From NCBI GenBank assembly GCA_052171195.1, contig JBQMZB010000001.1, positions 336,734 to 400,733 on the forward strand: 64,000 nucleotides of DNA. The letters run 5' to 3'. Positions 1 to 64,000 of the stretch are shown here, one piece after another. The stretch comes from Bacillales bacterium (GTDB taxonomy: Bacteria; Bacillota_I; Bacilli_A; RFN20; CAG-826). Every line of letters starts with the position of its first letter. Position 1 is the first letter of the stretch. Below the pieces are notes generated by a model, which saw only the letters and a list, made by a program, of their open reading frames with translations, was not told the DNA's origin and did no database searches. Both the position numbers and the translations under genes were made by a program.

Positions 1-539
1 GTCCTTGTTCTGCATATCCTCTTGTCTTTTTACAAGATTTATTTGATATTACTATACTATACACTAACTCTAATATTTATCCTTATGAAGAATATCAACG
101 TAGGTTGAAATGTTTGACAAATTATGTCGATATGATAAATTCCATTTTTAAGAAAAATATTGAAGTAATAGTAGAAGATTATAATTATGATGAATTTAGA
201 AAAATATTATTACCATATAAAGATCAAAAAGAAAATAGTACTAGATGTCATATTTGTATACAAAAAAGACTAACAAATCTTTTTGAATACGCAGTTAAAA
301 ATAATTTTCCTAATGTGGCAACAGTTATGACTGTTTCAAGAAATAAAGATGAGCAATTCATGAATACATTAGGATTAAATATGATGAAAAAATATAAGAA
401 TATCACATATATTCCAACTGACTTTAAAAAAAATAATGGAGCTAACATAGGAGTTAAAATCTCGCATAAATATAATATGTATCGTCAAAACTATTGTGGA
501 TGCGAATTCTCGTTAAATAGCAAAGATATTAATAAATAA
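1..539 (+). CDS. queH: Epoxyqueuosine reductase QueH (DUF208), 5'-truncated by the window edge
   Basis: The reading frame stays open from nt 3 to the listed ORF. The C-terminal 'YRQNYCGCEFS' cysteine motif and upstream 'NSNIYPYEEY' are typical of the QueH/DUF208 family. Confidence 0.55.
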   Translation, partial: PCSAYPLVFLQDLFDITILYTNSNIYPYEEYQRRLKCLTNYVDMINSIFKKNIEVIVEDYNYDEFRKILLPYKDQKENSTRCHICIQKRLTNLFEYAVKNNFPNVATVMTVSRNKDEQFMNTLGLNMMKKYKNITYIPTDFKKNNGANIGVKISHKYNMYRQNYCGCEFSLNSKDINK

Positions 540-586
540 TATAATATTTATTTAATTAAAATTTTTAACAATGATAAGTATATATC

Positions 587-1297
587 GTGTATAATATTTT
601 TATGAACACTAAATTATTTGTAGTTTCACATAGGAAATTAAAGCAAGAATTCTATCCTGATAGAACTATTATTTATGTTGGGAAAAATTCTAATAAACTA
701 AAAGAAGAAAACGATTATACCGATAACACAGGATTAAATATTTCTGAAAGAAATTATACATATTGCGAATGTAGCGCAATGTATTGGATTTATAAGAATG
801 TTAAATGTGATATCGTAGGAATTGAACATTATCGAAGAGTTTTTTCTGGTTTAAATTTTAAATTTTTAAGTAAGAAAAAAGCTGAAAAAATAATTAATAA
901 ATATGATTTTATCGTAATGGTAAATTTTATAATGAGATTTTCTGTTAAAAATCAATTTATTAAATCACATACTTTAGAAATGTATAACGCCATGGAAGAT
1001 GCTGTTAAAAAAATTTATCCTGAATACATGGATGCTTTTAATAAATCAATGAATAGACATTTCAATAGTTGGTGTAATATGATGATTACATCAAAAGAAA
1101 ACTATGATAAATATTGTAAATTTTTATTTGATATATTATTTGAAATAGAAAAAAATATAACAATACCTAAAGATAAATATCAATCAAGAATCATGGGATT
1201 TATAGCAGAGAGATTATTAAATGTATATTTGATCAAAAATAATAATCTAAAAGTTAAATATAAATTAATTAGATTTACTAAAAATTATCTTAAATAA
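587..1297 (+). CDS. DUF4422-family protein (putative exopolysaccharide biosynthesis / sugar transferase)
   Basis: 236 aa. 'KLFVVSHRK..IIYVGKN' and 'IEHYRR' resemble DUF4422 proteins of EPS clusters. Start could be 587 or 602, and there is no clear SD. Confidence 0.4.
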   Translation: MYNIFMNTKLFVVSHRKLKQEFYPDRTIIYVGKNSNKLKEENDYTDNTGLNISERNYTYCECSAMYWIYKNVKCDIVGIEHYRRVFSGLNFKFLSKKKAEKIINKYDFIVMVNFIMRFSVKNQFIKSHTLEMYNAMEDAVKKIYPEYMDAFNKSMNRHFNSWCNMMITSKENYDKYCKFLFDILFEIEKNITIPKDKYQSRIMGFIAERLLNVYLIKNNNLKVKYKLIRFTKNYLK

Positions 1298-1299
1298 CT

Positions 1300-2487
1300 A
1301 TGAATTTAAAATATGACATTTTACATATAAGTTCACGTGCAAAAAAAGACGAGAAAAATAATAAAGTTATTAACGGTGTAGTTGGTTCTTTTTTTGATGA
1401 TAATAAAAAATTAATTAAATATGATAATATAGCGTCAAATTTAACTAAATACGCTCAAGAATATTTATCTTATGGAAGTGTTATTGGTAATGAAAAATAT
1501 TTTGAAGGCATTTTTAAGTGGTTATTTAATGATAATTATTTATCTTATTATAAAAAAGAAAACTTATTTAAAATGGCAACATTTGGAGGAACCGGTGCTA
1601 TTTACTCTACTTTTAAGTTTTTCAAAGATCAAAATGTTTTAACCTTAATTCCAGATATTTGCTGGACAAATTATTTTTCAATTTGTGATGAAGCTTCCAT
1701 GAATTATAAAACTTATTCTTTATTTAAAGATAATAAGTTTAATTTTGAATCATTAATTAATCTTATTGAATCTTCACTAAATAAATATAATAAAATTCTT
1801 TTATTAATTAATGATCCTTGTCAGAATCCTACCGGTTATTCTTTAACTAAAGAAGAGTATGAAAAATTATTTTCTATATTAAATAAATATAATGAAAATA
1901 ATAATTTAATCGATGTTTTATTTGATATAGCGTATTTTAATTTTAAAAATGATGAATGTCATTTATTTTCTTATTTGATTAATGAATATAAATTTAATAT
2001 TTTTATTTCATTTTCTGGTTCAAAAATATTTGGTATTTATGGGTTAAGAATTGGAGCGTTATTTGTTTTATTAAATGATAAAAATAAAATAAATTATCTT
2101 AATGATAAGATGTATTTGATGACAAGAGGTAGTTATTCTTGCCCTAATAATCAAATACAAAATATATTAGCGAATATTTTAAATGATGAAGTAGAAATAA
2201 AATCATTAAGAAGTGATTTTAATTTTAAAAAGAATATTTTAAAAAATCGAAGTGAATATATTCTTAAATTATTAAAAGAAAATAATATTTTATTTTGTCC
2301 TTATGATTCGGGTTTTTTTATTACAATAAAAGTTAAAAATGATAGTTATCAGGTTTGTGATGAATTAGAAAAAAGACATATTTATCTTGTCCCTATGGAT
2401 AATAATTTAATAAGGGTTGCCTTGTGTTCCTTAAATTTAGCTGAAATAAAAGAAATTATTAAAGTTTTAAAGGATATTGATAAATAA
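1300..2487 (+). CDS. Class I/II PLP-dependent aminotransferase (AspC/TyrB-like)
   Basis: 395 aa. 'NDPCQNPTGYSL' (NPTG motif) and 'SFSGSKIFGIYGLRIG' (PLP-lysine SxSK motif) are present. Confidence 0.7.
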   Translation: MNLKYDILHISSRAKKDEKNNKVINGVVGSFFDDNKKLIKYDNIASNLTKYAQEYLSYGSVIGNEKYFEGIFKWLFNDNYLSYYKKENLFKMATFGGTGAIYSTFKFFKDQNVLTLIPDICWTNYFSICDEASMNYKTYSLFKDNKFNFESLINLIESSLNKYNKILLLINDPCQNPTGYSLTKEEYEKLFSILNKYNENNNLIDVLFDIAYFNFKNDECHLFSYLINEYKFNIFISFSGSKIFGIYGLRIGALFVLLNDKNKINYLNDKMYLMTRGSYSCPNNQIQNILANILNDEVEIKSLRSDFNFKKNILKNRSEYILKLLKENNILFCPYDSGFFITIKVKNDSYQVCDELEKRHIYLVPMDNNLIRVALCSLNLAEIKEIIKVLKDIDK

Positions 2488-2488
2488 T

Positions 2489-3616
2489 ATGAAAAAAATA
2501 TATTGGTTTGTAAATCAATTTTATAAAGTAGGCGGAAGTGAAATTGTAAGCCTTAATGATATTAATATTTTAGCAAATGACTATGAAATTAATGTAGTTT
2601 TATTATCTAGTGATGATATTAATTATGACCAATATAAAATAAAATATAATCTAAATATTACTAGATTAAATATTTCCCCATTAATAATAAGAAATGAAGA
2701 TTACCTTAAAAAATCATCATTATTAACTAAAATAAAAGTATATTTTAAAGTATCTAATTTTATTTTGTTTAAGAAATTTAAATATCGTAGAATGATTAAA
2801 AAAATGGTTAATAAAGAAGATATATTAATTTATTCATCACCATTTAGTTATATGATTGCTCCAAAAAAATATAACAATATTTTTCATTTTCACTATAATT
2901 CTATATATCTTAATAAATTTTTAAATAGAGTAGTAATTAATTTTCTAGCTAATAAACCAAAATTAAAAATCGTGTTAACAAAAGAGACTAAAGAAAAATA
3001 TAAACATAATAAAAAAGAATTAATTGAATATATCTATAATCCTTCTAGAGTTATGCAAGTCGAAAATTTTGATGTTGAAGAAAAACCGGAATTATTATTT
3101 TTTGCAAGATATGAAAAACAAAAAAGACCATTGGTTGCTATAGAAACATTGATTTTATTATCTCATTATGATCCATATTTTAAATGTCATTTTTATGGCG
3201 GAGGATATTATTATAAAGAAATGGTGAAAATAGTTAAAGATAATAAATTAGAAAATAATATTATTATTCATAACGGATTTGTAAATCCAGACAAGATATT
3301 AACTGGTAATAAAATTCTAATTATGACATCCTTATTTGAAGGTTTCCCTTTGAATATAATTGAAACAAGTTCAAGATCGATCCCAACAGTATTGATGAAT
3401 TATGGGGATGGAGCAAATGAACTAGTAATTAACAATAAAACAGGCATAATTGTACCTCAAAACGATAAAGAAAGTATGGCAAACGCCCTATATAAAGTGC
3501 TTCACGATAAAAAATTATTATTGGATTTAAAAATTAATGCCTTCGAGCATAGTTTAAAATTTAGTGAAAGTGAAATAAGAAAATCTTGGTTAAAAATTTT
3601 AAAAAACCTTGATTAG
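2489..3616 (+). CDS. Glycosyltransferase family 4 (GT-B, group 1)
   Basis: C-terminal 'FEGFPLNIIETSSRSIPTV' is an EX7E-type motif. The listed ORF starts at a TTG at 2477. The ATG at 2489 lies just after the aminotransferase stop. Confidence 0.6.
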   Translation: MKKIYWFVNQFYKVGGSEIVSLNDINILANDYEINVVLLSSDDINYDQYKIKYNLNITRLNISPLIIRNEDYLKKSSLLTKIKVYFKVSNFILFKKFKYRRMIKKMVNKEDILIYSSPFSYMIAPKKYNNIFHFHYNSIYLNKFLNRVVINFLANKPKLKIVLTKETKEKYKHNKKELIEYIYNPSRVMQVENFDVEEKPELLFFARYEKQKRPLVAIETLILLSHYDPYFKCHFYGGGYYYKEMVKIVKDNKLENNIIIHNGFVNPDKILTGNKILIMTSLFEGFPLNIIETSSRSIPTVLMNYGDGANELVINNKTGIIVPQNDKESMANALYKVLHDKKLLLDLKINAFEHSLKFSESEIRKSWLKILKNLD

Positions 3617-3818
3617 TTGTCATTATTTTGAATTTTAAAAAATATTTAAAAAAAGTCATTTTTTTGGTTGCTTTATTATATGAATAAGTATAAAATATTA
3701 AAAGCTATAAATGTATTGATTTGCGACATTGCTGATACACCAACAGGCGTTGTCATGAGTAGGGCATCAGGTAAGTCGTAATGAACATTGAGGCCTGTCA
3801 TTTGAAAGGAGAATATTC
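3617..3818 (+). promoter_or_regulatory. S10-operon promoter (TTGCTT ... TATAAAAT) plus a roughly 110-nt GC-enriched structured 5' leader ending in AAAGGAG SD
   Basis: There is a -35-like TTGCTT (~3667) and an extended -10 (~3690). The leader 3720-3810 is far more GC-rich than its surroundings and has complementary segments (ACAGGC...GCCTGT). Confidence 0.4.
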
Positions 3819-4130
3819 ATGGCAAACGTTAAAAAGATTAGAGTTCGTTTACAAGCTTATGATCACAAAATCTTGGATTTAGCAGTAGATAAGATTGTTA
3901 ACGCAATTCAAAAAACAGGTGCAAAAGTAGTCGGACCTATTCCACTTCCAACGGAAAAACAAGTCTACACAATATTAAGAGCTGTCTTTAAATATAAAGA
4001 TAGTAGAGAACAATTTGAGATTAGAACACATAAGAGAATTATCGATATCACTAATCCACAAAGTTCAACCGTTGAAGCTTTAAGAAAATTAGATCTTCCA
4101 AGCGGTATTGATATCGATATTAAGTTATAG
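3819..4130 (+). CDS. rpsJ: 30S ribosomal protein S10
   Basis: 103 aa with the canonical S10 sequence (RIRLKAYD..-like), the first gene of the S10 operon, with an AGGAGA SD. Confidence 0.95.
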
Positions 4131-4141
4131 GAGGTAGGACA

Positions 4142-5029
4142 ATGAAAAGTATCATCGGTAGAAAAATCGGTATGACCGAAGTTTATGCAGAAGATGGCAC
4201 TATGTATGCTGTTACTGTTGTAGAAGTCTTACCAAACGTTGTTACCCAAAAGAAAACAATTGAAAAAGATGGTTATGAAGCTTTGCAAGTTGGTTATGAA
4301 GATAAAAAAGAAAAAAATGTCAACAAACCAATGAAGGGAATTTATGAAAAAGCTAAAGTTTCTCCAAAACAACATCTTTATGAATTAAAAGGTGATGAAT
4401 TATCACAATATGAAGTTGGTCAAGAAATTACAGTTGATATCTTCAACCAAGGCGATGTCGTTGATGTTATTGGACATAGTAAAGGTAGAGGATTTGCTGG
4501 TGTTATTAAAAGATGGCATCACCATATTGGACCTAAAGGACACGGTAGTGGTTATCATAGACAATCTGGTTCATTCGCAAATAATGGACGTTGTGTTAAC
4601 CGTGTTATACCTGGTAAAAAAATGGCTGGTCATATGGGAAATGATTCCGCAACAGTTCTTAACACAAGAGTTATTGCTGTTGATAAAGAAAAAAATTGCT
4701 TACTTATCTTAGGTGGTATCCCAGGAAGTAAATTATCAATTGTTAAAATTAGAACCGCTATTAAAGGTATTAAACATCCAGTAGAAATTAAAAATTTATT
4801 AAACCGTGCTGAGTATGATAAAGCAATTGCTGAAAAGAAAGCTGCTGAAGAAGCTGCAAAAGAAGCAAAAAAACAAGAAGAAAGAGCTAAATTAGAAGCT
4901 CAAAAGAAAGCTTTAGAAGAAAAGAAAGCCGAAAAACAAAGAGCTGCTGAAGAAGCAAAGAAAGCTGCTGAAGAAGCTACTAATACAAATAGTGAACCAA
5001 CAGAAACAACTGTTGAAGAAAATAAATAG
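4142..5029 (+). CDS. rplC: 50S ribosomal protein L3 with roughly 80-aa K/A/E-rich C-terminal extension
   Basis: The L3 core reaches about residue 215. The tail 'KAIAEKKAAEEAAKEAKKQEERAK...' is low complexity with imperfectly repeated GCTGCTGAAGAAGC units. Confidence 0.93.
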   Translation: MKSIIGRKIGMTEVYAEDGTMYAVTVVEVLPNVVTQKKTIEKDGYEALQVGYEDKKEKNVNKPMKGIYEKAKVSPKQHLYELKGDELSQYEVGQEITVDIFNQGDVVDVIGHSKGRGFAGVIKRWHHHIGPKGHGSGYHRQSGSFANNGRCVNRVIPGKKMAGHMGNDSATVLNTRVIAVDKEKNCLLILGGIPGSKLSIVKIRTAIKGIKHPVEIKNLLNRAEYDKAIAEKKAAEEAAKEAKKQEERAKLEAQKKALEEKKAEKQRAAEEAKKAAEEATNTNSEPTETTVEENK

Positions 5030-5044
5030 TAGAAAGGAATCAAA

Positions 5045-5671
5045 ATGGAAAATACAATAAATTTAAAAGTATATAAACAAGATGGTTCTGAAGTTTCTAC
5101 CATTAGTTTATTAAAAGATATCTTCGGTATCAAACCTAATGAATCTGTTTTATTCGATGCTGTTCAAGTATATCGTTCAAATTCCAGACAAGGAACTGCT
5201 AAAACTAAGAAAAGAAGTGAAGTTGCTGGTACTGGAAAGAAACCATATCGTCAAAAAGGTACTGGCCGTGCTCGTGCTGGTGATGTCAAATCTCCAATAT
5301 GGGTCGGTGGTGGTACAGTATTTGGCCCAGATGGAAATCAAAATTACAAAATTAAACAAAATAAAAAAGAACATCTTCTTGCATTAAAATCAGCATTAAG
5401 TATTATCGCTAAAGAAAATATTATTGTTCTTGATAATCTTAAAATTAATGGAAAAACTAAAGAAGTTGTTGAATTACTTAAAACATTTAAATTAAATGAT
5501 AAAAAAGTAATCTTAGTTACCAGTGAATTACAAGCCATCTTAGCTAGTGGAAACATTCCTGGTGTTATAACAAGAGAATATAACAATCTTAGCGTTTATG
5601 ATTTATTAAATACTGAGAAATTAGTTATCACTAAAGAAGACATTAAAAAAATTGAGGAGGAACTTCAATAA
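5045..5671 (+). CDS. rplD: 50S ribosomal protein L4
   Basis: 208 aa, 'GTGRARAG' L4 signature. Confidence 0.95.
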   Translation: MENTINLKVYKQDGSEVSTISLLKDIFGIKPNESVLFDAVQVYRSNSRQGTAKTKKRSEVAGTGKKPYRQKGTGRARAGDVKSPIWVGGGTVFGPDGNQNYKIKQNKKEHLLALKSALSIIAKENIIVLDNLKINGKTKEVVELLKTFKLNDKKVILVTSELQAILASGNIPGVITREYNNLSVYDLLNTEKLVITKEDIKKIEEELQ

Positions 5672-5991
5672 TGGCTAATGATAAAAAAGTTGTAAAGGCT
5701 ACTATTAGTGATTTCGATGTCATCATTGAACCTCTTATCACTGAAAAAACCATGTCACAAAATCAAGAAACTCACAAAGTTACTTTCAAAGTTAAAAAAG
5801 ATGCTAATAAAACTCAAATTAAGCATGCTATTGAAAGAATTTACAATGTAAAAGTTTTAGAAGTTAAAACCGTTAACGTTTTACCTAAAAAAACTAGCCG
5901 TGGTTCAAGATACCATGGAACAATTCCTGGATTTAAAAAGGCAATTGTCAGATTAGAACAAGGTCAAGTCTTAGATCTTTTCAAAGAATAA
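5671..5991 (+). CDS. rplW: 50S ribosomal protein L23
   Basis: 106 aa, TAATG overlap with rplD, S10-operon order. Confidence 0.93.
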   Translation: MANDKKVVKATISDFDVIIEPLITEKTMSQNQETHKVTFKVKKDANKTQIKHAIERIYNVKVLEVKTVNVLPKKTSRGSRYHGTIPGFKKAIVRLEQGQVLDLFKE

Positions 5992-6019
5992 ATTAAATAA
6001 ATTATAGGAGATTAAAATT

Positions 6020-6853
6020 ATGTCAATTAAAACATACAAACCATATACTCCTTCAAGAAGAAATATGACAAATATTTCTTTCGAAGAAGTAACTAAAAGC
6101 ACTCCTGAAAAATCTTTACTCGTTACTTTAAAGAAAACTGGTGGAAGAAATAATAATGGTGTTATTACTACACGTCACATTGGCGGTGGTCACAAAAGAA
6201 AATATCGTATTATTGATTTTAAAAGAGATAAAACAGGAATTGTTGGAAAAGTTAGTGCTATTGAATACGATCCAAATAGAAACGCTCATATCGCTTTAAT
6301 TAATTATAGTGATGGTGAAAAACGTTATATTATTCAACCAAAAGGATTAAAAGTTGGCGACAAAATCGTTAGCAATGATAACTGCGATATCGTAACAGGT
6401 AACTGCTTACAATTACAAAATATTCCTGAAGGTACTTTCGTTCATTGTATTGAACTTAAACCATTAAAGGGCGGACAACTTTGTAGAAGTGCTGGATGTA
6501 GCGCTCAAGTCTTAGGTAAAGAAGGAAAATACGTTATCATGAGACTTCAAAGTGGAGAAATGAGAAAGATCTTAGGAACTTGCAGAGCAACCATTGGTCA
6601 AGTTGGTAATGAAGATTATTCATTAATTAACTTCGGTAAAGCTGGTAAGAAGAGATGGATGGGTGTTAGACCTACTGTTAGAGGTAGCGCAATGAACCCA
6701 CCAGATCACCCACACGGTGGTGGTGAAGGTAAATGTCCAATTGGTCATGATGCACCACGTACTCCATGGGGTAAAAGAGCCCTTGGTGTTAAAACCAGAA
6801 AAAATAAAAAAGCATCTACAAAACTTATTATCCGTAGATGTAGAGATAAATAG
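6020..6853 (+). CDS. rplB: 50S ribosomal protein L2
   Basis: 277 aa, 'GGGHKRKYR' and 'PHGGGEGK' L2 signatures. Confidence 0.96.
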
Positions 6854-6874
6854 TAAAGGAAAGGAGATTAAAAT

Positions 6875-7180
6875 ATGGCAAGAAGTCTTAAAAAAGGACC
6901 ATTTGTTGATGAGTCTTTAATGAAAAAAGTCCAAGCTTTAAATGAAGCTAATAAAAAAAGCGTAATTAAAACTTGGAGCAGAAGAAGTACAATATTCCCA
7001 GATTTTGTTGAACATACCTTTGCTGTTTATAACGGACGTACATTTATAACAGTATATGTCACTCAAGATATGGTCGGACATAAGTTAGGAGAATTTGCTC
7101 CAACCAGAACTTTCAAAGGTCACTTTGGAAATAACGCTGAGGATAAAGCCGCTGCTATGGCAGCTGCTAAAAAGAAGTAG
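6875..7180 (+). CDS. rpsS: 30S ribosomal protein S19
   Basis: 101 aa, '[16 protein letters not shown]' with a short Ala/Lys tail. Confidence 0.95.
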
Positions 7181-7193
7181 ATAGGAGAAATTT

Positions 7194-7676
7194 ATGGCAG
7201 AAAAAATAGAAAATCAAACTGTTAAAACAACTGAAAATAAAGAAGTTGTTAAAGAAACCAAAAAATCTACTCCTAAAAAAGTTACTTCTAAAAAAGCCGA
7301 TAAAAAAGAAGTCAAAGTAGAAGAAAGTAAAATTGTTACTGAAGCATGCGCTAAAGCAATTAACGTCAAAGTCACTCCAAGAAAAGCAAGACTTGTTATT
7401 GATACCATACGTGGTAAAAATGTCAACGAAGCTTTATCAATTCTTAACAACCTTTCACATCATAAAGCTAGTGAAATCGTTGCTAAACTTGTTAATTCCG
7501 CTAAAGCTAACGCTGTTAACAATTTCAATATGAACGAAGCTAATTTATATATCGCTTCAATTCAAGCTTCTGATGGTGTAAAAATGAGAAGATATCTTCC
7601 AAGAGCTAAAGGTAGTGCTTCAGGTCTTGTTAAAAGATATTCAAATATCTATATCACCATTAAGGAAAGATTATAA
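7194..7676 (+). CDS. rplV: 50S ribosomal protein L22 with roughly 50-aa Lys-rich N-terminal extension
   Basis: The L22 core begins at 'AKAINVKVTPRKARLVIDTIRGK'. A good SD (AGGAGA) sits before the upstream ATG and there is no internal Met. Confidence 0.9.
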   Translation: MAEKIENQTVKTTENKEVVKETKKSTPKKVTSKKADKKEVKVEESKIVTEACAKAINVKVTPRKARLVIDTIRGKNVNEALSILNNLSHHKASEIVAKLVNSAKANAVNNFNMNEANLYIASIQASDGVKMRRYLPRAKGSASGLVKRYSNIYITIKERL

Positions 7677-7693
7677 GAGGAGAATGAAAGAAT

Positions 7694-8467
7694 ATGGGTC
7701 AAAAAGTTAATCCAGTAGGAATGCGTATCGGTCTTAACAAAGATTGGTTAAGCCGTTGGTTCGCTAATAAAAATGATTTTTCCACTTTCCTTGCTGAAGA
7801 TGAAAAAATTAGAAAATTTTTAGAAAAAAGTATTGATCGTTCAGCTCTTCTTTCCCACATTGAAATTGAAAGAAAGAAAACTGCTGAAGGATATAGCATT
7901 AAAATAAGTGTCTTTGTTGCTAGACCTGGAGTCGTTATTGGTGAAAAAGGCGCTAATATTGAAGCTTTACGCAAAAGTTTATCAAAACTTTGTAAAGGTA
8001 GTGACGTCAGAATTGATGTCATTGAAGTTAAAAATCCAAATCTTGATGCAAAGATTGTCAGCCAACAAATTGCTAATCAATTAGAACAACGTGCTTCATT
8101 CCGTATTGTTCAAAAGAAAGCAATTACTCAAGTTAGAAAATCTGGTGCTCAAGGTGTTAAAACAAAAGTTTCAGGTCGTTTAGGCGGTGCTGAAATTGCT
8201 CGTGATGAAGGATATAAAGATGGAACTATGGCCATCAATACCTTAAAAACTGATATCGACTACGCTATCAGTGAAGCACAAACAACTTATGGAAAATTAG
8301 GTGTTAAAGTCTGGATTTCCCGTGGTGAAAAAGAATTCTATAAATTCTCTGAAGAAACATTAACCTCTGATAAAGAACAAAATTCTTCAAAGAAAGACAA
8401 CCGTAGAAATAAACAACCACGTCAATCCTTGAAAGGAGAAAACCATGTTACAACCAAAGAGAGTTAA
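7694..8467 (+). CDS. rpsC: 30S ribosomal protein S3 (C-terminal extension)
   Basis: 257 aa with KH/S3-C motifs and a K/N/E-rich tail that overlaps the rplP start. Confidence 0.94.
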
Positions 8468-8993
8468 GTATCGTAGACCTCATATACTTAAATATGAAGG
8501 CCTTTCAAAAGGTGGAAATTATGTTGCTTTTGGTGAATATGGACTTCAAGCTCTTGAAGGAAATTATGTCAGTGATCGTCAAATCGAAGCCTGCCGTATC
8601 GTTCTCTCAAGATATACCAAAAAACAAGGTAAAACTTGGATAAGAATATTCCCACACCTTGCTAAAACCAAAAAACCTGCAGAAGTTCGTATGGGTTCTG
8701 GTAAAGGTAATCCAGAATACTGGGTAGCTGTTGTTAAAAAGAATAGAATTTTATTTGAAATTGCTGGTGTTCCAGAAGCTGATGCTAGAAAAGCATTAAA
8801 AATGTGTTCATATAAATTACCATTAAAATGTAAAATTGTTAAAACCGATCGTAACGTTGCTAAATTTATACATAGTGATGAAGAAGTCGTTTTAAATAAT
8901 GAACCAGTAGAAGTTGAAGTTATTCACGGTGGAAACGAAGTCAATCAAGGTTCTGTCGCTGATAAATCACAAAAGAAAGAGAGTACTAGATAA
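8445..8993 (+). CDS. rplP: 50S ribosomal protein L16 with roughly 45-aa C-terminal extension
   Basis: '[11 protein letters not shown]' is the canonical L16 start. The core ends near '[10 protein letters not shown]' and is followed by an acidic tail. Confidence 0.94.
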
Positions 8994-8995
8994 CT

Positions 8996-9193
8996 ATGAA
9001 AATTGAAGAAATTAAACAAATGTCTACTGAAGATTTAAATAGTAAAGTTTACTCTCTTAAAGAAGAGTTATACGATCTTCGTAGAAAAAAAGCCGTTGGT
9101 CAATTAGAACATCTTTCACAAATTAAAATAGTACGTAAAGATATTGCACGTATCTATACTGTTTTAAAAGAAAGAGAACTCGGTATTAAATAA
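8996..9193 (+). CDS. rpmC: 50S ribosomal protein L29
   Basis: 65 aa, position and coiled-coil composition. Confidence 0.9.
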   Translation: MKIEEIKQMSTEDLNSKVYSLKEELYDLRRKKAVGQLEHLSQIKIVRKDIARIYTVLKERELGIK

Positions 9194-9203
9194 GGAGAAA
9201 AAT

Positions 9204-9533
9204 ATGGATAAACGTAGAAGAATTCAAGGTGTAGTTTTTTCAAATAAAAATGATAAAACCATCGGTGTAATGCTTAATAGTTACAAAAAACATCCAAAAT
9301 ATTTAAAACGAGTTCAATTCCGTTCTAAATATTACGCTGATGATCCACAAAATATTGCAAAAGTTGGAGACGTCGTCACAATTGAAGAATGTCGTCCAAT
9401 TTCTAAAACAAAAAGATTTAAGCTTGTTTCTATCGATAAAAAAGCATTAGAAGAAATTAAAATTTTAGAAGAAGTTGAAACTGTTGAAGTTTTAAATGAA
9501 AATAATGAAGAAACAACTAAGGAGGAAGAATAA
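9204..9533 (+). CDS. rpsQ: 30S ribosomal protein S17 (acidic C-terminal extension)
   Basis: '[30 protein letters not shown]' is the S17 core, with a Glu-rich tail. Confidence 0.93.
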
Positions 9534-9535
9534 TT

Positions 9536-9913
9536 ATGATTCAAACTGAAACCAATTTAGTTGTCGCTGATAACTCAGGAGCTCGTAAAGTTAGAGTTTT
9601 CAGAATTTATGGCGGTAGTCATAGAAAATCTTGTTCTGTTGGTGATGTAGTTTTATGTGCTGTTAAAGAAGCTATTCCAAACGGAAAAATTAAAAAAGGA
9701 AGTGTTGTCAAAGCTGTTATTGTCAGAACATCATATCCAATTCAAAGAAAAGATGGTAGCACAATAAGATTTGATGATAATGCCTGCGTTATTATTAATG
9801 ATGAGAAGTCTCCAATTGGAACTCGTGTATTCGGTCCAGTTGCTAGAGAACTTCGTGAAAGAGGAGTAGAAGGATTTATGAAAATTGTTTCCTTAGCTCC
9901 AGAAGTATTATAG
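9536..9913 (+). CDS. rplN: 50S ribosomal protein L14
   Basis: '[18 protein letters not shown]', 125 aa. Confidence 0.96.
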
Positions 9914-9927
9914 AAAGGATAAACGAT

Positions 9928-10239
9928 ATGAAATTAAAAAAAGGTGATAAAGTTATTGTTATCTCCGGTAAAGATAAAGATAAAACCGGTGTTATTCAAA
10001 GAGTTTATCCTAAACTTAACAAAGTCGTTGTAGAAGGTGTTAATAAAGTTAAAAAACACGTTAAACCTACTCAACAAAATCCTGAAGGTGGAATTAGAGA
10101 AATGTATGCCCCAATAGATGCAAGCAAAGTTATGTATTACGATGCTAAAGCTAAATGTGGAACACGTCTTTCTTATAAATATGACGCTGAAGGTAATAAA
10201 ATAAGAGTTGCTAAGAAAAGCAACACAGAAATTAAATAG
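9928..10239 (+). CDS. rplX: 50S ribosomal protein L24
   Basis: '[17 protein letters not shown]' KOW motif. Confidence 0.94.
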
Positions 10240-10250
10240 AGGAGAAGAAA

Positions 10251-10880
10251 ATGGCAGAAGAAAAGAAAACTACAGCTACTAAAGCTGCAACTTCAAATGA
10301 AGCTAAAGCTCCTAATAAAGGTTGCAAAGAAGCAAAATCACACACTCGTTTATTAGATAAATTTAATAATGAAATTAAAGCTGAATTAGTAAAGAAATTT
10401 GAATATTCAAGTGTTATGCAAGTTCCTCAACTTGAAAAAATCGTTATTAATATTGGTGTTGGTGATGCTACTCAAGATGCAAAAAGACTTGATGAAGCAG
10501 TTGAAGAAATTGCTCTTATCACAGGTCAAAAACCAGTTATTACAAAAGCAAAAAAATCAATTGCTCCATTTAAATTAAGAGAAGGTCAAGCAATTGGATG
10601 TAAAGTTACTTTAAGAGGAATTAGAATGTATGAATTCCTTGATAAATTAATTTCCATTGCACTTCCACGTGTTAGAGACTTCCGTGGTGTTTCAAAAAAT
10701 GCTTTCGACGGTCGTGGAAATTATACATTAGGTATTAAAGAACAACTTATCTTCCCAGAAATTAACTATGATAAAGTTAGTATTGTTCGTGGTATGGATA
10801 TTGTTGTTGTTACAAGTGCAAAGAGTGATGAAGAGGCATTTGCTTTACTTAAAGCATTAGGTATGCCTTTCAGTAAATAA
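10251..10880 (+). CDS. rplE: 50S ribosomal protein L5 (about 30-aa N-terminal extension)
   Basis: The L5 core starts at '[18 protein letters not shown]'. The N-terminal segment is Ala/Thr/Lys-rich. Confidence 0.94.
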
Positions 10881-10895
10881 TCAGGAGGAGAGAAT

Positions 10896-11081
10896 ATGGC
10901 AAAGAAAAGTTTAATCGCAAAAGCTAATAGAGAACCTAAGTTCTCAACCAGAGCCTATACACGTTGCAAAAGATGTGGACGTCCTCATGGTGTTTACAAA
11001 AAATTCGGGCTTTGCAGAATATGTTTAAGAGAACTCGCTTATAAAGGTGAGATTCCAGGAATGAAGAAATCTTCATGGTAG
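10896..11081 (+). CDS. rpsN: 30S ribosomal protein S14 type Z (zinc-binding, 61 aa)
   Basis: '[23 protein letters not shown]' is the C4 zinc-ribbon S14Z. Confidence 0.95.
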
Positions 11082-11100
11082 AAATAGGAGGTATGAATAT

Positions 11101-11496
11101 ATGCATCAAGATCCAATAGCCGATATGCTTACAAGAATTAGAAATGCTAATGCTATCCATAAAGATAGTGTTTCCATCCCTTCTAGTAAAATTAAAGTCG
11201 GAATCGCTAAAATTCTTTTAAGCGAAGGTTACATTAAAAATTATATTGAAGAAAATAACAATGGACTTAAGTCTTTAACTGTCGAATTAAAATATGGTCC
11301 AAACGGTGAAAGAGTTATTTCTAACTTAAAACGTATCTCTAAACCTGGTTTAAGAGTTACAACTGATAGCAAAAATATTCCAAGTGTTCTTAACGGATTA
11401 GGTATCGCTATCATCTCTACAAGTAAAGGACTTTTAACTGATAAAGCCTGCCGTGCTAATAATGTCGGCGGTGAAGTTATCTGTTATGTTTGGTAG
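11101..11496 (+). CDS. rpsH: 30S ribosomal protein S8
   Basis: '[14 protein letters not shown]' signature. Confidence 0.96.
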
Positions 11497-11507
11497 GAGG
11501 AAAGTAA

Positions 11508-12053
11508 ATGTCACGTATTGGTAATAAAATTATTAATATTCCTGAAGGCGTTACAGTCACTATCAATCCTGATAACGTTGTCATTAAAGGAAAAACAGAA
11601 CAAGACGTTGTAAGTTATGATCCAACTATTATTAGTTTAGATTTACAAGAAAATGTCTTAAAAGTTTTAAGAAAAAATGAAGAAAAACATACAAAGCAAT
11701 TACATGGAACTACAAGAGCATTAATTAATAACGCTATTGTAGGTGTTAGTAAAGGCTTTACCAAAGAATTAGAAATTATTGGTATTGGTTACAACGCACA
11801 ACTTAAAGGAAAAGATTTAGTACTTCATGTTGGTTATTCCCATCCGATTGTTATTACTCCTTTAGATGGAGTTACAATTACTCTTAAAGATCCAACTCAT
11901 GTTACCGTTACTGGTTCATCAAAATTCAAAGTTGGTCAAGTTGCAGCATTAATCAGAGCTAGTAGAAAACCTGAACCATATCAAGGAAAAGGTATTAAAT
12001 ATAAAGAAGAAGTTATCCTCCGTAAAGAAGGAAAACGTGCTGGTTCTAAATAG
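11508..12053 (+). CDS. rplF: 50S ribosomal protein L6
   Basis: 181 aa, 'MSRIGNKIINIPEGV' L6 start. Confidence 0.95.
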   Translation: MSRIGNKIINIPEGVTVTINPDNVVIKGKTEQDVVSYDPTIISLDLQENVLKVLRKNEEKHTKQLHGTTRALINNAIVGVSKGFTKELEIIGIGYNAQLKGKDLVLHVGYSHPIVITPLDGVTITLKDPTHVTVTGSSKFKVGQVAALIRASRKPEPYQGKGIKYKEEVILRKEGKRAGSK

Positions 12054-12070
12054 GAAAGGAGAAATGAGGT

Positions 12071-12427
12071 ATGATTAAGATAATAAGTAAAAACGTAGTC
12101 CGTTTAAGAAAACATCTTCGTGTTCGTGCTAAAATCTCCGGTACTGAATCAAAACCAAGATTAAATGTTTTCAGAAGTAACACTAATATTTACGCTCAAG
12201 TTATTGATGATGTTAAAGGAGTTACATTAGCAAGTAGTTCTAGTAAAGAACTTAAATTAACTAATGGCAACAATATTGAAGGTGCTAAATTAGTTGGTTT
12301 AGACATTGCAAAAAAATGTCTTGCAAAAAATATTGACACTGTTGTCTTTGATCGTGGTGGTTATGTTTATCACGGTCGTGTCAAAGCTTTAGCTGAAGCA
12401 GCCCGTGAAGGTGGCTTAAAATTCTAA
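12071..12427 (+). CDS. rplR: 50S ribosomal protein L18
   Basis: '[26 protein letters not shown]' is typical of L18. Confidence 0.95.
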
Positions 12428-12437
12428 GGAGATCGGT

Positions 12438-13088
12438 ATGGAAATTGAAAATTTAAATGAAAATGTTGTAAACGAAGAAGAAGTTGAAAACACAAATTCT
12501 GAAGAACAAAGCAACAAAGAAACCGAAACCGAAAATAAAAACTTCAAAAATAAAAGAAGATTAAATAAAAGACAATTTAATCGTAGAAAAACCGAAGTAA
12601 AAGAATTTGAAGAAAGAGTTGTTAACATTAATCGTGTCACCAAAGTTGTTAAAGGTGGTAAGAGAATGAAATTTAGCGCTCTTGTTGTTATTGGTGACTA
12701 TAAAGGTCGTTACGGATTTGGAATGAGAAAATCAGGCGAAGTCCCAGACGCAATTAAAAAATCAGTTGATCACTCAAAACACAACTTATATAAAGTTAAT
12801 CTTGTTGGTGCTAGCTCTATCGCTCACGAAGTTGTTGGTAAATTTGGAGGAAGTAAAGTATTCTTAAAACCTGCTCCAGAAGGTACCGGAATTATTGCCG
12901 GTGGTCCAGTTCGTGCCGTTTTAGAATTATGCGGTGTCCGTAATGTTTATTCAAAAGTTTATGGTTCCAGAACTTCTATCAATGTTATTAGAGCAACCCA
13001 CGATGCATTAAGCCAACTTAAAAACTATAGAAATGTTCAAAAATTAAGAGGTCTTAATAGTGATGGAGGTAATGAAGATGTTAAATAA
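12438..13088 (+). CDS. rpsE: 30S ribosomal protein S5 with roughly 55-aa acidic N-terminal extension
   Basis: The S5 core is '[29 protein letters not shown]'. The N-terminal part is E/N/K-rich low complexity. Confidence 0.93.
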
Positions 13089-13524
13089 TCTTAAACCTAC
13101 AATAGGTAGCCGTAAAGAACATGTAAGACGTTGCCGTGGAGAAGGTAGTGGTCTTGGTAAAAATGGTGGTACTGGTCACAAAGGTCAAAACTCTAGAAGT
13201 GGCGGAGGTGTCAAATTAGGTTTTGAAGGTGGACAATTACCATTACTTAGAAGACTTCCAAAACGTGGCAGTGGTTTTAAAAATAAATGTCACAAATTAT
13301 ACGCTATCGTAAGCTTAGACCAATTAGAAGCAAGATATAACGATGGAGAAGTTGTTGATACTACTTCTTTAATCGAAAAAAATCTTATTAAAAAGGAATT
13401 ATACGGTACAAAAATTTTAGATGGTAAACTCACAAAGAAATTAACCATCAAAGCTAATAAATTTAGTCAATCTGCTTTAGAAACAATTAAAAAAGCAGGT
13501 AGTGTTGCAGAAATAGTTGAGTAA
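13078..13524 (+). CDS. rplO: 50S ribosomal protein L15 (it follows rpsE directly, with no rpmD/L30 between)
   Basis: '[18 protein letters not shown]' is the canonical L15 start, and a GGAGG SD lies 9 nt upstream of the ATG at 13078. The listed ORF start at 13060 is a frame run-on that overlaps rpsE. Confidence 0.92.
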
Positions 13525-13563
13525 TTTTTCTAAAACATTTATATTTATTGGTAGGTAATATTA

Positions 13564-14910
13564 ATGAAAAAGTTTATTGAAGTATTTAAAAACAAAGAAG
13601 TTGTTAATCGTATTTTCTTTACGATAATGATTTTATTTGTTTTTAGAATTGGAGCTGCAATTACAGTACCAGGAATTGATGTAAGTAACCTAAGTAAAGA
13701 ATTAAATAATAGTAATAACATACTAAGTTTAATGAATTTGCTTGGTGGTGGTGCTTTATCAAATTTCTCTGTCTTTGCTTTAGGTGTTTCACCATATATT
13801 ACAGCTCAAATTATTGTCCAACTTCTAGGAATGGATGTTCTTCCTGCTTTAACTGAACTTAACAAGCAAGGTCAATATGGAAGAAAAAAGATTGAAATGG
13901 CCACACGTTATTTAACTTTATTGCTTGGTGGCGTTCAAGCTTATGGAATTATCCAAACTGCTAAAAATGTTAGTTGGATTAAAATTGTCTTCAACGAAAG
14001 TTTCTTAACATATGCTTATATAATTACAGTCTTAATGGCTGGTACAATGCTAGTTATGTGGTTAGGTGATCAAATTACTAGTAAAGGTATTGGTAATGGT
14101 ATCTCAATTATTATTTTCGCAGGTATCGTATCTTCTTTACCTAACCAAATTACTACAGCATTTAGAAAATGGATTGTTGCTAGCTGGAACTTAGGTTCTA
14201 ATGAAGCAAGTTTAGGTGTATTTAGGTTTATCCTTTATATAGCTGCGCTTATTTCTATTATTGCGTTTGTCGCATTTATAGAACTTAGTAAAAGAAAAAT
14301 TCCTGTACAACACGCTTCAAGAAGTGGTGGCAGTGAAAAAATGAATAAAGCTAGTTTCTTACCAATCAAAGTTAACTCTGCTGGAGTTATCCCTGTAATC
14401 TTTGCAGGGTCATTAATGACTGCACCAAGTATTATTGCTTCATTTATAGGTAAAGAAGCTTTAGAAGCGAAATGGTTAGATGTGTTCGCTTATTCAAAAT
14501 TAGTCGATATGGGAAATAACATTAAAATACCATGGGGACTTATTATTTATTTAGTTTTAATATTCTCATTCTCTTTCTTTTACGCCAATCTTCAAATTAA
14601 TCCTGAAAGAATGGCTGAAGATTTTAAAAAGAATGGAAGTTATATTCCAGGGATTAGACCTGGTGTAGAAACTGAAAGATATATTAGAAAAATTTTAAAT
14701 CGTGTTACATTAATTGGTAGTCTTTCACTTTGTTTTATAAGTGCATTGCCAGTTGTTCTAACTTTGACTGGAATTTTTGGCCAAGATGCTTCCTTAGCAA
14801 TTGGTGGTACCGGTCTTATAATCGTTGTTGGTGTTACCTTAGAAATTAATAACCAAATCAATGGATTAATTGCAGGTAAATCATATGATGAAGTAATTGG
14901 AGGTATGTAA
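13564..14910 (+). CDS. secY: Preprotein translocase subunit SecY
   Basis: 448 aa polytopic membrane protein in the conserved position after rplO, with SecY motifs (GI.PYIT.QI). Confidence 0.95.
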   Translation: MKKFIEVFKNKEVVNRIFFTIMILFVFRIGAAITVPGIDVSNLSKELNNSNNILSLMNLLGGGALSNFSVFALGVSPYITAQIIVQLLGMDVLPALTELNKQGQYGRKKIEMATRYLTLLLGGVQAYGIIQTAKNVSWIKIVFNESFLTYAYIITVLMAGTMLVMWLGDQITSKGIGNGISIIIFAGIVSSLPNQITTAFRKWIVASWNLGSNEASLGVFRFILYIAALISIIAFVAFIELSKRKIPVQHASRSGGSEKMNKASFLPIKVNSAGVIPVIFAGSLMTAPSIIASFIGKEALEAKWLDVFAYSKLVDMGNNIKIPWGLIIYLVLIFSFSFFYANLQINPERMAEDFKKNGSYIPGIRPGVETERYIRKILNRVTLIGSLSLCFISALPVVLTLTGIFGQDASLAIGGTGLIIVVGVTLEINNQINGLIAGKSYDEVIGGM

Positions 14911-14912
14911 TC

Positions 14913-15563
14913 ATGTTTAAGTCAATTATTCTTTTAGGGGCTCCTGGAGCTGGTAAAGGAACAAACGCAAAAAGAATTAGTAAACTTTATAATATTCCTC
15001 ATATTTCTACTGGAGATATGTTTAGAGAAGCTATAAAGAATAATACTGATCTTGGAAAGAAAGCTAGTGAGTATATGCAACAAGGACTACTAGTCCCTGA
15101 TGAAATTACTATTGGCTTAGTTGAAGAAAGATTACAAAAAGATGATTGTAAAGATGGATTTTTATTAGATGGTTTTCCTCGTACAATTAAACAAGCTGAA
15201 AGATTAAAAGAAATTGGAAATAAAATAAATCGTCCAATTAAGTATGTAATAAATATCGAAGTCCCAGAAGAAGTCTTGAAAGATAGAATCTGCGGTCGTA
15301 GAGTTTGTAAACAATGTGGTGCTCCATACCATGTTGTTAATATGAAACCAAAGGTTGATGGTGTTTGTGACCTTTGTAAAGGAGAACTTATTCAACGTAA
15401 AGATGATAATGAAGAAGCTCTCAAAGTTCGTTTAAGTGAATATCATAATCAAACCGAACCATTAATTAAATTTTATGATAATGAAAAAATTCTTTATCAT
15501 GTAAATGGAACAATTGGTTTAGATGTTTTACTAGACGAAGTTAATAAAATTACTAAGGAGTAA
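14913..15563 (+). CDS. adk: Adenylate kinase (zinc-lid type)
   Basis: 'GAPGAGKGT' P-loop and 'CGRRVCKQCGAPYH...CDLC' zinc lid. Confidence 0.95.
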   Translation: MFKSIILLGAPGAGKGTNAKRISKLYNIPHISTGDMFREAIKNNTDLGKKASEYMQQGLLVPDEITIGLVEERLQKDDCKDGFLLDGFPRTIKQAERLKEIGNKINRPIKYVINIEVPEEVLKDRICGRRVCKQCGAPYHVVNMKPKVDGVCDLCKGELIQRKDDNEEALKVRLSEYHNQTEPLIKFYDNEKILYHVNGTIGLDVLLDEVNKITKE

Positions 15564-15565
15564 TA

Positions 15566-16336
15566 ATGATAATTATCAAGTCAAATCGTGAAATTAATTT
15601 AATGAAAGAATCTGGTCAAGTCTTAATAGGCTTATTTGATCTATTAGAAAAAAATACTTTACCAGGTAAAAGCACAAAAGAACTTGATAGCATAGCTAGA
15701 AGTTACATTATCTCAAAAGGTGGTGTACCTTCTAGTTATCATTATGAGGGATTTCCTGGTAATATATGTATATCAGTAAATGACGCCTTAATACATGGAG
15801 TTCCAAGTAAAGATATCATTTTAAAGGAAGGTGATATTGTTAGTTATGATTGCATGTGTACAAAAAATGGTTATGTTGCTGATGCTTGTCGTACCTTCCC
15901 AGTTGGTAAGATAAGTGATGAAGCTCAAAGAATAATTGATGTTACAAAAAAATGTTTTTTTGAAGCTGTCAAAGAAGTAAAACCTGGGGTACATCTTGGT
16001 AAAATCGGTAATATTATTTCTAAAATTGCTGAAGAAAATGGATATAGTGTTACTAAAGAATATGGCGGCCATGGTGTTGGTAAAGAAGTACATGAAGATC
16101 CGTTTGTTTATAACTACGGAGAAGAAAATGATGGTCCAATTCTTAAAAAAGGAATGACTATCGCTATTGAACCAATGCTAAATCAAGGAAGTGTTGAATT
16201 ATACACTTTAGATGATGAATGGACTGTTAAAACTAAAGATGGAAAATTATCATGTCACTACGAAAATACGGTTGTAGTAACTGATGATGGTTATGAGATT
16301 ATTACTCTTAAAAAAGGAGAAGAATTAAATGGCTAA
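15566..16336 (+). CDS. map: Methionine aminopeptidase type I
   Basis: 256 aa, '[15 protein letters not shown]' metal-binding region. Confidence 0.93.
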
Positions 16337-16547
16337 ACAAGATGTAATTACCGTCGAGGCAGAAGTAGTTGAAAGTTTACCTAATTGTAATTTCAAGGTA
16401 AAATTAGAAAATGATGTAGTAATTCACGCCACTGTTTCTGGTAAAATCCGTATGCATTACATTCGCATTTTACCAGGTGATAGAGTTACTGTTGAACTTT
16501 CGCCTTATGATTTAAACAATGGCAGAATTGTGTTTCGACACAAATAG
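16329..16547 (+). CDS. infA: Translation initiation factor IF-1
   Basis: 72 aa S1-like, '[19 protein letters not shown]'. Confidence 0.95.
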
Positions 16548-16565
16548 TCTAAAAGGAGAAAATTT

Positions 16566-16679
16566 ATGAAAGTTAGACCATCCGTAAAGCCTATGTGCGA
16601 TAAATGCAAAATTATCAAAAGACACGGTGTTGTTATGGTAATTTGTTCAAATCCAAAACACAAACAAAGACAAGGCTAA
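16566..16679 (+). CDS. rpmJ: 50S ribosomal protein L36 (37 aa, absent from the ORF track)
   Basis: Translates to '[37 protein letters not shown]' with the C-x2-C-x12-C-x4-H zinc ribbon. AGGAGA SD. Confidence 0.93.
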
Positions 16680-16699
16680 TCAGAAAGGAATTATTAAAT

Positions 16700-17074
16700 A
16701 TGGCACGTTTAGTAGGTGTAGACATACCTAATGAAAAAGTTGTTTCAGTATCGCTTACATATATCTATGGAATTGGTGATACCTTAGCTAAAAAAATTTG
16801 TGAAACCGCTAATGTTAACCCATTAACTAGAGTTAAAGATTTAACTGAAGAAGAAATTGCTGCTATCAGAAAAGCAATTGGTAATTATAAAGTTGAAGGT
16901 GATTTAAGACGTGAGCAAATGCTCAATATTAAAAGATTACAAGAAATCGGTTGTTATCGTGGAATAAGACATAGAAGAGGACTCCCAGTCCGTGGTCAAC
17001 GTAGCAAAACTAACGCTCGTACAAGAAAAGGTCCACGTAAAACTATTGCTAACAAGAAGGAAGCTTCTAAGTAG
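16700..17074 (+). CDS. rpsM: 30S ribosomal protein S13
   Basis: The true start is '[13 protein letters not shown]' at 16700, preceded by an AGGAA SD. The listed ORF start at 16604 is a read-through of the rpmJ 3' end. Confidence 0.94.
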
Positions 17075-17086
17075 GAGGGTGAGAAA

Positions 17087-17476
17087 ATGGCAAAAAAATT
17101 AACTACCCGTAAGAAAAAAATTAAAAGAAGTTATAGTGAAGGTGTTGCACATATTCACGCAACTTTCAATAACACAATCGTCACAATTACTGACAAACAA
17201 GGTAATGTAATTGCTTGGAGTAGTACAGGTGTTTTAGGATTTAAAGGTGCTAAAAAATCTACTCCATTCGCAGCTCAAATGGCTGCTGAAGCTGCTGGAA
17301 AAAGTGCTTTTGAACAAGGTATTAAAACAGTTGATGTCGATGTCAAAGGCCCAGGAGCTGGTAGAGAAAGTGCAATCAGAGCTTTAACTAATGTTGGATT
17401 ACAAGTTACTTCAATTATTGATACAACACCAGTCCCACATAATGGTTGCCGTCCACCAAAGAGACCAAGAGGTTAG
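17087..17476 (+). CDS. rpsK: 30S ribosomal protein S11
   Basis: 129 aa, '[18 protein letters not shown]'. Confidence 0.95.
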
Positions 17477-17488
17477 GAAGGGGTAATT

Positions 17489-18469
17489 ATGGCAGAGAAC
17501 GAAATTAAAATAGCTCATCCATTCCAAGAATGTAATTTTAAATTATTAGTAGATGGAACAGATGATAATTATGCAAAAATTAGTGCTGATCCTTTAGATA
17601 AAGGTTTTGGCATTACTTTAGGAAATGCTTTAAGAAGAGTTCTCCTTAGCGCATTACCTGGAAGCTCAGTTTACGCTGTCGAAGTTGAAGGTGCTGTTCA
17701 TGAATTTACAGCATTAGAAGGAATCGAAGAAGATTTACCTCAAATTATTCTTAATTTAAAAGATTTAGTTTTAAAAAGCGACACTATTGGTGAAGCTGAA
17801 TATGAAATAAAAGTTGATGTTAAAGGTAGTAAGGTTTTAACAGCAGGTGATTTAGAATGTCCAACCGGATTAGAAGTTGTTAATAAAGATTTAGTTATTT
17901 GTAATATTGTAGATGGTGGTCATTTAAAAATGAGAATTTATGTTCGTAATGGACGTGGATTTGCAACTAGTGAAGAAAATAAAATGTATGATTTACCTGT
18001 TAATGTTATCGCAACCGATAGTAATTACTCCCCAATTGAAAGAGTTAATTTCAAAGTTGAAGGAACTCGTGTTGGACATGATTCACGTTACGATAAATTA
18101 ATTCTTGAAGTTTGGACTAATGGTTCAATTTCACCAGTTGATGCTGTTGCTTTAGCTACAAAAATATTGATTAATTACTTAAATAATTTCTTAAATTTAA
18201 ACGCTAGCTTCAATAATTTAGATTTAATTAAAGATCCTGAAGAAAAAGAAGAAGATACATTTGAAAATCTTCCAATAGAAGACTTAGATTTATCTGTTAG
18301 AAGTTCAAATTGTTTAAAACGTACTGGAATCACTAATGTTGCTGAATTAATTGAAAAAACTGAAGCTGAAATGATGAAAGTTCGTAATTTAGGTAAAAAA
18401 TCATTAAAAGAAGTAAAAGAAAAACTCTCAAGTATGGGTTTATCGTTTAAAGATAGTAAGGAGGATTAA
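17489..18469 (+). CDS. rpoA: DNA-directed RNA polymerase alpha subunit
   Basis: 326 aa with NTD motifs and a C-terminal alphaCTD 'SVRSSNCLKRTGI'. Confidence 0.95.
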   Translation: MAENEIKIAHPFQECNFKLLVDGTDDNYAKISADPLDKGFGITLGNALRRVLLSALPGSSVYAVEVEGAVHEFTALEGIEEDLPQIILNLKDLVLKSDTIGEAEYEIKVDVKGSKVLTAGDLECPTGLEVVNKDLVICNIVDGGHLKMRIYVRNGRGFATSEENKMYDLPVNVIATDSNYSPIERVNFKVEGTRVGHDSRYDKLILEVWTNGSISPVDAVALATKILINYLNNFLNLNASFNNLDLIKDPEEKEEDTFENLPIEDLDLSVRSSNCLKRTGITNVAELIEKTEAEMMKVRNLGKKSLKEVKEKLSSMGLSFKDSKED

Positions 18470-18472
18470 ACG

Positions 18473-18868
18473 ATGCAAATCGGAAGAAAAAATGTTCATG
18501 GTAAAGGTGGCGTCAGATTTAAGACTCCATATACCGCAAGTAAGAAAAAAGCTCAAGTTCGTAATTTAGTTACTGAATTAATTATTTTTGAAAAAGTTAC
18601 TGTTACCAAAGGAATGGTTAAAGATGTTGTTAAATCATTTGACCATTTAATTACCTTAGCTAAAAGAGGTGATTTACACAGTAGAAGATTAGCTGCAGCT
18701 GTTGTCAAAGATTATAAAGTTGAAGGTCAACTTGATCCAATTGTAAAATTATTTGATACCTTAGCTAAACAATTCGAAAGCCGTAATGGTGGCTACCTTA
18801 GAGTTTTAAAACTTGAAAACAGAAAAGGCGATAATGCTCCTGTCTGTATGCTTGTTTACTCAAAATAA
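18473..18868 (+). CDS. rplQ: 50S ribosomal protein L17
   Basis: 131 aa and 'GDLHSRRLAAAVV'. It is the last gene of the alpha operon. Confidence 0.94.
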   Translation: MQIGRKNVHGKGGVRFKTPYTASKKKAQVRNLVTELIIFEKVTVTKGMVKDVVKSFDHLITLAKRGDLHSRRLAAAVVKDYKVEGQLDPIVKLFDTLAKQFESRNGGYLRVLKLENRKGDNAPVCMLVYSK

Positions 18869-18883
18869 TTTAACTTATAAGAT

Positions 18884-18912
18884 AAGGACAAATTAAAATT
18901 TGTCCTTTTTTA
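18884..18912 (+). terminator. Rho-independent terminator of the alpha operon
   Basis: The AAGGACAAA-ttaaaa-TTTGTCCTT hairpin is followed by a T-run. Confidence 0.85.
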
Positions 18913-19013
18913 TATTAATTATATTTAGATTATATTTTCTTTTTTAAGCATATCATTATAAATTAATTTTATTTTAGATATAATATAAACGGTAAAAGAA
19001 AAGGAGATTTGTT

Positions 19014-19976
19014 ATGAACATGGATCATAGAAAAGTTGTTATTATAGGAGATGGAGCTGTTGGTTCAACAATTGCCTATACTTTATTAATGCAATCTTAT
19101 ATAAATGAAATAAATATTATTGATTTAAATAAAAATAAAGTTGAAGGTGATGTTTTAGACATGAATCAAGGAATGTCTTTTGTTACAAATAAAATTATTA
19201 AAAGTGGTGAATATGATGATATTAAGGATGCAGATATTGTTATTATCACAGCAGGCGCTGCTCAAAAAGAAGGTGAAACTAGATTAGATTTATTAAATAA
19301 AAATATTAATATTTTTAAATCAATCTTAGATAATGTTAAACCTAATTTAAATGATGATGCCATTGTTTTAGTGGTATCTAATCCTGTTGATATACTTAGT
19401 TATTTTACATATCAATATCTTGGTATTGAATCAAATAGAGTTATTGGAAGTGGTACTGTTTTAGATTCTTCTAGATTAAAAGTTTTATTAAGTGAAGAAA
19501 CTAAAATTGATGCAAGAAATATTCACGCATATGTTATTGGTGAACATGGAGATAGTGAAGTTATGGCTTTCAGTGCTTCTACAATTGGAGGTATTCCAGT
19601 TTTAGATTATTGTTCAACTTGCACGGATTGCGCTAATAAACATTTAAAACATTTAGATAGTATTTCAAAGAAAGTAAGAGAAGCTGCCTATGAAATTATT
19701 GCTAAAAAAGGAGCTACATTCTACGCTATTGGATTATCAGTAGAGAGAATAGTAGATACTATTTTAAATAATACACATTCAGTTTTAACTGTATCAAGTT
19801 ATATTGAATCTGAATTAAATGATAAAATTAGTGATGTTTATATCTCACTACCATGTGTTGTTGGTAGAAGTGGTATTGAAAAAAGATTAAAAGTTAATTA
19901 CAGTCTTGATGAAGGTTTAAAATTGATAGAATCTGCTAAAAAACTTAAAAATACTTTCAAGGATTTAAATTTATAA
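19014..19976 (+). CDS. ldh: L-lactate dehydrogenase
   Basis: 'VVIIGDGAVGST' Rossmann fold, 'IGEHGDSE' catalytic His loop and 'VSNPVDIL'. AAAGGAGA SD. Confidence 0.88.
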   Translation: MNMDHRKVVIIGDGAVGSTIAYTLLMQSYINEINIIDLNKNKVEGDVLDMNQGMSFVTNKIIKSGEYDDIKDADIVIITAGAAQKEGETRLDLLNKNINIFKSILDNVKPNLNDDAIVLVVSNPVDILSYFTYQYLGIESNRVIGSGTVLDSSRLKVLLSEETKIDARNIHAYVIGEHGDSEVMAFSASTIGGIPVLDYCSTCTDCANKHLKHLDSISKKVREAAYEIIAKKGATFYAIGLSVERIVDTILNNTHSVLTVSSYIESELNDKISDVYISLPCVVGRSGIEKRLKVNYSLDEGLKLIESAKKLKNTFKDLNL

Positions 19977-19979
19977 CCT

Positions 19980-20627
19980 ATGTCTTTTGATAATGGTAAA
20001 TTTATATTTTTTGATTTAGATGGAACTTTAATTAATACTTTAAAAGGTATTACTGTTGCCTTAAATAACACTCTTAATTATTTTAATTATCCATTTACAT
20101 ACGAATATGATGAAGTAAAAAACTTTCTAGGACATGGTGCTAGATATCTCTACATGAGTGCAACAAAAAAAGATTTTTTGGATGAAGATGAGTATATATA
20201 TTTCTCTAAAGAATATTCTATAAATCAAAATCTAAGTGAAGTTTTTGAAGGAGTTATAGACGGTTTAAAAATACTTCAATCAAAAGGCTTTAAATTATTC
20301 ATATATTCAAATAAACCAGATAACTTATTACAAGACATTTGTAAAGAAAAATTAGATGAAATAAAATTTGTAAAAATCCAAGGAAATATTAAAGAATATC
20401 CAGTTAAACCAGATCCAACATTGTTAAATAAAATAATTAATGATTATTCTTTAAATAAAGAAAATGGTTATTATGTTGGAGATAGTGAAGTAGATTTATT
20501 GCTTTCTAGAAATTGTGGATTAAAATCAATATTAGTCTTATTTGGATTTGGTAATTATGAAACGATAAATTTAAATGATGCTTATAAAACAGTAAATAAA
20601 TTTGAAGAGATATTAGAAATTGTCTAA
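19980..20627 (+). CDS. HAD-superfamily hydrolase (phosphatase, PGP-like)
   Basis: 'FFDLDGTLINT' motif I and a 'YVGDSEVDLL' motif. Confidence 0.6.
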   Translation: MSFDNGKFIFFDLDGTLINTLKGITVALNNTLNYFNYPFTYEYDEVKNFLGHGARYLYMSATKKDFLDEDEYIYFSKEYSINQNLSEVFEGVIDGLKILQSKGFKLFIYSNKPDNLLQDICKEKLDEIKFVKIQGNIKEYPVKPDPTLLNKIINDYSLNKENGYYVGDSEVDLLLSRNCGLKSILVLFGFGNYETINLNDAYKTVNKFEEILEIV

Positions 20628-20702
20628 TATCTTTTTTATTTTTATATTAAATTAAGTATTATTAATGATATTTAAAATTTTAATAGTTATAATATTATAA
20701 AT

Positions 20703-22019
20703 ATGGAGAAAAAAATTAGAGAAGATTATATATTTAAAAAGAAGTGTTTATTAATTTTATTATACCTATGTTATATAGATAATTTTGATTATAAATCTTT
20801 ATTATTTAGAAATTTCGGTTTTACATTTGAGGAAGCTTGTAATTTTAAAATTTTTATTAAAAATAATGATAATAATTTTTATAAAGGTCTTATCTATATT
20901 TACGAAGATAATAATGTTATTGATTATTCTTTATTTGATAAAGAAAATAACATTAATATATTTAAGGTAGATAAAGTTAGTCACAAAAATAATTATTACA
21001 AACCTAAATCTGCATTGAATATTTATTTCGATGAATCTAATTTTTTAGCGGTAGGATATTTAAATAATAAGTACACTAAATATTTATTAATTGATGATAC
21101 TGACTCTGTTTTTAAAGAAGAATTATTATTTAAGTTAGCGTATAATAACAATGTTAAGAATGTTAATTCTAGTGCTAATTCATTTATTTTATGGTTGTTA
21201 AGATTTTATTCTTCCAACTTAAATTTTGACTTAGTATTAGGTGCAGGAATTAATTTAGATTATGGCGCTAAAGATTGGCATCAACTAGTAGATGCATTAA
21301 ATCTCAATTTTTATGATGACAATAAAATATCTGTAGATCAAATTAAAAAATATGTCGGCCATGAATTATTTGTCTCTTCAAAGTTAATTAAGACTAACGG
21401 ATTTGATGTATATGATTCATTAAATCAAGAACTATATTTATTTAAAGAAGCTAAATCATTTAATGATTCTAATTCAACTTTATACCATATTGTAGATTTT
21501 ATAGAAAATAGTAATGATAAAGTAAATGTTATTACATATAATTACGATACTAATTTAGAATATTTATTACGTAAAAGAAATATTTTATATAACACAATTT
21601 ACGACAACACATCATTTATTAACAAAGATAACTCCGTTGATATTTTCCATGTTCACGGCTTATTACCTTATAATAAAATGAAAGAGAAAAAATACACTAA
21701 TAGTCTTATTTTCTCTGAAAGCGAATATTTTTATCTATATAATAATCCTTACAGTTGGAATATTAGAAAACAATTACATGATTTTAGTTTTAATTGTTGT
21801 CTTTTTATTGGTATTTCTTTGACTGACCCAAATATGAAACGACTTTTAGAGTTAGCTACAAATTATCTTAAATTTAATTTTATTTTTATAAAGAAAAATA
21901 ACGGGATAAATGAAAAAATTTATCGAGATGTTTCAAATTATTTCTTTACTTATGATCTAATAACTATTTGGATTGACGAATTCGATGAAATTAATGATTG
22001 GTTGCAATTATTAATATAA
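20703..22019 (+). CDS. SIR2_2-family (PF13289-like) NADase-like domain protein with a roughly 170-aa N-terminal domain of unknown function; candidate single-gene phage-defence protein
   Basis: 438 aa. Motifs are 'FDLVLGAGINLDYG' (res 176-188), 'VITYNYDTNLE' (276-286), 'IFHVHG' (314-319) and 'LFIGISLTDPNMKRLL'. No SD, with a -10 TATAAT about 13 nt upstream. Visibly more AT-rich than its neighbours. Confidence 0.65.
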   Translation: MEKKIREDYIFKKKCLLILLYLCYIDNFDYKSLLFRNFGFTFEEACNFKIFIKNNDNNFYKGLIYIYEDNNVIDYSLFDKENNINIFKVDKVSHKNNYYKPKSALNIYFDESNFLAVGYLNNKYTKYLLIDDTDSVFKEELLFKLAYNNNVKNVNSSANSFILWLLRFYSSNLNFDLVLGAGINLDYGAKDWHQLVDALNLNFYDDNKISVDQIKKYVGHELFVSSKLIKTNGFDVYDSLNQELYLFKEAKSFNDSNSTLYHIVDFIENSNDKVNVITYNYDTNLEYLLRKRNILYNTIYDNTSFINKDNSVDIFHVHGLLPYNKMKEKKYTNSLIFSESEYFYLYNNPYSWNIRKQLHDFSFNCCLFIGISLTDPNMKRLLELATNYLKFNFIFIKKNNGINEKIYRDVSNYFFTYDLITIWIDEFDEINDWLQLLI

Positions 22020-22025
22020 TTTATA

Positions 22026-22574
22026 TTAAATAATTACTGAATTTTCTATTTGATTAAATGGATTCTCTTTATTTATATGGTCGTAGAAAAGTACACCTTT
22101 TAAATGGTCGTATTCATGTTGAAATATGATTGCTTCTAATCCATAAAATGTATGTGTTTCTTCTTGTTCGGTTAAAATATTATATGCTTTGAAGGTTATT
22201 TTATTCGATCTATAAACATAACCTGGATGTTCTTTATCAACTGATAAACAACCTTCTCCTGATTGAAGACAAACTTTTTTTACTGATTCTGATATAATTT
22301 TAGGATTTATAAAACCATATTGATGTATTTTATCATTTTCATCTTTATAATAAATCGCTAAAAACATTTCATTAATTCCAATTTGAGGTGCAGCAAGTCC
22401 AACTCCTGGTCTAACATTATTTTCTTCGCTCCATTTATCATCTTGAGATAATTTTAAATATTCAAGCATATCAAGTAGTAATTCTTTATATTTACTGTCT
22501 TTTACGTTTTCAACTTTTTTTGAAGGTTTTCTTAATTCTTTATTGTTATCTTTAACTATCTTAAATAATTTCAT
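22026..22574 (-). CDS. def: Peptide deformylase
   Basis: 'GVGLAAPQIG', 'EGCLSV' and 'HEYDHLKG' are the three PDF motifs. Confidence 0.9.
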   Translation of the reverse strand: MKLFKIVKDNNKELRKPSKKVENVKDSKYKELLLDMLEYLKLSQDDKWSEENNVRPGVGLAAPQIGINEMFLAIYYKDENDKIHQYGFINPKIISESVKKVCLQSGEGCLSVDKEHPGYVYRSNKITFKAYNILTEQEETHTFYGLEAIIFQHEYDHLKGVLFYDHINKENPFNQIENSVII

Positions 22575-22627
22575 ATTGTTATTTTATCACAATGTAATTT
22601 ATTATCAAAATATGATAAAATCTAAAT

Positions 22628-22963
22628 ATGGATAAATTTTTATTTGATTTAGTATGCGAATTAAAAAATGAATTAGATAAAGATATTAACTTCAAAAAAC
22701 TTAAGATTATTGAAGAAGATATTGTTAATAATGACGAAATTAAAATATTATCATATAAAAAAGATATGGCTATTGTTTCATATGAAGATTCTATTGTTGA
22801 TAATAATTTTAATTCCCCTTTATCATTAAATGAGAGTAAAAAAATGGCTAAAACTATTTACAATTTAAATAATCATCCTTTAGTTAAAGAATATAATTTA
22901 GTTTTACGTGAGGTAAATAAAATATATTCAAAAATTAACCGAGAAATTTTTGATATATTATAA
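22628..22963 (+). CDS. Small helical protein, possibly YlbF/YmcA-like (UPF0342)
   Basis: 111 aa. Its position directly upstream of rsmD-coaD mirrors B. subtilis ylbF-ylbG-ylbH(rsmD)-coaD. Sequence similarity is weak. Confidence 0.3.
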   Translation: MDKFLFDLVCELKNELDKDINFKKLKIIEEDIVNNDEIKILSYKKDMAIVSYEDSIVDNNFNSPLSLNESKKMAKTIYNLNNHPLVKEYNLVLREVNKIYSKINREIFDIL

Positions 22964-22968
22964 ATAAT

Positions 22969-23517
22969 ATGTTACGAGTAATAGCGGGAAAATATAAAAA
23001 TTTTAGATTAGAAGAACCTAATCCATTAATAACTAGACCTACAAAAGATATCGCAAAAGGTGGTGTATTTTCTTCTTTGAATAATATTTCTAATTATACT
23101 TTTTTAGATTTGTTTTCAGGAAGTGGATCTATTGGTATTGAAGCGTTATCAAGAGGCTGTGAGTATGTAGTTTTTAATGAAATTAACTCACATACCTATA
23201 AAATATTATTAAGAAATATTGATAAATTAAATATAAGTGAAAAATATAAATGCTATAAAGAAGATGCTTTTAATTTAATTACTTTATTAAGTAAGAATAG
23301 CAATAAATTCGATGTTATCTATCTTGATCCACCATATTCTTATAAATATAGTTTAGATTTAATTAATCTTATTATTCAATCTAATATTTTAAATAATAAC
23401 GGAATAATTATATTTGAAACAGATAAAGTATATGATTTTAATATTTTGATAGATTTTAAAGTGAAGTTATTTAAATATGGTATTACTAATATATATATGT
23501 TAAGGAGTTTAATATGA
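22969..23517 (+). CDS. rsmD: 16S rRNA (guanine966-N2)-methyltransferase RsmD
   Basis: 'DLFSGSGSIGIEALSRG' SAM motif and 'DPPY' motif IV. Confidence 0.82.
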   Translation: MLRVIAGKYKNFRLEEPNPLITRPTKDIAKGGVFSSLNNISNYTFLDLFSGSGSIGIEALSRGCEYVVFNEINSHTYKILLRNIDKLNISEKYKCYKEDAFNLITLLSKNSNKFDVIYLDPPYSYKYSLDLINLIIQSNILNNNGIIIFETDKVYDFNILIDFKVKLFKYGITNIYMLRSLI

Positions 23518-23996
23518 AAATAGCAATTTATCCAGGAAGTTTTGATCCAATTACAAATGGACATTTAGATATTATAGAAAGAGCAAGTAAAATTTTTGAT
23601 AAAGTCATTGTTTTAGTATCTATCAATAATGAAAAACATTACTTGAATAGCATTGAAGAAAGAGTTTCAATGATTGAAAAAGCAATTGAAGGTATTAATA
23701 ATGTTGAAGTTGATTCTTATTTAGGTCTAACTGCTTCTTATTTTAAAGAAAAAAACGCCTGCGCAATTATACGTGGTTTAAGAGTTGTAAGTGATTTTGA
23801 ATATGAATGGCAATTCGCTTCGGCAAACGAATTTATTGATCCTAATATAGAAATTGTTTTCTTTATGGCTCATAAAATGACATCATTTATTTCTTCATCT
23901 ACAATTAACGAGATGTATTTAAATGGTGTAGATATTTCTAGCCTTGTTCCAAAAAGTGTTATTAATCATTATAATAATAAAAAACTCAAGAATTAA
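23514..23996 (+). CDS. coaD: Phosphopantetheine adenylyltransferase
   Basis: 'IYPGSFDPITNGHLDII' (HxGH) and 160 aa. It overlaps the rsmD stop. Confidence 0.92.
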   Translation: MKIAIYPGSFDPITNGHLDIIERASKIFDKVIVLVSINNEKHYLNSIEERVSMIEKAIEGINNVEVDSYLGLTASYFKEKNACAIIRGLRVVSDFEYEWQFASANEFIDPNIEIVFFMAHKMTSFISSSTINEMYLNGVDISSLVPKSVINHYNNKKLKN

Positions 23997-24010
23997 TCTT
24001 GAGTTTTTTT
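23978..24010. terminator. Bidirectional rho-independent terminator between coaD (+) and the convergent thioredoxin-like gene (-)
   Basis: A 10-bp stem (AAACTCAAGA / TCTTGAGTTT) is flanked by an A-run and a T-run. The loop contains the coaD stop codon. Confidence 0.8.
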
Positions 24011-24018
24011 AATTTTCA

Positions 24019-24867
24019 TTAATCTTTTCTTTTAAAGCTACCTTCATAATTCCAACATTGAGCAAGGAAGTGAGCTCTGGTAACTTTGGTTTGGTCTTGT
24101 GTTGCTTCTGTTTTAAAGAAGACTGTACTTGCAAGATATCTCCAATCTTGTTTTGGATTATTTAAATCAAATAATATAACACATGGAACATGAATGCTGC
24201 TTACATCTTTTTGGAAATTATCAATATTTCCTTTAATTGTGGATTGAAGTGATGAATCAGCGTTGAGATAATAATCATTACGAGTTCCAAATGTTTCCAT
24301 ATCTGAGAATAAACTTGAATGGTCGCTTAAGATATATTCAAATGGTTTTTTATTTTTATATAAATCTTTATATTTTTTACCCATATCTTGGTTGCAAACA
24401 ATTGAGTAAGCTTTAAATCCTTGATTAGATGTTGTAACTAATTCGCCCCAATTATCTCTTAAATGAACAAAGGCATCACTCATATCTTTACAATAATCAC
24501 ATTCAGATTGAGTAAATATTAAAAAGAATTTCTCTCCATATCTTTCTTTAAAATTATTAAGGTCTTGCTCAGTATATTTTTCATCATTAAATTTATATCC
24601 TTGAGCCTTTTCATAATAAGTTAAGAAAGTATCAACATCGCTATTTCCTTCATTTGCATGCTCTAAACTTAGTCTGATTGAATTATAAAATTTTAATCCA
24701 TTATTAAGTTTCTTTTTATATTCATTAACTTTTTTTGTAATTGGTGGAATTGAGAAAATAATACCAAATATACATGAAACAATAATTAAAGGTTGAACCC
24801 ATGCTGTTTCTTTAAGCCAACGCCAGATAACAACAAAGAAACCTCCTATTTTTTTTAAAACTTTCAT
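24019..24867 (-). CDS. Membrane-anchored thioredoxin-fold protein (CxxC)
   Basis: It has an N-terminal TM helix, 'FFLIFTQSECDYCKD' (beta-strand then CxxC) and 'HVPCVILFD' (cis-Pro loop). The start is taken at 'MKVLKK' (24867), preceded by GGAGG, and the listed ORF start 24915 is judged too long. Confidence 0.4.
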   Translation of the reverse strand: MKVLKKIGGFFVVIWRWLKETAWVQPLIIVSCIFGIIFSIPPITKKVNEYKKKLNNGLKFYNSIRLSLEHANEGNSDVDTFLTYYEKAQGYKFNDEKYTEQDLNNFKERYGEKFFLIFTQSECDYCKDMSDAFVHLRDNWGELVTTSNQGFKAYSIVCNQDMGKKYKDLYKNKKPFEYILSDHSSLFSDMETFGTRNDYYLNADSSLQSTIKGNIDNFQKDVSSIHVPCVILFDLNNPKQDWRYLASTVFFKTEATQDQTKVTRAHFLAQCWNYEGSFKRKD

Positions 24868-25258
24868 TAAATTAACCTCCGATTGTATATATACAATGCT
24901 ATAAAAATATACCATTTTTGACCATTTTATTCAAACTTTATTTAAGTTTAATTAATAAAATCTTTTACAATTTGTATTTTATACAAAATATTATTTATTT
25001 TTTTATTAAAAATATTAAAAAATAGATATAAATTTAGAATAAAATAAATGTATAAAAATACACAAAAATATTATAAAAAATTAAGTAAATATCATTGATT
25101 TTGACTTTTTACTTTTTTATAATAAAGATAGTTTTAATAGTTATTAAGATTATTTATTTTATTAATTAATCATCAAGTCTATAATATTTAAAAAATTAAT
25201 AAAATTAACATAATTATAATCTTAATATTAATTTCTTTATATGGAGGGAAAAATAATT

Positions 25259-26368
25259 ATGAAGAAAATTAATTGCTTATTGTTAGGTGCTGCTGCTCTC
25301 TCTACATTAGGTCTTTCTAGTTGTAAACAAAAAGAAGCAGTTACCGATGTTGCTCTTATTACTGATATTGGTAATATTGATGATCACTCTTTTAACCAAG
25401 GTACATGGGAAGGTGTTGTTGAATTTTGTAAAAATAAAAATTATAAACACCAATATTATCGTCCAAGTGAAGATACTGATGAAGCTCGTAAAGCTATGAT
25501 GAAACAAGCCATTGAAGATGGCGCAAAAGTTGTAGTTTTACCAGGTTTCTTATTTGAAACTGCTTGCTATGATATGCAAACAGAATATCCTGATATTAAA
25601 TTTTTATTAATTGATGGAACTCCACACACTCCAGACTACAAAACTTTTACAACAACTTCTAACACAACCAATATTTTATTTAAAGAAGAACAACCTGGAT
25701 ATTTAGCTGGATATGCTGCTGTTAGAGAAGGATTTACTAAAATTGGTTTCTTAGGTGGAATGGCTGTCCCAGCAGTTGTTAGATATGGATTCGGTTATGT
25801 TCAAGGTGCTAATGATGCAGCAAAAGAATTAAATAAAAAAATTGAAATCAAATATGGTTATACTGGTGGATTTGTTGCTACAGATACAGTACAAAGCAAT
25901 GCTTCTAGTTGGTATTCTAGTGGAACCGAAGTAATTTTCAGTTGTGGTGGTTCAATCTATACATCAATTGTAAAAGCTGCAGAAAGTAATAAAGGCAAAG
26001 TTATTGGCGTTGACGTTGACCAAGCTTTAGATAGTAATTTAATTATTACAAGTGCTAAAAAAGAATTAACTTCTAGTGTTGTTGATAGTTTAACAAAATT
26101 AGAAGAAAATGGCGGAATTCTCAATGCTAAATGGCCAGAAACATTAGGTGGTAAAACTCGTGTTTTAGGTGCTAAGGAAGAAATGATTAGTTTAGCACAT
26201 ACAGAAAACAGTTGGAGACTTAAAAATTTCTCAATTGAAGAATATAAAGTCTTATTTAATAAATTAAAAGACGGTTCAATTGTTGTTAATGATAATTCAA
26301 ACGACGATATTAAACCTACAGTTGATACAAATTTAGTTAGTGTAGATTATAACGCTTACGCTGGTTAA
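25259..26368 (+). CDS. BMP-family (Med/PnrA/TmpC-like) ABC transporter substrate-binding lipoprotein
   Basis: Signal peptide plus lipobox 'LGLSSC'. GGAGGG SD before the ATG at 25259. It is followed by a two-NBD ATPase and two permeases, a nucleoside-type ABC system. Confidence 0.75.
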   Translation: MKKINCLLLGAAALSTLGLSSCKQKEAVTDVALITDIGNIDDHSFNQGTWEGVVEFCKNKNYKHQYYRPSEDTDEARKAMMKQAIEDGAKVVVLPGFLFETACYDMQTEYPDIKFLLIDGTPHTPDYKTFTTTSNTTNILFKEEQPGYLAGYAAVREGFTKIGFLGGMAVPAVVRYGFGYVQGANDAAKELNKKIEIKYGYTGGFVATDTVQSNASSWYSSGTEVIFSCGGSIYTSIVKAAESNKGKVIGVDVDQALDSNLIITSAKKELTSSVVDSLTKLEENGGILNAKWPETLGGKTRVLGAKEEMISLAHTENSWRLKNFSIEEYKVLFNKLKDGSIVVNDNSNDDIKPTVDTNLVSVDYNAYAG

Positions 26369-26379
26369 TTTTATATTTA

Positions 26380-26413
26380 AAGGTTGTCATTTTGTATGAT
26401 GACAACCTTTTTA
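26380..26413 (+). terminator. Rho-independent terminator or attenuator after the SBP gene
   Basis: AAGGTTGTCAT / ATGACAACCTT 11-bp stem plus a T-run. Confidence 0.75.
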
Positions 26414-26435
26414 AATAAAAAAGGATAGGATAAGA

Positions 26436-28067
26436 ATGAATAATGAAAATATAATTGAGATGAATCATATTACTAAAACATTCCCAGGAATTATAGCTAA
26501 TGATGATATCACTCTTCAGTTAAAAAAAGGTGAAATACACACATTATTAGGTGAAAACGGAGCAGGTAAATCTACATTAATGTCTATTTTATTTGGTCTT
26601 TATAAACCTGATAAAGGCGAGATATTATTTAAAGGTTCTCCGATTAATATTAAAAATCCAAATGATGCAACAAAATATGGAATTGGTATGGTCCATCAGC
26701 ATTTTATGTTGGTAGATGTTTTTACCGGTCTTCAAAATATTGTTTTAGGATATGAAGAATCTAAAGGTGGAGTATTACAATTTAACGAAACGAAAAAGAA
26801 ATTAAAAATACTTCAAGAAAAATATAGTTTATATGTAGATTTAGATAAAAAAATAGAAGATATGACTGTAGGTATGCAACAAAGAGTTGAAATTCTAAAA
26901 ATGTTATATCGTGATAATGAAATTTTAATTTTTGATGAACCAACAGCAGTATTAACTCCAAACGAAATAGAAGGCCTTATAAAAGTTATTAAAACATTAC
27001 AAAAAGAAGGTAAAACAATTTTATTTATTTCGCATAAATTAAACGAAGTAAAAGAAATTAGTGACCGTATAACTGTATTAAGAAAAGGTAAATATATTGG
27101 TACTTATGAAAATAAAAATTTAACTACTGATGATCTAGCTGCCTTGATGGTTGGAAGAAAAGTTAATTTCAAAACTGAAAAAAGACCTGTTCAAAAAGGT
27201 AAAAAGGTTCTAGAAGTAAACCATTTATTTGTTAAAGGAAAAGGGACGAAATTTTTAGCGAAAGATGTTAATTTTTCTGTTAGTCAAGGTGAAATCGTTG
27301 CATTACTTGGGATTGATGGAAATGGTCAAGAAAATGTGGTCGAAGCTATTACAGGATTGACTAAAATATATAATGGTAATATTTTGTTAAATGGCAATGA
27401 TATTACAAAATATAACATAAATAGAAGAAATAAATCTGGAATTTCTCATATTCCTGCTGATAGACATCGTTATGGTTTAGTATTAGATTATAATATGATG
27501 TATAATTTTATTTTAGAAAATTATAAAGATGAAAAATTTTCAAATAAAGGTTTTTTAAAAAATAAACATATTAAAAAATACGGTGAAGTTTTAATTAAAG
27601 AATACGATATAAGAAGTTCAGAAGGTGTTAAAACTATAACAAGATCTATGAGCGGAGGTAACCAACAAAAAGTTATTGTTGCACGTGAAATTGATAGAAA
27701 CAGCGACTTATTAATTGCAGTTCAACCTACAAGAGGATTAGATGTTGGTGCTATTGAAAATATCCATAATCAAATTCAAAAAGTTAAAGAGAGTAAACAT
27801 GCTGTCTTATTAGTGAGTTTAGAACTTGACGAAGTCTTTGATTTAGCAGATAGAATATTAGTAATCTATGAAGGTGAAATTGTTGGTGAATTTAAACCTG
27901 ATGATATCGACTATTCAGAGATTGGTTTATATATGTCCGGAGCTAAAAAAGACAATAAATTTATTTCAGATTACAATATAGATATTAAGGAAAATTTCTT
28001 CAGAAAAATATTAAATAAAACAAAATTATTTAAAGGTAAGAAGAAGGAGACTAACGAAAATGAATAA
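26436..28067 (+). CDS. ABC transporter ATP-binding protein with two fused NBDs (nucleoside/sugar type)
   Basis: 543 aa. Walker A 'GENGAGKST' and a second 'GIDGNGQEN'. Signature-like 'MSGGNQQK'. Confidence 0.85.
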   Translation: MNNENIIEMNHITKTFPGIIANDDITLQLKKGEIHTLLGENGAGKSTLMSILFGLYKPDKGEILFKGSPINIKNPNDATKYGIGMVHQHFMLVDVFTGLQNIVLGYEESKGGVLQFNETKKKLKILQEKYSLYVDLDKKIEDMTVGMQQRVEILKMLYRDNEILIFDEPTAVLTPNEIEGLIKVIKTLQKEGKTILFISHKLNEVKEISDRITVLRKGKYIGTYENKNLTTDDLAALMVGRKVNFKTEKRPVQKGKKVLEVNHLFVKGKGTKFLAKDVNFSVSQGEIVALLGIDGNGQENVVEAITGLTKIYNGNILLNGNDITKYNINRRNKSGISHIPADRHRYGLVLDYNMMYNFILENYKDEKFSNKGFLKNKHIKKYGEVLIKEYDIRSSEGVKTITRSMSGGNQQKVIVAREIDRNSDLLIAVQPTRGLDVGAIENIHNQIQKVKESKHAVLLVSLELDEVFDLADRILVIYEGEIVGEFKPDDIDYSEIGLYMSGAKKDNKFISDYNIDIKENFFRKILNKTKLFKGKKKETNENE

Positions 28068-29160
28068 TATCAATACATTTTTTAAAGAAAAATTTTCTAT
28101 TCGAAAATTATCGCCAATTCTCGCTTCTATTATATGTGCAATTTTTGGTTTATTAATAGGCGCTATTATTATAATTTTTATTAAACCTCAATCTGCGGAT
28201 CGTGGAATATATAATTTATTTTTTGGTGGATTTAAAAATATACCAAAAATATTATATCTAGCTACACCTATTTTATTAACAGGTTTATCTGTCTCGTTTG
28301 CTTATAAATGCGGATTATTTAACATAGGAAGTAGTGGCCAATTTCTAGCCGGTGGATTAGTTACTTTAATCTCCGCTCATATTTTCCATCTTCCATGGTA
28401 TTTATGTGCTTTATTTGCAATTGTCGCAGGTTTTTTATATGGAGTTATTCCTGGTTTATTGAAAGCATATTTTAATGTTCATGAAGTAATTACTTCGATT
28501 ATGTTAAATTGGATTATGTTATTTATAACTAACCTAATTATTTTAAATGTTCCAGGACTTTTAAACCCAAACGAATATAAGAGTCCACATCTTCCTGCTA
28601 ACTCTGTATTACCAAGAATTAATAATAACCCTTATTTAAATATAGGTATATTTATAGCGATTATTTTGTGTATAGTGGTATTTATTGTTATTAATTACAC
28701 TACTTTTGGATATGAATTAAAAGCTTGTGGTTTTAATAAAGATGCTTCTAAATACGCAGGTATTTCTACAACTAAAAATATAGTGTTAGCAATGGCTATA
28801 AGCGGAGCAATAAGTGGATTAGCTGGAGCTTTATATTATTTAGTTGGTACAATAAGATATCAACCTCAAGTTATTTCTGTTCCAGTTCAAGGATTCAATG
28901 GTATACCAGTTGCGTTACTTGCTAACTCTAATCCTATTGGATGTATAGTAACAGCATTCTTTATTTCTTACCTACAAGTTGCAAGCGATTATATGCAACC
29001 TCATTTCGCTAAAGAAAATATTGATTTAGTTATTGCAATTATTATTTATCTCAGTGCTTTCGCACTCATCATTGCAAACTTAATAAATAACCGTAAACAA
29101 ATTAAAGAATGGTTTAATAAAAAACATAAAATACAAAGGAATAAAAAGGAGGTTAAATAA
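28060..29160 (+). CDS. ABC transporter permease (BMP system)
   Basis: 366 aa polytopic protein, translationally coupled to the ATPase. Confidence 0.75.
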   Translation: MNNINTFFKEKFSIRKLSPILASIICAIFGLLIGAIIIIFIKPQSADRGIYNLFFGGFKNIPKILYLATPILLTGLSVSFAYKCGLFNIGSSGQFLAGGLVTLISAHIFHLPWYLCALFAIVAGFLYGVIPGLLKAYFNVHEVITSIMLNWIMLFITNLIILNVPGLLNPNEYKSPHLPANSVLPRINNNPYLNIGIFIAIILCIVVFIVINYTTFGYELKACGFNKDASKYAGISTTKNIVLAMAISGAISGLAGALYYLVGTIRYQPQVISVPVQGFNGIPVALLANSNPIGCIVTAFFISYLQVASDYMQPHFAKENIDLVIAIIIYLSAFALIIANLINNRKQIKEWFNKKHKIQRNKKEVK

Positions 29161-29162
29161 TT

Positions 29163-30164
29163 ATGAGCGGATCATTTGATTATGCACAATTTTTTGCATT
29201 ATTATTTGCCTTATTCTTTCCGTTAACTATTGTTGCGTTTGGAGGAATGTTTAGTGAAAGAAGTGGCATTATCAACCTTGGTTTAGAAGGTATCATGGTA
29301 ATAGGTAGTTTCTTTGGTTGTTTGTTTGTTGCAGCCTTTAATAAAAATATTAATGGTGTTGATACATGTATTGCTCCTGGTTTAGAACAATTAATTGTGT
29401 TTGGTGGAATATTTGTAGCGATGGTATCAGGTGTATTAATGTCCTTATTATTAGCGTTTGCCTGTATTAATTTAAAGGCTAATCAAACAATTGTTGGTAC
29501 ATCATTAAACATATTAGCGCCAGCATTAGGTATTGTATTAATTTGGTCTATTCAATCAAATTTAAATACAACAATTACCATTCCAAGTTGGTGCAGAATA
29601 GGATATAAAATTCCTTTTAGTCCTAATACTTTTCAAGATTTCATATTTTCAAATTTATATTTAACTTCATTTGTAATATTCTTCTTATTTATATTATTAA
29701 CATTTGTTTTTTATAAAACAAAACTAGGTTTAAGATTAAGAGCATGCGGAGAAAATCCTCAAGCAGCTGATAGTGTTGGAATAAATGTTAAGAAAATGAG
29801 ATATATTGGAACGATGATTGGTGGAGGATGCGCTGCTATTGGTGGTATGGGATATGTTTTAATTACGACTGCCGGTTATAAGGTTGAAAGCGGCGTATCT
29901 GGATATGGATTCTTAGCATTAGCTGTTATGATTTTTGGTAACTGGAAACCATTTGGAGTTTTAGGAGCAGGTTTATTCTTTACATTCTTTAGAATCTTGG
30001 CAACTAACTTAAACATAGAGGCCTTAAAACAAATTAATGGTTCTGGACAAATCTATTCAATGATTCCATACATTGTTACAATAATTGTTTTAGTGTTATT
30101 CAGTAAACATAGCCGTGCTCCAAAAGCAGAAGGTATTCCTTATGATAAAGGTGCACGAAGCTAA
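29163..30164 (+). CDS. ABC transporter permease (BMP system, second subunit)
   Basis: 333 aa polytopic protein. Confidence 0.75.
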   Translation: MSGSFDYAQFFALLFALFFPLTIVAFGGMFSERSGIINLGLEGIMVIGSFFGCLFVAAFNKNINGVDTCIAPGLEQLIVFGGIFVAMVSGVLMSLLLAFACINLKANQTIVGTSLNILAPALGIVLIWSIQSNLNTTITIPSWCRIGYKIPFSPNTFQDFIFSNLYLTSFVIFFLFILLTFVFYKTKLGLRLRACGENPQAADSVGINVKKMRYIGTMIGGGCAAIGGMGYVLITTAGYKVESGVSGYGFLALAVMIFGNWKPFGVLGAGLFFTFFRILATNLNIEALKQINGSGQIYSMIPYIVTIIVLVLFSKHSRAPKAEGIPYDKGARS

Positions 30165-30190
30165 AATTTAAAATAAGTTATTTAATTTTG

Positions 30191-30215
30191 CCTACACAAT
30201 CTGTGTAGGTTTTTA
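30191..30215 (+). terminator. Rho-independent terminator of the ABC operon
   Basis: CCTACACA-atc-TGTGTAGG followed by TTTTT. Confidence 0.8.
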
Positions 30216-30270
30216 TTTATATTTTTTCAAAAGATAGTTAATTTATTTTTATTAGTATTATAATTAGTAT

Positions 30271-31344
30271 ATGTATAAAATTAGAAAAATAAAAAAGAAA
30301 ATTATTAATTATCTTTATGATCATGAATATGCAAAAGAAACTTTAACGCTTATTAAATTAATTGTAATTACTTTAATAAGTTCTTTTTTGTTTACTTTTG
30401 GTTTTAATTCATTTACTAATCCAAATTTTACTGCTATAGCAAACGGAGGGATTGATATAAGTAATGTTTATATACGTCAGCTCGCAAGCTGTGGAGCGAG
30501 TGGTATATCTCAATCACTTTTAACCATTCTTAAAATTTGTAATCTTCAATGGTTAGCAGATGAAAAAAATGCAAATATTTTATATTGGATATTTTATCTA
30601 TCTGTTAATATACCTTTATTAATTCTTGGATGGTTTAAAATTGGTAAAAGATTTGCTTTTTTAACGTTCTTAAATGTTTTTGCTGCCACTGTTTTTGGTA
30701 TTTTATTAAAAAGTGAAGATCCTAATTTTATTACAAATCAAATTTCTAAAATATTTATTGCTCAACCGCTTTCACGCGCAATTTTTGCTGGTATTTTTAC
30801 TGGTGTTGCTTCCGGTCTTGCATATATGATTGAAAGTAGCGCTGGAGGAGCAGATATTTTAAGTTATTATATTAGTGAAAAAAAATCAATCCTTGTTGGT
30901 AAGTATAGTTTAATAATAAATCTTTGTATTATCACATTATTTTCCCTATTATCAATTATTCCGTTAAAACCACCTTTTGAGCAAGGATCAGTTGCGATTT
31001 ATTCTGCTGTTTCAATATTTTTATGTACGGTATGTTATATGATTGTTGTTACATTTACAGTTGATAAAATTAATACACAAAATAAAAAAGTACAAGTTCA
31101 AATTATTACTTCAAAACAAAATTTAAGTGAAAGTATTATTGCAGCGCTTCCTCATAGTTGCACAATTCTTAATGGAATAGGTGGATATAGTTTAGATAAT
31201 AAGATAGTTTTATATATATCTGTTAGAAAAAAAGAATTAAATAAATTAATAAAAATATGTAAAAATGAAGATAAATATGCATTTTTAAATGTTATTCCAC
31301 TTGAAAATGTATATGGTAAATTCTTTAGAAAACCAATTAGATAA
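30271..31344 (+). CDS. YitT-family membrane protein (DUF161 + C-terminal DUF2179)
   Basis: Polytopic N-terminal part, then C-terminal 'LPHSCTILNGIGGYS...ISVRKKELNKL'. Confidence 0.5.
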   Translation: MYKIRKIKKKIINYLYDHEYAKETLTLIKLIVITLISSFLFTFGFNSFTNPNFTAIANGGIDISNVYIRQLASCGASGISQSLLTILKICNLQWLADEKNANILYWIFYLSVNIPLLILGWFKIGKRFAFLTFLNVFAATVFGILLKSEDPNFITNQISKIFIAQPLSRAIFAGIFTGVASGLAYMIESSAGGADILSYYISEKKSILVGKYSLIINLCIITLFSLLSIIPLKPPFEQGSVAIYSAVSIFLCTVCYMIVVTFTVDKINTQNKKVQVQIITSKQNLSESIIAALPHSCTILNGIGGYSLDNKIVLYISVRKKELNKLIKICKNEDKYAFLNVIPLENVYGKFFRKPIR

Positions 31345-31385
31345 ATTTTATATATAGTAATAATGATAATATAATTGATAAAATT

Positions 31386-31475
31386 TGGCGGAGAAAGAGG
31401 GATTTGAACCCTCGCAGGCTATTAACCTCTATCAGTTTTCGAGACCGACCCCTTCAGCCACTTGGGTATTTCTCC
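31386..31475 (-). tRNA. tRNA-Ser (anticodon CGA), 90 nt, CCA encoded
   Basis: The reverse complement folds as a type II tRNA. Acceptor GGAGAAA/TTTCTCC, D-arm CCC..GGG, anticodon loop CT-CGA-AA, long variable arm and T-arm AGGGT-TCAAATC-CCTCT. Confidence 0.85.
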
Positions 31476-31815
31476 TTATTTACTAATTATATAGTAATTT
31501 ATCTTTAATGTTAATTATCTTTATATTTAATAGTCGTAAAATTTTACTAGGAAAAATATTAGTTATTTTTTAGTAGAATTTAAATAAACTCCATTCGATA
31601 ATTTTATAATTATTTTTGTTAAATATACTTAACTTTAACTAAAAATAATAAAAAATTAACTATATTTTATATATTCTTTTTCTTTTTTTAAAAATAGAAT
31701 TAGAAAGAATTATAAATTTATAATTTTCATTAAATTTATTAATTATATACTTATAATTAAATAAAAAAATACAAATAAACTTTATAAATATGGTAAAAAT
31801 GATATTATAATTTAT

Positions 31816-33582
31816 ATGAATATAATAAAAAACTTATTATTTATATATTTAACAAATCTAAAACTCAAAGGTAATATTTTATTTATAACTATCATATTGT
31901 TTATTATATCTGGGTTTATTTTATTAACATTTTTTTTGATGTATTATGAAAAAAAATCAAGACATAACCAAATTTTAAAAATGTATCATTGTGATAGAAT
32001 ATTTGTTATCAATTATAAAGATAAAATTGTTGATTTTTTTGATTATAATAATCTTAAAAAAATATCTACTATACAATTCTTTGATTTTTTAAAGTTTTTC
32101 CCAGAACAAGAACAAAATAATATAAGAGCGTATATTGCTGGTTTGTTAAATTTAGAATTTGATAAGAAAAGTAAAGATTCAGTAATATTAACAAATATTA
32201 AAATTCAATATAAAAAGAAATCAGTAGCCTATCGTACAATTTTAAAATGTAGGTATATCGATAAAACAAATCAAATTCTATATATTGACTCATCGAGGTT
32301 AATGAATTCTCCTAGCTTTAATTTTAAAAGATCGTCTAAAAAAGATATTTATGAAATAAAAGAAATTAAGAAATTATATGATGAAGGAAAATTTAATAAA
32401 GGTAGTTTTTATTTATTAAATTTTACAATGAATAATAAAGTTAATTCTTTTATTAATAATCATGTTTTTAAAATAATTTTAATTGATTCGATATACAAAA
32501 TTACAAATAATAACACTTCGTGTTTCTTTTTAAATGATGATAATTTAGAAATAGGTTTATTAGATAATAGAAATTTTACATCATTAGAAATGTCAACGTT
32601 TCTCTCTAAAATAGTGAAAAGAATTGAAATAGCCTTTGAATTAAATGGTCTTAAAGATTTATATAATTACTATATATGTAGTTCGCTTGTCTGTGATTTA
32701 CCATTATATTACGATGATGCCTATATAACCTTAAGTACTTTCTTAAAAAAATCAAAAGATATTAATAGAGTAATTTCAGTTTATAAGAGTAATGATAAAA
32801 ATATTTTAACAGAATTTAATTTCAAAAATGAAATTAATAAGATTATCAAGCATTCTGAATTTAAAATAAAATATCAACCTATTATTCAGATTAAACCTCA
32901 CGCTATCACCATCAACGGATATTTTGTCTCAATTGATATAAATTCGAAATTTATTAATGATTATAATAGCTTTATTAATTACGTTAAAAATTATTCAATG
33001 TTAGATAATGTATTAACAACGTTGTTAAATAAAATTGTACCTAATTTCGTTAATCAAATTGATGATAAAAATTTAAAACTTATTATCAATTTAGATTTAG
33101 ACTCATTTAAGGTTGTAAAAGATATTCTTCCTAAAATTCATAAAATTAATGATTGTAAATTAGAAATTGTATTAAATTCAAGTGAGATAACCAATATAGA
33201 AGATGAAAATGATGAAATTATTATGATAATTAGAGAATTAAAAAAGAATGGTCATTTTGTTAGTCTTTTAATCAAGAATGATGACTTAATTTTGAAAGAA
33301 AGAATATATCGTATATTTAATAACTATTATGTAGATTCAGCTTTAGAAAATGATCTTAAGGAAGATTCTAGAAGTTTGATTAAAGCTAGTTCATTATTCT
33401 CTTATCTCCAAAAAATGAATCATAAAGTCATTGCCATGAATATTAATTCTTTTTCTGCAATTGAATTATTATTAAATTTGTCTATTAATCATTTCTCAAG
33501 TGTAGTAATATCTAAATCAGAAGAAATGGTTTTACCTTTGGATAATAAGGTAGTTAAAAAATTATTAAATTTAAGAAAGTAG
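31816..33582 (+). CDS. Membrane-anchored protein with a degenerate EAL-like C-terminal domain, possibly preceded by a degenerate GGDEF-like region
   Basis: N-terminal TM helix. Residues about 345-588 carry 'KYQPIIQIKPHAITINGYFVSID' (YQPI present, EAL degenerate), 'LEIVLNSSEI', 'HFVSLLIKNDD' (DDFGTG lost) and 'VIAMNINSF' (EGVE lost). Very AT-rich. Confidence 0.4.
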   Translation: MNIIKNLLFIYLTNLKLKGNILFITIILFIISGFILLTFFLMYYEKKSRHNQILKMYHCDRIFVINYKDKIVDFFDYNNLKKISTIQFFDFLKFFPEQEQNNIRAYIAGLLNLEFDKKSKDSVILTNIKIQYKKKSVAYRTILKCRYIDKTNQILYIDSSRLMNSPSFNFKRSSKKDIYEIKEIKKLYDEGKFNKGSFYLLNFTMNNKVNSFINNHVFKIILIDSIYKITNNNTSCFFLNDDNLEIGLLDNRNFTSLEMSTFLSKIVKRIEIAFELNGLKDLYNYYICSSLVCDLPLYYDDAYITLSTFLKKSKDINRVISVYKSNDKNILTEFNFKNEINKIIKHSEFKIKYQPIIQIKPHAITINGYFVSIDINSKFINDYNSFINYVKNYSMLDNVLTTLLNKIVPNFVNQIDDKNLKLIINLDLDSFKVVKDILPKIHKINDCKLEIVLNSSEITNIEDENDEIIMIIRELKKNGHFVSLLIKNDDLILKERIYRIFNNYYVDSALENDLKEDSRSLIKASSLFSYLQKMNHKVIAMNINSFSAIELLLNLSINHFSSVVISKSEEMVLPLDNKVVKKLLNLRK

Positions 33583-33588
33583 GTTATT

Positions 33589-35028
33589 ATGGATAACAAT
33601 CAACAATTTAAAAATAAAGAAATAACTTCTAGAGATGAAGATTTTTCAAAATGGTATACAGATCTTTGCATTAAAGCCGAATTAATGGATTATAGTGATG
33701 TTAAAGGATTTATTATTTATCGACCTTATGGTTATGCTATTTGGGAAAACATCCAAGAATGGTTAAATAAAGAATTTAAAAAGAATAAAGTTTCTAACGT
33801 TTATTTGCCTTTAGTAATTGCATCTTCGCAATTTCAAAAAGAAAAAGATCATATTAAAGGTTTTGCTCCTGAAACATTAATTGCGACTAAGGCTGGTATA
33901 AATGATATTGAAGATCCTTTAATTATCAGACCAACAAGTGAAGTATTATTTTGTAATCATTATAAAGACATTATTCAATCTTATAGAGATTTACCTAAAA
34001 TTTATAACCAATGGTGTTCTGTTGTTAGATGGGAAAAAACAACAAGACCTTTTTTAAGAGGTAGCGAATTTTTATGGCAGGAAGGACATACAATGCATTC
34101 TTCCGAGGTTGAAGCAAGAGAATTAACTTTAAAAATGCTTGATGTCTACGATCGTTTAGGCAAAGAAGTATTAGCGATACCTTTTATTAAAGGAAGAAAA
34201 ACTGAAAAAGAGAAATTTGCTGGAGCCAAAGAAACTTACTCTATTGAAGCTTTGATGCACGATGGAAAAGCCTTACAATGTGGTACTACTCATTATTTTG
34301 GAAATGATTTTGCTAAAGCATTCGGAATACAATATTTAGATAAAGACGGAGCCTTAAAAACGCCATATCAAACAAGTTGGGGTGTCAGCACACGTTTAAT
34401 TGGCGCAATAATTATGGTTCATGGAGATGATAATGGATTAGTTTTACCTCCTAAAATTGCTCCTACACAAGTTTCTATAATACCTATTCAACAAACTAAA
34501 GAAGGTGTTAGCGCTAAGTGTAAAGAAATTGAATCTATCTTAAATAATAATGATATTAGAACTAGTTTAGATTTATCCGATCACACTCCAGGCTGGAAAT
34601 TTTCTAACGCTGAAATGTTAGGAATTCCATTGAGAATTGAATTAGGACCAAGGGATTTGAAAAATAATCAAGCTGTATTGGTTAGAAGGGTTGATGGCGT
34701 TAAAAGAATTATCAATTTAGATGACATTATTCAAGAAGTTCAAGTTGAGCTTGAAAGCATTCATAGTGTTATGTATAAAAAAGCTCTAGATCATGTTTTA
34801 AATAATATTACTGAAGTGCACACGATTGAAGAGTTAAAAGAAGTTGTTGATAAAGGTGGTTATGCCAAAATGATGTGGGATGGCGATCAAAAATGTGAAG
34901 AAAAGATTAAAGAATTAACCAATGCAACCGCTAGAGTTATACCTTTTGATCAAATAGAATTTGATAAAGAGTGCGCTATTTGTCATAAAAAAGCAAAATA
35001 TGTAGTCTTATTTGCTAAAGCGTATTAA
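33589..35028 (+). CDS. proS: Proline--tRNA ligase (short archaeal/eukaryal-type class II)
   Basis: 479 aa with class II motifs and a C-terminal zinc-binding 'CAICHKKA'. Confidence 0.9.
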   Translation: MDNNQQFKNKEITSRDEDFSKWYTDLCIKAELMDYSDVKGFIIYRPYGYAIWENIQEWLNKEFKKNKVSNVYLPLVIASSQFQKEKDHIKGFAPETLIATKAGINDIEDPLIIRPTSEVLFCNHYKDIIQSYRDLPKIYNQWCSVVRWEKTTRPFLRGSEFLWQEGHTMHSSEVEARELTLKMLDVYDRLGKEVLAIPFIKGRKTEKEKFAGAKETYSIEALMHDGKALQCGTTHYFGNDFAKAFGIQYLDKDGALKTPYQTSWGVSTRLIGAIIMVHGDDNGLVLPPKIAPTQVSIIPIQQTKEGVSAKCKEIESILNNNDIRTSLDLSDHTPGWKFSNAEMLGIPLRIELGPRDLKNNQAVLVRRVDGVKRIINLDDIIQEVQVELESIHSVMYKKALDHVLNNITEVHTIEELKEVVDKGGYAKMMWDGDQKCEEKIKELTNATARVIPFDQIEFDKECAICHKKAKYVVLFAKAY

Positions 35029-35176
35029 TATTCTTATTTCATTTGACGCTTTAATTAAAAATTATATTTATATGCGTATATTATTTGTAATATTAATTCA
35101 ATAATAAAAGAATTAATCATACTTTATTAATTTCTTTATATAAATTATTAATTATTATGATATAATAATATCCGTT

Positions 35177-35264
35177 GGAGAAATACCCAAGTGGTGAAGG
35201 GGACAGTTTGCTAAACTGTTAGGTCGGCAACGGCGCGAGGGTTCGATCCCCTCTTTCTCCGCCA
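35177..35264 (+). tRNA. tRNA-Ser (anticodon GCU), 88 nt, CCA encoded
   Basis: Acceptor GGAGAAA/TTTCTCC, anticodon arm ACAGT-TTGCTAA-ACTGT, long variable arm and T-arm GAGGGTTCGATCCCCTC. Confidence 0.9.
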
Positions 35265-35277
35265 AATTTAAAATTAC

Positions 35278-35300
35278 TCCGAAATTTCGGATTTTTTTTA
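35278..35300 (+). terminator. Rho-independent terminator after tRNA-Ser(GCU)
   Basis: TCCGAAATTTCGGA palindrome plus a T8 run. Confidence 0.8.
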
Positions 35301-35368
35301 TTTATCAAATAATCGATATATTTAAATATCGTTTATTAATAATAAGATTTTTTTGTTATAATTTTACT

Positions 35369-37254
35369 ATGTCTTTAATTAGTTTTTCTAACGTTACTAA
35401 ATATTACTCCAATGATCTTATTTTGGATCATATTTCTTTTAATATTAATAAAAATGAAAAAGTTGCTTTGATTGGAGATAATGGTACTGGAAAAACTACT
35501 ATTTTAAAAATGATTTTAAATGAAGAAGATATGACTCCAATTTATAATGAAGAAATAAAAGGTAATATAAGCATTTTAAAAAATACAAGGATAGGTTACT
35601 TAAACCAAAATTGTATTGAAGATGTAAATAATACAGTTTATCAAGAACTTTTACTTGTCTTTAAAGATCAAATTGAGCTTAATTTCAATATTGATAAAAT
35701 GTTAGAACTTATAAAATCTAATCCTAATGATTTAGAATTGTTAAACCAATATGAAATTTAACTAATAAATTTAAAGAAAATGGTGGATATGATTTTGAAA
35801 ATAAGATAGATTTTTACTTATCTAAATTTAATTTTCCTTTATCAATTAAAGACAGAAAAATATCTTTATTATCTGGTGGAGAAAAAATGAAGATTGCATT
35901 TATCAAAATTTTATTATTAAATTATGATTTATTGCTTCTTGATGAACCTACAAATCATATCGATTTATTAACTATAGAATGGTTAGAAAACTTTTTAACG
36001 AATTATCAAGGCACTATTTTATTTATTTCACATGATAGATATTTTATTAGCAAATTAGCTACGAAAATATTAGAGTTACAAAATCATAAAATTAATACAT
36101 ATAATTCAAATTACGATACATATTTAAAACTTAAACATGATAAATATGAATTTTTATTAAAAGAATCGATTAAAGAACAAAAATTAATTGAAAAATATCA
36201 AAAATTTATCGAATATTTTATGCCTAAACCAAGATTTGCCTCAAGAGCTAAAGATAGAGTTAAAAAACTTGAAAAATTAAATAATAATTTAACAATCGTA
36301 CCTAATACTTCTAATAATAAAATAAATATAAATTTAATAGGTGAAATTTATGAAAATAAGCAAGTATTAGAATTTAAAGACGTTGAAGTTGGATATAATT
36401 TTTCATTAATAAAACCTTTTTCAATTACTTTATATGGTCAAGATAGATTAGCGATAGTTGGAGAAAATGGAATCGGTAAAACAACTCTAATTAAAACGAT
36501 TCTTAATAAAATACCAATTTTTAAAGGAAGTATCAATACTTTACGAAAAATTAGTATTGGATATATAGATCAAGAAAATCGCTTTGATAATGAGAATCTA
36601 GATGCTTTAACAATCCTAAAAAATAATTTTCCTGAAGAAAAGGAGTCATATTTGAGAGGTATATTAGGCAAGTTTTTATTTAAAGATGATGAAATTTATA
36701 AAAAAGTATGTTTAATGTCAAATGGAGAAAAAACAAGGTTAATTCTTTCTATTATTTCAAATAAAGTAAATGATTTATTAATTTTAGATGAACCTACAAA
36801 CCATTTAGATATTATAAGTAAAGAATGTTTAATTGAAGCTTTAAAAAAATATAAAGGATGTATTATTTTTATATCGCATGATCGTTATTTCATTAATGAG
36901 TTATCTAATAATATTTTGTATTTAGCAAAACATTTTTCTTATATTAATTCTGGTAATTTAGACGATAATTTGGAAAAAATCGAATCTTTAAAAAATAATT
37001 TTAATTCAAAAGACGATAAAATAGAAACAAAGAAAGATTTTAATAAACCTTTAAAAGATAATAAATTATCAAATAATAAAATTATTCAATTACAAAAAGA
37101 ACTTTTTGAGATTGAAAATAAGATTAAAGAAATAGATGATTTATTAAATAAAAATAATCTTGAATATTTCAAATACGATGAACTTAACAAAGAAAAAGAA
37201 ATTCTAGAAAGTAAATATTTTGAAATTATGTTAGTTTTAGAAAATAATATTTAA
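35369..37254 (+). pseudogene. ABC-F family ATPase (Uup/EttA/YdiF-like) split by a 1-nt frameshift in a T-run near 35752-35761
   Basis: ORF1 35369..35761 carries NBD1 Walker A 'GDNGTGKTT'. In the other frame the protein continues from 35755 without a stop, 'NLTNKFKENGGYDFENKIDF...LSGGEKMKIAF...LLLDEPTNHID', then NBD2 'GENGIGKTT', 'MSNGEKTR' and 'LILDEPTNHLD'. One extra T in 'AAATTTAAC' would restore a single ORF of about 628 aa. Confidence 0.7.
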
Positions 37255-37327
37255 TACTAAGTAAAATCATTTAAAAAGTAATGGTTTAACTTTATAATTA
37301 ATTTAGTAATATTAGCGAGGATTAAAT

Positions 37328-40300
37328 ATGGATAAGGTTAAGAAAAAATATGTAATTATGGATGGCAATAAAGTTGCAGCTTATTATTCCTATTATTTCA
37401 CTGAGGTTGCTGCAATTTATCCAATTACACCTTCATCCCCAATGGCTGATTCAGTTGATGTTTATTCCTCCTTAGGAAAAATAAATTTTTTTAATTCAAC
37501 AGTTAAAGTTTGTGAGATGCAATCTGAAGGAGGTGCAGCTGGTGCACTTCATGGTATTTTACAAGCTGGTTCATATGGTACTACTTTTACAGCATCTCAA
37601 GGCCTCTTATTAATGTTACCTAATATTTATAAATGGGTAGGAGAACTTCTCCCTGCAGTTATAGAAGTAAGTGCAAGATCAATTGCTTCAAGATCTTTAT
37701 CAATTTTTGGAGATCATCAAGATATTTACGCTATTAGACAAAGCGGAATATGCATGATTTGTAGTAATAGTGTACAAGAAGTTGCTGACCTTACACCGAT
37801 TGCACATTTAATAGCTATGAAAGCTAGTTATCCTGTTTGTCATTTCTTTGATGGATTTAGAACAAGTCACGAAATACAAAAAATTGAAACAATTGATATA
37901 GAAGAATATAGAAAACTTTTACCATTAAAAGAAATTGAAAATTTTAGAAAAAACGCACTAAATCCTCACGGTAATCCTGTAGCTAGAGGTGGTGCAGAAA
38001 ATGATGATATATATTTTACAGGCTTAGAATCACAAAATATATATGTTAATAATGTTTTAAAAATAGCCAAAGAATACCTTAAAATTTCAAGTGAACTAAC
38101 AAATAGAAAATATGCACCTTTCGTCTATATAGGTTCTAAAAACGCCAAAAGAGTTATTGTAGCAATGGGAAGCGTTTGTGAAACTATTGAAGAAGTTGTA
38201 ACCGATCTTAATTCAAAAGGCGAGGACGTAGGATTAATTAAAGTAATTTTATATAGACCTTTCTCAGTAGATGATTTTGTTAATGTTATTCCAAAATCTT
38301 GTGAGACTATTTCTGTTTTGGATAGAACTAAAGAAAAAGGATCACTTGGAGAACCTTTATTTTTAGATGTATCTCCATCTTTAAAACTTAAAAATATTAC
38401 TAATATTAAAGTAGTTGGTGGAAGATATGGTTTAAGTAGTAGAGACACTCAACCAAAAGATATAAAATCAATATTTGATTGGATGAAGACAAAGAATATA
38501 CATCATAATTTTGTAATAACTTTAAATGATGATTTAACTAACTTATCTATACCATTAATAGATAAAGATTATTATATTAAAAATGAATATAGGTCTTGCA
38601 TATTCTATGGGTTAGGAAGTGACGGTACTGTTAGCGCTAATAAATCATCAATTAAAATTATAGGTGAAGCAACGTCTAATTTTGTTCAAGCTTATTTTGC
38701 CTATGATTCCAGAAAAGCAGGAGGAATAACTAGAAGCTTTTTAAGATTCGGACCTAATAAAATAAAATCTACATATTATATTAAGAAGGCTGATTTTATC
38801 AGTGTTTCTCTTGATACATATTTATTTAAATTTGATATTTTAAAAGATATTAAAAGAAACGGTGTATTCTTATTAAATACAAACATAGAAAAAGATAAAA
38901 TAGAAGATTTTTTACCAAATAAAGTGAAAAAACAATTAGCAGAGAAGAATATAGAATTTTATATTATTAACGCTAATAAAATTGCTTCTGAACTTGGTAT
39001 GGGTAGACATACGAATACTATTTTACAGTCAGCTTTTTTCTTTTTGAATAGCAACTTAATACCATATGAAATTTCAAATAAATTAATGAAAGATTTTGCT
39101 AGAGAAACATATAGTAAAAAAGGTGAAGAAGTTGTAAATCAAAATATTAATGCAATAGACGAAGCTATTAACTCCCTTGTTAAAATAGAAGTGAAAACTG
39201 CGTGGAAAGAAATTCCTATCTATAAAAAGGTAAGTGTAAATAATGATTCATATTTTGTAGATTTTATTGATCCTATTAATGAACTAAATGGATATGAAAT
39301 ACCAACTTCAGTTTTCTTAAAACATAATTTATCAAATGGTAATTTCCATTCTAATGTAACCTTTAAGGAAAAAAGAGCAATATCTAGTTTAGTTCCTAAA
39401 TGGAATAAAGAAAATTGTATTCAATGCAATAATTGTGCTTTTGTTTGTCCTCATGGAACTATTAGGTCTTTTTTAGTAACTGATGATGAAATAAATAATG
39501 GACCAGATGGATTGAATGATTTAGTCACTGAAAATAAAATTAAAACTTTAAGTCAATATAAATATATTATTCAAGTATCGCCAGAAAATTGTGTAGGATG
39601 TGGTTTGTGCATAAAAGAATGTTTAGCAAATAAGACGGCAGAAAAATTAAATAATAATAAATTTGCTTTAGAGTTTGCCGATGCTAAATCTCAATATCCA
39701 TTAGAAAAATATGCAGATTATTTATATAAAAATATTGAATATAAAAATGTTATGCCTACTAATTCCGTTAAAGGTGTAAGTTTTCTTCATCCTTACCATG
39801 AAGTAAGTGGAGCATGTCAAGGTTGCGGCCAAACTCCATATATTAGATTGTTATCCCAATTATATGGAAAAGATTTAATGATAGCTAATGCAACTGGATG
39901 TTCATCGATTTATAATGGTTCTATTCCTCTTTCTCCATTTGTAAAAGATAAAAATAATGAAGGAATTGCCTGGGCTAACTCACTTTTTGAAGATAATGCT
40001 GAATATGGTTATGGTATGAGGTTAGCAACTAATTACAAATTACAACAAATTTTACAAATTTGTAACGATGTTTTAAGTAGTAACGAATCAATTGAAGAAG
40101 AGTTAAAAGAATTATTAAAGAAATATGTTGAAAATATTAAAGATAAAGAATTTGTTAGATCTATTTATTTTGATTTAATTAAACTTATTAATTTTAGTGA
40201 AAATTTAAAAGTTAAAAAACTATTAGAATTTAAAAACGATTTAATTGATAAATCAATATGGATTATTGGCGGAGATGGTTTTGCTTATGATATAGGCTAT

Positions 40301-40897
40301 GGTGGATTAGATCATGTTTTAGCCAGTGAAGATGATGTTAATATCATGGTTTTAGATAATGAACAATACGCTAATACGGGTGGTCAAGCATCAAAATCAA
40401 CTCAAAGTGGTACTATTGCACAATTCGCAAGTTCTGGTAAAAAAACAAAAAAGAAAAATCTTGCCCTTTTAGCTATGGCTTATGGCGATGTATATGTTGC
40501 TCAGATAGCATTAGGTGCAAATCCTATAAAAGCTATTCAAGCAATTAAAGATGCTGAAAGTTATCCTGGAGTAAGTTTAATTATTTGTTATACACCTTGT
40601 ATTAATCAAGGTATAAGAGGTGGTCTAATTAATTCAATAGAACAAGAACGAAAAGCAGTCGAATGTGGCTTTTTTACAACATGGAGATACGATCCTAGAT
40701 TAATTAAAGAAGGTAAAACACCATTACAATTAGACTGTAAAGAACCTGATTTTGATAAATTTAATGATTTCTTACTTAGTGAAAATAGATTTTCTCAACT
40801 TAGTAAAGTTAACCCTGAAGAATGGGAATCATTATTTAATAAAACAAAAAATGATGCTATAGATAGATGGGAAAAAGTTAAAAAATTAGGTTTATAA
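37328..40897 (+). CDS. nifJ: Pyruvate:ferredoxin (flavodoxin) oxidoreductase, single-chain
   Basis: 1189 aa. Two ferredoxin-like 4Fe-4S motifs 'CIQCNNCAFVCP' and 'CVGCGLCIKEC', and TPP-binding 'GGDGFAYDIGYGGLDHV'. Confidence 0.92.
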   Translation: MDKVKKKYVIMDGNKVAAYYSYYFTEVAAIYPITPSSPMADSVDVYSSLGKINFFNSTVKVCEMQSEGGAAGALHGILQAGSYGTTFTASQGLLLMLPNIYKWVGELLPAVIEVSARSIASRSLSIFGDHQDIYAIRQSGICMICSNSVQEVADLTPIAHLIAMKASYPVCHFFDGFRTSHEIQKIETIDIEEYRKLLPLKEIENFRKNALNPHGNPVARGGAENDDIYFTGLESQNIYVNNVLKIAKEYLKISSELTNRKYAPFVYIGSKNAKRVIVAMGSVCETIEEVVTDLNSKGEDVGLIKVILYRPFSVDDFVNVIPKSCETISVLDRTKEKGSLGEPLFLDVSPSLKLKNITNIKVVGGRYGLSSRDTQPKDIKSIFDWMKTKNIHHNFVITLNDDLTNLSIPLIDKDYYIKNEYRSCIFYGLGSDGTVSANKSSIKIIGEATSNFVQAYFAYDSRKAGGITRSFLRFGPNKIKSTYYIKKADFISVSLDTYLFKFDILKDIKRNGVFLLNTNIEKDKIEDFLPNKVKKQLAEKNIEFYIINANKIASELGMGRHTNTILQSAFFFLNSNLIPYEISNKLMKDFARETYSKKGEEVVNQNINAIDEAINSLVKIEVKTAWKEIPIYKKVSVNNDSYFVDFIDPINELNGYEIPTSVFLKHNLSNGNFHSNVTFKEKRAISSLVPKWNKENCIQCNNCAFVCPHGTIRSFLVTDDEINNGPDGLNDLVTENKIKTLSQYKYIIQVSPENCVGCGLCIKECLANKTAEKLNNNKFALEFADAKSQYPLEKYADYLYKNIEYKNVMPTNSVKGVSFLHPYHEVSGACQGCGQTPYIRLLSQLYGKDLMIANATGCSSIYNGSIPLSPFVKDKNNEGIAWANSLFEDNAEYGYGMRLATNYKLQQILQICNDVLSSNESIEEELKELLKKYVENIKDKEFVRSIYFDLIKLINFSENLKVKKLLEFKNDLIDKSIWIIGGDGFAYDIGYGGLDHVLASEDDVNIMVLDNEQYANTGGQASKSTQSGTIAQFASSGKKTKKKNLALLAMAYGDVYVAQIALGANPIKAIQAIKDAESYPGVSLIICYTPCINQGIRGGLINSIEQERKAVECGFFTTWRYDPRLIKEGKTPLQLDCKEPDFDKFNDFLLSENRFSQLSKVNPEEWESLFNKTKNDAIDRWEKVKKLGL

Positions 40898-41001
40898 GTC
40901 AATTATATATTTATAATTATTGTCCATTTTAATAATTTTATATTGAAATAGTTTTAATATAGTGCTAATCTAGTTAGTATAACTAGATAAGGTGGTTTAT
41001 T

Positions 41002-41709
41002 ATGAGTATTAAAAAAATTCAATTACCCAAATATACATTAGCACAAGAAATTTCTAACGCAATTACTCATGGAGTTGGGGCTATTTTTGGTATTATTATT
41101 TTAATATTAATGCTTCTTAAAATTAATTTATGGGGTTATCAAGGTAGTAGTAATACTGATTTAATATATAGGAATATCGGGGTAATATTATACGCAAGCG
41201 GTATGATAATATGCTATACGATTAGTTGTATTTATCATAGTTTAGCAAAAAATAAAGGTAAAAAAGTATTAAGAGTAATAGATCATGATATGGTTTACCT
41301 ATTAATAGGAGGAACTTATTCAGTTTATTGTTTGGTTCCTTTAAGGGATGTAACAATTTGGAATACATTACCATATGCAGGATTTTTTGTATTTGTTTTA
41401 TGTTGGATTGGTGTTACAATTGGAATTGTTTTTAATTCAATTGATATTAAAAAATATGCAATTCTAAGTTATATTCTTTATATTTTAATTGGTTGGCTAA
41501 TTATAATTTGTTTTAAAGAGCTTATTAATTCAATAAGTTTAGCTGGGACATTATATTTATTATTTGGAGGAATAGCATATACAATTGGAGCTATTCTCTA
41601 TGGTATTGGAGCTAAAAAATCATTATGGTTCCATACTGTTTTTCATTGTTTTATTCTTTTAGGAACAATTTTACAATTCATTTCAATTTGGTTTTATGTT
41701 TTAAATTAA
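41002..41709 (+). CDS. Hemolysin-III / PAQR family membrane protein
   Basis: 235 aa with 7 TM helices and 'HSLAKNKGKKVLRVIDHDMVYLLIGGTYS'. AAGGTGG SD. Confidence 0.7.
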   Translation: MSIKKIQLPKYTLAQEISNAITHGVGAIFGIIILILMLLKINLWGYQGSSNTDLIYRNIGVILYASGMIICYTISCIYHSLAKNKGKKVLRVIDHDMVYLLIGGTYSVYCLVPLRDVTIWNTLPYAGFFVFVLCWIGVTIGIVFNSIDIKKYAILSYILYILIGWLIIICFKELINSISLAGTLYLLFGGIAYTIGAILYGIGAKKSLWFHTVFHCFILLGTILQFISIWFYVLN

Positions 41710-41771
41710 AAATAATTTATTTTAAAAGTATATTTATATAATAATTTATAAGTATTTGTTATAATTTTTGT

Positions 41772-44633
41772 ATGTCAATTAATGAAATTGTTATTAAAGG
41801 TGGCAAAGAAAATAACCTTAAAAATATTAATTTAACTATTCCTAAAAATAAGTTAATTGTTTTTACTGGCGTCTCTGGTAGCGGAAAGTCTACTTTAGCT
41901 TTCGACACAATTTTTGCTGAAGGACAAAGAAGATTTGTTGAATCATTATCAAGTTATGCTAGACAGTTTTTAGGTAATTTTGAAAAGGCTAATGTAGATT
42001 CTATATCAGGTTTATCCCCTGCAATAGCAATAGAACAAAAAACTCAATCTCATAATCCGCGTAGCACTGTTGGAACTGTTACTGAAATTTATGATTATTT
42101 AAGACTTCTATACGCTAAAATTGGTATTCCATATTGTCCAAAACATAACAAACCAATAATTTCTTTTAGTGTTCAAAAAATTACAGATATTGTTTTAAAA
42201 GATTTTAATAATAAAAAATTAATAATTTTAGCACCTATTAAAAAAGATAATATTAATCTAAAAAAAGAAATTCAAAGCGTTCAAAGTAATGGATTTGTTA
42301 GAGTTAGAATTAACGATAAAATTTTAAACATTGACGAAATAACAAATTACAACTATAAGAACATTGATAATTTTGATATTGTCATTGATAGAGTTTTTGT
42401 TACAAATGATAATAAAAGTCGTATATTTGATGATATTGAATTAAGTACTAAGTATGGCGATGGTATTGTTTGCTTATTGATAGATGATAAAGAATTTAAA
42501 TATTCTATAAAAAATAAATGTACAGAATGTGGTTATCAAATTCCTAATTTGGAACCAAGGTTTTTTTCATTTAATTCTCCTTTAGGAGCATGTTCATCGT
42601 GCAATGGGTTAGGTTTTAATTTAGAAGCTAGTTTGGATTTACTCGTTCCTGATCAAACGCTTTCAATTAATCAAGGAGCAATAATATATTATAAAAATAG
42701 TATTGGTAGCCAAAACTTAGAATGGATGGAATTTGATTATTTATTATCATATTACAATATTAATAAAGATATACCGTTTAATAAATTATCAGAAAAAGAA
42801 AAATCTATTATATTAAATGGTTCACCCGATATTATCGAGTATAAACTTACTTCTTCAAGTGGAAATACACTTCATCGTAAAAGAAACATTGAAGGTGTGA
42901 AAACACATGTGGAAAGATTGTATAATGAAACTCAAAGTGATTTTTTAAGACAATATTATTATAAATTTTTAAGAAATAAAGTATGTAGTAAATGTCATGG
43001 TTCGAGACTAAGTGATGAGGTATTATGCGTAAAAATTAATGGCTTAAATATACATGAATTAACATGTTTAACTCTAGATAATTTTTATAAATTTATATGT
43101 GATTTAGATAATAAATTATCGGATTATGAAAAAGCTGTTAGTGATTTGATAGTAAAAGAAATTAAAAATAGAACAGAGTTTTTAATCAATGTTGGTTTGT
43201 CCTATTTAACATTAACAAGATACGCTATGACTTTATCTGGTGGAGAATCACAAAGAATAAGACTTGCAACACAAATAGGTAGTAAATTGTCAGGTGTTTT
43301 ATATGTTCTTGATGAACCATCTATTGGACTCCACCAAAGAGATTCATGGAAATTAATTAACACCCTAAAAGAAATGAGAGATCTTGGTAATACTATTATC
43401 GTAGTTGAGCATGATGAAGAAATGATAGTAAGTGCTGATTATATTGTTGATATTGGTCCTGGTGCAGGTGATTATGGTGGCGAAGTAGTAGCACAAGGTA
43501 ATTTAGAAACGATTAAAAAAAGCAAAAAAAGTATAACAGGACAATATTTAACCAGAGAAAAATATATACCAGTTCCTTACACTAGAAATAAAGGGAATGG
43601 TAAATTTATTAAATTATATAATTGTCACACGAACAATTTAAAAAATATTAATGTATCTTTCCCATTAGGTTGCTTTATTTGTGTTACCGGTGTATCGGGA
43701 AGTGGTAAATCCTCTCTTGTTAATGGGACACTTCTTCAAGCAATTAATAAGGAGTTGTTACATAAAAATATAGAACAAGGTTTGTATTCAAAAATAGAAG
43801 GATTAGAGAACATTGATAATGTTATAAACATTAGTCAAGAACCAATTGGTAAAACTCCAAGAAGTAACCCTGCTACTTATGTTAAAGCTTTTGATGATAT
43901 AAGGGATATTTTTGCTGAAACAATCGAAGCGAAAACAAGAGGTTATAATAAATCAAGGTTTAGTTTCAATTTAAGTGGTGGAAGATGTGAAAATTGTAAT
44001 GGTGATGGTGTTATAAAAATTTCTATGAATTTCTTACCTGATGTATATGTAAAATGTCATGAATGCAATGGAAAAAGATATAACGAAGAAACATTACAAG
44101 TTACTTATAGAAATAAAACCATCTCAGATGTTTTAGATATGAGAATAGAAGAAGCTTATAATTTTTTCAAAGACCATCATAAACTTGCTAAGAAACTTAA
44201 ATATTTGGTCGATGTCGGTCTAGGATATATGAAAGTCGGTCAACAGTCGAATACAATTTCTGGAGGTGAAGCACAAAGAGTAAAACTTTCTAGTTATCTC
44301 CAAAAGAAACCTACAGGGAAGACAATATATATACTTGATGAACCTACTACAGGTTTACACACTGATGACATAGCTAGATTGTTATCTATTTTAGAAAAAA
44401 TAGTTTTAGGTGGTGATACTATTATTTGTATCGAACACAATTTAGATTTAATTAAAGTCGCTGATTATATTATTGATATTGGCCCAGAAGGTGGCGATCG
44501 AGGTGGACAAATAGTTGCGCAAGGAACTCCGGAAGAAGTTTCGAATAACGATTCAAGTTATACTGGGAAATATCTTAAAAAGATTTTAGAAGAAGATAAA
44601 AATAGAAAGGATAAAATTAAAAATGAACTTTGA
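41772..44633 (+). CDS. uvrA: Excinuclease ABC subunit A
   Basis: 953 aa. Two ABC modules ('GVSGSGKSTLAFDT' and 'GVSGSGKSSLV') and zinc-finger CxxC pairs. Confidence 0.96.
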   Translation: MSINEIVIKGGKENNLKNINLTIPKNKLIVFTGVSGSGKSTLAFDTIFAEGQRRFVESLSSYARQFLGNFEKANVDSISGLSPAIAIEQKTQSHNPRSTVGTVTEIYDYLRLLYAKIGIPYCPKHNKPIISFSVQKITDIVLKDFNNKKLIILAPIKKDNINLKKEIQSVQSNGFVRVRINDKILNIDEITNYNYKNIDNFDIVIDRVFVTNDNKSRIFDDIELSTKYGDGIVCLLIDDKEFKYSIKNKCTECGYQIPNLEPRFFSFNSPLGACSSCNGLGFNLEASLDLLVPDQTLSINQGAIIYYKNSIGSQNLEWMEFDYLLSYYNINKDIPFNKLSEKEKSIILNGSPDIIEYKLTSSSGNTLHRKRNIEGVKTHVERLYNETQSDFLRQYYYKFLRNKVCSKCHGSRLSDEVLCVKINGLNIHELTCLTLDNFYKFICDLDNKLSDYEKAVSDLIVKEIKNRTEFLINVGLSYLTLTRYAMTLSGGESQRIRLATQIGSKLSGVLYVLDEPSIGLHQRDSWKLINTLKEMRDLGNTIIVVEHDEEMIVSADYIVDIGPGAGDYGGEVVAQGNLETIKKSKKSITGQYLTREKYIPVPYTRNKGNGKFIKLYNCHTNNLKNINVSFPLGCFICVTGVSGSGKSSLVNGTLLQAINKELLHKNIEQGLYSKIEGLENIDNVINISQEPIGKTPRSNPATYVKAFDDIRDIFAETIEAKTRGYNKSRFSFNLSGGRCENCNGDGVIKISMNFLPDVYVKCHECNGKRYNEETLQVTYRNKTISDVLDMRIEEAYNFFKDHHKLAKKLKYLVDVGLGYMKVGQQSNTISGGEAQRVKLSSYLQKKPTGKTIYILDEPTTGLHTDDIARLLSILEKIVLGGDTIICIEHNLDLIKVADYIIDIGPEGGDRGGQIVAQGTPEEVSNNDSSYTGKYLKKILEEDKNRKDKIKNEL

Positions 44634-46098
44634 TTTAATACATAAAATAACTTTAATTTCATCAATATTGGCATTTGTTATATCTATTATTTTATTTATC
44701 ATTCCAACAAGGAAAATTTATTTAAAAAACAATATTTTAAATATTGATTTTATTAAAAAAGAATTTAGATTTTATATTCCATCTTTAATTATATTTGTTG
44801 TAGGTAGTTTACTTTTTACTCTACAATTTCATTCTAATCCGTTTAATAGAGATTATATATTTAATGACTTAAAAACAACAATTAAACCAATACATTTCGT
44901 ATTTATATATTTAGGGAGTGTTTTATCCGGTATTACTTTTTACATAATGTCAAGTTCAATATTGGTTTTAGCAATTTTTAGAATTAATGTTAATAAATAT
45001 AAAAAATTAGTTATATTTACTGCAATTTCTGTATTTATATTTTTAATAAGTTTTATTATTCATATTGAAGGATGGGCAGATTATATTCGTTATCCATTAT
45101 GTAATAGAATTTATATCGGAATTGATGGAATTAAGTTAACAACAGTTAACACAGGGTATGATTGGGCTATAAAACCTGATGGCAAAGGAATTGAGATAGC
45201 GCTTTACGCTATTTGCATTTTAATAGGAGCGTTAACTACATTATTTATTACTAATTTACAAATTAGAAGAGTATATAAAGATTCTTCATTCTTATTAACT
45301 GTATTTGTAATTGGATTACCATTAGGAATTGTAGGGGCTAGACTATGGTATGTTGTAGGAAATTTCTATAGAGAAGGATTTGATAAAAATATTTCAGCTA
45401 TCTTTGACTTTAAAAATGGTGGATTAACAATCATGGGAGCTTCCTTAGGAATAATTGGTGGAGTATTTTATCTTTTATATATGAAATATAAAATTAAAGA
45501 TAAATTATTTGTTAGTATGAACTACCTTATCCTGCTTGATTTTATTGTTCCTGCTATTTTATTAGCTCAAGTTATTGGAAGATACGGTAATTTTTTTAAT
45601 AATGAAGTACATGGTAATTTAGTTAACAATTCAAATTTATTATTAAGAATCATTTCTAATAATATGAAATTTTCTTCTGTTAAACCAATATTCTCTAATG
45701 AACAATATCATGTTGCTTTGAATTCAAATAAAATATATGCCCCTTTATTTTTAGTTGAAGGTGCATTGAATTTTATAAATTATCTATTTATAGAATTTGG
45801 ACTTATTTATTTATTTAGAAATTGTAGCAAAATAAATAAAACGATTAAAAATATTATAACCCCGGAGGGTTGTGGTTTATCATATTATTTTATATCTTAT
45901 GGAACTACTAGATTTATCTTAGAACCTCTTAGAGACAATAATTTCAATATGGGTTCCAATAATAAATGGAGTACTTATAATTCATTAGTTATGTTAATCA
46001 TCGGTTTATTAATACTTTTATTCTTGATTATCTGGCAATTCAAAAGAGATAAAGGACAATGGATTTTAAAAGTTAAGGATAAAAAGATCAATGCTTAA
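44623..46098 (+). CDS. lgt: Prolipoprotein diacylglyceryl transferase with roughly 150-190-aa N-terminal membrane extension
   Basis: Lgt signature 'IGRYGNFFNNEVHGN' (G-R-x-G-N-F-x-N-x-E), plus 'GARLWYVVGNFY' and 'GGLTIMGASLGIIGG'. Total length 491 aa. Confidence 0.75.
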   Translation: MNFDLIHKITLISSILAFVISIILFIIPTRKIYLKNNILNIDFIKKEFRFYIPSLIIFVVGSLLFTLQFHSNPFNRDYIFNDLKTTIKPIHFVFIYLGSVLSGITFYIMSSSILVLAIFRINVNKYKKLVIFTAISVFIFLISFIIHIEGWADYIRYPLCNRIYIGIDGIKLTTVNTGYDWAIKPDGKGIEIALYAICILIGALTTLFITNLQIRRVYKDSSFLLTVFVIGLPLGIVGARLWYVVGNFYREGFDKNISAIFDFKNGGLTIMGASLGIIGGVFYLLYMKYKIKDKLFVSMNYLILLDFIVPAILLAQVIGRYGNFFNNEVHGNLVNNSNLLLRIISNNMKFSSVKPIFSNEQYHVALNSNKIYAPLFLVEGALNFINYLFIEFGLIYLFRNCSKINKTIKNIITPEGCGLSYYFISYGTTRFILEPLRDNNFNMGSNNKWSTYNSLVMLIIGLLILLFLIIWQFKRDKGQWILKVKDKKINA

Positions 46099-46738
46099 GT
46101 ATTTAGTTTTCGATATGGATGGAACATTAATCGATACTGATAATATAATAATTAATATCTGGACGGAATTATTAAAAAAATATTATGGTAAAGATTATAA
46201 GATAGATATTGAGTTAATTAAAACTTTTAGTGGTCCTCCGATTAATGAAACTTTTAATAAAATGTTTCCTAATCTTAATCATGATGAAATTAAACAAGTT
46301 TATAACGATATTTCTATAAAATATTACGATCAATTTTTAGAAGGATTTCCTAATTTTAAATATATTCTTAATAAATTTTATAAAGAAGGATATAAACTTT
46401 CTATTTTCACAAATAAAAATAAAGAAAGAAGTATTTATTGTCTTAAAAAACTTAATATATTTCATTTATTTGACATATTAGTGTGTGCAGAAGATGTTAA
46501 ATTTAATAAACCAAATCCAGAAGGATTATATAAAATAAAAGAATTTTATCAATGCAATCTTGATGAAATGATTTATATCGGAGATACATTATATGATTAT
46601 AAGGTAGCTAAAAACGCTGATATTGATGTTATTTTAATGACAATGAAGAAGCGTGTTTTAAGCGATAATATTAAACCGTATTGTTTTGTTGATTCGTATG
46701 ATCAATTATATAAAGAGGTAAAAAAATATGAGAATTGA
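46091..46738 (+). CDS. HAD-superfamily phosphatase (PpaX/PGP-like)
   Basis: 'VFDMDGTLIDTD' motif I. Its position after lgt parallels B. subtilis lgt-(yvoF)-ppaX. Confidence 0.55.
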   Translation: MLKYLVFDMDGTLIDTDNIIINIWTELLKKYYGKDYKIDIELIKTFSGPPINETFNKMFPNLNHDEIKQVYNDISIKYYDQFLEGFPNFKYILNKFYKEGYKLSIFTNKNKERSIYCLKKLNIFHLFDILVCAEDVKFNKPNPEGLYKIKEFYQCNLDEMIYIGDTLYDYKVAKNADIDVILMTMKKRVLSDNIKPYCFVDSYDQLYKEVKKYEN

Positions 46739-47654
46739 AAAAGATGTATTAATTATAGGAGCGGGTGTTGCTGGGATTAGTGCAGCTGTTTATTTATCAA
46801 GAAGTAAATATAGTTTTATCTTACTTGAAAATAATTTAATAGGCGGGAAGTTAAACACTATAACAAATATTGAAAATCTTCCCGGATTTGATTTTATTAC
46901 TGGATTTGAACTTATAGGTAGATATCAAAAACAATTAAATAAAAATAATATCCAAGTAACTAAAGATAAAATTAAATATATTAAAAAAATAGATAATTTA
47001 TTTGAAATTTGTTGCGATAATGATATTTATGTTTGCAAAACTATAGTTATTGCAACAGGAACTTCTATCCAAAAGAAAAACATCAAAGGAGAACAAAAGT
47101 ATTTAGGTAAAGGAGTTTCTTATTGCGCTATTTGTGATGGTTTCTTCTATAAAAACAAAGATATTTGTGTTTTTGCCAATGAAAATAAAGGTTATAAGGA
47201 AGCATTATATTTATCAAATATTGTTAATAAAATTTATTTAATAAATGATAATAATTTGGATGATGAAGAAAATAATCTTTCAAAATTAAAATCATTAACA
47301 AATATTGAATTTTTATATCCATATTCACTTGACTCATATGATGGAGATGAATATTTAAATACAGTAAATATTAGTAATAATAACGATAAAACAAAACTAA
47401 CTTTAAATGTTGACGCTATTTTTCCATTCACAGGAGATACTCCATCTTCCTACTTATTTAATTCTTTAGATTTAGATATGGAAAAAGGTTATATAAAAGT
47501 AAACGATAAACAAGAAACTAATATTGAAGGCATATATGCTGCTGGAGATATTTGTTTTAAACCATTAAAACAAATAATAACAGCTAGCAGTGATGGAGCA
47601 GTTGCTGCGACAAATATCATTAAATATTTAAATTCTATTAAAATTAAACAATAA
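46728..47654 (+). CDS. Thioredoxin-reductase-like flavoprotein with a degenerate NAD(P)H-binding motif
   Basis: FAD motif 'IIGAGVAGISAAVYL', redox-active 'CAICDG', then 'EALYLSNI', 'GYIKV' and 'GIYAAGDI'. At the position of GGGNxA (the second GxGxxA) it reads 'VFANENKGY'. Confidence 0.6.
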   Translation: MRIEKDVLIIGAGVAGISAAVYLSRSKYSFILLENNLIGGKLNTITNIENLPGFDFITGFELIGRYQKQLNKNNIQVTKDKIKYIKKIDNLFEICCDNDIYVCKTIVIATGTSIQKKNIKGEQKYLGKGVSYCAICDGFFYKNKDICVFANENKGYKEALYLSNIVNKIYLINDNNLDDEENNLSKLKSLTNIEFLYPYSLDSYDGDEYLNTVNISNNNDKTKLTLNVDAIFPFTGDTPSSYLFNSLDLDMEKGYIKVNDKQETNIEGIYAAGDICFKPLKQIITASSDGAVAATNIIKYLNSIKIKQ

Positions 47655-47673
47655 TTAAGTTAAAATAATATAA

Positions 47674-48636
47674 ATGGATAATCAAATTAGTTTTACTCAA
47701 CAAATAAAAGAGGAATTAACAAATTTAACTTTTAAAGATGATTATTATATATCTTTGCTGAGCTCTTTTATTAGAATTACTGGTACAATTGTTATTTCTA
47801 AATCAAACAATAAACTTGTTTTGAAAAGTGAGAACAGCAAGGTTGTTAAATATATTTATTCATTACTTAAAAAATTTTTTCCTGAGATTACTATTTCATT
47901 TACTTATAAAAGAAGAATGAAATTTTATAAATCAATTGAATATCTTATTAATATTATAGGAGATGACGATATTGAAGCTATTTTTAAATTTTTAAAAATA
48001 GATTTTTTATCTAATAATATTGAATATGTAATAATTAATAGTCAAGATAAAATAAGAGGTTATCTAACAGGTGTATTTTTAGCTACAGGTAGTTGTAATA
48101 GTCCTAAGAGTAGTAATTATCATTTAGAAATGTATACAAATGATGAAGAGTACTCTAAATCAATATTAAAATTATTTAATAAAATTAAACCTATTTCTTT
48201 TGATTTTAAACTAGTTAAAAGAAGGAATAACTACGTTTTATATTTAAAAAAATCATCTTTAATAAGTGATTTTTTAGCATATTTAAATGCCTCTAATTCA
48301 TGTTTATATTTTGAAAATATTAGAGTTGATAGAGATTTTTTTAACGTTAATAATAGGCTTATAAATATGGATACGTATAATTTTAATAAAACAGTTTTAA
48401 AGTCTAAAGAACAAATAAAATATATTGATATTATTGACAAAAAATTAGGTATTAAAAATATTGCAAATAAAAAACTTAGAGAACTTTGTTACTTACGAAA
48501 AGAACATATGGAAGCTAGTTATCAAGAGCTTGCAATCCTACTCAGTGAAAAAATTAATTCAGAAGTTTCTAAATCTAATATTAATCATTTATTTATAAGT
48601 TTAAAAAATAAAGCTAAGGAGCTAGATTGTGAATAA
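47674..48636 (+). CDS. whiA: Sporulation/cell-division regulator WhiA family protein
   Basis: 320 aa. 'FTQQIKEELTNL' N-terminus, LAGLIDADG-like middle and a C-terminal HTH. Its position after the trxB-like gene matches Bacillus. Confidence 0.72.
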   Translation: MDNQISFTQQIKEELTNLTFKDDYYISLLSSFIRITGTIVISKSNNKLVLKSENSKVVKYIYSLLKKFFPEITISFTYKRRMKFYKSIEYLINIIGDDDIEAIFKFLKIDFLSNNIEYVIINSQDKIRGYLTGVFLATGSCNSPKSSNYHLEMYTNDEEYSKSILKLFNKIKPISFDFKLVKRRNNYVLYLKKSSLISDFLAYLNASNSCLYFENIRVDRDFFNVNNRLINMDTYNFNKTVLKSKEQIKYIDIIDKKLGIKNIANKKLRELCYLRKEHMEASYQELAILLSEKINSEVSKSNINHLFISLKNKAKELDCE

Positions 48637-48862
48637 CATTGAACAAATTTTTTCAGTTAATTATCAGTTAGGATTAAGAATTAGGTTTTTAAGAAAAGAA
48701 AAAAAATATTCTATTGAGGATTTAGCTTTAGAATGCAACATAAATACAAATTATCTTTCAGATCTAGAGAGAGGAAAGAGAAACCCTACACTTAAAGTTT
48801 TATATAAAATTTGTAATGGCTTAAATATTAATCTTGAAGAACTGATGAGAGGAATTGGGTAA
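48629..48862 (+). CDS. XRE-family helix-turn-helix transcriptional regulator
   Basis: 77 aa, 'IEDLALECNINTNYLSDLERGKRNPTLKVLYKI'. A GTG start lies 9 nt after AAGGAG and overlaps the whiA end. Confidence 0.55.
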   Translation: MNNIEQIFSVNYQLGLRIRFLRKEKKYSIEDLALECNINTNYLSDLERGKRNPTLKVLYKICNGLNINLEELMRGIG

Positions 48863-48864
48863 TT

Positions 48865-50076
48865 ATGGAATCTATTAAAAATATTTTTATTATTGGATAT
48901 GGACCATCTTCATCACACACTATCGGTCCTTATAAGGCTTGTTTATCCTTTATAGAAAATAATGATTTTGATTTTGTTGAAGTTTACTTATATGGTTCTT
49001 TAGCCTTGACAGGTAGAGGTCATTTAACTGATGTAATTATTAAAAAAGCTTTAAATTCTATTCCAAATGAGGTAATTTTTGTCAATAAATTAGATAATTT
49101 AAAACATCCAAATACTTTATTATGTAAAGGATATAAAAATAATATTTTAATAAAAGAACAAGAATATTATTCTTTAGGTGGTGGTAAAATTTCTAAAAAT
49201 CTAGATAAAAATTATATAAGCGAAGATGTTTACCCTTTTAATAATTTTGAAGAAATTAAAGAATATTTAAAAAATAATAATTTAGATTTAATAAATTTTA
49301 TAAACAAATTTGAAAATAATGATTTAGATGAGTATTTTGATAATATATTTAATAAAATTATTTACGAATTAGAAAATAATTTATTTAAAGAAGGTATTAT
49401 TCCTGGTAAATTAAAATTACAAAGAGTGAGTAAAAAAATATATGACGATGCTTTAAAATTAAATAATGAAGAAGAGAAAAAAGTAATGTTAGTTACTTCT
49501 TTTGCATATGCTTGTAGTGAAGGGAATGCATGTGGAGAAGAAGTTGTTACTGCTCCAACTTGTGGTTCTTGCGGTGTATTACCATCTATATGTTATTATG
49601 AATATAAATATAATAAACGAGATAAAAAAGGTATTATAAATGCTCTTAAAATAGCTGGTCTGATCGGGAATATTTGCAAATGCAACGCATCGATAAGTGG
49701 TGCTGTTCATGGATGTCAAGCAGAAATTGGAGTCGCGGCTTCAATGGCCAGTGCAGCTTTAGCATATTTAAATAATCTAAGTCTATATCAAATTGAATAT
49801 GCTGCTGAAGTTGCCCTTGAACATTTTTTAGGCTTAACCTGTGATCCTGTTATGGGGTATGTTCAAATCCCTTGTATTGAAAGAAACGGGATAGCTGCAA
49901 TGCGAGCATACACTAGTTATTTTTATGCTAAAAATATATCTATTTATAGAGTTAATCGTGTAAGTTTAGATGATGTAGTGTATACTATGCGAATTACAGG
50001 TGATTCTTTAAATCCTGACTATAAAGAAACTAGTAAAGGCGGACTTGCTAAATTATTTAAAGAAACTAAAGTTTAA
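48865..50076 (+). CDS. sdaA: L-serine dehydratase, iron-sulfur dependent, fused beta-alpha single chain
   Basis: N-terminal 'GYGPSSSHTIGP' (beta-chain motif) and 'APTCGSCGVLPS' (alpha-chain Cys cluster). Confidence 0.75.
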   Translation: MESIKNIFIIGYGPSSSHTIGPYKACLSFIENNDFDFVEVYLYGSLALTGRGHLTDVIIKKALNSIPNEVIFVNKLDNLKHPNTLLCKGYKNNILIKEQEYYSLGGGKISKNLDKNYISEDVYPFNNFEEIKEYLKNNNLDLINFINKFENNDLDEYFDNIFNKIIYELENNLFKEGIIPGKLKLQRVSKKIYDDALKLNNEEEKKVMLVTSFAYACSEGNACGEEVVTAPTCGSCGVLPSICYYEYKYNKRDKKGIINALKIAGLIGNICKCNASISGAVHGCQAEIGVAASMASAALAYLNNLSLYQIEYAAEVALEHFLGLTCDPVMGYVQIPCIERNGIAAMRAYTSYFYAKNISIYRVNRVSLDDVVYTMRITGDSLNPDYKETSKGGLAKLFKETKV

Positions 50077-51970
50077 TTTTTCTATTATAATTAATTAAAA
50101 ATGTAACTAAACAACACATAATTGTTACACCAACATCTGCAAAAATTGATATATATATCGCATAATTGCTAAATAAACCTAAACTATTTGATAAAATTGC
50201 TAAAACTTTTGTGCTTATAGCGAATATTAAATTAAATAATATAATATTTTTTGTTTTCCTTGAAAATCTAAATAATTTTATAATACTTATTAAATTATCA
50301 TCCATTAAAACTATATCACTATATTCTATAGCGATATCACTACCTTTTATACCCATAGATATTGCAATATCTGAATTTACCATTGATGGTGTATCATTTA
50401 TACCATCTCCTACAAACATTTTTTTACACTTATCTTCTTTAATTATTTTTGATTTATCAAGTGGTAATAAATCTGAATAATAGTTATTAATATGAATTTT
50501 TTCTACTAATGTTTTAACAGATTTATTGTTATCGCCACTTAACAAAATTACTTTTTTTGATTTTTTATTTTTAAGATAATTTATAACATTTTCAGCGTTT
50601 GATTTTATTTTTTCTGACAAAATAATATATCCAATTTTTTCATCATTATAAGACACATATACAATTGTTTCAATTGTATTTACTTCTTCGAAAAATATAT
50701 TATTTTCTATCATTAAGTTTTTGTTCCCTATAATGGCTTTTTTATCATTGATCGTGCAAATAATACCCTTACCTTCAATTTCTTGATAGTAAGTCATCTC
50801 TAGATTATTAATATCTACATTTTCACAATAGTCATATAAAGTTTTTGCAATTGGGTGATTAGAATTTTTTTCACTAATTTTTAATAATTGTAATAAAAGT
50901 GTGGAATTATCCTCGTTATATAAAATTATATTAGTTACTTTTAACATACCTTCAGTCAAGGTACCAGTCTTATCAAAGTAAATATTTTTAATTTTGTTTA
51001 TATTATCTATAGTTAAATTTTCTTTTATCAATATTTTATGTTTACTAAAATTACCTATTGAAATAATATAGGCCATTGGAATGGAAATAAGCAAAGAGCA
51101 TGGGCAAGAAATAACTAAAATTGAAGCTCCACGATATAAGTATTCTTTTAAGTTGATGATTTCTTCAAATTTAATTAATTCATAAACTGAAGGTATTATC
51201 ATAGTTAAAAATGCTAACATTATAACTAAAGGAGTATAAATTTTGGCAAATTTTTTTATAAATTTAATAGATTTAGTTTTTCTTTGATCAGGATTTTCAA
51301 TTATATTTAAAATTTGTGTCATAGTGGAATCTTTATATTCTTTACTGACTTTTATTTTTAAAATTGAACTTTTATTTATTGTACCTGAGAGAACTTCTTC
51401 TCCCAAAACACTTTTATTTAACTTAGATTCACCTGTTAAAGATGAGAAATCAAGATAGGATTCTCCTTCGATAATGTAGCCATTAACTGGAATTATTTCT
51501 CCTGGTTTTACTAAAATTAAATCGTTGATTGTTAATGATTCTGGGTCAACTTCAATATAAGTATTATTTATGAATTTATGGGCAGTTTTTGGCTTCAAAT
51601 TTAAAATATTAGATAATGATTTTTTAGATTTGTTTAATGAATATTCTTCAAACATTTCACCTATTGAAAAGAAAATAATAATAGCTAGTGCTTCATTAAA
51701 TTTACCAATTGCAAGAGCAGTGATAGATGAGATAAGTGTTAAATCATATTCAGAAAAATAATCTTTATTTTTTAATGATTTAATAGATTTTTTTATAATA
51801 TTTATCTCGTTCAATAATAGAGTTATAGTTACAATAATATTTATTGATAGTTCAATATTTACAATTTTATCTGGATAATATTTTAATAATAATTCATAGA
51901 TAAAAGATAGGATTAATATAATTAAGGATGTAATGATTAAATTTCTTTTATTAAATATTTTTTTTATCAT
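50066..51970 (-). CDS. cadA: P1B-type heavy-metal (Cd/Zn/Co-type) translocating ATPase, no N-terminal HMA domain
   Basis: 'SCPCSLL' (CPC), 'DKTGTLT' and 'VGDGINDTP'. It overlaps the upstream cadC stop by 4 nt. Confidence 0.85.
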   Translation of the reverse strand: MIKKIFNKRNLIITSLIILILSFIYELLLKYYPDKIVNIELSINIIVTITLLLNEINIIKKSIKSLKNKDYFSEYDLTLISSITALAIGKFNEALAIIIFFSIGEMFEEYSLNKSKKSLSNILNLKPKTAHKFINNTYIEVDPESLTINDLILVKPGEIIPVNGYIIEGESYLDFSSLTGESKLNKSVLGEEVLSGTINKSSILKIKVSKEYKDSTMTQILNIIENPDQRKTKSIKFIKKFAKIYTPLVIMLAFLTMIIPSVYELIKFEEIINLKEYLYRGASILVISCPCSLLISIPMAYIISIGNFSKHKILIKENLTIDNINKIKNIYFDKTGTLTEGMLKVTNIILYNEDNSTLLLQLLKISEKNSNHPIAKTLYDYCENVDINNLEMTYYQEIEGKGIICTINDKKAIIGNKNLMIENNIFFEEVNTIETIVYVSYNDEKIGYIILSEKIKSNAENVINYLKNKKSKKVILLSGDNNKSVKTLVEKIHINNYYSDLLPLDKSKIIKEDKCKKMFVGDGINDTPSMVNSDIAISMGIKGSDIAIEYSDIVLMDDNLISIIKLFRFSRKTKNIILFNLIFAISTKVLAILSNSLGLFSNYAIYISIFADVGVTIMCCLVTFLINYNRKIKL

Positions 51971-52260
51971 AAAGTTTCCTCTTCAATATGCGCTATTGCT
52001 GTTTTAAGAATTATTGAAACATGTTCATCATCTAAACTATAAAAAATATTTTTTCCTTCTCTTCTATATTTAACAATCCGATTATCTTTTAATATTTTTA
52101 ATTGATGAGAAACAGCGGACTGGCTCATTTCTAAAGTCTTAGATATTTCACCAGCACTTAATTCTTTTTCATCTAAAACATATAAAATTTTGATTCGAGA
52201 TTCGTCCCCGAAAACTTTAAGAAAATTTCCAACATAATTAAATCTAACTTTACTTTTCAT
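51967..52260 (-). CDS. cadC: ArsR/SmtB-family metalloregulator (CadC-like)
   Basis: wHTH 'ELSAGEISKTLEMSQSAVSHQLKILK'. The likely start is 'MKSKVRF' at 52260 (GGAG SD), and the listed start at 52275 lies inside the operator palindrome. Confidence 0.7.
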   Translation of the reverse strand: MKSKVRFNYVGNFLKVFGDESRIKILYVLDEKELSAGEISKTLEMSQSAVSHQLKILKDNRIVKYRREGKNIFYSLDDEHVSIILKTAIAHIEEETL

Positions 52261-52273
52261 ATAATACTCCAAC

Positions 52274-52293
52274 ATATGAACATATGTTCATAT
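52274..52293. promoter_or_regulatory. Perfect inverted repeat ATATGAACAT|ATGTTCATAT, candidate CadC/SmtB-type operator in the cadCA / flavodoxin-like divergent promoter region
   Basis: A 20-bp palindrome lies immediately upstream of the cadC SD. The ArsR/SmtB family is known to bind 12-2-12-type inverted repeats that overlap its own promoter. Confidence 0.5.
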
Positions 52294-52346
52294 ATCTATA
52301 TTGTAATAAGAAAGTATAAATATTACAATATGAATAAGGAAATTAT

Positions 52347-52733
52347 ATGGAAAATAAATCGATTATTTATTATAAATCTAATACTGGTTTTTCTAAAATG
52401 TATGCCGAGATATTAAAACCAAGGATAGAGGCATCATTAATTCTAGATATTAAAAATATTAAGAAAAAAGATTTTATTAATTATAAAAATATTATTTTTA
52501 TAGGACCTTTAAGAAATAATAATATTTTAGGTCTTAAGAAATTCTTAAAAAAATATAAATCAATGAAAAATAAAAATATTTTTGTTTTAGCAGTTGGTAT
52601 GGAACAGGAAACTTCTGAAAAAAGAGAAATAGTTATAAATATGAATCGTTTACATAAATATCATTTAAGATTATATTTTTTGATGGGAGGATTTAACTTT
52701 AATAAATTATCTAATTTTAAGAAAAAATATTGA
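52347..52733 (+). CDS. Short flavodoxin-like protein
   Basis: 128 aa. 'IIYYKSNTGFSKMYAEI' resembles the flavodoxin FMN-phosphate loop (S/T-x-T-G-x-T). Confidence 0.35.
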   Translation: MENKSIIYYKSNTGFSKMYAEILKPRIEASLILDIKNIKKKDFINYKNIIFIGPLRNNNILGLKKFLKKYKSMKNKNIFVLAVGMEQETSEKREIVINMNRLHKYHLRLYFLMGGFNFNKLSNFKKKY

Positions 52734-52860
52734 ATTTATATTTAAAAACTCAAAAGAATGATTCATCTTTATTATCAAATCTAAAAAATCAATCAATTGA
52801 TTTTGTTAATTCTGATAATCTAGATAAAATGGTTAGTGTATTTAATAAAATTAATTAATT

Positions 52861-53811
52861 ATGAATTATTTAATTACAGGTGGATTAGGTTTTATAGGAG
52901 TTAATTTTATCCTATATATGATTGATAAAGATAAAATTTCAAAATATATAATTTTGGATAAGATTAATTATGCATCTAATATAGAATTTATCGATTTTTT
53001 CAAAAAAAATGATCAAATTGATTTTATTAAAGGTGATATAAGAGATGAAAAGATTTTAAATAATATCTTTTCTAAATATAAAATTGACTATGTTGTAAAT
53101 TTTGCTGCAGAAACTTCGGTAGATAAATCATTTTTATATCCAGATGAGTTTATTGATAACAACTATAATGGTTTAATTAATCTGGTTAACATATCTTTTA
53201 AGCATAATATTAAAAGATTTCACCATATTTCTACTGATGAGGTATATGGAGAAAGCTTTAATAAAATATTTAAAGAAGATGATAAATTGAATCCATCTAA
53301 TCCATATTCTTATTCGAAAACATTATGTGATTTATATCTTTTAAAACTAATTAAAGATAAGAAATATAATATTACTATTTCAAGATGTTCAAATAATTAT
53401 GGTAAATATCAATATCATGATAAATTAATTCCTTTAATAGTTAAAAATATTAATGAAAATAACTATATTAATTTATATGGTAATGGATTAAATAAAAGAA
53501 ATTGGCTTTATGTTTTTGATCATGTTAAAGCAATTGATTTAATAATAAAAAATGGAAAAAGCGGAGAAATTTATAATATTTCCGGTAATATTGAGTTAAC
53601 AAATCTCGAACTAACTAAATACATAATAAATTATTTTAACTATGATATAAATAAAATTAAATTTGTTGATAACAGAAAATATCATGATTATAACTATTTA
53701 ATTAATCAAGATAAAATAGAAAAAGAGTTAAATTATAAGAATCAAACTAACTTTTATGATACACTTATAGATACGATAAAATATTATAGAAAATATTTTA
53801 TTAAAAAATGA
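52861..53811 (+). CDS. NAD-dependent sugar epimerase/dehydratase (dTDP-glucose 4,6-dehydratase-like)
   Basis: 'ITGGLGFIGVNF' Rossmann fold, 'HISTDEVYGE' and 'YSYSK' (YxxxK). Confidence 0.65.
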   Translation: MNYLITGGLGFIGVNFILYMIDKDKISKYIILDKINYASNIEFIDFFKKNDQIDFIKGDIRDEKILNNIFSKYKIDYVVNFAAETSVDKSFLYPDEFIDNNYNGLINLVNISFKHNIKRFHHISTDEVYGESFNKIFKEDDKLNPSNPYSYSKTLCDLYLLKLIKDKKYNITISRCSNNYGKYQYHDKLIPLIVKNINENNYINLYGNGLNKRNWLYVFDHVKAIDLIIKNGKSGEIYNISGNIELTNLELTKYIINYFNYDINKIKFVDNRKYHDYNYLINQDKIEKELNYKNQTNFYDTLIDTIKYYRKYFIKK

Positions 53812-53812
53812 T

Positions 53813-54277
53813 ATGGAAAAAATAAAAAGCTCTCAATCAATTAAAATTATATCTCAAAACAGGAAGGCTTCATTTAATTATTATCTTTCTGATTTTTTAG
53901 AATGTGGAATTTCTTTAAAAGGAAGTGAAATTAAATCATTAAGAGAGAATGGGTGTTCTATTAACGATGCTTATGTTTTAATTAAAAATTTTGAAGCATA
54001 TATAATTAATATGAATATCTCTATATACGATAAATCATCAGTATTTAATCACGATCCTTTAAGGAGTAGAAAACTTTTATTACATAAAAAAGAAATATCC
54101 AAACTTTATAATAAAGTAGTTTTAGCAGGTTATAGTATCATTCCTACTAAAATATATTTTAAAAAAGGTCTTTGCAAAGTTGAAATTGCCTTAGGTAAAG
54201 GAAAGAAATTATACGATAAAAGAGAATCTAGTAAAGAAAAAGATATTAAAAGAAAATTAAATAAAGAGTATAAATAG
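53813..54277 (+). CDS. smpB: SsrA-binding protein SmpB
   Basis: 154 aa, 'ISQNRKASFNYYL' and a basic C-terminal tail. Confidence 0.88.
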   Translation: MEKIKSSQSIKIISQNRKASFNYYLSDFLECGISLKGSEIKSLRENGCSINDAYVLIKNFEAYIINMNISIYDKSSVFNHDPLRSRKLLLHKKEISKLYNKVVLAGYSIIPTKIYFKKGLCKVEIALGKGKKLYDKRESSKEKDIKRKLNKEYK

Positions 54278-54288
54278 ATAAGTATAAA

Positions 54289-55080
54289 ATGAGAATGCAA
54301 AAATTTATTCAAAAAATCACTTTCAGTGCTTTAATGATAGCGTTAGGAATAATATTTTCTAGATTGGTAGCTATACCTAACTTTTTAGGATTATCTTTTT
54401 TAAAAGTTAGTCTTACTAACTCGATTATTATGTTTTCTTCAATTGTTTTAGGATTTGGATGGGGAACTTTTATCGCAAGTGCTGTCGATATTGTTGGAGC
54501 TATTTTAATTCCTCAAAATGGTGGATTTAATATAATTTTTACCATACCTGCAGCAGTGACAGGTTTAATGCCGTATATATTTTATAAATTACTGAAAAAT
54601 AATAAATTTGATAATAAATATCCCGTATCTTTCGCGATTATTTTATCTATTTTATCATCATTTATTGTTTTTTATTTTTTAAATAATGATTTTGTTTCTT
54701 CAATAACAGGTAAAAAATATTATTATATAGAGCCTTATAAAAAATCAATAATAATGTGTATTGTTTTTATAGCTTTATCTTTTATTTATATTTTATTGTT
54801 TAAAATGATTAACAAAAATTTATCCGAAAAATATAAATCTAAAGTGTATTCTTTAAACACAATTGGCAGTAGTGTTTTTTTAACATATTTTCTCTGCAAG
54901 ATACCTTTAAGTAGTCTTGTGAAATCATTAGTTTTAAATTGGGATTTTAAATTTGTATTTATTTATCAGTTTATTGTTGGATTTTTTTCTTGTTTAGTAC
55001 ATACTTTTATAATTTTTATTGTTATGAATGTTTTAGATAAATATATTAATTTTAATGAAAGAAAAAAATATGAAAAATAA
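54289..55080 (+). CDS. Polytopic membrane protein (possibly ECF-type S-component-like)
   Basis: 263 aa with multiple hydrophobic helices. No diagnostic motif was recognised. Confidence 0.3.
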   Translation: MRMQKFIQKITFSALMIALGIIFSRLVAIPNFLGLSFLKVSLTNSIIMFSSIVLGFGWGTFIASAVDIVGAILIPQNGGFNIIFTIPAAVTGLMPYIFYKLLKNNKFDNKYPVSFAIILSILSSFIVFYFLNNDFVSSITGKKYYYIEPYKKSIIMCIVFIALSFIYILLFKMINKNLSEKYKSKVYSLNTIGSSVFLTYFLCKIPLSSLVKSLVLNWDFKFVFIYQFIVGFFSCLVHTFIIFIVMNVLDKYINFNERKKYEK

Positions 55081-55252
55081 AAAAATAATTAAAATTATTA
55101 ACTTAATACTACTTATTATTTTATTCTGCATAGTTATTATAGGAATTATTTATATAGTATATAATACAAAAAAATCTAATAACTCTTGCGAAGAAGATGG
55201 ATGTGTTTTGAATTATTTAATATTTAGATTAAATAGTCTAGAACTATTCTGA
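55055..55252 (+). CDS. Small single-TM hypothetical protein
   Basis: 65 aa, one TM helix and a Cys-x5-Cys tail. It overlaps both neighbours and could be spurious. Confidence 0.15.
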   Translation: MKEKNMKNKKIIKIINLILLIILFCIVIIGIIYIVYNTKKSNNSCEEDGCVLNYLIFRLNSLELF

Positions 55253-56010
55253 TAAGTTATTTTATCAAATACTTCTTCTGATAGATTTAGATTATTTTTT
55301 ATTATATCAACACTAAAACTATTATATTTATTATTATTTGGTTCGGAGTAAAGTTCTCCTGTAAATAAAATTCTATCTTCAAGTCTGTTATTAATCAATT
55401 TAACTAAATTATCTTTGTTAAGAGCAGAAGTAGAAATAAATAAATTTGAATTACTACTTAGTAAATTAATAATACTATTTAAATTTTTAATCTTTGATTT
55501 ATTGGTTAAAATAAAATTTAAGTGAGGCCAGTCTTTAAAACATTTATCTAAAAATTTAATAAATATAGGATTATAGTTATTTATAACTAAATTAGTAACT
55601 AAATTATATTTTTCAGCTAATTTTAAATATGGAATTAATTTAACATCATTTATCTTAATATTTGAAGTCCTTAAATTTATTTTTATTGAATATATGAATT
55701 CTAAATATGTATTAATAAAATCATCTACTTCATTAATGTTGTTTTCTAAATGAGGTCTAACCCATAAAGAAAGGCCTAGTCTTTTTTTATTACTTTCTAC
55801 AAATGTGTAAGCTTTTTTAAACGCTATTATTTGATTTACTAACCTAGTTCGTAATTTATCTTCTTTAGCAAATTCAACACCATCAAAAGATATCAATGAA
55901 AAACTAGTATTGTAATTAAATATTTCATTTAATATATTTTTTTGAGTGTTTACTAAGTTTGGGAAATATCCTAGATTTACATTGCAATCAATAAGAGATT
56001 TTAATTTCAT
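55213..56010 (-). CDS. Amidohydrolase-2/TIM-barrel-like protein with a degenerate metal-binding N-terminus
   Basis: 265 aa. 'LIDCNVNLGYFP' sits where PF04909 proteins have 'IDxHxHL', and there is a C-terminal 'SSRLFNL'. Confidence 0.3.
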   Translation of the reverse strand: MKLKSLIDCNVNLGYFPNLVNTQKNILNEIFNYNTSFSLISFDGVEFAKEDKLRTRLVNQIIAFKKAYTFVESNKKRLGLSLWVRPHLENNINEVDDFINTYLEFIYSIKINLRTSNIKINDVKLIPYLKLAEKYNLVTNLVINNYNPIFIKFLDKCFKDWPHLNFILTNKSKIKNLNSIINLLSSNSNLFISTSALNKDNLVKLINNRLEDRILFTGELYSEPNNNKYNSFSVDIIKNNLNLSEEVFDKITYQNSSRLFNLNIK

Positions 56011-56074
56011 AAAATTATTTTATCATATTTTATTAATGTTTAAATTATATTGTTTTTAAAGTATAATATTATTT

Positions 56075-56692
56075 ATGGAAAATAAAATTAATTCTACTTT
56101 TAAAAACAATAAATTTTTAATTAATCTCACAACAATTATTGGTATTTTATCGATTATTTTTGGAATATTTATCTATGTTAATAGTTGTAGTAAAACACCT
56201 AATTATCAACGAATATATCAAAATAATTCATATTCTTTTGATAATAAAAATATATATTACAAATTAGGTGATGAAGCATTTGAATCAAGATTGGACTACA
56301 ACCCAAAAGTATCAAATTATTTTGATTTTAAAATCGATAATAAATCTGAAGAATTTTTGACTATTAAAACAGCTAAATTAATTAGTGAGAATTCAAACTA
56401 TAAAATATCAAAAGGAGTATTTGTTTTTAAAACTTATTTATTAATTCACGACTACACTCTTAAAAACGTTGATTATTCTGATTTTTATTTAAATATTGAT
56501 TTTTCATCAAATTTAAAAGTTAAGTATTCAAATAATGAATTTGTTCGTGTTACTAGCAATGAGTTTAATCTAACTTCAGAAGATGTGAATTTTAGAATAG
56601 AATGTAAAAATATTAATAAATACCATAACAAATTTATAAGATTAGTAATAGATGATTTTAAGTTTGTTTTACTCGGTGAGAAAAGGAGATAA
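56075..56692 (+). CDS. Hypothetical membrane-anchored/secreted protein
   Basis: 205 aa with an N-terminal TM/signal segment ending 'YVNSCS'. No recognisable domain. Confidence 0.3.
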   Translation: MENKINSTFKNNKFLINLTTIIGILSIIFGIFIYVNSCSKTPNYQRIYQNNSYSFDNKNIYYKLGDEAFESRLDYNPKVSNYFDFKIDNKSEEFLTIKTAKLISENSNYKISKGVFVFKTYLLIHDYTLKNVDYSDFYLNIDFSSNLKVKYSNNEFVRVTSNEFNLTSEDVNFRIECKNINKYHNKFIRLVIDDFKFVLLGEKRR

Positions 56693-56694
56693 TT

Positions 56695-57891
56695 ATGAAT
56701 ATGAAAGAAAGATTTTTAGAATATATTTCTATAGATACGGTTTCAAGTGAAACAAGTTCTACTTACCCATCAACTTATTCACAAGTTGAATTTGGTAAGA
56801 AAATGGTTGAAGATCTTAAAGCAATCGGTATAGAAAATGCATTTCAAGATGAGTTTGGATTGGTATATGGAAGAATTGAAATTGGTAAAAAAGAAACTAT
56901 TGGTTTAATTGCTCACATGGATACCGCTCCAACTATTGCTGGAGGTATAAAAAATCCTAAGGTTATTCCTTGTTATGATGGTAGTGACATTAAATTAAAT
57001 GAAAAATATACAATGAAAGTTTCTGAATTTCCTTGTTTAAAAGAGGTTATAGGAGATGAAATTATTGTCACTGATGGAGAACATCTTTTGGGTGGCGATG
57101 ATAAAGCCGGTATTGTTATAATTTATGAAATTTGTAAATATTTTTTAGCACATAAAGAAGAATTTAATTACAACTTAGCTATCTGTTTTACACCAGATGA
57201 AGAAGTAGGTGCAGGCTGGAAACATTTCGATGTTAAGAAAATGAGTGCAACTTATGCTTTTACTATTGATGGTGGGACTATTTATGAAGCAAACCATGAA
57301 AATTTCAATGCTTCAAGCGCTGAAATTGAAGTATTCGGAATTGGTACTCATCCAGGTAGTGCAAAAAATGTTATGGAAAACGCAATAGCAATTTTAAGTG
57401 AAATTCACTCATTATTACCTAAAGATATGGTACCTGAAAAAACCGAAGAGCGTGAAGGTTTTATTCATTTATGCTCGATGAGTGGGGATGTTGAACACGC
57501 GAAAAGTAAATATATTTTAAGAGATCACAATAAGAAATTATTAGAAAAACAAAAAGAATATTTGAATGAAGCGGTTTTAAAAATAGGAAAAGAACATCCA
57601 AAAGCAAAAATTTCTATAAATATAAAAGATGATTATTATAATATGTTTGATTATTTTTTATCGAATCCTGAAGCAATTAATTTAATCAATAAAGCATATT
57701 TAAAAACAGAGACTAAAATTAAACACACTCCTATTAGAGGAGGAACTGATGGAGCTATGATAACTTTTTTAGGTTTACCTTGTCCAAATCTTGGTTCTGC
57801 AGATTTTAATCCTCACGGAAGATATGAGTTTGTCTCTTATAGTCAAATGGAAAAAATGGTTGAAATTATTCTTGCAATGTTAAGGGGATAA
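56695..57891 (+). CDS. pepT: Peptidase T (tripeptide aminopeptidase, M20B)
   Basis: 'ERFLEYISIDT', 'HMDTAP', 'GGDDKAG' and 'DEEVGAG' metal ligands. Confidence 0.82.
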   Translation: MNMKERFLEYISIDTVSSETSSTYPSTYSQVEFGKKMVEDLKAIGIENAFQDEFGLVYGRIEIGKKETIGLIAHMDTAPTIAGGIKNPKVIPCYDGSDIKLNEKYTMKVSEFPCLKEVIGDEIIVTDGEHLLGGDDKAGIVIIYEICKYFLAHKEEFNYNLAICFTPDEEVGAGWKHFDVKKMSATYAFTIDGGTIYEANHENFNASSAEIEVFGIGTHPGSAKNVMENAIAILSEIHSLLPKDMVPEKTEEREGFIHLCSMSGDVEHAKSKYILRDHNKKLLEKQKEYLNEAVLKIGKEHPKAKISINIKDDYYNMFDYFLSNPEAINLINKAYLKTETKIKHTPIRGGTDGAMITFLGLPCPNLGSADFNPHGRYEFVSYSQMEKMVEIILAMLRG

Positions 57892-57895
57892 CAAT

Positions 57896-58372
57896 ATGAA
57901 TAGAGTATTATCATGGGATGAATGTTTTATGTCAATTGCGATTATTACTTCCAAAAGAAGTAAGGATCCATCTAGTCAAGTTGGCGCTGTAATTGTTGAT
58001 GAGGAAAACAAAATCGTTTCTGTAGGTTATAATGGTATGCCTAGAAATATTGATTCTAATGAATTAACTTGGAATAAAAATGAAGGATTAGATAATAAAT
58101 ATTTATATGTTTGTCATGCTGAATTTAACGCTATCTTAAATATTAGAAATGGATCTAGTTTAAAAGGATGTACATTATATGTTACTTTATTCCCGTGTAA
58201 TGAATGTGCTAAAGCTATAATTCAAACAGGTATTAAAAAAGTTATTTATTTATCTGACAAATATAAAGACCATTTAGAAGTTAAAGCAAGTAAAAAATTG
58301 TTAGACTTGGCTAATATTGAATACGAAGAATATAAAGGCAGTGTCAAGGGTATTGAATTATTAAATGAATGA
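57896..58372 (+). CDS. dCMP deaminase (ComEB-like)
   Basis: 'CHAEFNAI' and 'PCNECAKAI' zinc-binding motifs. Confidence 0.82.
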   Translation: MNRVLSWDECFMSIAIITSKRSKDPSSQVGAVIVDEENKIVSVGYNGMPRNIDSNELTWNKNEGLDNKYLYVCHAEFNAILNIRNGSSLKGCTLYVTLFPCNECAKAIIQTGIKKVIYLSDKYKDHLEVKASKKLLDLANIEYEEYKGSVKGIELLNE

Positions 58373-59201
58373 AGTTCACAATGAAATAATAAGGGTTGAA
58401 AATTTATCATATTCATATGAAAAGGAAAACGAAGTATTAGATGATATTTCTTTTTCTATATACAAAGGTGAATATGTAAGCCTAATTGGGCACAATGGAA
58501 GTGGTAAATCAACTTTAGCAAAGCTTTTATGTTATTTTTTTGAACCAGATAAAGGTAAGATTTATTTAAATGGATTCGAAGAAAATGAGGATAATTATAA
58601 AAAAATAAGAAAAAGTATAGGTATTGTTTTTCAGAACCCCGATAATCAATTTGTTGGCGCTACTGTAGAGGATGATATTGCTTTTGGACTTGAAAATAGA
58701 AATATTGAATATAAAAAAATGCATGAACTTGTAGCTTATTACGCTACTAAGGTTAATATGTTAAATTTTATATCTAAAGCGCCATCTGAATTATCAGGTG
58801 GACAAAAACAAAGGGTTGCAATAGCAGGCATTTTAGCACTGGGTTTAAAAATTATTATCTTTGATGAATCAACATCAATGCTTGACCCTAAAGGTGTTAG
58901 TGATATAAAACAACTTATAGTAAATATGAAAAAAGAAGACCCTAGTTTAACTTTTATTTCAATAACCCATGATATTGAAGAGGCATACTTATCTGATAGA
59001 GTTATTATTTTAAATAAAGGGAAAATTTTTAAAATTGGTAAACCGAGTGATGTTTTTAATGATGAAACAGAACTAGATAAAATTAAATTATCTATCCCAT
59101 TAGCTTTAAAAATCAAATTTATTTTAAAGAAAAATGGTATTGAAATAAACAATGAAAAACCAACTTTAGATTTTTTAGCGGAGTATTTATGTCAAAAATA
59201 G
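58365..59201 (+). CDS. ecfA1: Energy-coupling factor transporter ATPase EcfA1
   Basis: Walker A 'GHNGSGKST', 'LSGGQKQRVAIAG', 'IIIFDEST' and a Q-loop. Confidence 0.85.
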   Translation: MNEVHNEIIRVENLSYSYEKENEVLDDISFSIYKGEYVSLIGHNGSGKSTLAKLLCYFFEPDKGKIYLNGFEENEDNYKKIRKSIGIVFQNPDNQFVGATVEDDIAFGLENRNIEYKKMHELVAYYATKVNMLNFISKAPSELSGGQKQRVAIAGILALGLKIIIFDESTSMLDPKGVSDIKQLIVNMKKEDPSLTFISITHDIEEAYLSDRVIILNKGKIFKIGKPSDVFNDETELDKIKLSIPLALKIKFILKKNGIEINNEKPTLDFLAEYLCQK

Positions 59202-60046
59202 AAGCAAAAAATTTAAGTTATAAATATAAAATTTCCGATAAAATTTTTTATCAAGCGCTTAATGATATCTCATTTAGAATCGAAGATGGAGATTTTGTAG
59301 CTTTTGTTGGAGAAACTGGTGCTGGTAAATCTACTTTAATGCAAATTTTTAACGGACTACTTTTACCAGAATCAGGTACACTTAAAATTGAAGATTTTTT
59401 AATAACTAATAATAAAAGAAAGAATAAAAAACAAATTATTAAATTAAGAAAAAAGGTAGGAATGGTTTTTCAATTTCCTGAGTACCAGTTATTTGAAAAA
59501 ACAGTTTTAGATGATGTAATGTTTGGACCTTTAAATTTCGGATTTAAAAAAGAAGATGCAAGGGAAAGCTCGATTAAAGCTTTAAAAGCTGTAGGATTAG
59601 ATGAATCATTTTTAAATAGAAGTCCTTTTGATTTATCAGGCGGGGAAAAAAGAAGAGTAGCAATAGCAGGAATCTTATCATATAATCCTGATATTTTAAT
59701 TTTAGATGAAATTACAGTAGGGTTAGATCCTAAAAGCAAAGATGATATTATGGATCTAATTGTTAATCTTAATAAACTTAATAAAACAATAATACTTGTT
59801 ACTCATGATATGGAAGTTGTAATGAAGTATTGTAAGAAAGTGTTTGTACTAAATAATGGTAAATTAATTAAAGAAACAACCCCAATATACTTATTTAATG
59901 ATGAAAATATTACTGATTATTCACTTGAAATTCCTCCTTTATTCCAATTTAAAAATCTTTTAAAAAAATATAATTATAAATATAACATCGATAAATATAA
60001 TGATATTAACTCTTTGATTAATAAAATAATTAAGGAGATTAAATAA
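59189..60046 (+). CDS. ecfA2: Energy-coupling factor transporter ATPase EcfA2
   Basis: Walker A 'GETGAGKST', 'LSGGEKRRVAIAG' and 'ILILDE'. Confidence 0.85.
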   Translation: MSKIEAKNLSYKYKISDKIFYQALNDISFRIEDGDFVAFVGETGAGKSTLMQIFNGLLLPESGTLKIEDFLITNNKRKNKKQIIKLRKKVGMVFQFPEYQLFEKTVLDDVMFGPLNFGFKKEDARESSIKALKAVGLDESFLNRSPFDLSGGEKRRVAIAGILSYNPDILILDEITVGLDPKSKDDIMDLIVNLNKLNKTIILVTHDMEVVMKYCKKVFVLNNGKLIKETTPIYLFNDENITDYSLEIPPLFQFKNLLKKYNYKYNIDKYNDINSLINKIIKEIK

Positions 60047-60918
60047 TGAATAATATCTTCGGAAAATACCAAAATAAGAATACCTTATTTAACAAGTTAG
60101 ATTCTAGAATTAAGTTATTTTTTGTTATTTTTACAACTATAATAATATTTTTAAATTATGGTAATTTTTTGAACAACTTTGTTATATATACATTTTTTTA
60201 TTTGTTATTAATTATTTTATTAATTATCGCTAAAATATCATTTAAATCTATTTTAAAATCAATATTATCTTTATGGGTATTGTTTACTTTATTATTTATT
60301 ATCAATTGTTTTTTTCCTAATAAAAATTATTCACATATTTTATATAAATTTAATAATGGTTTTATTATATATATCGAATCTTTATTCCATACTTTGAAAG
60401 TCTTGCTTAGAATAATTTTAATTTTAGCGTTAACTTCTATTTTAACTGAATCTACACCGCCTCTAGAAATAACTAATTGTTTAGAATGGTATATGAAACC
60501 ATTGAAATTATTAAAATTTCCAGTTGAAATTATTTCTATGACTATTGCTTTATCTTTACGTTTTATCCCAACATTACTAGAAGAAACTCAAAGAATTTTA
60601 ATAGCTCAAAAATCAAGAGGGGTAGATTATAATAAAGGAAGTTTCTTTAAAAAAATTAAATCATATACAAGTTTAATAATTCCTTTACTTGTTAATTGTT
60701 TTTCTAGAAGTAGAGACTTAGCATATGCCATGGATGCAAGAGGCTATGATCCTTACGAGAAAAGAAGTCATTACAGAGTATTAAAAGTGCATTATTTTGA
60801 TTTTATATTTTTATTATTTGTTTTATTAGTTAATGGATTATTTATTTATTTATCAATTTTATTATCTAATAATAAATTAGATTTATTTAATATTATTTTC
60901 AATATGGAGAGTTTTTAA
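60046..60918 (+). CDS. ecfT: Energy-coupling factor transporter transmembrane subunit EcfT
   Basis: 290 aa polytopic protein with 'ARGYD' near the C-terminus. ecfA1-ecfA2-ecfT-truA order as in Bacillus. Confidence 0.8.
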   Translation: MNNIFGKYQNKNTLFNKLDSRIKLFFVIFTTIIIFLNYGNFLNNFVIYTFFYLLLIILLIIAKISFKSILKSILSLWVLFTLLFIINCFFPNKNYSHILYKFNNGFIIYIESLFHTLKVLLRIILILALTSILTESTPPLEITNCLEWYMKPLKLLKFPVEIISMTIALSLRFIPTLLEETQRILIAQKSRGVDYNKGSFFKKIKSYTSLIIPLLVNCFSRSRDLAYAMDARGYDPYEKRSHYRVLKVHYFDFIFLLFVLLVNGLFIYLSILLSNNKLDLFNIIFNMESF

Positions 60919-61646
60919 TGAGATGTGTAATTAAATTTAGTTATGATGGTTCTAACTATTCAGGATATGCACGACAAAAAAGTTCCTCTAACACTATTCA
61001 AAGTATAATAGAAGATAATTTATCAATTATATTAAATAAAAAAACCAAAATATATGCTTCTGGTAGAACTGATAAAGGAGTCCATGCTATTAATCAATTT
61101 GCACATTTTGATTTAGATAATAGCTTTGATTTAGACAAAATCAAATATAGTTTAAATAAAATGATACCTAATGATATTTATATAAAGGATATTAAAAGAG
61201 TTAAAAATAATTTTAATTGTAGATATGATGCTATAGAGAAAACTTATTTATACATATTGAATAATAAAGAATATGACTCTATTTTTAGAAATTATGAGAT
61301 ATATAATCATCACATAAATCTTGAAAAGTTGAAGGAAATAAAAACAGTATTTGAAGGTGAACATTGTTTTATTAATTTCACTTCTAAAATAGAAGATAAA
61401 TTTGATTTTGTTAGGAATATTAAACAAATAAAAATTGTTATAAAGAATAAAAAAATATATGTTTATTTTACTGCGGATGGTTTTATGAAATATCAAGTTA
61501 GAAAAATCATGGGGACTATGATTGCATATTCTGAGGGAAGAATTAGTAAAGAAAAAATACTAAAATATTTTGAAACAAAAGAAAGAAATATTATGAATTT
61601 CACAACATATCCAAAAGGCTTATATCTTTTTAGTGTTAAATATTAA
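60918..61646 (+). CDS. truA: tRNA pseudouridine(38-40) synthase
   Basis: 'ASGRTDKGVHA' catalytic Asp motif. Confidence 0.87.
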   Translation: MRCVIKFSYDGSNYSGYARQKSSSNTIQSIIEDNLSIILNKKTKIYASGRTDKGVHAINQFAHFDLDNSFDLDKIKYSLNKMIPNDIYIKDIKRVKNNFNCRYDAIEKTYLYILNNKEYDSIFRNYEIYNHHINLEKLKEIKTVFEGEHCFINFTSKIEDKFDFVRNIKQIKIVIKNKKIYVYFTADGFMKYQVRKIMGTMIAYSEGRISKEKILKYFETKERNIMNFTTYPKGLYLFSVKY

Positions 61647-61726
61647 AATATTTAAAATAGACGCTTAGAATTGTAGCAATTAATATTTATAAGTAGTAAA
61701 ATTATAATGATTAGGAGATTATATTT

Positions 61727-62431
61727 ATGGGAAGACATTTTGAGGTAAGAGCTGCTTCAATGGCTGCTACTGCCAAAGCTAAAAGCGCAATTTATATGCG
61801 TGCATCAAAAGAAATTTACGTTGCCGCCAAGAGTGGCACTCCCGATCCAAATAGTAATTTAGCTTTAAGAGCAGCTATCGATAAATATCGTAAAACATGT
61901 CCTAAAGATGTTATTGAAAGAGCTATTAAGAAAGCACAAGGTGGAGATGTTACTAACTATATCGAAGGAAGATATGAAGCATTTGGACCTGGGAACAGTT
62001 ATTTAATTATTGATACTTTATCAGATAATAATAATCGAGCATTTTCTACAGTTCGTTCATCCATTACAAAAAAAGGTGGACATTTAGGTAGTGTAGTTTA
62101 TAATTTTGAACAATGTGGATTATTAGTATTTAATTATCAAGGAAGTCAAGAGGAATTAGAAGAAGCACTTATTTTAGGAGAAGTCGATTTAAGGGAAATT
62201 GATTCTGAAGATGGTGTTTTTGAAGTTGTTGTCAGTCCTGAGGATTTAGAAAAAGCTAAACATGTTTTAAAAACAATTAATGTTGATAACTATGATATTT
62301 GTGAAATTAGAATGTTAGCAAATGACAGAATTAATTTAGAAGGCGAAGATAAACAGAAATTTGAAGAACTTTTAAGAGATTTAGAAGATAATGAAGACGT
62401 ACAAAATATTTATCATAATGTAAATTTATAA
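61727..62431 (+). CDS. YebC/PmpR-family transcriptional regulator
   Basis: 234 aa, 'MGRHFEVRAASMAATAKAKS' is the canonical YebC N-terminus. Confidence 0.85.
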   Translation: MGRHFEVRAASMAATAKAKSAIYMRASKEIYVAAKSGTPDPNSNLALRAAIDKYRKTCPKDVIERAIKKAQGGDVTNYIEGRYEAFGPGNSYLIIDTLSDNNNRAFSTVRSSITKKGGHLGSVVYNFEQCGLLVFNYQGSQEELEEALILGEVDLREIDSEDGVFEVVVSPEDLEKAKHVLKTINVDNYDICEIRMLANDRINLEGEDKQKFEELLRDLEDNEDVQNIYHNVNL

Positions 62432-62449
62432 ATATTGAGAGGTATAAAT

Positions 62450-63328
62450 ATGATAAAAAAAGTTGAATGGGCTGTTGTTCCTTGCGCTGGTAAAGGTACT
62501 AGATTCTTACCAATTACAAAAGGTGTAGCAAAAGAAATGCTACCTATAATCGATAGACCAACTCTTGATTATATTGTTGAAGAATTAATTAATAGTGGTA
62601 TTAAAAATATTGTATTTATTATTTCTAGGGGGAAAAAAGAAATTAATAAATTCTATGATAGAAATGAAGAATTTGAAAAAGATTTAATTTTAAATGGTAA
62701 AGATAAATACGCTGAATTAATTAAAGATATATCTTTGAAAGACAATTTTTATTATGTTATCCAAGAAGAATTGTTAGGATTAGGACACGCAGTATTACAA
62801 GCTAAAAATGTTATAAAAGATAATAACTTTGTTGTCTGCTGTGGAGACGATATTTGCACATATAAAAATGTTCCACCTACCAAACAATTAATAGATTGTT
62901 TTATTAATAATGAAACAAAATGTGTTGTTGGTGGTCAAAAAGTAGCGCATGAAAACATAGTAAAATATGGCTGCATGGATGTATTAAAACAAATTGATGA
63001 TAAAACTTATTTATTGAAAGATATTATTGAAAAACCTGAATTAGATAAAGCACCTAGTGATTTAGCTTCATTGGGCAAATGGATATTTTCAAGCGATATT
63101 TTTAAATATCTTGAAAAAACTCCTAAAGGTAAAGGCGGAGAAATTCAATTAACTGACGCTATTGCTTTATTAATGAAAGATTATCCAATTTATTTTTATG
63201 ATTTTGATGGAAGAAGATATGATTGTGGAGATAAATTTGGTTTCTTTACCGCTATTGTAGATTTCGCATTAGAAAGAGATGATTTAAAAGATAAAGCAAG
63301 AGAGTATATTAAAAATCTTGAAATTTAA
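62450..63328 (+). CDS. galU: UTP--glucose-1-phosphate uridylyltransferase
   Basis: 'AVVPCAGKGTRFLPITKGVAKEMLPIIDRPTL'. The start is taken at 'MIKK' (62450), which follows a GAGAGG SD, and the listed ORF begins upstream at 62435. Confidence 0.85.
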   Translation: MIKKVEWAVVPCAGKGTRFLPITKGVAKEMLPIIDRPTLDYIVEELINSGIKNIVFIISRGKKEINKFYDRNEEFEKDLILNGKDKYAELIKDISLKDNFYYVIQEELLGLGHAVLQAKNVIKDNNFVVCCGDDICTYKNVPPTKQLIDCFINNETKCVVGGQKVAHENIVKYGCMDVLKQIDDKTYLLKDIIEKPELDKAPSDLASLGKWIFSSDIFKYLEKTPKGKGGEIQLTDAIALLMKDYPIYFYDFDGRRYDCGDKFGFFTAIVDFALERDDLKDKAREYIKNLEI

Positions 63329-63339
63329 GTGGGGATATT

Positions 63340-63879
63340 ATGATTAGATATATTAAGGGGAATAGCAAATATTTAGATGAAGTTTTAGATTTATTTTATA
63401 GAGTAAATGACCACTTCTTAAGAAAAGGCGTTGCTTTATATAAAGGAGAAAACCTTCCTGAAAAAAGTCACTTTGTTGAGTATTTAAGTAAGAATGATAG
63501 TACGATATTAGCGTTAGACGATGAAAAAGTTATTGGTTTTATAACTTCATATAGCTCTGATAAATTTTTAAATTTATTTAAAGGTTATGAAGAAAATTTA
63601 TTACTTGAAAAATACCATATTAACGATTATAAAGATCGTATAATTGGTTATTTCCTAATTTTCTTAGATCCAGAATATAGACACCAAGGAATAACTACTA
63701 AAATGGTTGAGCTTATGAATAAAAGATTTGTAGGTCAATATATCTTATTTTTAGTTAATAAAGAAAATCGTAGATTTATTAAGGTAGCATCTAAAGTTGA
63801 TTTTGAATGTTTAGGTGAAGAAAGAATAGATGATACTGATTATTATTTATTTGCAAAAAACCAATTAAGTGATTTTTAG
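63340..63879 (+). CDS. GNAT-family N-acetyltransferase
   Basis: 179 aa, 'FLDPEYRHQGITTKM' (R/Q-x-x-G-x-G/A acetyl-CoA motif). Confidence 0.5.
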   Translation: MIRYIKGNSKYLDEVLDLFYRVNDHFLRKGVALYKGENLPEKSHFVEYLSKNDSTILALDDEKVIGFITSYSSDKFLNLFKGYEENLLLEKYHINDYKDRIIGYFLIFLDPEYRHQGITTKMVELMNKRFVGQYILFLVNKENRRFIKVASKVDFECLGEERIDDTDYYLFAKNQLSDF

Positions 63880-64000
63880 TTTAAATAAATAGCAACTTAT
63901 TAAATAAAAGTATTTTAATAGTTCTTTTATTTAATTTTCATGAGGGATATATATAAAATATTTATATATAACTCTAAAACTATTGAAATGATTTAGTAAT

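What the first reader, a model, noticed from the sequence alone, without database searches (positions are those of the whole stretch)
20628..22025. Solo SIR2_2-type NADase-like gene with an unknown N-terminal domain, wedged between ldh-HAD and def: candidate single-gene anti-phage defence system
The 438-aa ORF carries the three hallmark blocks of the defence-associated SIR2_2 family in the right order: 'LVLGAGINLDYG', 'VITYNYDTNLE' and 'IFHVHG...LFIGISLTDPNMKRLL'. This is the family found in ThsA, DSR1/2, SIR2-HerA and SIR2-APAZ. Here there is no TIR, HerA, pAgo, SLOG or STAND partner anywhere nearby, and the first ~170 aa match nothing I recognise, so they could form a sensor domain. The gene is visibly more AT-rich than the flanking housekeeping genes. 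It has no Shine-Dalgarno, only a TATAAT about 13 nt upstream of the ATG. It also sits in a syntenic gap, because def is convergent only 6 nt after its stop. That pattern fits a horizontally acquired accessory gene. Small standalone SIR2 proteins with novel N-terminal domains are not among the well-characterised defence architectures.
Basis: partly seen in the sequence, partly recalled or inferred. Interest (0 to 1): 0.78.

Follow-up and report, generated by a model that had tools for sequence, protein, structure and literature searches.

The report
Lineage-conserved defence-type SIR2 gene
The gene is real and encodes an NAD-cleaving enzyme of the kind bacteria use against phages, but it is an old, vertically inherited, strongly conserved gene of a group of small-genome gut bacteria, not a recently acquired defence gene.

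Summary

- Full-length orthologues (49-68% identity) occur in at least 117 species genomes of AT-rich gut Bacilli (CAG-288/RFN20-like).
- Their divergence tracks EF-Tu (Spearman 0.93).
- Their GC3 tracks the flanking genes (r=0.98 over GC3 0.07-0.76).
- dN/dS is 0.01-0.07 in both domains.
- Neighbours are housekeeping genes, not defence or mobile genes.
- No family member was found on viral, phage or plasmid records.
- The gene's third-position GC is not unusual for the window.

The nearest outgroup (25-39% identity, about 450 aa) does sit in defence islands.

Best reading: a defence-derived, catalytically intact, gated NAD+-cleaving enzyme fixed as a core gene. Its trigger and role (cellular switch or fixed immunity) are unresolved.

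The parts
20688..20693 (+). TATAAT, a -10-like hexamer ending 9 nt before the ATG, with no Shine-Dalgarno; a possible promoter of a leaderless or near-leaderless transcript
   Evidence: Read from the sequence. The same pattern occurs upstream of several other SD-less genes in the window. Not significant on its own.
20703..22019 (+). Complete ORF, 438 aa: SIR2_2 ('sirim'-type) protein
   Evidence: AF2 pLDDT 83.4, pTM 0.87.
20703..21218 (+). N-terminal domain, aa 1-172: helix 3-25 followed by a beta-sheet; restriction-endonuclease-like fold with no conserved D/E/K catalytic motif
21219..22016 (+). SIR2 domain, aa 173-438: seven-stranded Rossmann-type sheet, no Cys4 zinc module
21240..21248 (+). 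G180-A181-G182, the NAD-binding glycine loop
   Evidence: Invariant in 93 orthologues. G180 and G182 are also invariant in the outgroup alignment.
21540..21548 (+). N280-Y281-D282, the predicted catalytic Asn and Asp
   Evidence: Invariant in the family and in the outgroup. Codons aat/tac/gat read. Equivalence to ThsA N112 is inferred from the motif and from the 38-residue spacing to H318 (for the ThsA residues).
21648..21656 (+). H316-V317-H318, the predicted catalytic His (H318)
   Evidence: Invariant in the family and in the outgroup.
19980..20627 (+). Upstream neighbour: HAD-family phosphatase. In sister species it abuts the SIR2 gene (0-13 nt in five of six loci)
22026..22574 (-). Convergent downstream neighbour: peptide deformylase. 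In sister species psuG-psuK lie between SIR2 and def

Best explanation
The gene encodes a two-domain enzyme. The C-terminal domain is a defence-type (ThsA/KomC-like, 'sirim') SIR2 domain with an intact NAD+ pocket. The N-terminal domain is a restriction-endonuclease-fold module that has no nuclease catalytic motif and most likely acts as a binding or regulatory domain. The gene is not a recent import. It is a single, vertically inherited, strongly constrained core gene of a lineage of small-genome gut Bacilli (CAG-288/RFN20-like), and it has been moved around within their chromosomes by rearrangement. It probably descends from the about-450-aa 'N-domain + SIR2' proteins that other Firmicutes carry in defence islands. 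Proposed mechanism (inferred): the enzyme is kept inactive until the N-domain binds a cue. It then assembles into oligomers or filaments, as its structural relatives ThsA, KomBC, Avs5 and FAM118B do, and cleaves NAD+ to nicotinamide and ADP-ribose. I slightly favour a co-opted cellular role, meaning a chromosomally fixed NAD+/nucleotide-turnover or growth-arrest switch, over classical phage defence. Shown: fold, motifs, conservation, vertical inheritance and contexts. Inferred: NADase chemistry, gating by the N-domain, oligomer activation and biological role.
For: Fold and active site:
- SIR2_2 hit.
- Seven strands and only two adjacent Cys, so no zinc module.
- G180/G182, N280, D282, H316 and H318 are invariant in 93 orthologues and in the outgroup.

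Core gene, vertically inherited:
- 117 species genomes carry it, and the 80 loci kept are distinct.
- The whole family collapses to one 50%-identity representative.
- SIR2 pairwise identity correlates with EF-Tu (Spearman 0.93), rpsG (0.80) and rpsL (0.78).
- SIR2 GC3 against flanking-gene GC3: r=0.983, mean difference +0.008, over GC3 0.07-0.76.
- dN/dS is 0.069 against a conspecific strain, similar to ldh (0.058) and def (0.128).
- dN/dS is 0.01-0.07 in both domains in close species pairs.
- The gene is much better conserved (about 64-72% identity) than non-ribosomal neighbours (28-46%).
- 10 of 10 contigs found through the HAD neighbour in a sister species carry it.

Context:
- Only housekeeping, membrane or transport neighbours, with no PADLOC hits among them apart from one weak match (E=1.3e-4) of the HAD neighbour to a generic 'Hydrolase' model.
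- Nucleotide-salvage genes recur next to it: HAD, psuG, psuK, guaA, a uridine-kinase-like gene and an HD hydrolase.
- Not on mobile DNA.

Defence ancestry:
- Outgroup members sit inside a type I R-M operon beside a TIR-like gene and recombinases, or beside an AAA_15 ATPase and a DpnII R-M system.
- Distant relatives occur on viral contigs.

Oligomer activation in relatives: abstracts listed.
Against: - No biochemical or genetic data exist, and the lineage is uncultured.
- All close structural relatives with known function are anti-phage or immune effectors. A published survey argues that the whole bacterial 'sirim' clade is immune. A fixed immune role therefore remains a serious alternative.
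- N-domain homology to the outgroup N-domain is not demonstrated (hhalign E=0.33).
- The link to nucleotide-salvage neighbours covers only some clades and could be chance.
- One split copy exists (L117), though on a 4.3x-coverage contig.
Confidence: 0.45

Rival explanations
1. It is still an anti-phage abortive-infection effector. It acts as a single-gene sensor (N-domain) plus NADase (SIR2) system that became fixed and is inherited vertically, because these reduced-genome bacteria exchange few genes.
For: The closest folds are all immune NADases. The catalytic residues are intact. The nearest sequence outgroup lies in defence islands. Bacterial sirims in general are enriched in defence neighbourhoods.
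Against: Defence genes are normally patchy, mobile and clustered in islands. This gene is present in at least 117 species, tracks EF-Tu and host GC3, has no defence or mobile neighbours, and shows no presence/absence polymorphism in 10 of 10 sampled contigs. The putative sensor domain is under strong purifying selection (dN/dS 0.01-0.07), which is unlike sensors in an arms race. A sensor of a conserved small molecule could, however, be this constrained.
Confidence: 0.35
2. One reading: a horizontally acquired, accessory, solo SIR2 defence gene inserted into a syntenic gap between ldh-HAD and def.
For: The ldh-HAD|SIR2|def arrangement is confined to the window's own genus-level group. The gene has its own promoter-like TATAAT and overall GC below the window mean.
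Against: GC3 is native both in the window and in 77 other genomes. Orthologues at 49-68% identity occur across the lineage in other housekeeping contexts, so the local novelty is an intragenomic relocation. The conspecific strain has identical synteny with dN/dS 0.069. No family member was found on viral, phage or plasmid records.
Confidence: 0.04
3. It is a housekeeping enzyme with a different SIR2 chemistry, such as protein or small-molecule ADP-ribosylation or deacylation, rather than bulk NAD+ hydrolysis.
Confidence: 0.12
4. It is a decaying or non-functional remnant of a former defence gene.
For: The N-domain lacks nuclease catalytic residues. One split copy was found.
Against: Orthologues have a full, near-constant length of 431-441 aa. 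All catalytic SIR2 residues are invariant. dN/dS is 0.01-0.07. The split copy is on a 4.3x-coverage contig.
Confidence: 0.02

Closest known systems
ThsA, the SIR2 effector of type I Thoeris (e.g. PDB 7uxt)
   Different: ThsA has the SIR2 domain at the N-terminus and a SLOG (or Macro) sensor at the C-terminus, and it works with a TIR protein, ThsB. Here SIR2 is C-terminal, the other domain is a restriction-endonuclease-like fold, no TIR gene is nearby, and the gene is a core gene rather than an island gene. Sequence similarity to solved ThsA is negligible (E=0.23).
KomC, the SIR2 subunit of the Kongming system (PDB 8zsf, 9v0g)
   Different: KomC is a SIR2-only protein (chains of 264-277 residues). 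From my own knowledge of the Kongming system, it depends on KomA and KomB and on a nucleotide signal. No such partners are next to this gene in any of the contexts seen.
About-450-aa 'N-terminal domain + C-terminal SIR2' proteins of other Firmicutes (e.g. WP_314196846.1 of Abiotrophia defectiva; P0128-P0142)
   Same: Nearest sequence relatives outside the family: 25-39% identity, the same length class and the same domain order. All SIR2 catalytic positions are shared.
   Different: They are patchy and diverse: 863 representatives at 50% identity with E below 1e-10, against a single representative for this family. They are found in defence islands, either inside a type I R-M operon with a TIR-like gene or beside an AAA_15 ATPase and a DpnII R-M system. 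Their N-domain carries an 'FD...EIK' PD-(D/E)xK-like motif that this family lacks, and the two N-domains show no significant profile similarity.
FAM118A/FAM118B (SIRanc), vertebrate sirim-type SIR2 proteins
   Different: They are eukaryotic, have a different domain make-up and have a reported role in TLR signalling. No evolutionary link to this family is implied.
Canonical sirtuins (CobB/Sir2, PF02146)
   Same: Same superfamily and the same NAD+ pocket architecture.

Membership tests
Pfam SIR2_2 (PF13289) | Profile match above the curated gathering score | tested here: met
   50.8 bits against a cut-off of 24.5, E=2.4e-13, aa 276-384.
Defence-type SIR2 ('sirim') structural subfamily | Fold closer to ThsA-like proteins than to sirtuins, with a Rossmann sheet of seven or more strands and no zinc module | tested here: met
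Defence-type SIR2 ('sirim') structural subfamily | Conserved catalytic Asn and His (ThsA N112/H152) | tested here: met
   N280 and H318 are invariant in 93 orthologues and in the outgroup. Their spacing is 38 residues, against 40 in ThsA. Residue-level equivalence is inferred from the motif, not from a superposition.
Anti-phage defence system (operational criteria) | Location in defence islands or association with mobile elements | tested here: not met
   Neighbours in 80 loci are ribosomal, translation, metabolic, transport and membrane genes. Apart from a weak match (E=1.3e-4) of the HAD neighbour to a generic 'Hydrolase' model, they give no PADLOC hits. The window contains only housekeeping genes. 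No family member was found on viral, phage or plasmid records.
Anti-phage defence system (operational criteria) | Patchy, horizontally transferred distribution with presence/absence polymorphism | tested here: not met
   Co-divergence with EF-Tu (Spearman 0.93). GC3 r=0.983 with flanking genes. 10 of 10 HAD-anchored contigs carry it. A full prevalence census could not be run.
Anti-phage defence system (operational criteria) | Protection against phage when expressed | not testable with these tools
   This needs an experiment.
Thoeris (ThsA/ThsB) | ThsA architecture of SIR2 plus a SLOG or Macro domain, with an adjacent TIR-domain ThsB | tested here: not met
   Only SIR2_2 was detected, and it is C-terminal. 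The N-domain has a restriction-endonuclease-like fold, not SLOG. No TIR gene occurs within +/-10 kb.
Kongming (KomABC) | KomC SIR2 encoded together with KomA and KomB partners | tested here: not met
   The neighbours are ldh, a HAD phosphatase and def here. Elsewhere they are RDD-family membrane proteins, tuf, arsR, malQ and others.
DSR1/DSR2, SIR2-HerA, SIR2-APAZ/pAgo, Avs5 | A large sensor-domain fusion (over 1000 aa or STAND) or an adjacent HerA or pAgo partner | tested here: not met
   The protein is 438 aa with no such domains and no such neighbours.
PD-(D/E)xK nuclease superfamily (N-terminal domain) | Restriction-endonuclease core fold | tested here: inconclusive
PD-(D/E)xK nuclease superfamily (N-terminal domain) | Conserved catalytic D...(D/E)xK motif | tested here: not met
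   The invariant N-domain residues are Y9, K13, L16, F38, G39, F40, D79, N85, N106, Y108, G118 and F161, and they form no D...(D/E)xK pattern. Positions aligned to the outgroup's FD...EIK motif read FG...FK(I/A)(F/I).

The most novel reading that the evidence does not exclude
An immune-type (sirim) SIR2 NADase has been domesticated in bacteria. In this reading it has become an indispensable core regulator of NAD+/nucleotide economy or growth arrest in a whole order-level lineage of reduced-genome gut Bacilli. It would be gated by a degenerate nuclease-fold domain and, in most species, would be co-expressed with a pair of RDD-family membrane proteins. That would be a bacterial counterpart of vertebrate FAM118/SIRanc, and an exception to the view that bacterial sirims are all mobile immune genes.
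Probability: 0.3. Interest if true: 0.75.

Novelty: new variant of a known kind. Interest (0 to 1): 0.5.

Why it matters
Defence-type SIR2 enzymes are treated as markers of mobile anti-phage immunity, and genome-mining pipelines call them as such. This family shows that such a call can mislead. The enzyme class is right, but the evolutionary behaviour is that of a core gene. It is single, vertically inherited, compositionally native and under strong constraint in both domains across more than 100 species with GC3 from 0.07 to 0.76. If the role is cellular, this is a bacterial case of an immune NADase being co-opted. If it is immune, it is a rare example of a defence gene fixed over order-level divergence, in organisms that have shed most accessory functions. 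Either outcome can be tested with one recombinant protein and two point mutants. The gene is also common in human and animal gut metagenomes.

Tried and rejected
- Sequence search of the family profile against PDB chains: only ThsA at E=0.23, so not informative.
- NCBIfam: no family.
- PADLOC: only weak SIR2/ThsA1 domain hits (E 1e-5 to 1e-4), with no system-level assignment.
- Profile-profile comparison of this family's N-domain with the outgroup N-domain: not significant (probability 0.2%, E=0.33). I therefore do not claim the two N-domains are homologous.
- Foldseek of the N-domain against viral structures: nothing (best E=0.013, TM 0.33 or below).
- The AlphaFold-database library was not available.
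- Exact look-up of the window's def protein: not on record.
- Promoter scan: TATAAT-type sites occur at chance frequency.
- N-domain profile search of the 5.8-billion-protein set: it listed only 13 short proteins. The two followed up were a split gene and a contig-end truncation. The full-length members were not listed, so the search cannot show that the domain is confined to this family.
- I first assumed the lineage was GTDB order RF39. A check showed Ca. Enterosoma assigned to order RFN20, family CAG-288. The window's own placement remains unverified.
- HAD as a KomB-like partner: rejected, because HAD-SIR2 adjacency is confined to one genus-level group.
- Literature search for SIR2 together with RF39: no papers.

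Full report
**1. The observation**

- The ORF runs 20703..22019 on the + strand and encodes 438 aa.
- Pfam SIR2_2 matches above threshold: 50.8 bits, E=2.4e-13.
- PADLOC gives only weak domain-level hits: SIR2 at 1.3e-5 and ThsA1 at 8.7e-5. NCBIfam gives nothing.
- ldh and a HAD phosphatase lie upstream. Peptide deformylase is convergent, 6 nt after the stop.
- TATAAT (20688-20693) ends 9 nt before the ATG, and there is no Shine-Dalgarno.

**2. Composition**

- Gene GC is 0.213. The mean for window genes is 0.272 (SD 0.051), and many other window genes are at or below 0.21.
- Third-position GC is 0.159 against a mean of 0.146.
- The AT excess therefore comes from an N/K/I/F/Y-rich protein, not from foreign codon usage.
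- Promoter-like hexamers occur at chance frequency in this AT-rich DNA.
- Several other genes without a Shine-Dalgarno in the window have a -10-like box 6-10 nt before the ATG. This start architecture looks like a habit of the genome, not a mark of foreignness.

**3. Structure**

- With a 93-sequence alignment, AlphaFold2 gives pLDDT 83.4 and pTM 0.87.
- Residues 173-438 form a seven-stranded SIR2 domain.
- Together with the lack of a Cys4 site, this puts the domain in the defence-type 'sirim' branch as defined.
- G180/G182, N280, D282, E286, H316, H318, E339, W352, Q357, D375 and R380 are invariant in the family and in distant relatives. The NAD+ site is therefore intact.
- Residues 1-172, modelled alone, reach pLDDT 86.4.
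- The best structural matches of this N-domain are almost all PD-(D/E)xK restriction-endonuclease-fold proteins: PaqCI 6.0, Cap4 5.3, BsmI 4.9, Bax1 4.8, NgoMIV 4.6, LmuA 4.3, HamA 4.2 and MspJI 4.2. The result is consistent but weak.
- No conserved D...(D/E)xK motif is present.

**4. Distribution and inheritance**

- The 5.8-billion-protein search found 239 clusters. The top 120 are all full length (415-448 aa, nearly all 431-441) at 51-98% identity.
- One scan of species-representative genomes found 117 genomes with a relative. The 80 loci kept are all distinct contigs from AT-rich to mid-GC gut MAGs labelled Bacilli, 'Mollicutes', Ca. Onthovivens, Ca. Enterosoma and Clostridium sp. CAG:288.
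- Ca. Enterosoma is assigned to GTDB order RFN20, family CAG-288. The window's exact placement was not established.
- At 50% clustering the whole family is a single representative. The next relatives drop to 25-39% identity.

Four independent tests point to vertical inheritance under strong constraint:
- SIR2 pairwise identity tracks that of adjacent EF-Tu (Spearman 0.93), rpsG (0.80) and rpsL (0.78). SIR2 is far better conserved (about 64-72%) than non-ribosomal neighbours (28-46%).
- SIR2 GC3 equals flanking-gene GC3 across 77 genomes whose GC3 spans 0.07-0.76 (r=0.983, mean difference +0.008).
- Against a conspecific strain with identical synteny (L085), dN/dS is 0.069, like ldh (0.058) and def (0.128). 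In close species pairs, dN/dS is 0.01-0.07 in the N-domain and 0.005-0.056 in the SIR2 domain.
- Sampling a sister species through its HAD gene, which is blind to SIR2, gave 10 of 10 contigs from ten samples with HAD-SIR2-psuG-psuK-guaA.

No family member was found on IMG/VR viral contigs, phage records or plasmids. Only SIR2-domain relatives at 32% identity or below were seen there.

**5. Genomic context**

- The ldh-HAD|SIR2|def arrangement occurs only in the window's own group (L001-L007, L085, L100-L109).
- Those sister species have psuG-psuK between SIR2 and def, which the window lacks. Spacing there is tight: 0-13 nt in five of the six loci with the HAD junction, and 12-14 nt to psuG.
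- Other clades have different arrangements: arsR(-)/P-type ATPase(-)|SIR2|malQ-rimO; rpsL-rpsG-fusA-tuf|SIR2; and udk-like-guaA-HD|SIR2.
- In the window, the arsR/P-ATPase site (50066-52275) lacks the gene.
- In more distant genomes the HAD gene follows rplQ directly, with no SIR2 after it.
- The gene has therefore been relocated within chromosomes while being retained.
- In 56 of 80 loci one or, more often, two RDD-family membrane protein genes lie at the locus, in most cases immediately downstream. The spacing is often -19 to +5 nt, which suggests co-transcription.
- No RDD homologue was found in the 64-kb window.
- Apart from a weak match (E=1.3e-4) of the HAD neighbour to a generic 'Hydrolase' model, none of the recurrent neighbours matches a PADLOC model. 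The rest of the window is housekeeping: PFOR, UvrA, Lgt, ABC-F and others.

**6. Origin**

- The nearest outgroup is a large, diverse set of about-450-aa proteins with the same domain order: 863 representatives with E below 1e-10.
- Sampled members lie in defence contexts. P0131 sits inside a type I R-M operon (hsdM, a weakly TIR-like 216-aa gene, hsdS, SIR2, hsdR) next to recombinases. P0132 sits beside an AAA_15 ATPase and a DpnII R-M system. P0128 is solo in Abiotrophia.
- Their N-domains carry an 'FD...PVxFEIK' motif of PD-(D/E)xK type.
- This family's N-domain is not significantly similar to them by profile comparison. Descent of the N-domain is therefore plausible but unproven.
- The simplest history is that a defence-type 'N-domain + SIR2' gene became fixed in the ancestor of this lineage and then evolved slowly.

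**7. Mechanism and role**

- The intact pocket predicts NAD+ cleavage.
- The relatives with known mechanism are held off until a cue drives oligomer or filament assembly: ThsA, KomBC, Avs5 and FAM118B/SIRanc. A conserved, non-catalytic N-domain is the obvious candidate for that gate.
- The gene behaves like a core gene. Its sensor-like domain is tightly constrained. Its neighbours are housekeeping genes, recurrently nucleotide-salvage genes.
- On that basis I put a co-opted cellular role (an NAD+/nucleotide-turnover or arrest switch) at about 0.45 and a fixed anti-phage role at about 0.35.
- The shared core of the first two readings is a vertically inherited, catalytically intact, sirim-type SIR2 core gene. 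I hold that with about 0.9 confidence.

**8. Verdict**

The enzyme family is right.
- Novelty: a new variant of a known kind.
- Interest is moderate (0.5). It is a clear, testable exception to the expectation that bacterial defence-type SIR2 genes are mobile and patchy, but there are no functional data.

Noticed in passing
window 22575-22627, 30251-30270, 31796-31815, 35349-35368, 41752-41771, 56011-56074 (regions upstream of start codons): Many genes without a Shine-Dalgarno have a -10-like box (TATAAT, or TGATAAAAT with an extended -10) ending about 6-10 nt before the ATG. Examples are def, the ylbF-like gene, and the genes starting at 30271, 31816, 35369, 41772, 56010 (minus strand) and 56075. 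This suggests leaderless or near-leaderless mRNAs are common in this genome. Ribosomal-protein genes, in contrast, have strong GGAG sites.
   Followed up: partly
window 26436-30164 (ATPase and permease genes of the ABC transporter that begins with the Bmp-family binding-protein gene at 25241): Against a conspecific strain (L085), most genes are 96.5-99.7% identical in DNA. The transporter genes measured (26436-30164) are only 73-84% identical, with dS above 1. This is a sharply more diverged, probably recombined or diversifying, segment.
   Followed up: no
window 22020-22025; L001-L007 and L100-L109: Sister species carry psuG (pseudouridine-5'-phosphate glycosidase) and psuK (PfkB kinase) directly after the SIR2 gene, with a 12-14 nt gap. 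The window and its conspecific L085 lack both and have def 6 nt after the stop. This is a lineage-specific loss, or a gain in the sister species, of about 1.8 kb.
   Followed up: partly
L015, L019, L023, L026, L027, L047 and others (56 of 80 loci): One or two tandem RDD-family membrane protein genes (about 355 aa) lie at the locus, in most cases directly downstream of the SIR2 gene, often overlapping it by 4-19 nt. In many loci they are followed by a 500-aa membrane protein and a sugar ABC transporter. The pairing persists even where the block is inverted (L020, L048, L062, L063, L069, L074). Its function is unknown.
   Followed up: partly
L081-L084, 3900-12450: A distant relative (P0131, 446 aa) lies inside a type I R-M operon: hsdM, a 216-aa protein with a weak TIR-like PADLOC hit (E=1e-4), a 215-aa unknown, hsdS, SIR2 and hsdR, next to a serine recombinase. 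It may be a Thoeris-like module embedded in an R-M system.
   Followed up: no
L002, L003, L005, L007, L027, L029, L050, L072, L073 (record titles): Several MAG records carrying the gene are titled as unrelated taxa, such as Gemmiger formicilis, Parabacteroides goldsteinii, Slackia, Bacteroides uniformis and Roseburia hominis. L002, L003, L005 and L007 share the window's synteny and have a GC of 0.27-0.29. The other five loci listed have other contexts and a GC of 0.43-0.49. At least for the first four, the organism names of these 'cleanbin' assemblies look unreliable.
   Followed up: partly
L117 3001-4308: One orthologue is split into a 231-aa and a 170-aa ORF, in the arsR|SIR2|malQ context, on a contig with 4.3x coverage. 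This is either a sequencing frameshift or a rare pseudogene.
   Followed up: no
L118 1-3762: A more divergent member (N-domain 39% identical, cut by the contig end) lies next to a 1681-aa DUF4011/AAA_11/AAA_12 helicase and an AAA_14/DUF4143 ATPase. This context differs from all the others and may be defence-like.
   Followed up: no
window 31816-33582: A very AT-rich (GC 0.20) 588-aa ORF has only a sub-threshold EAL-domain match (25.9 bits against a cut-off of 31.3). It may be a degenerate cyclic-di-GMP phosphodiesterase-like protein.
   Followed up: no

Follow-up and report, generated by a model that had tools for sequence, protein, structure and literature searches.

At the locus under study, which lies within a 64-kb stretch of DNA analysed as a whole (the window), a gene for a membrane-anchored protein with degenerate GGDEF and EAL domains, here called gene X, stands directly upstream of proS, the gene for an archaeal-type ProRS, and the pair is enclosed by two tRNA-Ser genes of opposite orientation, with a terminator-like hairpin and T-run at the far end (Table 1). 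This inverted bracket of tRNA-Ser(CGA) and tRNA-Ser(GCU) had been recognized in the original prediction, and ARAGORN and Rfam concur on it. The near-identical stems ascribed to the two tRNAs were also found (88% identity overall, with identical acceptor and T stems), a degree of similarity that is usual among serine isoacceptors. The start of proS is located 6 nt past the stop codon of gene X, and from the gene spacing alone we infer that gene X is co-transcribed with proS and tRNA-Ser(GCU).

Table 1. Annotated features of the gene X locus (positions are those of the window).
Feature	Position	Strand	Evidence or remark
tRNA-Ser(CGA), divergent from gene X	31386..31475	-	ARAGORN; Rfam 55.1 bits
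AT-rich divergent intergenic spacer, 340 nt, 10.6% GC	31476..31815	.	
Gene X (TM-PAS-GGDEF*-EAL* pseudoenzyme; asterisk, degenerate)	31816..33582	+	588-aa ORF
N-terminal transmembrane helix, aa ~20-44	31873..31947	+	Kyte-Doolittle peak 2.9
PAS-fold domain, aa ~58-165	31987..32310	+	
Degenerate GGDEF-like domain, aa ~181-325	32356..32790	+	Family profile and Foldseek
GGDEF motif position, D242-N-L-E-I246	32539-32553	+	Alignment with PA0575 GGDEF
Degenerate EAL-like domain, aa ~330-588	32803..33579	+	Pfam EAL, family profile, Foldseek
proS, archaeal-type ProRS, 479 aa	33589..35028	+	Pfam tRNA-synt_2b, HGTP_anticodon, ProRS-C_1
tRNA-Ser(GCU), same orientation as X-proS	35177..35264	+	ARAGORN and Rfam
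Terminator-like hairpin and T-run ending the X-proS-tRNA unit	35278..35299	+	TCCGAAATTTCGGA then TTTTTTTT

The AT-rich spacer in front of gene X was recovered at the length originally described, and this length is unusual, since of the 11 relatives for which it was computed, 10 have an equivalent spacer of ~67-131 nt (the other, locus L016, has 218 nt and an uncertain start codon). Promoter-like hexamers are about as common in this AT-rich DNA as chance predicts (40 in the real sequence vs. 37 expected from shuffled sequence), and a promoter-like site matching at 11/12 positions lies on the minus strand (31514-31486) by tRNA-Ser(CGA). A search of the spacer and the operon against Rfam, including T-box elements, returned no RNA element at E ≤ 1; sub-threshold matches to "Plastid-psbl-rps4" were dismissed as artefacts, being antisense of the tRNAs. 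The GC content of gene X is 20.1% (vs. 26.3% for the window), which does not make it a compositional outlier because the ABC-F gene has the same value.

An exhaustive HMMER search assembled a protein family that falls into 159 clusters when grouped at 50% identity; E is ≤ 1e-10 for 116 clusters, and almost all members are 570-610 aa in length and collinear with one another; relatives were also recovered by using a GC-balanced relative as the query. Word-indexed homology searches started from the AT-rich target or from a 78-sequence alignment returned the self-match only, as the candidate list fills up with low-complexity words. When GTDB genomes were scanned with back-translated gene X, no match was obtained; the use of proS as an anchor succeeded. 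Gene X had no match in PADLOC and only a negligible one in NCBIfam (PRK09776 at 14 bits), and nothing was found in the literature on RF39 plus GGDEF. Public databases mostly label family members "hypothetical protein" and occasionally "EAL domain-containing protein" or putative phosphodiesterase, the last of these labels being almost certainly wrong.

The 588-aa length and the single N-terminal transmembrane helix of the original prediction were both borne out, as the open reading frame contains one hydrophobic segment, and the AlphaFold model has a helix spanning aa 2-57. One transmembrane helix with a positive-inside bias is present in 78/78 family members (mean K+R of 0.9 in the N-tail vs. 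3.9 in the 15 aa past the helix), so that an N-out/C-in topology is predicted. Between this helix and the GGDEF-like domain we found a genuine PAS domain, absent from the original prediction, which shows the five-stranded antiparallel sheet and flanking helices of the PAS fold and has no invariant His/Cys or cofactor motif. The AlphaFold model built from the family alignment has high confidence (pLDDT 92.6) and matches DosP, RbdA/PA0861, MorA, PA0575 and LapD in Foldseek with E values from 3.6e-18 to 1e-14; it superposes on GGDEF-EAL tandems and on EAL domains. The linker between the PAS and GGDEF domains comes out in this model as a loop and not as a signalling helix, which makes signalling from the PAS domain to an output less certain.

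The stretch "FLNDDNLEIGLL", for which a GGDEF origin had been suspected, is indeed the remnant of the strand that carries this motif: the family profile aligns D242-N-L-E-I246 with the GGDEF of PA0575, and the model fits GGDEF-EAL tandems. The profile spans the GGDEF domains of PA0575 (5m3c, E 5.8e-4) and FimX (4j40, E 1.2e-3), and Foldseek aligns 410-445 columns with the GGDEF-EAL tandems of MorA (4rnf), PA0575 (5m3c) and LapD (3pjw/6pwk) at E values of 1e-17 to 1e-14, so that a GGDEF fold precedes the EAL domain. The Pfam GGDEF model (PF00990) has no match in the target at E ≤ 10 and matches 3/78 relatives (best 4.7e-7). Across the family the motif reads S/D-D/E-N-E-I (DNLEI in the target), GG[DE]EF occurs in 0 of 253 full-length relatives, and no RxxD I-site was seen by eye upstream of the motif in the target and the 26 displayed rows of the family alignment.

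The C-terminal domain keeps an EAL scaffold devoid of catalytic motifs, in agreement with the original prediction. Pfam EAL (PF00563) matches the target with 25.9 bits (E 7.7e-6, profile positions 3-151 of 236), below its gathering score of 31.3 bits, and matches 40 of the 78 relatives at E ≤ 0.01 (best 5.5e-16). A TIM-barrel-like EAL fold is evident from Foldseek matches of the model to isolated EAL domains (TBD1265, BifA, MucR, YkuI and YahA among many; E ~1e-10, TMt 0.65-0.76), and the EAL profile of the family aligns full length with Lmo0131 (4q6j, E 8e-4).

Individual residues were mapped by using Lmo0131 (4q6j) and PA0575 (5m3c) as references, with column composition taken over 78 members. 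The catalytic and metal-binding residues of EAL domains are replaced in the target by F370, D374, L485/I486, Y505, M541 and S561. Family-wide, the Glu of the EAL motif has become F/L/I/M, the Arg of ExLxR has become K (28/78), E or another residue (D374 in the target), the DD of DDFG L/I, the Lys of KxD I/F/V/L (Y505 in the target), the Glu of EGVE T/I/S/V (M541 in the target) and the Gln of QG S; neither DDFG nor QP...ExLxR is found in any of the 253 full-length relatives. The reported loss of EAL, DDFGTG and EGVE is thereby substantiated, the respective positions holding FVS, LI and MNIN, as are the presence of YQPI (353-356), in whose strand the Q is R in 49/78 members, and the KxD-like character of D507, which aligns with the Asp of KxD. 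The proposed N-loop fared less well: N425 does align with the metal-binding Asn, but the alignment blocks, on reading, show no evident conservation of its column among family members, and the match is therefore probably due to chance. Acidic columns survive in the barrel (E/D457 in 70/78, D502 in 67/78 and D507 in 44/78 members) and could form a ligand or metal site. As judged from its sequence, the protein is unable to make or hydrolyse c-di-GMP because all catalytic residues have been lost, and it probably does not bind this molecule either; an active phosphodiesterase or diguanylate cyclase was rejected on the absence of the motifs.

Genomic comparison revealed that the entire module, tRNA-Ser(CGA) divergent from X-proS-tRNA-Ser(GCU), is found again in 34 species-level genomes, all from uncultured gut Bacilli that form a clade of 23-60% GC with at least one member assigned to the GTDB order RFN20. 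Gene X is located directly 5' of proS in 38 loci (34 GTDB species genomes and four metagenome contigs), the two genes being separated by -17 to +48 nt. By our own count from the coordinates, tRNA-Ser(CGA) keeps its position and orientation in 33 of the 34 related loci whose upstream sequence extends far enough; tRNA-Ser(GCU), also by our count, immediately follows proS on the plus strand in 21 related loci and has been moved away by insertions in eight others. The genes upstream of the module (def-ylbF-rsmD-coaD-hyp-yitT) are found there in relatives as well. Gene X belongs to the core genes of this clade of uncultured small-genome gut Bacilli, is specific to the lineage and has been inherited vertically; it is an old partner of proS and not a mobile insertion. 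A comparison of the tRNA-Ser to proS interval among relatives had been part of the original prediction, which named vertical synteny with proS combined with a recognizable unrelated function as one outcome that would speak against it: the synteny was observed, and an unrelated function did not emerge.

Two other explanations have to be weighed against this record. The segment between the tRNA-Ser genes had been viewed as a potential integration site, and its inverted tRNA bracket, the AT-richness of gene X and the long spacer would suit a horizontally acquired island integrated at a tRNA gene. We regard such an island as scarcely credible, and reject it, since the four-part module is syntenic across 34 related species whose ProRS proteins are 57-77% identical. 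The interval holds gene X and the essential proS alone and has no integrase, direct repeats at the locus are chance AT-rich matches only, the single long inverted repeat reflects the homology of the two tRNAs, and the GC content of gene X is on par with that of other weakly constrained genes; neither presence/absence polymorphism nor foreign composition was found. The tRNA bracket is thus an ancestral gene order and not an integration scar, which removes a false lead. A decaying relic, functionless and on its way to a pseudogene, would be in line with the low identity of X proteins (18-36% between loci with the above ProRS identities) and with the departure of the target from the family consensus at ~37 of ~97 well-conserved positions. 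This reading is nevertheless very improbable, and was rejected, given that the ORFs remain intact and full length, with an unchanging size and order of domains, in genomes of 23-60% GC, that the model obtained from the family alignment has high confidence and that the tight coupling to proS persists.

Overall, we interpret gene X as encoding a fast-evolving yet conserved pseudoenzyme that is co-transcribed with proS and would act as a PAS-linked scaffold at the membrane, with no canonical c-di-GMP binding; to this interpretation we would give about even chances. The protein would be a single-pass N-out/C-in one, with the PAS domain and the GGDEF-EAL tandem (both folds being kept) in the cytoplasm; the PAS domain or the membrane anchor may provide sensing or localisation, and protein (or RNA) interactions may take place on the dead GGDEF-EAL module as a platform, as in E. 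coli CsrD. The acidic columns left in the barrel, the K found at the ExLxR Arg position in 28/78 members and the loop modelled between the PAS and GGDEF domains speak against this interpretation. The original prediction of a c-di-GMP receptor or scaffold is retained in its second half and weakened in its first, the EAL-motif Glu, the Arg and the I-site being gone in the relatives examined. A receptor of the LapD/FimX type, in which a dead EAL domain or GGDEF I-site binds c-di-GMP and relays this to a membrane-proximal output, is in our view unlikely, despite the degenerate GGDEF-EAL tandem on a membrane anchor, the presence of LapD (3pjw, 6pwk; E ~1e-14) among the best structural matches and the match of the family profile to FimX. 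Only the (Y/F)xP strand is partly kept among the canonical EAL-site positions tested, its Q being mostly R; a hydrophobic residue stands in place of the EAL Glu, and the family lacks both the ExLxR Arg and an RxxD I-site, where FimX retains FQP and EVLLR; moreover, a motif scan of the 64 kb and of 521 kb of flanking sequence, a small sample, found no match to a diguanylate cyclase motif. Quite unlikely, too, is a new type of sensor in which the EAL barrel remnant or the PAS core binds another small molecule. Such a sensor would fit the conserved acidic barrel columns, the better conservation of the PAS and EAL domains (mean pairwise identity of 24% and 27.5% vs. 18% for GGDEF) and the tight and ancient linkage to proS and the tRNA genes; it is at odds with the lack of an invariant His/Cys or cofactor motif in the PAS domain and with the fact that none of the four columns conserved at ≥90% in the whole protein (F91, G196, Y369 and G556) is polar. 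Candidate ligands in this case include c-di-AMP, (p)ppGpp and pGpG, as well as some metabolite with a connection to proline or to translation.

Gene X represents a clear natural case of a c-di-GMP-type signalling enzyme that has become a pseudoenzyme, with both its enzymatic and its canonical EAL-motif residues gone, and it is retained as a core gene, next to an essential tRNA synthetase, throughout a clade of gut bacteria with small genomes. A bolder and improbable extension is that the family constitutes a new class of housekeeping sensors of genome-reduced gut Bacilli, in which the PAS-GGDEF-EAL chassis has been rebuilt for a ligand other than c-di-GMP and coupled to translation or aminoacylation. 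The ligand would then be held by the acidic cluster of the EAL barrel or by the PAS core. If true, this would account for the ancient operon that gene X forms with proS and the pair of tRNA-Ser genes.

A side-by-side comparison with known systems brings out both the common chassis and the differences. RbdA/PA0861 and DosP, which have the same fold order and are the best Foldseek matches (E 3.6e-18 and 2.9e-17), are active phosphodiesterases with intact EAL sites, whereas the X protein is 10-13% identical to them and lacks the catalytic residues. Lmo0131, an EAL protein of the firmicute Listeria and the only solved structure (4q6j) reached by the EAL profile of the family at E<1e-3, has YQP, EGLVR, N, ExxE, DDFG, KxD, EGVE and QG, of which the X protein shares only YQP and the final Asp. 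LapD and FimX, both among the structural or profile matches, likewise contain a dead GGDEF-EAL tandem, on a membrane anchor in LapD, but they bind c-di-GMP via the EAL domain (PDB 6pwk and 4foj are c-di-GMP complexes), and of the EAL-motif residues QP and ExLxR that mark this type (FQP and EVLLR in FimX), ExLxR has been lost in the X family and the Q has mostly become R.

The closest analogy may be with CsrD, a proteobacterial protein that is not known to turn over or bind c-di-GMP; its targets are the CsrB/CsrC sRNAs, and it has two transmembrane helices together with a HAMP-like linker. CsrD (E. coli YhdA) is membrane-anchored, and its GGDEF and EAL domains are both degenerate (PMC5635695). 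The X protein shares with it the membrane anchor and the doubly degenerate GGDEF-EAL module, a likeness that would be one of architecture, and differs from it in having one transmembrane helix plus a PAS domain and in its predicted operonic association with proS.

The four-part module of tRNA-Ser(CGA), gene X, proS and tRNA-Ser(GCU) is ancestral to this clade, given its conserved arrangement across related loci. On all contigs carrying relatives of 22–36% identity, an archaeal-type proS directly follows X, and the upstream genes are those of the window: def (minus strand), a ylbF-like gene, rsmD, coaD, a hypothetical gene (minus strand) and yitT. Among 80 ProRS-anchored loci (one genome per GTDB species), the family HMM found X as the immediate 5' neighbour of proS in 34, all of them MAGs labelled 'Bacilli', 'Mollicutes', 'Erysipelotrichaceae' or similar (GC 23–60%; ProRS 57–71% identical), with −17 to +48 nt from the X stop to the proS start; identity to the window's protein is 18–36% for X, set against 57–77% for ProRS. 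X is absent from this position in Sharpea (L040), an Acholeplasmatales MAG (L041) and most remaining outgroup loci, mostly Clostridia-type MAGs; L014 (record title 'Oscillospiraceae') and L033 ('bacterium') do have it. Of 34 loci whose flank is long enough, 33 have tRNA-Ser(CGA) just upstream of X on the opposite strand, as counted from coordinates; tRNA-Ser(GCU) comes immediately after proS in 21 loci and farther off in 8 more. One relative lies on a 1.41-Mb contig, and one family member is annotated as Candidatus Enteromonas, a genus that corresponds to UBA733 of GTDB, in family CAG-826 of order RFN20, and has genomes of 1.2–1.8 Mb (PMC8035907).

In the window, the two tRNA-Ser genes share 88% identity, and their acceptor and T stems are the same. 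Such similarity is expected of isoacceptors read by one SerRS. The original prediction had seen in them a hint of an integration site, an idea refuted by the ancestry of the module, by the occurrence of X-proS in 34 species-level loci and by the lack of any integrase, att-like repeat or presence/absence polymorphism for the module; the probability that the tRNA-Ser-to-tRNA-Ser segment arose as a tRNA-targeted island is close to negligible. Nor is X a compositional outlier, since its GC content (20.1% vs. 26.3% for the window) is equalled by the ABC-F gene downstream. Because long ORFs stay open when translated with table 11, a TGA=Trp mycoplasma is rejected as host. The descriptive part of the prediction (ORF, one TM helix, inverted tRNA-Ser pair, AT-rich spacer) was borne out throughout by ORF, hydrophobicity and ARAGORN/Rfam data.

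Features of the locus and of the X protein (target, X protein of the window; family, alignment of 78 members)
Feature	Window position or target residue	Strand	Basis, description or family residues
SIR2_2 ORF	20703-22019	+	438 aa
def	22026-22574	-	
Bmp/PnrA-type ABC transporter	25241-30164	+	four genes
tRNA-Ser(CGA)	31386-31475	-	ARAGORN + Rfam
Spacer	31476-31815		340 nt, 10.6% GC
Gene X	31816-33582	+	588-aa ORF
tRNA-Ser(GCU)	35177-35264	+	ARAGORN + Rfam
ABC-F gene	35369-37254		130-aa and 455-aa ORFs
Helix incl. TM segment	aa 2-57		AlphaFold2 model
Beta-rich domain	aa 58-165		AlphaFold2 model
GGDEF-like domain	aa 181-325		AlphaFold2 model
EAL-like domain	aa 330-588		AlphaFold2 model
Gln of YQP	Q		R in 49/78
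Glu of EAL	F370		F/L/I/M
Arg of ExLxR	D374		K/E/other
DD of DDFG	L485, I486		L/I
Lys of KxD	Y505		I/F/V/L
First Glu of EGVE	M541		T/I/S/V
Gln of QG	S561		S

The surroundings of yitT, rather than the tRNA-X-proS module, are the plastic part of this region, as differing insertions indicate: the transporter (binding protein, double ATPase, two permeases) separates the hypothetical minus-strand gene from yitT, two genes that adjoin in related loci L003, L005 and L007, which instead carry variable genes (P-type ATPase and TetR; GH3 and Fic) between yitT and tRNA-Ser(CGA). One relative is represented by two near-identical contigs, L005 and L006, distinguished by a small insertion (about 3000–4300) that carries a fragment of an rve_3 transposase and lies between yitT and a GH3 gene; this shows IS activity beside, not within, the conserved module. 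The SIR2_2 ORF (Pfam E 2.4e-13; weak PADLOC matches to SIR2 and ThsA, E 1e-5 to 9e-5) lies just upstream of def and may be a lineage-specific defence-type insertion, since RNase J occupies that place in L007. The ABC-F gene (two ABC_tran domains and ABC_tran_Xtn) is broken near 35750–35767, the downstream frame being open from 35755 and continuing the protein ('NKFKENGGYDFE...LSGGEK'), a pattern that fits the loss of 1 nt from the A-run of 'gaaattt'; the split recurs on a Logan contig (L001), the L003 orthologue is intact (634 aa), and either a real frameshift/pseudogene or a homopolymer assembly error would account for it.

Within the module, proS starts 6 nt past the X stop, and a terminator-like hairpin lies 3' of tRNA-Ser(GCU). 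An Rfam search found no T-box or other element in the spacer or operon. Sub-threshold 'Plastid-psbl-rps4 3UTR' matches antisense to both tRNA-Ser genes (35211–35261, minus strand, and 31389–31435, plus strand; 33 and 28 bits, gathering score 68) almost certainly arise artefactually from a tRNA-Ser-like antisense segment in that model. By coordinates, the spacer is 3–5 times longer than in most of 11 related loci (~67–131 nt; 218 nt in L016), and no RNA family, repeat or ORF accounts for its extra length.

A word-indexed database search with X recovered only X itself; exhaustive HMMER searching of 1.84 billion cluster representatives yielded 159 relatives at E ≤ 1e-3 (116 at E ≤ 1e-10), nearly all of 570–610 aa and aligning end to end, the closest 36% identical. 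Of the two domains originally predicted, EAL is matched by Pfam in X (25.9 bits, E 7.7e-6; significant yet under the 31.3 cut-off) and GGDEF is not; across 78 aligned members, EAL is matched in 40 (best 5.5e-16) and GGDEF in 3 (best 4.7e-7). The family profile also reaches two GGDEF-EAL structures, PA0575 (5m3c, E 5.8e-4) and FimX (4j40, E 1.2e-3), in alignments spanning the GGDEF domain into the beginning of EAL. An AlphaFold2 model built from the family alignment (mean pLDDT 92.6) contains the anticipated EAL-like fold, and its top Foldseek matches in the PDB are DosP (3.6e-18), the RbdA/PA0861 PAS-GGDEF-EAL fragment (2.9e-17), then MorA, PA0575 and LapD (about 1e-14), along with dozens of isolated EAL domains (TMt about 0.7). 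X has a single strongly hydrophobic segment (aa ~20–44), and all 78 members have one N-terminal TM helix; from the charge bias around it (mean K+R of 0.9 before vs. 3.9 over the next 15 residues), the tail outside the cell is predicted to be short and the three domains to be cytoplasmic.

Mapping the family onto Lmo0131 (4q6j), which shows YQP, EGLVR, N, ExxE, DDFG, KxD, EGVE and QG in the alignment, with column composition counted over the 78 members, upheld the proposed loss of EAL, DDFGTG and EGVE. None of 253 full-length relatives has GG(D/E)EF, DDFG, or ExLxR following (Y/F)(Q/R)P. The suspected GGDEF remnant 'NDDNLEI' is confirmed, D242-N-L-E-I246 aligning with GGDEF (family S/D, D/E, N, E, I), where Glu alone is kept (47/78); visual inspection of the target and the displayed family rows shows no RxxD I-site ahead of it. 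Mean pairwise identity is highest in EAL (27.5%) and PAS (24%) and lowest in GGDEF (18%). The target differs from the family consensus at about 37 of roughly 97 positions. Among them are strongly conserved residues (W to Y at 106, D to N at 502, P to K at 537, W to F at 546, G to S at 556; window ~32131–33483), which have changed as AT mutational pressure would predict; even conserved sites seem to be wearing away under the extreme AT bias.

The motif losses exclude an active enzyme: read from its sequence, X can be neither a diguanylate cyclase nor an EAL phosphodiesterase. No cyclase motif turned up in a scan of the window plus 521 kb of related flanks, which covers only a small part of each genome. 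X is conserved as an intact, cytoplasm-facing, membrane-tethered protein with PAS and degenerate GGDEF and EAL domains, tightly linked to proS; that it is a decaying relic is very improbable. FimX is a known degenerate receptor, and a c-di-GMP receptor of the LapD/FimX type is unlikely here, the EAL-motif Glu and Arg and the I-site being missing, so that X would lack canonical c-di-GMP binding. Acidic columns survive in the EAL barrel (457, E/D in 70/78; 502, D in 67/78; 507, D in 44/78), and sensing of another ligand through this residual cluster or the PAS core is quite unlikely.

CsrD acts independently of c-di-GMP, and by this analogy we give about even chances that X is a c-di-GMP-independent pseudoenzyme working through protein/RNA contacts. 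X would be co-transcribed with proS and tRNA-Ser(GCU), and thus constitutively expressed, and may act via protein (or RNA) contacts as does CsrD, a doubly degenerate membrane protein of E. coli (PMC5635695).

Overall, X represents a new, sequence-isolated family of dead GGDEF-EAL proteins, a core gene of a reduced-genome lineage in a conserved putative operon with proS. Its database labels ('hypothetical protein', occasionally 'EAL domain-containing protein' or putative phosphodiesterase) merit correction, though such a family is no surprise to specialists. Dead GGDEF-EAL proteins are already known in CsrD, LapD and FimX, from which this family is distinguished by complete residue loss and a cryptic PAS domain; FimX keeps FQP and EVLLR, whereas the X family has lost both the Glu and the Arg of ExLxR.
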